From positions 1 to 24,326 of the IMG/VR virus record IMGVR_UViG_3300020042_004847: a stretch of DNA of 24,326 nucleotides; one strand, given 5' to 3'. A program made the position numbers and the translations under genes. Positions 1-24,326 of the stretch are shown here, one piece after another. The notes beneath the pieces are model-generated. The model was not told where the DNA came from. It did not search any database and worked only from the letters and a program-made list of their open reading frames with translations. Source of the stretch: a virus. Its lineage: Duplodnaviria; Caudoviricetes. Positions within the stretch are counted from its first letter, which is position 1; each line of letters begins with the position of its first letter.

Positions 1-2
1 TT

Positions 3-866
3 AAGCTACCAAAGGACGATTTAGTGCAGGACACGATTGAGCGCGTCCGCGAGGCAATGGACGGCGTGAAGGCCATCCCAGAAATTCAGAAGGACGAAAC
101 CCACGACGAGGATTTGCTGACGGTGTACCCCATTTTTGACGTGCATCTGGGGATGCGGGCAAACAAGAACGAGACGGGCGAGGCGTACAATACCGAGATC
201 GCCGCGCGGCGATTGGTGCGCGGGATCACAAACTGCATTGCGTCAGCGCCGTCATCAAAATTTGGTGTGATTCTCGTGGGCGGTGATTTTCTTCACCACA
301 ACGACAACACAAACATGACGCAGAGCGGCCACGCTCTAGACGTGGATACCAGAATTGACCAGACGATAGAGGCTGCCGTGGATGCGCTGGCGGCGGCCAT
401 AGAACTGGCCGCCACTAAGCATAACGCGGTTTTGGTATCTATAATCAAAGGCAACCACGACCGAGACGCATACGTTGCCGTCAGGATGGGGATGATCCAG
501 CGGTACAGGGAAAACCCGCGCATAGAGGTGCAGAAAAACTCGGGCGATTTTTTTATCATGGAATTTGGCTTGTGTCTGCTGGCCGCGCACCACGGCGACA
601 AGGCCAAGGCGGAGCGCCTCGTGATGCACTTGGCGAGCGAGTGGCCAGAAATGTGGGGCAGGACAAAATTTCGTTTTTACTTTATAGGCCACCTGCACCA
701 TGCTAAAATGCAAGACATCGGCGGGGTTCAGCTAGAACAATTGCGGCCTGTGACATCGCGCGACGCACACGCGGCGTCTAACGCATACGGGTCGCAATCG
801 CAGATGCAGGCCATTACGTTTCACAAACAGCGGGGCGAGATTAGCCGCATAAAAGTTTCGCTATGA
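3..866 (+). CDS. Calcineurin-like metallophosphoesterase, 5'-truncated by the window edge
   Basis: Motifs DxH (FDVHLG), GD (GGDFLH), GNHD, HHGD and GHLHH occur in canonical order. The frame is open from position 3, so GTG at 24 is probably not the true start. Confidence 0.85.
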   Translation, partial: KLPKDDLVQDTIERVREAMDGVKAIPEIQKDETHDEDLLTVYPIFDVHLGMRANKNETGEAYNTEIAARRLVRGITNCIASAPSSKFGVILVGGDFLHHNDNTNMTQSGHALDVDTRIDQTIEAAVDALAAAIELAATKHNAVLVSIIKGNHDRDAYVAVRMGMIQRYRENPRIEVQKNSGDFFIMEFGLCLLAAHHGDKAKAERLVMHLASEWPEMWGRTKFRFYFIGHLHHAKMQDIGGVQLEQLRPVTSRDAHAASNAYGSQSQMQAITFHKQRGEISRIKVSL

Positions 867-877
867 GTACGATGACG

Positions 878-949
878 TTAATTAAAATCGCAGTTGATCA
901 TGCCCTTGATCGGGGCGCGCTGTAGGAGGTCTGAGCCGTTGATGATCAT
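878..949 (-). pseudogene. N-terminal remnant (23 codons) of a probable dCTP deaminase gene
   Basis: ATG at 949 is coupled (ATGA) to the stop of 946..1134 and has an SD (GGAGGT). It reads MIINGSDLLQRAPIKGMI, recalled as the start of roseophage dCTP deaminases, then stops (NCDFN*) 11 nt from the convergent phosphoesterase stop. Confidence 0.5.
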
Positions 950-1134
950 TTTCCCACCTCCCACGGCGCGCGCCTTAGCGTGACGGGCATAGTACGAAAC
1001 TCCAGTGTATGCGTTGAAATCACTGGCACGTTGACCGTCCTGCGCGGGCCGCTGATCGCGTCTCTGATGGCATACATGCTTTGTTTGTCGCTCGCTGCCT
1101 TGCCCTCTGGCATCTTTTGTTTGCTTACTCTCAT
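946..1134 (-). CDS. Hypothetical small phage protein (62 aa)
   Basis: ATGA-coupled to neighbours on both sides. The C-terminal VTLRRAPWE motif is of a kind seen in alphaproteobacterial phage small proteins. Confidence 0.7.
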   Translation of the reverse strand: MRVSKQKMPEGKAASDKQSMYAIRDAISGPRRTVNVPVISTHTLEFRTMPVTLRRAPWEVGK

Positions 1135-1355
1135 TTAGGCCGCGCTTTCGGGAAGGGCGACACGCTGGGTGCGCCTGTACTGACGCAATGCACTCCGATA
1201 ACGTCCAGCCCCTGTGCCTCAAACACGTCACGCAGCGTGTTGATCTGCGCGCTGCATTCTGCGTATGACGGGAAAATCAGCGCCGCGCCCGGCGGCTCGC
1301 TTTCTAATGGCCCGCCCAGCGATAGGGCAAGTATAGTCCAAGTCGGGATACTCAT
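1131..1355 (-). CDS. Small possibly exported protein with two Cys (74 aa)
   Basis: Hydrophobic N-terminus, FPSYAEC...HC pattern and SPFPKARP tail. ATGA-coupled, SD AAGGAG. Confidence 0.7.
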   Translation of the reverse strand: MSIPTWTILALSLGGPLESEPPGAALIFPSYAECSAQINTLRDVFEAQGLDVIGVHCVSTGAPSVSPFPKARPK

Positions 1356-1678
1356 TTTGTCTCTCCTTTGATTTTTGCCAGCTTGGCTTCTAGATCATCA
1401 ATTTTTTTGTCGTGCCGCGCCTGCGTTTCTGCCTCGCGGGCGTATGCCGCAAGGCCAGTTAGATACAGCCCCTCCAGCAGGTATGCTGTCTCTCCAAAAA
1501 AGTTAACACCACCAAGCCCGTCATGATTTCCGTCCATGCTACGCAGTTTTTTAATTGCCTCCTCAATCGTCAGCGTTGTGCTGGTGTCTAAATCAGCAAT
1601 TAGTTCTGGTATTTTTTGTTTATCGTCCATCACCGCCATGTACTTGCGGCGCTTCTTCTTGTGGCTGTCTTGTGTCAT
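1352..1678 (-). CDS. Hypothetical protein (108 aa) with C-terminal coiled coil
   Basis: ATGA coupling at both ends, SD GAGG. Confidence 0.7.
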   Translation of the reverse strand: MTQDSHKKKRRKYMAVMDDKQKIPELIADLDTSTTLTIEEAIKKLRSMDGNHDGLGGVNFFGETAYLLEGLYLTGLAAYAREAETQARHDKKIDDLEAKLAKIKGETK

Positions 1679-1869
1679 TTTGTTTCCTCTCGTTTCACTC
1701 GGTAGACCTTGGAAAGCCCGAAGCTACGGGAGTTTACGTCAACCCACTCGCCATCCATCTCGTACATGATGATCCTGTAGCCAGCGTCACGCATGGTGCG
1801 GAACTCTGCTTGCTCATTGGGGGTGCAAAGGCCAAACGGGGCGACATTGGTATATACGTTTCGTTTCAT
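1675..1869 (-). CDS. Hypothetical protein (64 aa)
   Basis: ATGA coupling at both ends, SD GAGGAG. Confidence 0.7.
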   Translation of the reverse strand: MKRNVYTNVAPFGLCTPNEQAEFRTMRDAGYRIIMYEMDGEWVDVNSRSFGLSKVYRVKREETK

Positions 1870-2051
1870 TCTGTTTTCTCCTCGATACAGCGCAGGGCGA
1901 TGCCTGCCAGTAGCTGCAATTCAATTGCATTTTGTTCTGCTAATGTGCCGCGCGGTGCATCCATTACCATAATGTCTGCTTTGCGTTTGATGCGGCGCAA
2001 TGTAGCTAACAAAGTAATGTCTTCTGCTGCATTCTGTATTGCGTTAGTCAT
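1866..2051 (-). CDS. Hypothetical protein (61 aa)
   Basis: ATGA coupling at both ends, SD GAGGA. Confidence 0.7.
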   Translation of the reverse strand: MTNAIQNAAEDITLLATLRRIKRKADIMVMDAPRGTLAEQNAIELQLLAGIALRCIEEKTE

Positions 2052-2488
2052 GGTCTGTCCTCTATTTTTGATTTGTTAAGCACTTCATCAATTAATTGAA
2101 CAAGAAACTTGTTGTAATCAATGATCTCTTTGCCTCTGGCTTTACCAGTTTGAATTGTACTAACATCTCTTTGGAAAATTCTAGCAATTTGCGGGGTGCT
2201 AAAACCCATGTGCTTGTGCATTACATAGAACATGACGTTCCTCGCATCAGACACTATTGCGTTTCGATTTCTGCCTAACAAAACATCAATGCTTATTTCA
2301 GAAAGATTGGCAAACTCTTTTAGAAATACTTTGATATCATGATTGTTTTCTTTTCTGACTTCACAGAAAGGCTTAACAAGCTGTCGAAGCAAAGGCTTTT
2401 CTTCAATTGCTCGTCTATTATATTCTATTGCAATGTTTGTTCGCTTAGCGCTTAGCGCAAGCAACTTTGCATAATCTTCTTCTGTCAT
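2048..2488 (-). CDS. Stand-alone DnaA C-terminal (domain IV) helix-turn-helix protein
   Basis: LLGRNRNAIVSDARNVMFYVMHKHMGFSTPQIARIFQRDVSTI matches the Bac_DnaA_C pattern (R..R......AR..AMY......S...IG..F.RDHTTV). ATG at 2488 has SD GGAGG. Confidence 0.8.
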   Translation of the reverse strand: MTEEDYAKLLALSAKRTNIAIEYNRRAIEEKPLLRQLVKPFCEVRKENNHDIKVFLKEFANLSEISIDVLLGRNRNAIVSDARNVMFYVMHKHMGFSTPQIARIFQRDVSTIQTGKARGKEIIDYNKFLVQLIDEVLNKSKIEDRP

Positions 2489-2502
2489 AAATGCCTCCAA
2501 TT

Positions 2503-2531
2503 AAAAATGGTCAAGGAATTAACCTTGACCA
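2503..2531 (-). terminator. Intrinsic terminator downstream of the SSB-like gene
   Basis: Perfect 9-bp stem TGGTCAAGG-6 nt-CCTTGACCA (2508-2531) followed by TTTTT on the minus strand. Confidence 0.65.
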
Positions 2532-2557
2532 AAGTTTCACAGGGAGAACGCCCTATA

Positions 2558-2941
2558 TCACCACGGAATGTCGTCTTCTGCAACAGATGTTTTGCTTTCT
2601 TCAGCAGTTTCTTCTTTCTGTCGGGCATCGGAAATGGCAAGTGTCATGTATGGATTGCCATCTTTTACACGTTTCCACGCTGCCATTCGACGATCACTGA
2701 CAAAGCTTTTGATGGGCCCAGTGTAGTCGGGCGCATTCTCAGACTCTTTCTTTTCATTTACAAAAAGAGTTCCAGCTTTCTCATAAATCTCAATGATCTG
2801 CTTGCCTGACTTGGTTGCGTCTTTGATGAGAACAATCTTGCGTTCAGTTCCTTCATCATTGATCTTGCCTTGCAAGATAAGTTTTTGCGTATCAAATGGT
2901 TTGAACGCTGCGCCTTTGTCTGTGTTGTCGTATTCTGCCAT
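2558..2941 (-). CDS. Putative single-stranded DNA-binding protein (DUF736-like)
   Basis: Follows the exonuclease-annealase pair. Contains GTLFVNEKKESENAPDYTG and an acidic SSB-type tail EDDIPW. SD GAGGAG. Confidence 0.65.
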   Translation of the reverse strand: MAEYDNTDKGAAFKPFDTQKLILQGKINDEGTERKIVLIKDATKSGKQIIEIYEKAGTLFVNEKKESENAPDYTGPIKSFVSDRRMAAWKRVKDGNPYMTLAISDARQKEETAEESKTSVAEDDIPW

Positions 2942-2971
2942 GCTTTTGGCTCCTCTATGATTTGCTCCTAG

Positions 2972-3034
2972 ACGCAGACGGGCTAGGCCTCCGCTTCACT
3001 TCCTTACCGAAACACTCCAGCAAGAGTCCTGCGC
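2972..3034 (-). promoter_or_regulatory. Structured mRNA element in the annealase-SSB intergenic region
   Basis: On the mRNA strand, a 10-bp hairpin UCUUGCUGGA-GUGU-UUCGGUAAGG with four G-U pairs is enclosed by GCGCAG(G)AC/GUCUGCGU. Confidence 0.45.
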
Positions 3035-3047
3035 TGACATGAAGATC

Positions 3048-3509
3048 TTACCAACCATCTCCCTTGGAATCGTTGGATTTTGTATCGGCTGTGTACTTGT
3101 TACCGTCATACTCACCAAGGAATACATCAGCATTGAATCCAAGATGAGATAGACACTTGGTCAACGCATCAGTGATAGACATCTTTGGTGCGTCTTCGTT
3201 CATTCGAACTTTAACTGAGTCAAAGAACTTACGGCATCCAGCGAATGGCCCAAAGACATTGGTTTGATGGCCTGTCCACACCTCAACATATGACACAACA
3301 GCAGTGTCGCCATTCGATACATTGACAAACTCTGTCTTAGCACTCCATCCCCAATCAACACCAACAACACCAAAAGCTTTAGTCGCAGACATGACCTGAT
3401 ACTGTGGATCAATGGCTGTAAACTTACGAGCGCCGAGTGCAACTTGCTTTAGATATCGTGGATCTGATTTGCAAACTGCATTCCACAATTCCATATTCTT
3501 ATCGTCCAT
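3048..3509 (-). CDS. Rad52/Sak-like single-strand annealing protein
   Basis: FTAIDPQYQ...FGxxGxxWG...EDAPKMSITDALTKCLSHLGFNADVFLG pattern, adjacent to the exonuclease. ATG at 3509 has SD AAGGTG. Confidence 0.75.
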   Translation of the reverse strand: MDDKNMELWNAVCKSDPRYLKQVALGARKFTAIDPQYQVMSATKAFGVVGVDWGWSAKTEFVNVSNGDTAVVSYVEVWTGHQTNVFGPFAGCRKFFDSVKVRMNEDAPKMSITDALTKCLSHLGFNADVFLGEYDGNKYTADTKSNDSKGDGW

Positions 3510-3513
3510 GATA

Positions 3514-4278
3514 TCACCTTTCCGTGAACAGCAATGATCCACTCTTGGATCGTTTGATTGTTAGAAGATCGCAGTAAACTTCACGTTCATTCTCAGCGAC
3601 CATCTGCTTTAGGTTTGCCTTGGCTGTTTCAAAAGTCTTAGCGGCGGCTTTGTTTTGTTTGTATTCGTGGGCGTAGGAGATGAACTCGTTATCTGTACTG
3701 GCATCCCTTCTGACCATGTTGTCCACCTCAATCTTATCGAGACTGATTTTCGGCGTATCGACACCAACAGGCTCTTCATCCCGAAGAACGTAACCCCAGA
3801 AGTCCGACACCACTGCCCACATAGAATTGAAATACTCTTTGTTTCGGCGGACATAGACCGATTCCCATCTGTTGTTGCCAAAGATCACAGACAGATATGC
3901 GCCATCCGATTCTGCTAACTCACAATACAGTTGAAGCTGCGGCATATACCGTTCAATGATTGTATCCATGTTGCTCATTGCATTGGTATGCTTGGCCTCA
4001 ACAATAGAGTTTTGCCACATTGCATCGACCATGCCTTTGGCTGGCACAATGCCAATCTCACTGAAGATTGTTTTCTGATGACTGCTCAACAAGCAATCTC
4101 GTTGTTTCTCAAACCAGCCTAAGTTAAAACCTTCAGTGTGAACGCCAAGCTGAACCGCAATGTTGTCAGACAGATCGTCTGATTCAATACGCCCAGTCTT
4201 GATCTGCCATAGTTCAAGCCATTCTCCCTGCATAATTTTTACGCAGTCAGATCCACCGATGAAACCTTTTCGTTCCAT
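3514..4278 (-). CDS. YqaJ / lambda-exonuclease family recombination nuclease
   Basis: RKGFIGGSD, LWQIKTG, G..tE, VDA...IVEAKH and PQLQLY motifs. SD GGAGG. Confidence 0.9.
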   Translation of the reverse strand: MERKGFIGGSDCVKIMQGEWLELWQIKTGRIESDDLSDNIAVQLGVHTEGFNLGWFEKQRDCLLSSHQKTIFSEIGIVPAKGMVDAMWQNSIVEAKHTNAMSNMDTIIERYMPQLQLYCELAESDGAYLSVIFGNNRWESVYVRRNKEYFNSMWAVVSDFWGYVLRDEEPVGVDTPKISLDKIEVDNMVRRDASTDNEFISYAHEYKQNKAAAKTFETAKANLKQMVAENEREVYCDLLTIKRSKSGSLLFTER

Positions 4279-4305
4279 ATTGTCCTCCAGTGTTTGTTTG
4301 TTGGT

Positions 4306-4334
4306 ATGTTACTGCTTATGCGCAGCTATGTAAA
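4306..4334 (-). promoter_or_regulatory. Sigma70-type promoter of the recombination operon with a palindromic operator in the spacer
   Basis: TTTACA(4334-4329)-17 nt-TAACAT(4311-4306). The spacer contains CTGC-N6-GCAG (4312-4325). Confidence 0.65.
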
Positions 4335-4779
4335 CATCATACGGTTCAAGATCACTTTCATTTACATGACATAAAAGCTGTTGTCGTTTACCTCCTTTTA
4401 GCCAAGACTCAGGTATCGATTCGCCAGCCTTTACGCGCTTAACTGCAGCCATGAGTGGGTCTATGCGCCAGCTATTGTTAGACGCGCTGTGCGTTGATAT
4501 TTGCCCACTCTGCGTCAATGTTCTGACTGCATCGACAAACTCCTTTGCTGTTGGAAGCGTTCGGCTTTTGGCGGATCGTGAAACCTCTTTGGTGATTGAG
4601 GCCAAGAGGTTTCCGATCCGCTCACTTGTAAGGGGCGATGGAAGGTTGCTGTTGATTGCATCAATCACATCCATTGCCGCAACTTTTGCATCGACATCAC
4701 GAGGCATATTGAATCGGATGGTTATGTCCGATTGAAACCAAGTCTTGATGCGAGCAATCCGTTCATCATAGTTCAACAT
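4309..4779 (-). CDS. Hypothetical protein following the initiator (possible helicase loader / replication accessory)
   Basis: ATG at 4779 with SD GGAG. It lies directly after the O-like gene and contains RTLPTAKEF, similar to FPxxAE motifs of loader-like proteins. Function is inferred from position only. Confidence 0.6.
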   Translation of the reverse strand: MLNYDERIARIKTWFQSDITIRFNMPRDVDAKVAAMDVIDAINSNLPSPLTSERIGNLLASITKEVSRSAKSRTLPTAKEFVDAVRTLTQSGQISTHSASNNSWRIDPLMAAVKRVKAGESIPESWLKGGKRQQLLCHVNESDLEPYDVYIAAHKQ

Positions 4780-5422
4780 TACTCCACCCTGATGTTGGCC
4801 TAGTTTCCTCTGTCGCAAGGTCATCTTCCCACCGCTCAGTATTTAACCATGTTGTGGGATGCGGGATGAATTTTTGTTCGATCTTCATCTCAGTGCAGTG
4901 TGCTGCATAAGCGATTGCTGCTTGAACAATTGCATTGCCATCAGCAAAGCTAAGAGATCTGGCAAACGCAATGCGGGCTGCACCCTTACCGATGCGGCGA
5001 GGGTATGCCTGCCAGAAAGCAAGGAACAGTGGGGTATCCATAGGTCGTGCCAGATTGGCACGATAAGATGTATTCTCCTTCTTCTTCTTAGTATCTAAGT
5101 ATATAACACCTTCGTGTGCCAAATTGGCACGGGTATCTTCAGTCATCTCTTCCTCCATACTGATGATGATGTAGAAATTGGACGTTCCGTGACGATGCCT
5201 GACCCGAATCAATCCTTCTTTCTCCAGCCATTGTATCGCCCTTACCACTGTACGCACAGCAATACCGCTACCATCAGAGAGTGTTTCTCTAGATGGAAAA
5301 CATTCACCGCTTGAGTTACTGTAACGTGCGATCTCTAGCAGGACGATCTTAGCTATTGGGTTTGGGATGTAAGTTAAGGCAATGTCAGCGAGAAGATCAT
5401 AGGGGATCAATCTCTGCTTCAA
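4766..5422 (-). CDS. Replication initiator, lambda-O-like with N-terminal winged HTH (HTH_36)
   Basis: N-domain CFPSRETLSDGSGIAVRTVVRAIQWLEKEGLI and C-domain FLAFWQAYPRRIGK...FIPHPTTWLNTERWED. TTG start with SD GGAGGAG. Confidence 0.85.
   Translation of the reverse strand: MKQRLIPYDLLADIALTYIPNPIAKIVLLEIARYSNSSGECFPSRETLSDGSGIAVRTVVRAIQWLEKEGLIRVRHRHGTSNFYIIISMEEEMTEDTRANLAHEGVIYLDTKKKKENTSYRANLARPMDTPLFLAFWQAYPRRIGKGAARIAFARSLSFADGNAIVQAAIAYAAHCTEMKIEQKFIPHPTTWLNTERWEDDLATEETRPTSGWSNVEL
5045..5131. repeat. Candidate replication origin: two palindromic iterons flanking an AT/pyrimidine-rich spacer
   Basis: TCGTGCCAGATTGGCACGA (5045-5063) and GTGCCAAATTGGCACG (5116-5131) lie in the inter-domain linker of the initiator, the position of ori in lambdoid O genes. 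Confidence 0.65.
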
Positions 5423-5693
5423 TTGTCATCTCTCCTCCGCAGGCAGCATAGCCAGCGATATCAATCCAATTGTCAGCGTGACGTGGATTGTTCCATGCCC
5501 TTACTGTCTTGAGATCAATCATCATAATTGCAACTTGATGTGATGAAATTATAAACCCAAGACGGGCTGACCAAAGTTCTGCGATCTGATCAAAGTTACG
5601 CTCAGCATCGCCATGTGTTTTGGCGCGATCTGTTGTAACATATTGTTTTGCTTTGTCGAGAATCATGTCTCGGCTCATACTCCAAAGCTTCAT
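5397..5693 (-). CDS. DUF6378-like phage protein
   Basis: ILDKAKQYVTTDRAKTHGDAERNFDQIAELWS...DNWIDIAGYAACGGE. The start may be 5678. Confidence 0.8.
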   Translation of the reverse strand: MKLWSMSRDMILDKAKQYVTTDRAKTHGDAERNFDQIAELWSARLGFIISSHQVAIMMIDLKTVRAWNNPRHADNWIDIAGYAACGGEMTIEAEIDPL

Positions 5694-5965
5694 GCTGCTA
5701 CTCCTATCTGTGTTGGTTCAGTTTGTTTGTGTTCAGTGCGATGAACAGGCCACCACAATTTATCTTGTACCAAGCTGTAGTGACCAACACGTTTGCCATT
5801 CTCCAGTTCTTTGGTTTCACAATGGATCGGCCAGCCCTGATCTTTGAGTTCATAAATGCGAGCCGATAATCTGAAACATCCAAACAGTTTTAGTGCATCA
5901 ATAGGGGTCAGTGTAATCCCACTCTTCAAGTGAGTCAGTATTTGTATCCTCTGTGATTCGCTCAT
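5690..5965 (-). CDS. Winged helix-turn-helix protein (HTH_39-like)
   Basis: SQRIQILTHLKSGITLTPIDALKLFGCFRLSARIYELKDQGWPI. ATG at 5965 has SD GGAG. Confidence 0.8.
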   Translation of the reverse strand: MSESQRIQILTHLKSGITLTPIDALKLFGCFRLSARIYELKDQGWPIHCETKELENGKRVGHYSLVQDKLWWPVHRTEHKQTEPTQIGVAA

Positions 5966-6281
5966 TTGATTTCTCCATGAGTTGTTGAAAGGTTTCTCCA
6001 GACATAACCACAACCATCTGCGGAGTTCCGCTCCGTCTTTTATAAAATGCAATGTCTCTCTGATCTAAAACAGAGAAAGGGCTTGGGAATCCAGACAGGT
6101 CGCGATACTTAACTTCGCCTACCAGTCTGTGTCCCAAGAGTTTGAGGACGATATCGCCTCTGTATTCACCGCCGAGCGCGCCTGAGAGAGGCTGTCGCTT
6201 GACTTGGATGCCGAGTTTCTTGAGCCATTCGACAACCCACTTTTCATGGTAAGTGCCTTTTGATTTATTTTTGTTCGGCAT
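5898..6281 (-). CDS. Holliday junction resolvase, Hjc-like PD-(D/E)XK nuclease
   Basis: KSKGTYHE...RQPLSGALGG..GDI...GEVKYR. SD GAGG. Confidence 0.8.
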   Translation of the reverse strand: MPNKNKSKGTYHEKWVVEWLKKLGIQVKRQPLSGALGGEYRGDIVLKLLGHRLVGEVKYRDLSGFPSPFSVLDQRDIAFYKRRSGTPQMVVVMSGETFQQLMEKSNERITEDTNTDSLEEWDYTDPY

Positions 6282-6424
6282 TCTGGCGCCTCATAGCATG
6301 GGATGCAGATGTAAGTATGCGCATTATCAGATAATAAAACGGCTACAAAATGTTCAACGCTTTTGTTGCAGTGGTCACACTTTATCCAAGCGTTTCTTAA
6401 CTTCGATTTCGTAGTCGAGCGCAT
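6119..6424 (-). CDS. Possible zinc-finger protein (CDHC...CIPC) overlapping both neighbours
   Basis: The CxxC-x20-CxxC segment fills the gap between the XRE stop and the resolvase start. No clear SD. Confidence 0.4.
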   Translation of the reverse strand: MRSTTKSKLRNAWIKCDHCNKSVEHFVAVLLSDNAHTYICIPCYEAPECRTKINQKALTMKSGLSNGSRNSASKSSDSLSQARSAVNTEAISSSNSWDTDW

Positions 6425-6629
6425 CAAGCCAACACATTAGCATGAATCCAGAAGGAATTCGTTTGTTGGTTTCCCACTTGTGGATCAATGACACTGTGCA
6501 TCCGATGATATCAGCTAGTACTTCTTGACTTAAACCGCGCTCTGATCGTGCGGTTATTAACCTTTGCACCAGATTTTCGTAGTGCTTCGGAATAAGCACG
6601 GGCTTGTTGAAGTGTGTGAAGTTTTTCAA
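6375..6629 (-). CDS. XRE-family HTH transcriptional regulator
   Basis: LITARSERGLSQEVLADIIGCTVSLIHKWETNKRIPS is a canonical HTH_3. TTG start. Confidence 0.85.
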   Translation of the reverse strand: MKNFTHFNKPVLIPKHYENLVQRLITARSERGLSQEVLADIIGCTVSLIHKWETNKRIPSGFMLMCWLDALDYEIEVKKRLDKV

Positions 6630-6792
6630 TTGCTTTCATCACCTTAGCTGATGTTTCGTGACGAAGTTCTGTCGTTTGATTTATAGTCCTATAGTATGTT
6701 GATGTTGGAATATCTGCTTCTTTGAAAGCAGTGAGAAGTGAGAGGCCGCATTCATCGGCCTTCTCTGTGAGCAAGGTAAGATATGATTTCAT
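6511..6792 (-). CDS. Cro-like HTH regulator, probably leaderless
   Basis: LLTAFKEADIPTSTYYRTINQTTELRHET is HTH-like. ATG at 6792 has no SD and lies 7 nt after a -10 box. Confidence 0.7.
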   Translation of the reverse strand: MKSYLTLLTEKADECGLSLLTAFKEADIPTSTYYRTINQTTELRHETSAKVMKAIEKLHTLQQARAYSEALRKSGAKVNNRTIRARFKSRSTS

Positions 6793-6794
6793 GC

Positions 6795-6828
6795 GCTGCA
6801 CAATTGCAGCAACCCAATCCTTAGTCAA
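6795..6828 (-). promoter_or_regulatory. Promoter with overlapping palindromic operator for the Cro/XRE/replication operon
   Basis: TTGACT(6828-6823)-17 nt-AATTGT(6805-6800). The palindrome GCTGCA-N4-TGCAGC (6795-6810) covers the -10. Confidence 0.6.
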
Positions 6829-7003
6829 GATCTTCTGGATCTTCTTCAACCAAACCTACGCCATTGCATAGGTCGCACCTATGCCATGCTGCATACTCTT
6901 CACCAACATCTCTGTTGAATGATGCGTATTTGTAGTATCCAATCTCGATTTCACCCTGACCATTACAGTCAGGGCAAACGTGTCTAGTAGGGTATTTCGT
7001 CAT
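6821..7003 (-). CDS. Small DnaJ-type zinc-finger protein
   Basis: Two CxxCxGxG repeats (CPDCNGQG, CDLCNGVG). Start uncertain. Confidence 0.75.
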   Translation of the reverse strand: MTKYPTRHVCPDCNGQGEIEIGYYKYASFNRDVGEEYAAWHRCDLCNGVGLVEEDPEDLD

Positions 7004-7199
7004 CGATTGCTTTGATTTCGAATCGGTCTGCATTTGCAGTCTCCCATGCTTTGGTTGCTCGAGCGATGAACTTCTCGCGATTGAATTTTGGGTTTGTCTC
7101 TTGCAGTTGATCTGCTATCTCATGCAGATCGCTCGGCCAGCCCACTAATGGGCCGACCTTTTCTGCAATGAAATCAAAGTGTTGCTTACTCATTCGCAT
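6984..7199 (-). CDS. Hypothetical early protein (71 aa) with SSB-like acidic tail
   Basis: SKQHFDFIA...NPKFNREKF pattern, ending DDEIPY. SD GAGGA. Confidence 0.75.
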   Translation of the reverse strand: MRMSKQHFDFIAEKVGPLVGWPSDLHEIADQLQETNPKFNREKFIARATKAWETANADRFEIKAIDDEIPY

Positions 7200-7398
7200 T
7201 AGATGGTTCCTCTGGCTTGCAGTAGTTTTGATGAGTTGTTTCTTTCACAACCAACTGCTGTGTGTCGTCAGTGAAAAAGTAAATAGACACTTTGTGTCCA
7301 TCTTTGTTTTTCCCAGTAAAGCTGTGGACCATAAAGCCATCGTACTTTGCGATGTTGGAACTAATCTCGCACACGCCGTGCATATTGATATCGCTCAT
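7186..7398 (-). CDS. Hypothetical early protein (70 aa)
   Basis: ATGA-coupled to the DUF932 stop, SD GGAGG. Confidence 0.7.
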   Translation of the reverse strand: MSDINMHGVCEISSNIAKYDGFMVHSFTGKNKDGHKVSIYFFTDDTQQLVVKETTHQNYCKPEEPSNANE

Positions 7399-8228
7399 GC
7401 GATTTCCTCCCATAGTTTGTGTTGCATTGCTTTTGAAATTGCATCTTCGCGATTGCGACGAGTAACTTCAGGGTTCTTCAGTTCTTTGGTATGGCTAGAC
7501 CAGTAGGTCATTGCGTTGTACAGCGCCCACTTGTTGCCGCCCAAGCTGTTGGCTTCATCGCTCCAAATCGAAAGCAACTTTTCCAATTGCTTTTCATTGG
7601 TCTTCTGATGCTGAAGCTGATTGGTAAACGACTTGGCAATCGTTGCCTTGAAGAAAGTCTCAGCCATGTCATCAGTCACAGATGATGCCATCCAATCACG
7701 CCAGATGTGCGGCTGATTCATGAAGGTTTCCAAACCAAAGATCATCTTTGCAGCGCTGCCTTCGATGTTGACAGACTGCGTGTGCTTGAACTTAGACGAT
7801 GCAGTTTTGTTTGCAGTCGTGCAACCATTCAAGCACCACAAGCGCAGGCCATCAGCCGATTGACTGAATGCCCAGCTACCATCATAACTATTAAAAAAGC
7901 TGATGCGGAACTTAACGTAGTCGCCAATCTTTGGCTCGACAGTGAGATCGTTGAACAAGATCTCGCCGCGCAATTTGCGACCATCTTCGATGACGCTGAA
8001 GTTGGTTGTGTAGTCACGGCTGATGTTCGATGCCTTCACTGCATCTATCAAGGACGATACCACATCATCATGCTTGATGATTTGATAGCGGCTGCCATGC
8101 ACGCCAAGCACAGCGTTGGTATCAGTGCGGATCACGCACTTCTGATCTGGGATTTCGTTGCCCAGCTTGTCAAAGATTGGTTGAGTTTCTACAGGAAACT
8201 CATAGCTGTTGCGCACTAGATCAAACAT
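7395..8228 (-). CDS. DUF932/DUF945 family phage/plasmid protein
   Basis: RTDTNAVLGVHGSRYQII, NSYDGS, RLWCLNG, KHT and NKWALYNAMTYW motifs. ATG at 8228 has SD GGAG. Confidence 0.85.
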   Translation of the reverse strand: MFDLVRNSYEFPVETQPIFDKLGNEIPDQKCVIRTDTNAVLGVHGSRYQIIKHDDVVSSLIDAVKASNISRDYTTNFSVIEDGRKLRGEILFNDLTVEPKIGDYVKFRISFFNSYDGSWAFSQSADGLRLWCLNGCTTANKTASSKFKHTQSVNIEGSAAKMIFGLETFMNQPHIWRDWMASSVTDDMAETFFKATIAKSFTNQLQHQKTNEKQLEKLLSIWSDEANSLGGNKWALYNAMTYWSSHTKELKNPEVTRRNREDAISKAMQHKLWEEIA

Positions 8229-8424
8229 TCTTCTTCTCCGTTGTGTTAAGGCCGCAATCTTTGCGCCATTTGTGGATGGTTGATTCACCAAGGTGCAACA
8301 AGCTTGCCGCATGGCGAGTGCCATATTTGATCGACAAAAGAATTGCCTCAGATCTTACTGACTCTGGCATCCCATAGTCAGGATGATACGGAAGTACTTT
8401 CTTCGCATTGAAGATTGGATTCAT
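8221..8424 (-). CDS. Small HTH protein (67 aa)
   Basis: GTRHAASLLHLGESTIHKWRK is HTH-like. ATG at 8424 has SD AAGGA/GGA. Confidence 0.7.
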   Translation of the reverse strand: MNPIFNAKKVLPYHPDYGMPESVRSEAILLSIKYGTRHAASLLHLGESTIHKWRKDCGLNTTEKKNV

Positions 8425-8455
8425 TTTGATCCATCCTTTCATTTCATTTTGTTTC

Positions 8456-8547
8456 ATTGACGTAATGTTTGGCTGCGGCGAGCGCGGCGTTACAGTAAGA
8501 AACCGCTCGCGCCCTTCCTTGAGGCCGCTGTTTGCTTGAGTCATATT
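8456..8547. promoter_or_regulatory. Fold-back element 3 with + strand promoter-like arm
   Basis: Inner stem GCGAGCG(C)GG/CCGCTCGC and closing TGAC/GTCA. The right arm reads TTGAGG(8519)-17 nt-CATATT(8542). Confidence 0.4.
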
Positions 8548-8557
8548 CTCGAAGCAT

Positions 8558-8585
8558 AAAAAAAGGGGAACCTTTCGGCCCCCCT
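8558..8585 (-). terminator. Intrinsic terminator after 8593..9207
   Basis: AGGGGGGCC-GAAA-GGTTCCCCT followed by a T run on the minus strand, 7 nt after the stop codon. Confidence 0.9.
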
Positions 8586-8592
8586 GATCTCG

Positions 8593-9207
8593 CTATGCTA
8601 CGTCCCGCTCGTTAGTCTCAACACCGAACGTGTTCATCTGGACATCAACGTTAGTCGTAATGCCCAGCCGTGCCAATCGAGTCATCACTGCATCAGCATT
8701 GGCGCTCGACTGCATCGGTGCTTTCTTCTGCACTGCGGTTTCCCAAGGCGCATAAGGTTTGAAATCCTCACCCGTTGCCGCCTCATATACTGCGCCCGCT
8801 GTCCAGACCATCGTTTGCAAGGCGCTAACCTCCGCCTCTAGACGCTCGATCCAATCTGCTGCACGATTAAGTGCCTCTAGATCGATCTCAGTATCCGATA
8901 CACGCAGGGCCAAAGATCTTGCGTAAGATGTTGCGCGATCAAGCTGATGTGCAAGGCCCCGAGGGCGACCATCCTTACCAGTCGATGTGTCATTAAGCTG
9001 ACGATACGCTGCGTTACCGATGCTCTGAAGCACCAATTTCTGCGACCAGCTCATTGCATTGCGCTCGTTATACTTCCCGCTGTCTTTGTCCAGCACCATG
9101 CTTGGATCATAGAACTCTGCTGCGATACGGCATAGCGCCTGAGTCAGAGTGATGTCATCCTTACCAGTGTAAGAGTTGTTCAGGTCGATATTGATCAAGT
9201 TATCCAT
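8593..9207 (-). CDS. Helical early protein (204 aa), possibly related to the N-terminal domain of DUF2493 proteins
   Basis: SD GGAG before ATG at 9207 and its own terminator. SDTEIDLEAL...AGAVYEAATGEDFKP resembles, from memory, DGSEV...LE...FE..TG..WRP of plasmid/ICE DUF2493 N-domains. The CDS is solid and the family tentative. Confidence 0.7.
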   Translation of the reverse strand: MDNLINIDLNNSYTGKDDITLTQALCRIAAEFYDPSMVLDKDSGKYNERNAMSWSQKLVLQSIGNAAYRQLNDTSTGKDGRPRGLAHQLDRATSYARSLALRVSDTEIDLEALNRAADWIERLEAEVSALQTMVWTAGAVYEAATGEDFKPYAPWETAVQKKAPMQSSANADAVMTRLARLGITTNVDVQMNTFGVETNERDVA

Positions 9208-9250
9208 TGTGTTTCTCCATTGTGATGTTTGCATAGTTTCTAGTTTATAT

Positions 9251-9341
9251 CTCAGTCAGCAGTCGATGTTCTGAATGACTGTCAAGGGCGCGTAGCGGCG
9301 AAGCGCACCCTTGACTGTCAGGCAGGTTATCGACAGACGAG
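9251..9341. promoter_or_regulatory. Fold-back element 1: Frpo/ssi-like ssDNA hairpin promoter candidate
   Basis: Stem segments GTCGAT/ATCGAC, CTG/CAG, TGAC/GTCA and GTCAAGGG/CCCTTGAC. The apex holds GCGTAGC and GCGAAGC. The right arm reads TTGACT(9311)-17 nt-CAGACG(9334). Confidence 0.6.
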
Positions 9342-9464
9342 TCATTCTTTGTGCAGCCATGATTCCAGTCTCATGTGTAGTGCTATGATGAAGCAAGTGA
9401 CGCCCGCACTGACGCAAGCAATTGATACAGCTACTAAAATTGTAACGATAATTTCGTATGTCAT
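9342..9464 (-). CDS. Small single-pass membrane protein (40 aa), first gene of the early arm; absent from the ORF track
   Basis: SD AGGAG, then MTYEIIVTILVAVSIACVSAGVTCFIIALHMRLESWLHKE*. Confidence 0.7.
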   Translation of the reverse strand: MTYEIIVTILVAVSIACVSAGVTCFIIALHMRLESWLHKE

Positions 9465-9506
9465 TCTATTTCTCCTGTTCTATTCGCGCAGACAAACTCC
9501 GTGCGA

Positions 9507-9703
9507 TGTCCTATGGCTACTTAAATTACTTCGCACCGAGCATCGCGAGGGAATGGTCAAGGACTGCGAAGCAGCCAGCTCCGCTGGGCGTTGGTTTTTT
9601 CAGAGGCAAACTGATATAGATCAGTAATAAGCTGACGCTCGATCCTCTGAAAAAAGCTACGATCCTTGACGATGCAAGTAATTTAGGGACTCCCAGAGGG
9701 ACA
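9507..9703. promoter_or_regulatory. Fold-back element 2: branched Frpo/ssi-like structure
   Basis: Nested pairings TGTCC/GGACA, TAAATTACTT/AAGTAATTTA, GTCAAGGA/TCCTTGAC and TTTTTTCAGAGG/CCTCTGAAAAAA. Side hairpins CTGC-GAA-GCAG, CCAGC-TCC-GCTGG and ACTGAT-ATAG-ATCAGT. Confidence 0.6.
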
Positions 9704-9711
9704 ATCCGCAC

Positions 9712-10135
9712 GGGGGTTTGTGTGTGTGAGTACCCCAGTAGTAGTGAGGACATAACCTACCCAGCGCGCCGCTCTTGGGCGGCGCACGCTGGGGGGTTAT
9801 ACCGCAACGGCCCGCAAGTCTTGGCAATTCTCTTTCAGGCAGGTAACGCAATGTTTCGAAGCTGAGACGCCGCTAAGCACTTGGGCCAGCGGCGTGGTTG
9901 TCACATGTGCGGACGGCGAGCCTGATTCGCTGAGTCAGCTTTCCCTTTAAGGAAAGTGACTGCGGATCAGGTGAAGCATCGCGATGTTGCAAGGTGTATC
10001 CCTCTTGGACAAGGGATGCTCACCCGTAAGGGCGGAGACCCGCACTATAGGGTCTCCGTTCATGAGCAGCGCGGTCCCGCCCCCAACAGACGCTGAGCAA
10101 TAAAGACAGGTATAACCAAGGGCGGGATGGCCCCA
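9712..10135. repeat. Non-coding cluster of GC-rich inverted repeats between the divergent arms
   Basis: Hairpins at 9760-9793, 9867-9895, 9976-9987, 9998-10017, 10023-10032 and 10032-10059. No ORF here has an SD or a recognisable product. Confidence 0.6.
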
Positions 10136-10160
10136 ATCACTTTGTCTGTAACAATCGATC

Positions 10161-10197
10161 TTGTGAGTTGACATACAAATCAGGTGATACTTAATGG
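10161..10197 (+). promoter_or_regulatory. Putative late promoter upstream of terS
   Basis: TTGTGAGTTG motif overlapping a perfect TTGACA (10168), with TAATGG at 18-nt spacing. Confidence 0.55.
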
Positions 10198-10222
10198 GGG
10201 GGATACAGGGGGGGCTTCATAG

Positions 10223-10603
10223 ATGAGTATTCTGCCAGAGAAGCGTAAGTTAACCACAAGACAGATGGCTCTGGTTGATGTCATGGTAGCAGAAGGACTG
10301 AATACGTCAGCCGCTGCCAAAGAAGCAGGATACGCTGAAGGGAAATCTGGATACGTCACAGCAAGCAAGACACTGAAGCTACCTCATGTGCAGCAGTATA
10401 TGATGCAACGGATAGCAGAGTCGTTAGGAACCAATGCTGCGTTCGCCGCGTCCAAGGTTATGAGGCTCGCAAGCGGGGCCAAGAGTGAGTACGTTCAGCT
10501 CGAAGCGGCTAAGGATATCTTGGATCGTGCTGGGTTCAAGCCTATCGACAGAGCGCAGGTACAAGTAGCTGGTGACATACGAGTTCACATAGACCTCGGT
10601 TAA
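10223..10603 (+). CDS. terS: Terminase small subunit
   Basis: LTTRQMALVD...SAAAKEAGYA...ASKTLKLPHVQQY HTH and SEYVQLEAAKDILDRAG. First gene of the morphogenesis arm. Confidence 0.85.
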   Translation: MSILPEKRKLTTRQMALVDVMVAEGLNTSAAAKEAGYAEGKSGYVTASKTLKLPHVQQYMMQRIAESLGTNAAFAASKVMRLASGAKSEYVQLEAAKDILDRAGFKPIDRAQVQVAGDIRVHIDLG

Positions 10604-10642
10604 TTATTCTAGCCGTTCACTCAGGCTGGCTTGATCAGGCAT

Positions 10643-10703
10643 GGGGGGTGGGGGCAAAACTGGACATGATAGTTGCTGTAATAGTCTACCACTCGTATTT
10701 TTC
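10643..10703 (+). other. Candidate packaging (pac/cos-like) signal
   Basis: GGGGGGTGGGGGCAAAA...CCACTCGTATTTTTC in the non-coding gap right after terS. Confidence 0.4.
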
Positions 10704-10736
10704 TTCAAAAAGGTTCGCTATTAAAAGGAATGTGAT

Positions 10737-10979
10737 ATGAAGGTTGCGGTAATGATGGCTGGTCGGTTTGGCGGTAAGGTTCCAGAGGTTCAGCCTTTTG
10801 GTGACAGTTCTAAGGCTAAGGTGGGGATGAGACATGGCGAAGAGTCCAGCGTGGCAGCGGAAGGCGGGGAAGAACCCAAGCGGCGGGTTAAACGCCGCAG
10901 GAAGGGCGAGTTACAATCAGGAGACGGGGGGCAACTTGCAGGCTCCAGTGAAGTCGGGGGACAATCCGAGACGGGCTAG
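10737..10979 (+). CDS. Possible small protein whose 3' half overlaps the next gene
   Basis: SD AAGGA before ATG at 10737. It fills an otherwise empty 100 nt, but 146 nt overlap 10834..11142. Confidence 0.35.
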   Translation: MKVAVMMAGRFGGKVPEVQPFGDSSKAKVGMRHGEESSVAAEGGEEPKRRVKRRRKGELQSGDGGQLAGSSEVGGQSETG

Positions 10980-11142
10980 TTTCTTGGCTCGAATGGGGAA
11001 CATGGCTGGGCCTGAGCGTGATGAGAAGGGGAAGCCCACTCGTCTTCTTCTCAGCCTGAAGGTATGGGGTGCAAGTAGTAAAGAGGATGCTAGGGCCAAG
11101 GCTCGCGCGATTAGTCGTAGATTGAAAGCGAAGAAGGATTGA
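10834..11142 (+). CDS. Basic phage protein, DUF6321-like
   Basis: SPAWQRKAGKNPSGGLNAAGRASY...RRASFLARM...SLKVWG. Confidence 0.8.
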   Translation: MAKSPAWQRKAGKNPSGGLNAAGRASYNQETGGNLQAPVKSGDNPRRASFLARMGNMAGPERDEKGKPTRLLLSLKVWGASSKEDARAKARAISRRLKAKKD

Positions 11143-11146
11143 TCAG

Positions 11147-11326
11147 ATGTGCTTTAGTACTCCAGTGATTCCTCCAGTTCCGATTAAGTATGAGAAGCAG
11201 GACTTTGGTCCGCTGAAGGAGCTTCCTACTGGGACTCCTGTTGCGCGTGACATGCCAGTGTATGCGAATCGCACAACGACTCAGGCTCGCAGTTTGCTGA
11301 TGCCTTTCACGATGGGTAGATCATGA
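11147..11326 (+). CDS. Small MCF-start virion protein (59 aa), T7 gp6.7-like style; absent from the ORF track
   Basis: SD AAGGA, then MCFSTPVIPPVPIKYEKQDFGPLKELPTGTPVARDMPVYANRTTTQARSLLMPFTMGRS*. ATGA-coupled to the next gene. Confidence 0.7.
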   Translation: MCFSTPVIPPVPIKYEKQDFGPLKELPTGTPVARDMPVYANRTTTQARSLLMPFTMGRS

Positions 11327-11496
11327 AGTCGAAGGTGAATGAAGCTGGGAATTATACTAAGCCTGAGATGCGCAAGACTTTGTTCAAGCGGATCAAGGCT
11401 GGCGATAAGGGCGGCGGCTCTGGTCAGTGGAGCGCGCGCAAGGCGCAGATGCTGGCAAAAGAGTATAAGGCTAAAGGCGGGGGATACACATCATGA
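11323..11496 (+). CDS. Small basic protein (57 aa), N-terminal half of the DUF5872-like family; absent from the ORF track
   Basis: NYTKPEMRKTLFKRIKAGDKGGGSGQWSARKAQMLAKEYKAKGGGY. ATGA-coupled on both sides. Confidence 0.8.
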   Translation: MKSKVNEAGNYTKPEMRKTLFKRIKAGDKGGGSGQWSARKAQMLAKEYKAKGGGYTS

Positions 11497-11639
11497 GCAA
11501 GACTTCTAAGCATTACTTAGCAAATGGAAAGCTGTACACTGGCCCAGTTCACAAGTCAGGCAAAGAAGTGATGACGGGTGCAACTCATACTGCCAGCAGC
11601 AAGAAGCTTACCCACACACCTCCAAAGGCAAAGAAATGA
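11493..11639 (+). CDS. Small basic His/Thr-rich protein (48 aa); absent from the ORF track
   Basis: MSKTSKHYLANGKLYTGPVHKSGKEVMTGATHTASSKKLTHTPPKAKK*. ATGA-coupled on both sides. Confidence 0.75.
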   Translation: MSKTSKHYLANGKLYTGPVHKSGKEVMTGATHTASSKKLTHTPPKAKK

Positions 11640-11887
11640 AAAAGCCCCAGAAGTCTTTAGTCGAGTGGACTAAGCAGGAGTGGACCACGAAGAGTGGCAA
11701 ACCTTCTACGCAAGGCAAGGACGCTACTGGAGAAAGATATCTTCCTAAGAAAGCCATTCAGGCGTTAAGCTCTGAAGAGTATGCTAGAACCAGCGCGGCC
11801 AAGAAGGCAGCGACTAAGGCTGGCAAACAAGTGAGTAAGCAACCCAAGTCAATCGCAAACAAGGTAAGGAAGTACCGAGATGGCTGA
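11636..11887 (+). CDS. Basic protein, C-terminal half of the DUF5872-like family
   Basis: QKSLVEWTKQEWTTKSGK...GERYLPKKA...KQVSKQP. Confidence 0.8.
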   Translation: MKKPQKSLVEWTKQEWTTKSGKPSTQGKDATGERYLPKKAIQALSSEEYARTSAAKKAATKAGKQVSKQPKSIANKVRKYRDG

Positions 11888-12337
11888 TATAGAAAACCAA
11901 CTACGCGCTCAAGAAAATATGTATTCTAGAATGGGTGAAAAGTCAGGAGTAAATTCTCCAAAAAATAAAATGGCGCTTATGCTTCTTCGACGATTTTCAA
12001 AACAAGGGCAATCTTTAGAAACCAAAATGCTTCGAGAGCAAGCGCTTCAAGAAGGAAAGAATATAACAGCCAAACAGTTAGAGTCATCGCGCCAACGAGA
12101 ACAGGTTGCTAGAACGAATTATCTGTTTGTGTCGGAAGCAACGGAAAAAGTAAGCAAAGGTTCGCCTTTTCCTAAGACTTTGTTCAAAGCTCCCATCCTT
12201 CGAGGCGGGGGCGGCGGTATGAGCGGTCTTGCCGCAGCAATGGAAAAGTACAATGAACTCTTTTGATGAGATATAGTTAGTGTTGATAAATAAGCAACTC
12301 AAATCAATCGCAAACAAGGTAAGGAAGTATCGAGATG
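11836..12337 (+). repeat. 47-bp direct repeat (11836-11882 and 12291-12337) flanking one gene
   Basis: TAAGCAACCCAAGTCAATCGCAAACAAGGTAAGGAAGTACCGAGATG versus TAAGCAACTCAAATCAATCGCAAACAAGGTAAGGAAGTATCGAGATG, 3 mismatches. Confidence 0.95.
11880..12266 (+). CDS. Hypothetical accessory protein (128 aa) between the direct repeats
   Basis: SD TAAGGA and the ATG are supplied by repeat copy 1. A-rich codon style, no recognisable family. Confidence 0.75.
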   Translation: MADIENQLRAQENMYSRMGEKSGVNSPKNKMALMLLRRFSKQGQSLETKMLREQALQEGKNITAKQLESSRQREQVARTNYLFVSEATEKVSKGSPFPKTLFKAPILRGGGGGMSGLAAAMEKYNELF

Positions 12338-12436
12338 TATGACATGAAAAAAGGCGCTAAGGGTGGCATGAAGGTAACTCCAATGCCAAAGAAACCAATC
12401 CCAATGCCAAAGAAACCAAAGCCAAAGGGAAAATGA
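12335..12436 (+). CDS. Tiny Lys/Pro/Met-rich protein (33 aa); absent from the ORF track
   Basis: MYDMKKGAKGGMKVTPMPKKPIPMPKKPKPKGK*. SD from repeat copy 2, ATGA-coupled to 12433, internal duplication CCAATGCCAAAGAAACCAA (12380, 12401). Confidence 0.65.
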   Translation: MYDMKKGAKGGMKVTPMPKKPIPMPKKPKPKGK

Positions 12437-12621
12437 GTTTTCTTTCTTCCCTAGCAGAGCAAGATTTGAATCTTCTTCGCGGCATCGTGAGGAAGGTTCA
12501 TCTTGTTCATGTGCCTCAAGACTTTGCTACGAACATTGAGTGCGACAAGTTGATTGAGAGTCTTGGCCCAGAGATTGCTGAGAGGATGATCCGCTTTGGT
12601 GTGGACAAAGGCTTGCGATGA
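12433..12621 (+). CDS. Conserved-looking hypothetical protein preceding terL
   Basis: ATGA-coupled on both sides, LRGIVRKVH...ECDKLIESLGP. Confidence 0.75.
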   Translation: MSFLSSLAEQDLNLLRGIVRKVHLVHVPQDFATNIECDKLIESLGPEIAERMIRFGVDKGLR

Positions 12622-14141
12622 TCGACTTCAAGTATAAGCCTGATGGCGAGACTTTGAAAGCCTTTATGAAGGATGATACATTCTTCAGAGGGATTCGCGG
12701 GCCAGTTGGATCTGGCAAGTCAGCGGGCTGTTGCATTGAAGTCTTTCGTCGCGCTCTTCTTCAAGAAAAGGGGGCTGATGGAATCCGCAAGAGTCGATGG
12801 GCTATCATCCGAAACACCAATCCTCAGTTGAGAACAACGACGATTAAGACTTGGCTCGATTGGTTTCCTGAGCATGAGTGGGGAAAGTTTATCTGGTCGG
12901 TTCCCTATACCCACCACATCAAGAAGGGCGACATTGATCTTGAGGTTATGTTCCTAGCATTGGATCGACCTGAAGATGTTAAGAAGCTACTGTCGTTGGA
13001 ACTTACTGGTATATGGATTAACGAAGCGCGCGAGATTCCGAAGAGCATCATTGATGCCTGCACTATGCGCGTTGGTCGTTACCCTTCCATGCGCGATGGC
13101 GGGCCATCTTGGACAGGAGTTATTGCTGATACTAACGCTCCAGAGGAAGATCACTGGTGGCCGATTATGTCTGGAGAGGTTCCTATTCCAGATCACATTC
13201 CGAAGGAACAAGCCAAAATGTTGGTCAAGCCAACCAACTGGCGCTTCTTCACACAACCTTCTGCTATGCTTGAGGTGAAGAACGAGGAAGGGTCTATTGA
13301 TTCTTACGTTGCAAATACCTTGGCTGAAAACAGCAAGAATATGATGAAGAGTTATTATTCTAACTTGATTCAAGGTAAGACCAAGAGTTGGATTGATGTC
13401 TATGTTATGAATCGACTTGGATCTATTCAGGATGGAAAGCCAGTGTATTCTATGTTTGCGCCTGACATCCACATCGCAAAGGAAGAGATACCAATTGCGG
13501 CTGGCCTTCCTGTTTATGTTGGCTTGGACTTTGGCTTGACTCCTGCCGCCGCGATAGCCCAAAAGGTTCGCGGTCGGTGGTTGATTCAGTCAGAGATTGT
13601 TGCCATCGATATGGGCATTGTTCGATTTGCTGAAGTGCTTAGAAATGAACTGGCAATTCGTTTCCCTGCGGCAAGCGAAGTAATTATCTATGGCGATCCC
13701 GCTGGCGACTTCAGGGCGCAGACCGATGAATCAACCCCGTTTCACATCCTTCGTGGCGCTGGCCTTCGTGCATTCCCTGCGCCGTCTAACTCTCCAGATC
13801 TGCGGATTGAAGCTGTGTCTTCTCAGCTTACCAAGATGATTGAAGGCAAGCCTGCATTCCTCATTGATAGGCGATGCTCAACTCTGATTAAAGGTTTTGA
13901 GACGGGATACTCTTACAAACGCATGGAAGTTTCTGGCGAGAGATACTCTGACAAGCCAGATAAGAACATGTATAGTCACGTCCATGACGCATTGCAGTAT
14001 CTTTTTCTTGGCGCTGGCGAGGGCCGTGCATTGATGAACTCTCAAAAGCCAGCACAAGTAACTGTTGCTAAGAGCGAGTTTAATGTATTCGAACGGCATG
14101 AAAAGCAGAAGCGCCGTCAAGGTCTATGGTCTAGAATGTAG
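12618..14141 (+). CDS. terL: Terminase large subunit
   Basis: Walker A GPVGSGKS, Walker B WINEARE, coupling motif DTN, and RNase H-like nuclease GLDFG...GDPAG...SHVHDALQY. Confidence 0.95.
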   Translation: MIDFKYKPDGETLKAFMKDDTFFRGIRGPVGSGKSAGCCIEVFRRALLQEKGADGIRKSRWAIIRNTNPQLRTTTIKTWLDWFPEHEWGKFIWSVPYTHHIKKGDIDLEVMFLALDRPEDVKKLLSLELTGIWINEAREIPKSIIDACTMRVGRYPSMRDGGPSWTGVIADTNAPEEDHWWPIMSGEVPIPDHIPKEQAKMLVKPTNWRFFTQPSAMLEVKNEEGSIDSYVANTLAENSKNMMKSYYSNLIQGKTKSWIDVYVMNRLGSIQDGKPVYSMFAPDIHIAKEEIPIAAGLPVYVGLDFGLTPAAAIAQKVRGRWLIQSEIVAIDMGIVRFAEVLRNELAIRFPAASEVIIYGDPAGDFRAQTDESTPFHILRGAGLRAFPAPSNSPDLRIEAVSSQLTKMIEGKPAFLIDRRCSTLIKGFETGYSYKRMEVSGERYSDKPDKNMYSHVHDALQYLFLGAGEGRALMNSQKPAQVTVAKSEFNVFERHEKQKRRQGLWSRM

Positions 14142-14142
14142 T

Positions 14143-14179
14143 TTGTGCATTGATGCACGTTGTCATTAGCGTTTATCCA
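14143..14179 (+). promoter_or_regulatory. Putative late promoter upstream of the portal operon
   Basis: TTGTGCATTG motif with TTGATG -35-like hexamer and TATCCA at 18 nt, in the terL-next gene gap. Confidence 0.45.
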
Positions 14180-14202
14180 ATGGGATAACATAGGAGGTCA
14201 TT

Positions 14203-14460
14203 ATGTGCTTTGGTCCAAGTGCCGCCGAAAAAAAGGCAGCTAAGAAATCGCAAGAGCAACAAGCAAATCTATCGGCACAACAGCGAGCGGCTGCTGAAGC
14301 CGCAGCCCGTGAAGAAGCTGATCGTCGCGCTGAAGCTAAGGCTGAAGATATTTCAGAAGCAATTAGCGCAACAGATGTTCGTCGCGGTATGCAGGGCGGA
14401 ACGGGCCGCCGTTCTTTATTCTCTGCATCTGGCGGCGGCTTCTTAGGTAGGTTCTCATAA
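14203..14460 (+). CDS. Small MCF-start virion protein upstream of portal (T7 gp6.7/7.3-like position)
   Basis: SD AGGAGG, MCFGPS start, Ala/Glu/Arg helix and GRRSLF motif. TAATG coupling to the portal. Confidence 0.8.
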   Translation: MCFGPSAAEKKAAKKSQEQQANLSAQQRAAAEAAAREEADRRAEAKAEDISEAISATDVRRGMQGGTGRRSLFSASGGGFLGRFS

Positions 14461-16010
14461 TGAAAGACCCATTGGCAAAGAAGTATCTTGAGCGATATAT
14501 CAAGGCTAAGGCTTTTCGGGAGAACTGGGTTCCCCTGTTTGAAGAGTGCTATGAATATGCCTTGCCTCAGCGCGAATCATTTTACTATGAAGAAGCGGGC
14601 CAGCGTCGAGACGATAAGATCTTTGATGAGACTGCTGTCGTTGGGGTTCAGGAGTTTGCCAGCCGACTTCAGAGCGGGCTTGTTCCAAACTTTGCTCGTT
14701 GGGCCGATCTTGTTTCTGGCAGTGAGGTTCCCAAAGATCAGCGTGAGGCCGTAGATAAAGATCTTGATGAGGTTACTGAGTATGTCTTTGAGATACTTCA
14801 GTCTTCTAACTTCAATCAAGAAGTCCACGAATCATTCATGGATCTAGCGGTTGGCACTGGCGTTCTTGCTGTTGAAGAAGGCAATGCCCTTAATCCTGTG
14901 GTCTTCTCAGCGATCCCGTTGCCTCATGTTGTTCTTGATACTGGGCCAGATGATCGCATCGATCATGTGTTTCGCGAGAGAAAGAAGATTCGATTTACTG
15001 ATTTAAAGATCCTGTATCCAAGAGGAACCTTTGATGACAAGGTTAATCGGCGCATGAATGGAGATGATACCACAACTGTTTTGGAAGTGGTTTGTCGTGA
15101 TTACGAACTTATCAATGAAGAAGGCTACTATCACTATGCAATCTGCATGGAGACTGAAACTGTTCTTTACAAGAAACAGATGAAGGGCGTGGGGTCTAAC
15201 CCATTTATTTGCTTTCGCTGGTCAAAGTGCGCTGGGGAAGTCTATGGTCGCGGCCCACTTTTAAACGCGCTGTCTGCCATCAAGACTACTAACCTAACCA
15301 TAGAACTTGTGCTTGAGAACGCGCAGATGTCTATCAGTGGCATCTATCAGATGGAAGATGATGGTGTGATTAACCCAGACACTATTCGCTTAGTGCCTGG
15401 AACTATCATCCCCAAAGCAATGGGAAGCCAAGGCTTGCAGCCGATCAATGCTGCTGGTCGCTTTGATGTTGCTCAACTTATCTTAAGCGATATGCGGCTT
15501 AACATTAAGCGGGCGCTTTACAATGATATGCTTGGGAACCCAGACAAGACCCCAGCCACAGCAACTGAAGTGGCTGAGCGTATGGCCGATCTGTCTCGTC
15601 GTATTGGGTCTGCATTTGGCCGTCTTCAGGCAGAATTAGTTCAGCCAGTTCTTCAGCGTGTGATCTATATCTTGAAGAAGCAGGGTCGTATTGAAGTGCC
15701 AACAGTAAATGGTCGTGAAGTAAAGGTTAGGTCTATCTCTCCGCTTGCCCAAGCCCAAGCAACTCAAGACATCTCAAGTGTTGCACGCTACCTGCAACTT
15801 GTTGGTGGAACCTTTGGCCCAGAGATGCTTCAGCTTTTGATCGATTCAGAAGCAACAGCAATTCACTTAGCTAAGAAGTTTGGCGTTCCAGACAGCTTGA
15901 TTCGCAGTGCAGATCAGCGTAAACAAATAGCTGCAATAGCGCAGCAAATGGCGCAACAGCAGCAACAGCAACAGCAAATGGGAGCGCAAGTTGGCGGTCA
16001 ACCAGTCTAG
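14460..16010 (+). CDS. Portal (head-to-tail connector), T7 gp8/BPP-1 type
   Basis: IFDETAV, DLAVGTG, RWSKCAGEVYGRGP, TATEVAER, GRLQAE and SPLAQAQ motifs. Gln-rich C-terminus. Confidence 0.95.
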   Translation: MKDPLAKKYLERYIKAKAFRENWVPLFEECYEYALPQRESFYYEEAGQRRDDKIFDETAVVGVQEFASRLQSGLVPNFARWADLVSGSEVPKDQREAVDKDLDEVTEYVFEILQSSNFNQEVHESFMDLAVGTGVLAVEEGNALNPVVFSAIPLPHVVLDTGPDDRIDHVFRERKKIRFTDLKILYPRGTFDDKVNRRMNGDDTTTVLEVVCRDYELINEEGYYHYAICMETETVLYKKQMKGVGSNPFICFRWSKCAGEVYGRGPLLNALSAIKTTNLTIELVLENAQMSISGIYQMEDDGVINPDTIRLVPGTIIPKAMGSQGLQPINAAGRFDVAQLILSDMRLNIKRALYNDMLGNPDKTPATATEVAERMADLSRRIGSAFGRLQAELVQPVLQRVIYILKKQGRIEVPTVNGREVKVRSISPLAQAQATQDISSVARYLQLVGGTFGPEMLQLLIDSEATAIHLAKKFGVPDSLIRSADQRKQIAAIAQQMAQQQQQQQQMGAQVGGQPV

Positions 16011-16257
16011 GATTAACATTGGGATTGACGGTATTCCGCGAGATCAAGCGGAAGACAAACAAGTTAGCGCGCATATGGCCGAAGTGTTTTCCTCTCCAGC
16101 AGGAAAGGAAACCTTGCGCTATCTTCGATCCATTACCATTGAATCGGTATGTGGGCCAAACATTAGCACTGAAGAATTACGTCACATTGAAGGGCAGCGG
16201 TATCTCGTTGGCCTTATTGAACGCCGTATCTCACACGCGCATAGGAGCAAACAATGA
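15991..16257 (+). CDS. Bbp19-like protein
   Basis: VFSSPAGKETLRYL...LRHIEGQRYLV, located between portal and scaffold. Confidence 0.8.
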   Translation: MAVNQSRINIGIDGIPRDQAEDKQVSAHMAEVFSSPAGKETLRYLRSITIESVCGPNISTEELRHIEGQRYLVGLIERRISHAHRSKQ

Positions 16258-17003
16258 ACGAATCTCTTCTAGGTCAAAGTGCTTCTGAGCCAACCACTCA
16301 GACAGCAACTGCACCAGCATCTACACCTGATGTAACAACTCAATCTACTGATTCTTCTCAGCGGCCAGAATGGCTTCCTGAGAAATACAAGTCTCCAGAA
16401 GAACTTGCCAAAGCCTACAAGGAATTGGAAAGTAAACTAGGAAACAAAGAAGATGACTATCGTAAGAAGATCATTGAAGAACTTCAAGCCGAAGCATTCA
16501 ATGATCGGCCAGCATCTTCTGGCGAATATCAATTACCAGACTTTGTAGATTCAGAAGAATCTGTAAACAGCGATCTTCTGAAGTGGTGGGCAGATCACTC
16601 CTTTGAAAATGGTTACTCTCAAGACGAGTTTGCAAAGGGCATTGAGATTTACAAAAACTCTATGCCACAAGGCCCAGACCTTGATGCTGAACGGGTTAAG
16701 CTTGGCGATGGCGCTAATCAACGCATTGATGCTGCATCGATGTTTGCTATAAAGTTCTTTCCAGAGAAGACCCTCCCTGCAATTGAGCGTCTTTGCGAAA
16801 GCGCAGAAGGCATCATGGCTTTGGAAGTCATTATGGAATCTATGAAAGATGGTTCGTTTGCTACTCAAGCAAATTCTTCTGGCGGATCAACAGAGGCAGA
16901 TCTTAGGGAAATGATGCGCGACGAGCGGTACTGGAATGCGGCCAAGCGCGATCCTGATTTTGTAAAGAAAATTGATGCGGGGTTCAAAAAGCTTTATGGG
17001 TGA
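16254..17003 (+). CDS. Capsid assembly scaffolding protein
   Basis: Low-complexity N-terminus, RPEWLPEKYKSPEELAKAYKELE, acidic helical body and MMRDERYW...DPDFVKK tail. Confidence 0.85.
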   Translation: MNESLLGQSASEPTTQTATAPASTPDVTTQSTDSSQRPEWLPEKYKSPEELAKAYKELESKLGNKEDDYRKKIIEELQAEAFNDRPASSGEYQLPDFVDSEESVNSDLLKWWADHSFENGYSQDEFAKGIEIYKNSMPQGPDLDAERVKLGDGANQRIDAASMFAIKFFPEKTLPAIERLCESAEGIMALEVIMESMKDGSFATQANSSGGSTEADLREMMRDERYWNAAKRDPDFVKKIDAGFKKLYG

Positions 17004-17514
17004 GATTCATATTCAAGAACGTGGCCTAACACTTGTCGATCTTGAAGAATCTCACATCAAACCATTTGTGGATAACATCAGTCCCGAAAGTGAAAGGGAG
17101 TTTAGGGAGTTCTACAATGTTTCCCTGACTGATGCCCTCATCAATGTTGTTAATGATCCGTTTGCCTTTACTGTCTTGAAGGATGGTCGCCCAGTAGCAA
17201 TCACTGGCGCGGCTATCTTTGCCGATCATGCGTTGGTTTGGGCGGTATTTAGCAAGGACTTGCGAAGACATTGGATCAGCTTTGCTAGGGCATCAATGAA
17301 GTTAATGCACTTCTATCATGGATTTCATGAAGAACTTCGATCTACAGTTTGGTCTGAGAATCACATGGTTCATCAATGGCTGTTGCATTTAGGATTCCTT
17401 CCAACAGATATTGCGTATGATTCAAAGAATAAACAATCATGTTTGCACTTTGTGCGTTGCGACAACGATACAAAATATGGTGATGGTTCTTTATCACGGC
17501 CCGTGCTGCACTGA
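16996..17514 (+). CDS. T7 gp13/DUF2833-like GNAT-fold protein
   Basis: DGRPVAITG...ALVWAVFS...FARAS...VWSENHMVHQWLLHLGF matches the gp13-type pattern (V...N......L..LGF). ATG at 16996 overlaps the scaffold stop. Confidence 0.7.
   Translation: MGEIHIQERGLTLVDLEESHIKPFVDNISPESEREFREFYNVSLTDALINVVNDPFAFTVLKDGRPVAITGAAIFADHALVWAVFSKDLRRHWISFARASMKLMHFYHGFHEELRSTVWSENHMVHQWLLHLGFLPTDIAYDSKNKQSCLHFVRCDNDTKYGDGSLSRPVLH
17450..17486 (+). promoter_or_regulatory. Putative late promoter for the capsid gene, embedded in the gp13-like gene
   Basis: TTGTGCGTTG motif with TGATGG at the same offset as TAATGG in the terS promoter, just 5' of the structured leader. Confidence 0.45.
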
Positions 17515-17561
17515 GAGGCCCGCAAGGACACCCTCGAAGAAGTGAGAAGGCGGACACCCGT
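17496..17561 (+). ncRNA. Structured cis-regulatory leader of the major capsid gene
   Basis: Long hairpin capped by a GCAA tetraloop with two identical internal loops (GGCCC opposite GGACACCC). Confidence 0.6.
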
Positions 17562-17590
17562 CCAACAGCAATCTCATATGGACCTTGAAA

Positions 17591-18400
17591 ATGTCAAACA
17601 CAATTGACCAAGCTTTTATTAAGCAATTCGAAACCGATGTTCACATGGCGTATCAGCGCATGGGTTCCAAGCTACGGAACACTGTCCGCACGTCCAATGT
17701 AAATGGTTCTTCTACTCGATTCCAAAAGATCGGTGCGGGTTCCGCAACGACCAAATCCCGCAATGGTAACGTGGCTCCGATGGAGTTGGCTCACACCTAC
17801 GTTGAAGCAACGATGGCTGACTACTATGCAGCTGAATACATCGACAAGCTGGACGAACTGAAGATCAACATCAACGAGCGTCAAGCTGTGGCTCAGTCGG
17901 CTGCTGCTGCCCTAGGTCGTAAGACCGACGAACTTTTGATCACAGCTATGGACGCTGGCGCAAACGCAACGCAAGTCAACTCGTCTGCCGCTGCTGTTGA
18001 AAAGGCCGATATGTTGACCCTGTTCGAACTTTTTGGAACTAATGATGTTCCTGAAGATGGACAGCGTTACATTGCTATGCACCCCAAGGGTTTTGCAGAT
18101 CTGTTCAACATCACCGAGTTTGCTTCCTCGGACTATGTTGGCCCACAGAATCTGCCATACGCTGGCGGCATGACGATGAAAGAGTTCTTGGGCTTCAAGA
18201 TCTTCTCAACTTCGGCGGTTACTGCTGGCAAGAACTTTGGCTATCACACCTCTGCTGTTGGCCTTGGCATCAACGCCGATGTTAGCACTGAAATAAACTA
18301 TGTGGCTGAGAAGGTCTCGCACCTTGCAACTTCGATGATGTCAATGGGTGCTATTGCTATCGATAGCAATGGTATCTACGAACTTCTCGACAACAACTAA
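17591..18400 (+). CDS. Major capsid protein
   Basis: TIDQAFIKQFETDVHMAYQRMGSKLR...YIDKLDELK...AALGRKTD...FLGFKI. Follows the scaffold and has highly biased codons. Confidence 0.9.
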   Translation: MSNTIDQAFIKQFETDVHMAYQRMGSKLRNTVRTSNVNGSSTRFQKIGAGSATTKSRNGNVAPMELAHTYVEATMADYYAAEYIDKLDELKININERQAVAQSAAAALGRKTDELLITAMDAGANATQVNSSAAAVEKADMLTLFELFGTNDVPEDGQRYIAMHPKGFADLFNITEFASSDYVGPQNLPYAGGMTMKEFLGFKIFSTSAVTAGKNFGYHTSAVGLGINADVSTEINYVAEKVSHLATSMMSMGAIAIDSNGIYELLDNN

Positions 18401-18412
18401 GGAGAAATAGAA

Positions 18413-18682
18413 ATGGCTTTTACTCCCGCTTCTCTAACTCGCCTTGCTGGTGCTTCGGGCGTTTCCCTGTGGCACTACTCCACGGCTGATTCTATCGCTA
18501 CTGTCAACACAGTTAGTTACTTTGATTCTGCCGCAAATATGCTTGGCCTTAACGATGTTATCATCACTGTAACCTCTACTGGCGGCACTCCTGTTGTGGG
18601 CCACACTTATGTTAACGCCAACTCTGGCACAGTTGTTGATATTGTTGATGGCGTTGCCATCACCAGCACTGACACTGACTAA
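18413..18682 (+). CDS. Small structural protein, probable capsid decoration protein
   Basis: Strong SD TAAGGAG directly after the MCP, Ala/Thr/Val/Ser-rich, co-expressed before the hairpin. Confidence 0.7.
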   Translation: MAFTPASLTRLAGASGVSLWHYSTADSIATVNTVSYFDSAANMLGLNDVIITVTSTGGTPVVGHTYVNANSGTVVDIVDGVAITSTDTD

Positions 18683-18684
18683 GA

Positions 18685-18718
18685 AAGGAGAGGGGGGTTT
18701 CGGCCCCCCTAACCCAAT
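18685..18718 (+). promoter_or_regulatory. GC-rich hairpin between SD and start codon of tail tube A (no U-tract)
   Basis: AAGGAG(18685-18690), AGGGGGGT-TTCG-GCCCCCCT(18691-18710), AACCCAAT, then ATG(18719). Confidence 0.65.
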
Positions 18719-19297
18719 ATGCCCGCAAATACAGCAATCAAGATTTGTTCTCGCGCCTCCGTCCTAATGGGCGGTTCACTTATTTCATCCTTTTCGGACG
18801 GAACTGTTGAGTCTGATGTATGCGATGCAATGTATGAAGACATTGCGCGGGCTTGCTTGACGAATACTCGCTGGCGTTTTGCAACGAATCAATCAGTCCT
18901 AAACCGAATTGCTACTGATCCAACTGGTCGCTTTGATGCTGCCTATCAGCTTCCCGCAACAATGCTGATGCTGAATGCAATTACTGTAAACGACTTTCCA
19001 ATTGAATATGACATCTATGGCGACAAGGCTTACTGCAATGCTGTCCCTGATGATGTTGTGATCGCTGACTTTATCTTCCGCGCTCTTGAATCAAACTGGC
19101 CCTCTTACTTTACGATTGCTGTGGAGTTTTCTATGGCTGCGATTCTATCCACTTCAGTTGCTAGAGATGCTTCTCTTGCTTCACTAATGGAGCAGAAAGC
19201 TAGTATGTACATGATGCAAGCGCGCCGTCTTGATTCTCAGCAACAGACCACTCGCAAGCTTAATACGTCGAGGTTCATTGCACAAAGGCGCAGCTAA
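18719..19297 (+). CDS. Tail tubular protein A (T7 gp11-like adaptor)
   Basis: ICSRASVLMGG..ISSF, WRFAT, AYQLP and WPSYF...LA motifs, in the expected position. Confidence 0.85.
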   Translation: MPANTAIKICSRASVLMGGSLISSFSDGTVESDVCDAMYEDIARACLTNTRWRFATNQSVLNRIATDPTGRFDAAYQLPATMLMLNAITVNDFPIEYDIYGDKAYCNAVPDDVVIADFIFRALESNWPSYFTIAVEFSMAAILSTSVARDASLASLMEQKASMYMMQARRLDSQQQTTRKLNTSRFIAQRRS

Positions 19298-21531
19298 TGC
19301 GGAAGATCAGAGTCCCTATTAACAGCTTCCAATATGGTGAAGTAAGCCGTTCTGCAATGATGCGGACTGATAGTCCAATCTACAATTCATCAGTCCAAAG
19401 CTTGAAGAACATGGTGATTACGGCTGAAGGCGCTGTTCTAAAGCGGCGCGGTATGAAGTTTCATGCTCGACTGTCTGGAATCACAAAGGATGATACTAAG
19501 ACATTTCAGTCTCATCTTGTTCAGTTTGTTTTCTCTGAAGACGAGCAATACATTATTTCGATTGAGAATGCGCAGGTCAGATGCTTTCGCATCTCTGGAT
19601 CAACTGTTACTCTCGTGTCAACGCTAACGCAGGACACAAACGCAAGCGCGCTTCCATTCGATGATGATTACTTACATCAATATACTGTTGCTCAGTATGG
19701 CGATGTTATGTTTATCTGCCATCCTTTGTTTATGCCAAGGATGCTAATCCGAACTGGATTAACTAGCTTTGAAATCACCCCTTATACTTTCGACGTTCGG
19801 GCGGACAATAAACAAATCTATCAACCATATGCTGCATTCCATCGGTCTTCTGTTACTCTAAATCCTTCGGCCAGCACTGGATCGGGCATAACCCTTGCGA
19901 CAAGCGTTGCTTATTTTGATACCACTGGCACTGTAACTGCTGGCAATTATCTAAGTTCTCTTCACGTTGGTGTAACGCTTCGTTATGTTGATACAGAAAT
20001 CACTATCACAAGTGTTCAGTCTTCAACTCAAGCAACTGGTAATATTGTCGGGACTCTTCGGCAGCGGCTTACTATCCTCAATCCCCTGCGCACCTCTGAT
20101 GGTTCGACTACAGTTGAGGTGACGCACATTAATCATGGCTTTGCTGGGGGCGAATCAATCACGGTTGAAGATGCGTCTGCTGTTGGCGGCATTAACGCAA
20201 ACCAGATTAATGGCAATAGAAGTATTGGCACGATCATTGATGCCAACACTTATACGATTACCGCTGGGGCTTCTGCAAACTCATCTGAAGATGGCGGTGG
20301 ATTAGTCAAGATCGTTACTCATGCGCCCACCGATCAGTGGAGTGAACAAGTGTTTTCCGCTCGCCGTGGCTATCCTGCTGCGGTTACGTTCCATGAGAGC
20401 CGACTTGTTTTTGGCGGGACAATCGATCAGCCAGATACAATTTGGTTTAGCCAAATCGGTGAATACTTTAACTTCGATATAGGGGATGCTACTGATTCAG
20501 ATTCGTTTGATATTGTAGCAGCAACTGGGGACGTAAACGAAATTCGTTATCTTGTTTCTAGTCGTGATTTACAGGTCTTCACTGACTCATCTGAGTTCTA
20601 TATCCCAGCATTTTTGAACCAAACAATTACACCGACCAATGCTCAGATCAAAAAGCAAACCCCTTATGGATCTGAGTTTGTCCCGCCTCATACATTTGAT
20701 GGCGGCACTTTGTTTATTCAAACGGGCGGCAATGTAATGCGCGAGTATCTTTATACAGATGCTGAAGATGCGTATGCTGCAACTGCAGTTTCCACTGTAG
20801 CGTCTCATCTTTTGGACAGCCCTATCGACATGGACATTGTTCATGGAGCCTTCGGTGAGGCTGAGTCCTATGCAATTGTTGTTAATGACTCTGGTTTTAT
20901 TTCCGTCTTTGGATCTAACCGCTCTGAAAAAAGGGCTGGTTGGGTTAAGTGGGAGTCTAGCCTTGGAGAGTTTGGAAGTGTGGTTGGCATTAATGACAGA
21001 CTGTTTGGGACTGTTTGGTCTGGCGCTTTTCTTCAACTCTGCGAGTTTACTGGCAGCGTTGGCTTAGACAATTATACATCTGGCGCTGGGCCTACAATCA
21101 GCATGACAAACATTTTTCCCAATGGGGCTACAGTTCATATCATTGGAGTATCAACAGCAAGTGGTGAGCAGGATTATCTTGGCACTGCGGTTGTTGCGAG
21201 TGCGTCTGTTAGTGTTGCTTCATTCACTGGTTACTCGACATTCTATATTGGAACTCCATTTAACATTGAAGTGAAGACTAATCCAATCGATGCAGACGTT
21301 CCTACTGGCCCTGTCACTGGTGACATTCGGTCAGTGTCTGCTGCCGTTCTTGATCTTCTTGACTGTCGTTCTGTAAGCGTCAATGGTCGCCCACTTGTCA
21401 CCACGGCTTCATTCACTGGCAAGAAGGAGTTTCGACTTAATGGGTATGGTCGCGATCCTCAGATTACAATCACTCAAGCCCATCCACTGCCGCTTCAAGT
21501 TAACGGCCTTATTGCGGAGTTGATAATCTAA
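19297..21531 (+). CDS. Tail tubular protein B (T7 gp12-like nozzle) with an inserted beta domain
   Basis: NSFQYGEVS, GAVLKRRG, AQYGDVMFICH, GYPAAVTFHESRLVFGG, IWFSQIGEYFNF and PLPLQVNG motifs. Confidence 0.9.
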   Translation: MRKIRVPINSFQYGEVSRSAMMRTDSPIYNSSVQSLKNMVITAEGAVLKRRGMKFHARLSGITKDDTKTFQSHLVQFVFSEDEQYIISIENAQVRCFRISGSTVTLVSTLTQDTNASALPFDDDYLHQYTVAQYGDVMFICHPLFMPRMLIRTGLTSFEITPYTFDVRADNKQIYQPYAAFHRSSVTLNPSASTGSGITLATSVAYFDTTGTVTAGNYLSSLHVGVTLRYVDTEITITSVQSSTQATGNIVGTLRQRLTILNPLRTSDGSTTVEVTHINHGFAGGESITVEDASAVGGINANQINGNRSIGTIIDANTYTITAGASANSSEDGGGLVKIVTHAPTDQWSEQVFSARRGYPAAVTFHESRLVFGGTIDQPDTIWFSQIGEYFNFDIGDATDSDSFDIVAATGDVNEIRYLVSSRDLQVFTDSSEFYIPAFLNQTITPTNAQIKKQTPYGSEFVPPHTFDGGTLFIQTGGNVMREYLYTDAEDAYAATAVSTVASHLLDSPIDMDIVHGAFGEAESYAIVVNDSGFISVFGSNRSEKRAGWVKWESSLGEFGSVVGINDRLFGTVWSGAFLQLCEFTGSVGLDNYTSGAGPTISMTNIFPNGATVHIIGVSTASGEQDYLGTAVVASASVSVASFTGYSTFYIGTPFNIEVKTNPIDADVPTGPVTGDIRSVSAAVLDLLDCRSVSVNGRPLVTTASFTGKKEFRLNGYGRDPQITITQAHPLPLQVNGLIAELII

Positions 21532-22118
21532 TGATCCAGTTTCTTATGCTTGCTGCAACGGCTGTCTCTGCTGGCGCTCAAATTGCTGGCGGCATTGGTG
21601 CATCAAAAACTGCGGCCTTCGACTCTTGGCAGACAGAGTTTCAAGGTCGGCTGAATGGTTTCAATATTGAAACAGAACGTCAACTCTATATGGCCGAAGC
21701 TTCTCAAACCAGCAATGACCGCTTGGAAATGTATCGACAAAATCTTTCGTCTAACATTGCTTCATTCGCTGCTTCTGGCCGTGATGTTGGCGGGCAAGAT
21801 CGTTCTGTGGCTAACTTCTTGCAGAAGCAGAAAGAGATTGCTGGAGAAGATATTAAGCGCGTTGCAACAATGGCTGATCTTAACTCTCGAAAGCTACAAG
21901 CTGAGTCTCTATCTGCTACTGCTGAAGGCGTTCAGCGCGCTGCTGCTATCAGGGCAGAGGGTCAGGCTCAAGCTATATCGTCTATGATTGGCGCATTCTC
22001 TACTGTTGCTGGTGGCTTGTATCAATATAATCAGATTGCTACACCCGTCTCTAGGCCCACCCTTGTATCAAGGGCAACTTCTCCGCCTCCGCCTCGACCT
22101 ACTTATTCCTTTCAATAA
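21531..22118 (+). CDS. Internal virion (ejection) protein, T7 gp14-like
   Basis: Hydrophobic Ala/Gly N-terminus, helical core, ASFAASG motif and a second hydrophobic stretch. Follows the nozzle gene. Confidence 0.75.
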   Translation: MIQFLMLAATAVSAGAQIAGGIGASKTAAFDSWQTEFQGRLNGFNIETERQLYMAEASQTSNDRLEMYRQNLSSNIASFAASGRDVGGQDRSVANFLQKQKEIAGEDIKRVATMADLNSRKLQAESLSATAEGVQRAAAIRAEGQAQAISSMIGAFSTVAGGLYQYNQIATPVSRPTLVSRATSPPPPRPTYSFQ

Positions 22119-22128
22119 GGCTTAATCA

Positions 22129-24326
22129 ATGCCCGTAATTCGTGAAGATCGCAAATACTCAATTGGCGCTATTGGGGTTGCTAGAGTATCTAGCCCAGTC
22201 CCAAGCAGCAATGGATCTCAAGCCATTGCGCAGGCGGTATCTTCTGCGGCAGATAACATGGCTGAGCGGTTCTTTCGTGAGGGCGCTAAGAAGGCTGAGC
22301 AGTTTGGTGTTGAGCAAGGCTCGTCTGCTTCCCGTGAAACAATACTTGCCATTGATCCTGCAACGGGCGCGCCAAAGGCTTATGAAACTCCAAAGGGGTT
22401 TGGAACAATTGCGCAGGATGCGTACCAGCGTGTGATTCTAACCCGCTTTCAGTCTTCTGTTGAGGAAGAACTTCGACTGAAGGCAAAAGAACTTGCGGCT
22501 ACATACGATGGTTCTGTTGATCGATACACTGCAGCCATGTCTGAATACATTGGCGCAATGACTGTTAATGCTGAAGGCCAATTCCAAACTTACATTCAGG
22601 ATGTTGGTACAAGCTATCTAAATGCTACACGCACTGCGATGGCCATTGATCAGATCAATCGCGAGCGTTCTGCTGCTGCCAATGCACAAGGCGCTAGTAT
22701 CGCTGCGGGCAATGATGCCTTGCGCAGTCTTGTTGCTTCTTCTGGTGCTGCGTCTGCACTTTCATCAGAACCTACTCCTGTATCGACGATCAACGCAGCG
22801 GTTGATGTTGCCATTGATGATGCAGCTAAGGCAGAACTGTTTACTCCAGAACAAGTTGCTTTACTTGGCCGAGATAAAGTTATGGCTTTAGCCCTTGGCC
22901 AAGTTGAGTTTTTATCTCGTCAGTTGCCTTCCTCTACTCAAGCCAATCTTCTCAATGCTTCTATTGCTTCTGGAGATCCTTCTTTAATTACAGATCCTTC
23001 GCTTCAAGTTATTATGTCAACTCTTGGCTATGAAGATAGAAAAACTATTGAAAAGTTTTCAGAGGATTCTGTTGGAGATGTTGGTAAATTTCTTAAGATA
23101 AAAGAGGATGAGCAGGCTAATGCTTACAAGGCGAATGGCATTGTTGCTGCGTCAATGATAACTTCAGATACTATTAGTTCTGTAGCTATCATTTCAAACA
23201 ACGCTTACAACTATCCGATCCCAACTGTCGTTAATGTTACAAGAGATTCTTATGCTGATAGCATAGAACTTGCTACTGAATATGAACGAACTGGCCGCAC
23301 TGAAGAAGCTAGTGCTGAAAAGAATAGAGCCACTGTTTATTTTGATGCTGCCGTTTCTAGTTTGCAAAATCGAGTTTTAATTGGCTTGAATACTGATCAG
23401 ACAAGAGCAGCAACAAATGCTGTCAATAAGGGGAACGCTTCTTTAGCTCCGCCCGAAAGACAGGAAGCCGTTGCGGCAATCATTGAACTAGCCAACATCG
23501 ATCCAAAAATTATTGATTCGTTTAGTTCAGTTGCTGAAGAGCATATCCAAAACGAAGGCAAACTTAGAGACGATCAAGCACAAGCTGCAGCATATGTTTC
23601 TGCGGAAAAGTTGATTCGAAACAGTTCGCTTCAACTTAGTCGATTAAGTTCCGCTGATATTGATGCTCAGGTCAATTCAGTTAAAGACTCAGTTGCAGGT
23701 TCAGGTCTTAGCTTGGAAAAGCAAGAGGTTTTGTTTAAGCGTTTGAGTAACGCTGCTGCTCTTGCACATGTTCCAAAACTGTTTGCTGGACAGATGCCAA
23801 CTGTTTTGCAAATGGATGCAATGCAAAGCTATATTGATAGTAATGGGGTTGACACTGGAGCGTTAGCGCCACCGCAGATGGAAATCTTAGATGAAATCAT
23901 AAAGCATCAGTCTCAGTCTTTAGATGATTCCTCTGTAAGAACAGCCATCAATGAACAGATACTTGCCAAGGGGAAGCTATACACTGAGATTAAAACTCAA
24001 GAAGAACGCGGAAGGTTGTTTTATAATATCACAGCAGGGCAAGCAAATGGATCTCTTCCAGAGGTAAGAATAGCAGCAGATGATCTTGCAAAAGAAAATT
24101 ATCTTAATCGTCCAGAACTTGGCGGCGCTAATTATGGTGACCTAATCAGCAACGGCTCTTTGTTTACTGATCCAAAGAATGCATCTGCTTTGAACGCTTT
24201 AGGTGCTTTAACTGTTATGCCAGAAAGCGTACTGCAAGCTTTTCGCGGTGTATCTACTGGTGCTATTGGTGGTGATCGAGTCGGCTTTGTTCTTCGCGCT
24301 TGGAATGAACTTCGCTTCACAACCGA
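22129..24326 (+). CDS. Large internal virion (ejection) protein, 3'-truncated by the window edge; absent from the ORF track
   Basis: ATG at 22129 with SD TAAGG. MPVIREDRKYSIGAIGVARVSS... is open in all lines checked through ...WNELRFTT at the end (>730 codons). Ala-rich helical, gp15/16 position. Confidence 0.85.
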   Translation, partial: MPVIREDRKYSIGAIGVARVSSPVPSSNGSQAIAQAVSSAADNMAERFFREGAKKAEQFGVEQGSSASRETILAIDPATGAPKAYETPKGFGTIAQDAYQRVILTRFQSSVEEELRLKAKELAATYDGSVDRYTAAMSEYIGAMTVNAEGQFQTYIQDVGTSYLNATRTAMAIDQINRERSAAANAQGASIAAGNDALRSLVASSGAASALSSEPTPVSTINAAVDVAIDDAAKAELFTPEQVALLGRDKVMALALGQVEFLSRQLPSSTQANLLNASIASGDPSLITDPSLQVIMSTLGYEDRKTIEKFSEDSVGDVGKFLKIKEDEQANAYKANGIVAASMITSDTISSVAIISNNAYNYPIPTVVNVTRDSYADSIELATEYERTGRTEEASAEKNRATVYFDAAVSSLQNRVLIGLNTDQTRAATNAVNKGNASLAPPERQEAVAAIIELANIDPKIIDSFSSVAEEHIQNEGKLRDDQAQAAAYVSAEKLIRNSSLQLSRLSSADIDAQVNSVKDSVAGSGLSLEKQEVLFKRLSNAAALAHVPKLFAGQMPTVLQMDAMQSYIDSNGVDTGALAPPQMEILDEIIKHQSQSLDDSSVRTAINEQILAKGKLYTEIKTQEERGRLFYNITAGQANGSLPEVRIAADDLAKENYLNRPELGGANYGDLISNGSLFTDPKNASALNALGALTVMPESVLQAFRGVSTGAIGGDRVGFVLRAWNELRFTT

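Follow-up and report, generated by a model that had tools for sequence, protein, structure and literature searches.

Single-strand promoters read by the host RNA polymerase are known from conjugative plasmids, where DNA enters the cell as one strand. Folded single-stranded DNA that offers promoter boxes to host polymerase is also found in the complementary-strand origins of filamentous phages and in the single-strand origins of rolling-circle plasmids. Coliphage N4 has short early hairpin promoters with small purine loops, which are read by its own virion polymerase. The early hairpin promoters of N4 are the subject of PMC13434306. The systems closest to the locus described here are Frpo1/Frpo2 (ssp1) and ssp2 of F and the ssi promoters of ColIb-P9, as presented in the available text of PMC9849209, PMC11541004, PMC13478746, and 10.64898/2026.01.09.698686, and of Masai and Arai (1997) as related by these sources. 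A literature search for Frpo or single-stranded-DNA promoters together with phages gave, among the matches listed, plasmid papers and N4 only, with none reporting Frpo-type promoters in a tailed phage; this agrees with the original prediction, which knew of no description in tailed dsDNA phages. The Frpo candidate tables of PMC11541004 could hold related sequences.

The window (the whole stretch of DNA analyzed, 24,326 nt) comes from a podovirus and covers 24 kb of it. Its closest isolate is a related, cultured SAR11 phage, Pelagibacter phage EXVC031P Hodr (host Pelagibacter HTCC1062), with 64.6% identity in TerL and 47.5% in TerS. Hodr was not mentioned among the matches listed by the literature search. 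An assignment to the HTVC010P type was dropped, as HTVC010P was matched by neither terminase subunit. Judging from Hodr and from the style of the promoters, the host is probably an alphaproteobacterium. Records holding the window stretch are labeled as viral and freshwater metagenomes, and no RNA sequencing run holding it was found among the matches listed; four sequencing runs that were examined consisted of contigs only and carried no information on termini or strands. The leftward arm carries DUF932, HTH regulators, an O-like initiator, a YqaJ exonuclease, and an SSB-like gene, while the rightward arm begins with terS at 10223 and continues with terL, portal, capsid, and tail genes. A scan with terS gave an estimated ~1500 stored IMG/VR stretches, and the best 80 were taken for a family survey. 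The features around the junction of the two arms are as follows.

7395 to 8228, minus strand: DUF932 gene, present in 19 of 24 family loci with at least 3 kb upstream of terS
8456 to 8547, no strand assigned: region proposed as a third element; weak fold, -35 unpaired, a different class from elements 1 and 2
8469 to 8496, plus strand: candidate ordinary rightward promoter TTGGCT-16-TACAGT, antisense into gene 1
8564 to 8585, minus strand: intrinsic-terminator-like hairpin with T run, just past gene 1
8593 to 9207, minus strand: gene 1, 204 aa, mostly helical, matching no known family; Shine-Dalgarno (SD) complement TCTCC at 9214-9218
9262 to 9339, plus strand: element 2 fold-back, arms 9262-9288 and 9308-9334, left GTCAA at 9281-9285
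9289 to 9305, plus strand: element 2 apex, mini-hairpins GCGTAGC (9290-9296) and GCGAAGC (9298-9304), both GC-GNA-GC
9311 to 9316 and 9334 to 9339, plus strand: element 2 promoter boxes, paired -35 TTGACT and -10 candidate CAGACG
9342 to 9464, minus strand: 40-aa open reading frame (ORF) directly behind element 1, SD complement at 9471-9476
9485 to 9730, plus strand: element 1 branched fold-back, outer helix 9485-9506/9705-9730
~9520-9535/9673-9689 and 9556-9563/9663-9670, plus strand: element 1 inner helices (spacer helix and -35 helix), with TTGACG at 9666-9671
9536 to 9553, plus strand: 18-nt left-arm loop-out of element 1, between the -35 helix and the spacer helix
10168 to 10216, plus strand: TTGACA and G-rich tract upstream of terS, kept across the family
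10223 to 10603, plus strand: terminase small subunit (terS), first gene of the rightward structural arm

Fold-backs ahead of the first leftward genes

Elements 1 and 2 are conserved plus-strand (template-strand) hairpins that lie ahead of the first leftward genes. The original prediction had described an array of three such folds, each with a -35-like hexamer and each upstream of a leftward gene; two of these are real elements and the third does not rise above chance, which leaves a pair. In element 2, the -35 is paired as proposed and the fold placed at 9251-9341 is real. CAGACG begins at the end of the stem, with C-12 as the last paired base and A-11 as the first unpaired one. Folded as DNA, the plus and minus strands of this element gave z scores of -3.2 and -3.5 (energies of -22.4 vs -22.5), that is, no strand preference when taken alone.

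Pairing in element 2 was kept across 11 close relatives, with 88.7% of 345 cells paired and 28 cells changed on both sides. None of 500 shuffles matched either value, and slid controls were only 27 to 39% paired. The nine doubly changed pairs were equaled in 30 of the 500 shuffles, and relatedness inflates such tests. At the apex, the closing pairs of the mini-hairpins were kept and the middle base was free to vary.

Element 1, proposed at 9507-9703, is likewise real, although its extent had been understated, as the outer helix carries it to both ends of the coordinates given above. Its -35 is fully paired, as had been claimed, within a covarying helix in which GTCAAGGA (9556-9563) pairs with TCCTTGAC (9663-9670). 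The plus strand folded as DNA at -55.3 kcal/mol (z -7.7, with none of 200 shuffles as good) and the minus strand at -51.0 kcal/mol (z -6.5). Across nine relatives (row L086, on the wrong strand, was left out of the alignment), the helices were kept through differing sequences, the -35 helix included (GTCAA/TTGAC to GTTAA/TTAAC). The covariation suggested as a check was therefore found for both elements. The alignment holds 39 G.T pairs vs 4 A.C mismatches, a count biased toward the plus strand by columns drawn from plus-strand folds.

Some details had been exchanged between the two elements. A leftward TTGACA-17-CTGCTG ascribed to element 1 belongs to 9251-9341, and the roughly 18 extra left-arm nucleotides ascribed to element 2 are the loop-out of element 1. 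Renewed pairing past the -10 position, described for both, is clear in element 1 and amounts to just a few base pairs in element 2. As for the -10 on the 3' arm, it stands for element 2 and for the family (see below) but not in canonical form for element 1, which in the window has no YA at spacer 17 or 18 (ACTCCC stands at spacer 17); in relatives, YA occurs at spacers of 18 to 25 nt. The position of the 40-aa ORF behind element 1 is occupied by different small genes in relatives.

The region at 8456-8547 was rejected as a third promoter fold. Its folds, with z scores of -1.5 and -2.0 (15 and 10 of 200 shuffles as good), are within chance and not kept in relatives, where the minus strand mostly folds better. 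TTGAGG had been taken for a -35-like hexamer upstream of 8424; its TT has a pairing probability of 0.01, no CCTCAA partner is present, and the fold-back detector found nothing upstream of 8424. The candidate rightward promoter in this region has TACAAT or TATAAT as its -10 in close relatives, and the terminator-like hairpin with its A run after gene 1 is also retained in relatives.

Gene 1 has a confident, helical predicted structure (pLDDT 86). A profile search gave 438 matches, none of the Pfam or PHROG families was matched, and a structure search returned no PDB fold at E 0.001; matches in BFVD were to uncharacterised phage proteins only, and those in the Atlas reached at most 0.85. An assignment to Mu Gam, matched in 1 of 50 members at E 0.053, was treated as chance. 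A homologue of gene 1 lies behind a fold-back across the family and in Hodr (E 3.7e-8), whose early arm also carries an ArdC gene; ArdC is a single-stranded-DNA-binding protein by the description in the available text of PMC5512222. Gene 1 may be considered a candidate entry or anti-defence factor.

Strand, polymer, and the family-wide promoter-like signal

The survey comprised the 80 terS loci and the window, a usable region was present in 60 of these, and removal of redundancy reduced them to 42; the family counts below come from relatives, which are non-independent samples. A fixed rule called a TT[GT][AC] hexamer with a pairing probability of >0.6 and a partner 55 to 135 nt from the leftward start. 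With 330-nt search windows, it found 49 elements across 42/42 loci; with 300-nt search windows, it was satisfied in 41/42 loci, vs 28/168 shuffles and 14/42 terS-upstream regions. The trait extends far beyond one genome, and it includes Hodr, which has a 185-nt fold covering the SD at the equivalent place (z -9.6; the other strand is slightly stronger, at z -10.6). A second fold was seen in several relatives, which have additional genes upstream. Arm sequence varies across the family while pairing is kept, and the left arm is longer by at least 10 nt in 23 of the 49 elements. In 41 elements, pairing resumes past the -10, and in 23 the renewed pairing comes to within 15 nt of the start codon.

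When YA at spacer 17 or 18 was added to the rule, 26/42 loci qualified, compared with 5/168 shuffles and 1/42 terS-upstream regions. This signal sits on the right (3') arm in 29 of the 49 elements, vs 1 of 49 for the leftward duplex reading. Clustering by gene 1 at 50% identity gave 15/24 vs 0/24, and at 35% identity 6/12 vs 0/12; the window's own clade has a weak -10 signal (3/8). Polymerase carrying sigma70 binds at a fork opening at -11, and in the 29 YA elements the mean pairing was 0.77 at -12 and 0.40 at -11. T-7 was found in just 3 of these, and the available text of PMC8407463 reports it as usually absent from alphaproteobacterial -10 boxes. For that reason, the proposal that no usable -10 exists leftwards is weak as an argument from a single sequence, although it is strong as a family statistic.

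It is possible to read these arms as part of ordinary duplex DNA. In most elements, the right arm is readable as a normal rightward promoter in duplex DNA, an observation that counts against a Frpo-type reading; TTG-N20/21-YA is a valid linear promoter in 29/49. The inverted repeat would then be a cruciform, operator, origin, or packaging signal at the arm junction, in a region that adjoins terS and near which contig ends cluster. Imperfect arms with left-arm inserts in nearly half of the elements and G.T pairs on one strand only would suit a single strand and not a cruciform; pairing is kept while arm sequence is not, and terS has its own conserved TTGACA upstream. We consider this account very unlikely.

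As to which strand folds, the plus strand was more stable in 41/49 elements with DNA parameters and in 36/49 with RNA parameters. The both-strand folding that had been suggested as a check therefore favors the plus strand family-wide, although not in element 2 alone. G.T pairs outnumbered A.C mismatches on the plus strand by 14:2 when 4-bp flanks were required and by 30:16 with 3-bp flanks, where composition alone predicts 57% G.T; over whole intergenic regions, the ratio was 41:21, vs 15:18 in the control.

Early genes of phage T7 are preceded by RNase III sites or leader hairpins, and the folds might similarly be leaders of leftward mRNA, acting as RNase III sites or as hairpins that occlude the ribosome site. 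Their position just upstream of ribosome sites, the covered SD of Hodr, and the z score of -5.0 for element 1 as minus-strand RNA all fit such a role. However, the G.T pairs of the plus strand would be A.C mismatches in the mRNA, the plus strand is the more stable even with RNA parameters, and an mRNA fold would have no use for a -10 signal on the opposite strand. Additionally, a canonical leftward promoter upstream of the folds was not found in the family loci: the sole conserved upstream leftward TTGAC, part of a GTCAA-60-TTGAC pair near terS, has YA at 17/18 in 1/30 and was rejected as a leftward promoter. mRNA leaders are the least probable of the readings considered.

The loops bear on the polymer. 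GNA triloops are especially stable in DNA; a literature search found no paper using that term among the matches listed. Counts of GCGNAGC in 10 close intergenic regions came to 43 copies on the plus strand and 5 on the minus strand, with all four middle bases used, compared with 1 and 2 in coding controls. It counts against a plus-strand preference that, across the 80 terS loci, GNA mini-hairpins were commoner on the minus strand 0.5 to 2 kb upstream of terS. The 2-bp GNA mini-hairpins form under DNA parameters and not under RNA parameters. Among RNA-type loops, cUNCGg did not occur and GNRA was not enriched (14 and 12 vs 11 and 10 in controls); a first loop census had left out loops with pairing end bases, so that CTTG loops were uncountable. 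These observations suggest that elements 1 and 2 fold as DNA rather than RNA.

A plus-strand RNA, either an antisense transcript through gene 1 (e.g., from 8469-8496) or a structured noncoding RNA, would share the plus-strand preference seen with RNA parameters, and element 1 reaches z -6.4 as plus-strand RNA; the candidate antisense promoter is also retained in close relatives. Against this, the left arm covaries with both the -35 and the spacer, yet RNA from a promoter on the right arm cannot include it. The loop types point away from RNA, and Rfam gave no family at gathering score for positions 6500-11000; of 5 matches, all well short of that score, the best had E 0.096. In two further family members (L122 and L178), the folds end ~50 nt before a TTGAC, which in L122 lies ahead of terS, so that a large RNA would hardly fit. 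We regard a folded plus-strand RNA as distinctly unlikely.

A proposed path from folded strand to transcript

Taken together, the folds at 9262-9339 and 9485-9730 are probably promoters of the Frpo kind, used by host polymerase on a folded single strand of DNA, a reading drawn from sequence to which we give a probability of about 0.62. Such a reading had been put forward for all three regions; elements 1 and 2 uphold it in their covariation, plus-strand preference, and family-level -10, and 8456-8547 does not. When the plus strand is single, the 3' arm would offer the -35 and -10 to host sigma70 polymerase. The holoenzyme would presumably bind at a fork junction that is paired as far as -12 and opens at -11, and the leftward RNA of the first early genes would be copied from the 5' arm. 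Because T-7 is absent, CarD probably assists the polymerase. The element 2 transcript would start near 9249-9252, run through gene 1, and end at the terminator at 8564-8585, so that the small ORF and gene 1 would be all that is transcribed from the folds. The extra small upstream gene would fall to element 1, whose -10 in the window is off the canonical spacing. Where the fold covers the ribosome site (the 23 elements that re-pair close to the start codon, and Hodr), read-through RNA made from the duplex would be poorly translated.

RNA from a fold might also be used as a primer, and it is conceivable that the folds act mainly as priming sites for RNA polymerase (single-strand origins) on the strand displaced in rolling-circle replication, gene 1 being expressed in another way. 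The strand, covariation, and GNA evidence fit this equally. Primase was matched neither in the window nor among the 26 ORFs scanned in a complete relative. According to the available text of 10.64898/2026.01.09.698686, Frpo transcripts prime synthesis as well.

The distribution of the element 2 motif is also pertinent here. Its core matched 10 viral stretches and a looser pattern 119; in 75 distinct loci having flanks, the two longest ORFs were scanned, and 23 loci had micro- or inovirus-like (microvirus or filamentous phage) markers. The marker gene lies on the GNA strand, which we take to be the virion strand, in 20 of the 23 and on the opposite strand in 3. The remaining loci included tailed phages, L122 and L178, and chance matches in coding DNA. 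The motif has no adjacent antisense gene in filamentous phages and small plasmids, which again suits a priming site. In a set of 98 generic motif elements, neither side was favored by genes (16 left only, 17 right only), and the logo lacked a -10 peak; the better -10 stood to the right in 54 and to the left in 34. A scan with the 16-mer ATCCGCACGGGGGTTT was set aside, its 13 matches being 5 known relatives and 8 unrelated coding matches. Within the family, though, the -35 partner lies 55 to 135 nt from the gene 1 start in 41/42 loci, second folds accompany extra upstream genes in several relatives, and the only conserved leftward alternative all but lacks a -10. We therefore hold a priming role alone to be unlikely.

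The source of the single strand is the least supported part of the Frpo-like reading. One option is a genome end near terS, which would put the 3' end of the plus strand there, such that 5'-to-3' resection at entry would expose the folding strand; the alternative is strand displacement in rolling-circle replication. Contig ends are concentrated at the G tract ahead of terS (8/47) and ~70 to 90 nt past terS (4/39), which may mark a genome terminus or merely assembly breaks at the G tract. More tentatively, and with considerable doubt, Hodr-like podoviruses may have a plasmid-style leading region, in which the first-entering end turns single-stranded on one defined strand at entry and gene 1 is on only then and off once the duplex is restored. 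If true, a tailed dsDNA phage would have a single-stranded stage programmed into its entry, in a group of ~1500 IMG/VR stretches with a cultured SAR11 member, and a timer by which the DNA state governs the first phage gene. Conservation of the folds in an abundant tailed-phage family would imply an unrecognised single-stranded phase.

Relation to known single-strand promoters

Plasmids also carry the element 2 core, with matches in 61 records. In Shewanella baltica pS18501 (NC_009661), three copies sharing the element 2 apex lie between umuC and traI, one immediately ahead of each of three leftward genes (zincin, hypothetical, and parB-like); further short core matches occur in Vibrio, Photobacterium, and 1.3-kb enterobacterial plasmids. 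The hairpin matches reach 83% over 47 nt and 91% over 44 nt, with similarity limited to the core, and no F or IncI1 element appeared among the matches listed (15 of 45 and 40 of 61 plasmid records). The pS18501 copies, known from their sequence, resemble the leading regions described in the available text of PMC11541004. They share with element 2 the double-GNA apex and the CAAGGG/CCCTTG helix; they differ from it in setting, the plasmid copies being unannotated and alike in the core only. Through the common apex, microviruses, filamentous phages, and plasmids could be searched for such promoters.

Compared with single-strand origins, the phage folds likewise present promoter boxes on folded single-stranded DNA, and the element 2 motif recurs in the 23 micro- or inovirus-like loci. 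The genomes that use those origins, however, are single-stranded by life cycle, whereas this phage has lambda-like replication genes; no relaxase, primase, helicase, polymerase, or rolling-circle Rep was found in the 26 of 42 flank ORFs of the complete relative that were scanned (overlapping shadow frames left out), nor a relaxase or Rep in the 31 Hodr ORFs scanned.

N4 is a tailed dsDNA phage with DNA-hairpin early promoters, as predicted for this family. It differs in that the folds here span 75 to 250 nt and carry sigma70-type boxes, and no polymerase family was matched among the ORFs scanned, the longest of which (1079 and 1230 aa) have no Pfam match.

By location, the phage folds are not members of the plasmid family, as they lie in no conjugative leading region: they belong to a tailed phage with terminase, portal, and capsid, and no relaxase was found among the ORFs scanned in the complete relative and Hodr. 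Their -10 is of the type lacking T-7, and they are known from sequence alone. In other respects, they are like the Frpo and ssi promoters as these appear in the available text of the plasmid papers. Both are long, imperfect stem-loops of the template strand that carry a -35 and (here in element 2 and much of the family) a -10 and lie directly upstream of the genes that they serve or are predicted to serve, both occur more than once per region, and both have an anti-restriction gene nearby (ArdC in Hodr).

The terS flanks and contig ends

Invariant GTCAA and TTGAC sequences, spaced 57 to 62 nt apart, lie 70 to 180 nt upstream of the terminase small subunit gene (terS) in 30 of the 42 family loci. 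The two halves do not pair with each other in these 30 loci; a GTGACG-N3-CGTCAC palindrome often stands between them, and a G tract follows next after the pair. The window has the right half only, at 10168. This arrangement resembles a protein-binding pair.

G tracts flank terS on both sides, and these are places where contig ends cluster (loci L011, L020, L026, L028, L032, L038, L042, L044, L046, and L047). The corresponding regions of the window are as follows:

10196-10216, G-tract region at a contig-end cluster
10644-10665, G-tract region at a contig-end cluster

Such clusters possibly mark a pac site or terminus; alternatively, they may be assembly breaks.

Additional hairpins and a candidate promoter in the window

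A promoter-like site is directed antisense into gene 1, the first leftward gene:

8469-8496, + strand, candidate promoter TTGGCT-16-TACAGT

Its TACAGT becomes TACAAT or TATAAT in close relatives. A hairpin at ~4551-4700, with a GC-corrected score on par with that of element 1 (the fold-back at 9485-9730), lies inside the ORF at 4309-4824, directly after the initiator gene, and is possibly an origin-related structure. More hairpins occur at 9755-10065, between element 1 and terS, and the matching region of relatives has many GCGNAGC motifs.

Similar folds in other phages, viruses, and a conjugative plasmid

The core of element 2 recurs elsewhere. GTCAAGG-GCGNAGC-CCTTGAC is found at 2 to 4 copies per contig in tailed phages with an SU10-type capsid or DNA polymerase A (L118, L131, L134, L161, L174, L176, and further loci on the same contigs); three of these copies have a perfect TATAAT 18 to 20 nt after them. 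An unrelated viral contig, L109, has two such folds, each immediately upstream of small leftward genes. In microviruses L105 and L106, TATAGT or TAAACT comes just 15 nt past the -35. Immediately 5' of the motif, these genomes have an antisense ORF of 63 aa preceded by a ribosome site, which is a candidate for a gene read off the virion strand as it enters.

The early arm of the SAR11 phage Hodr, a relative, includes a gene whose existing annotation is hypothetical:

L229:4074-4958, Hodr gene 026, ArdC (ArdcN + MPTase)

Three unannotated long hairpins precede leftward genes in the Shewanella conjugative plasmid pS18501 (NC_009661), at these positions of locus L258:

1994-2100, long hairpin
5087-5193, long hairpin
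8961-9100, long hairpin

These plasmid hairpins are candidate ssDNA promoters.
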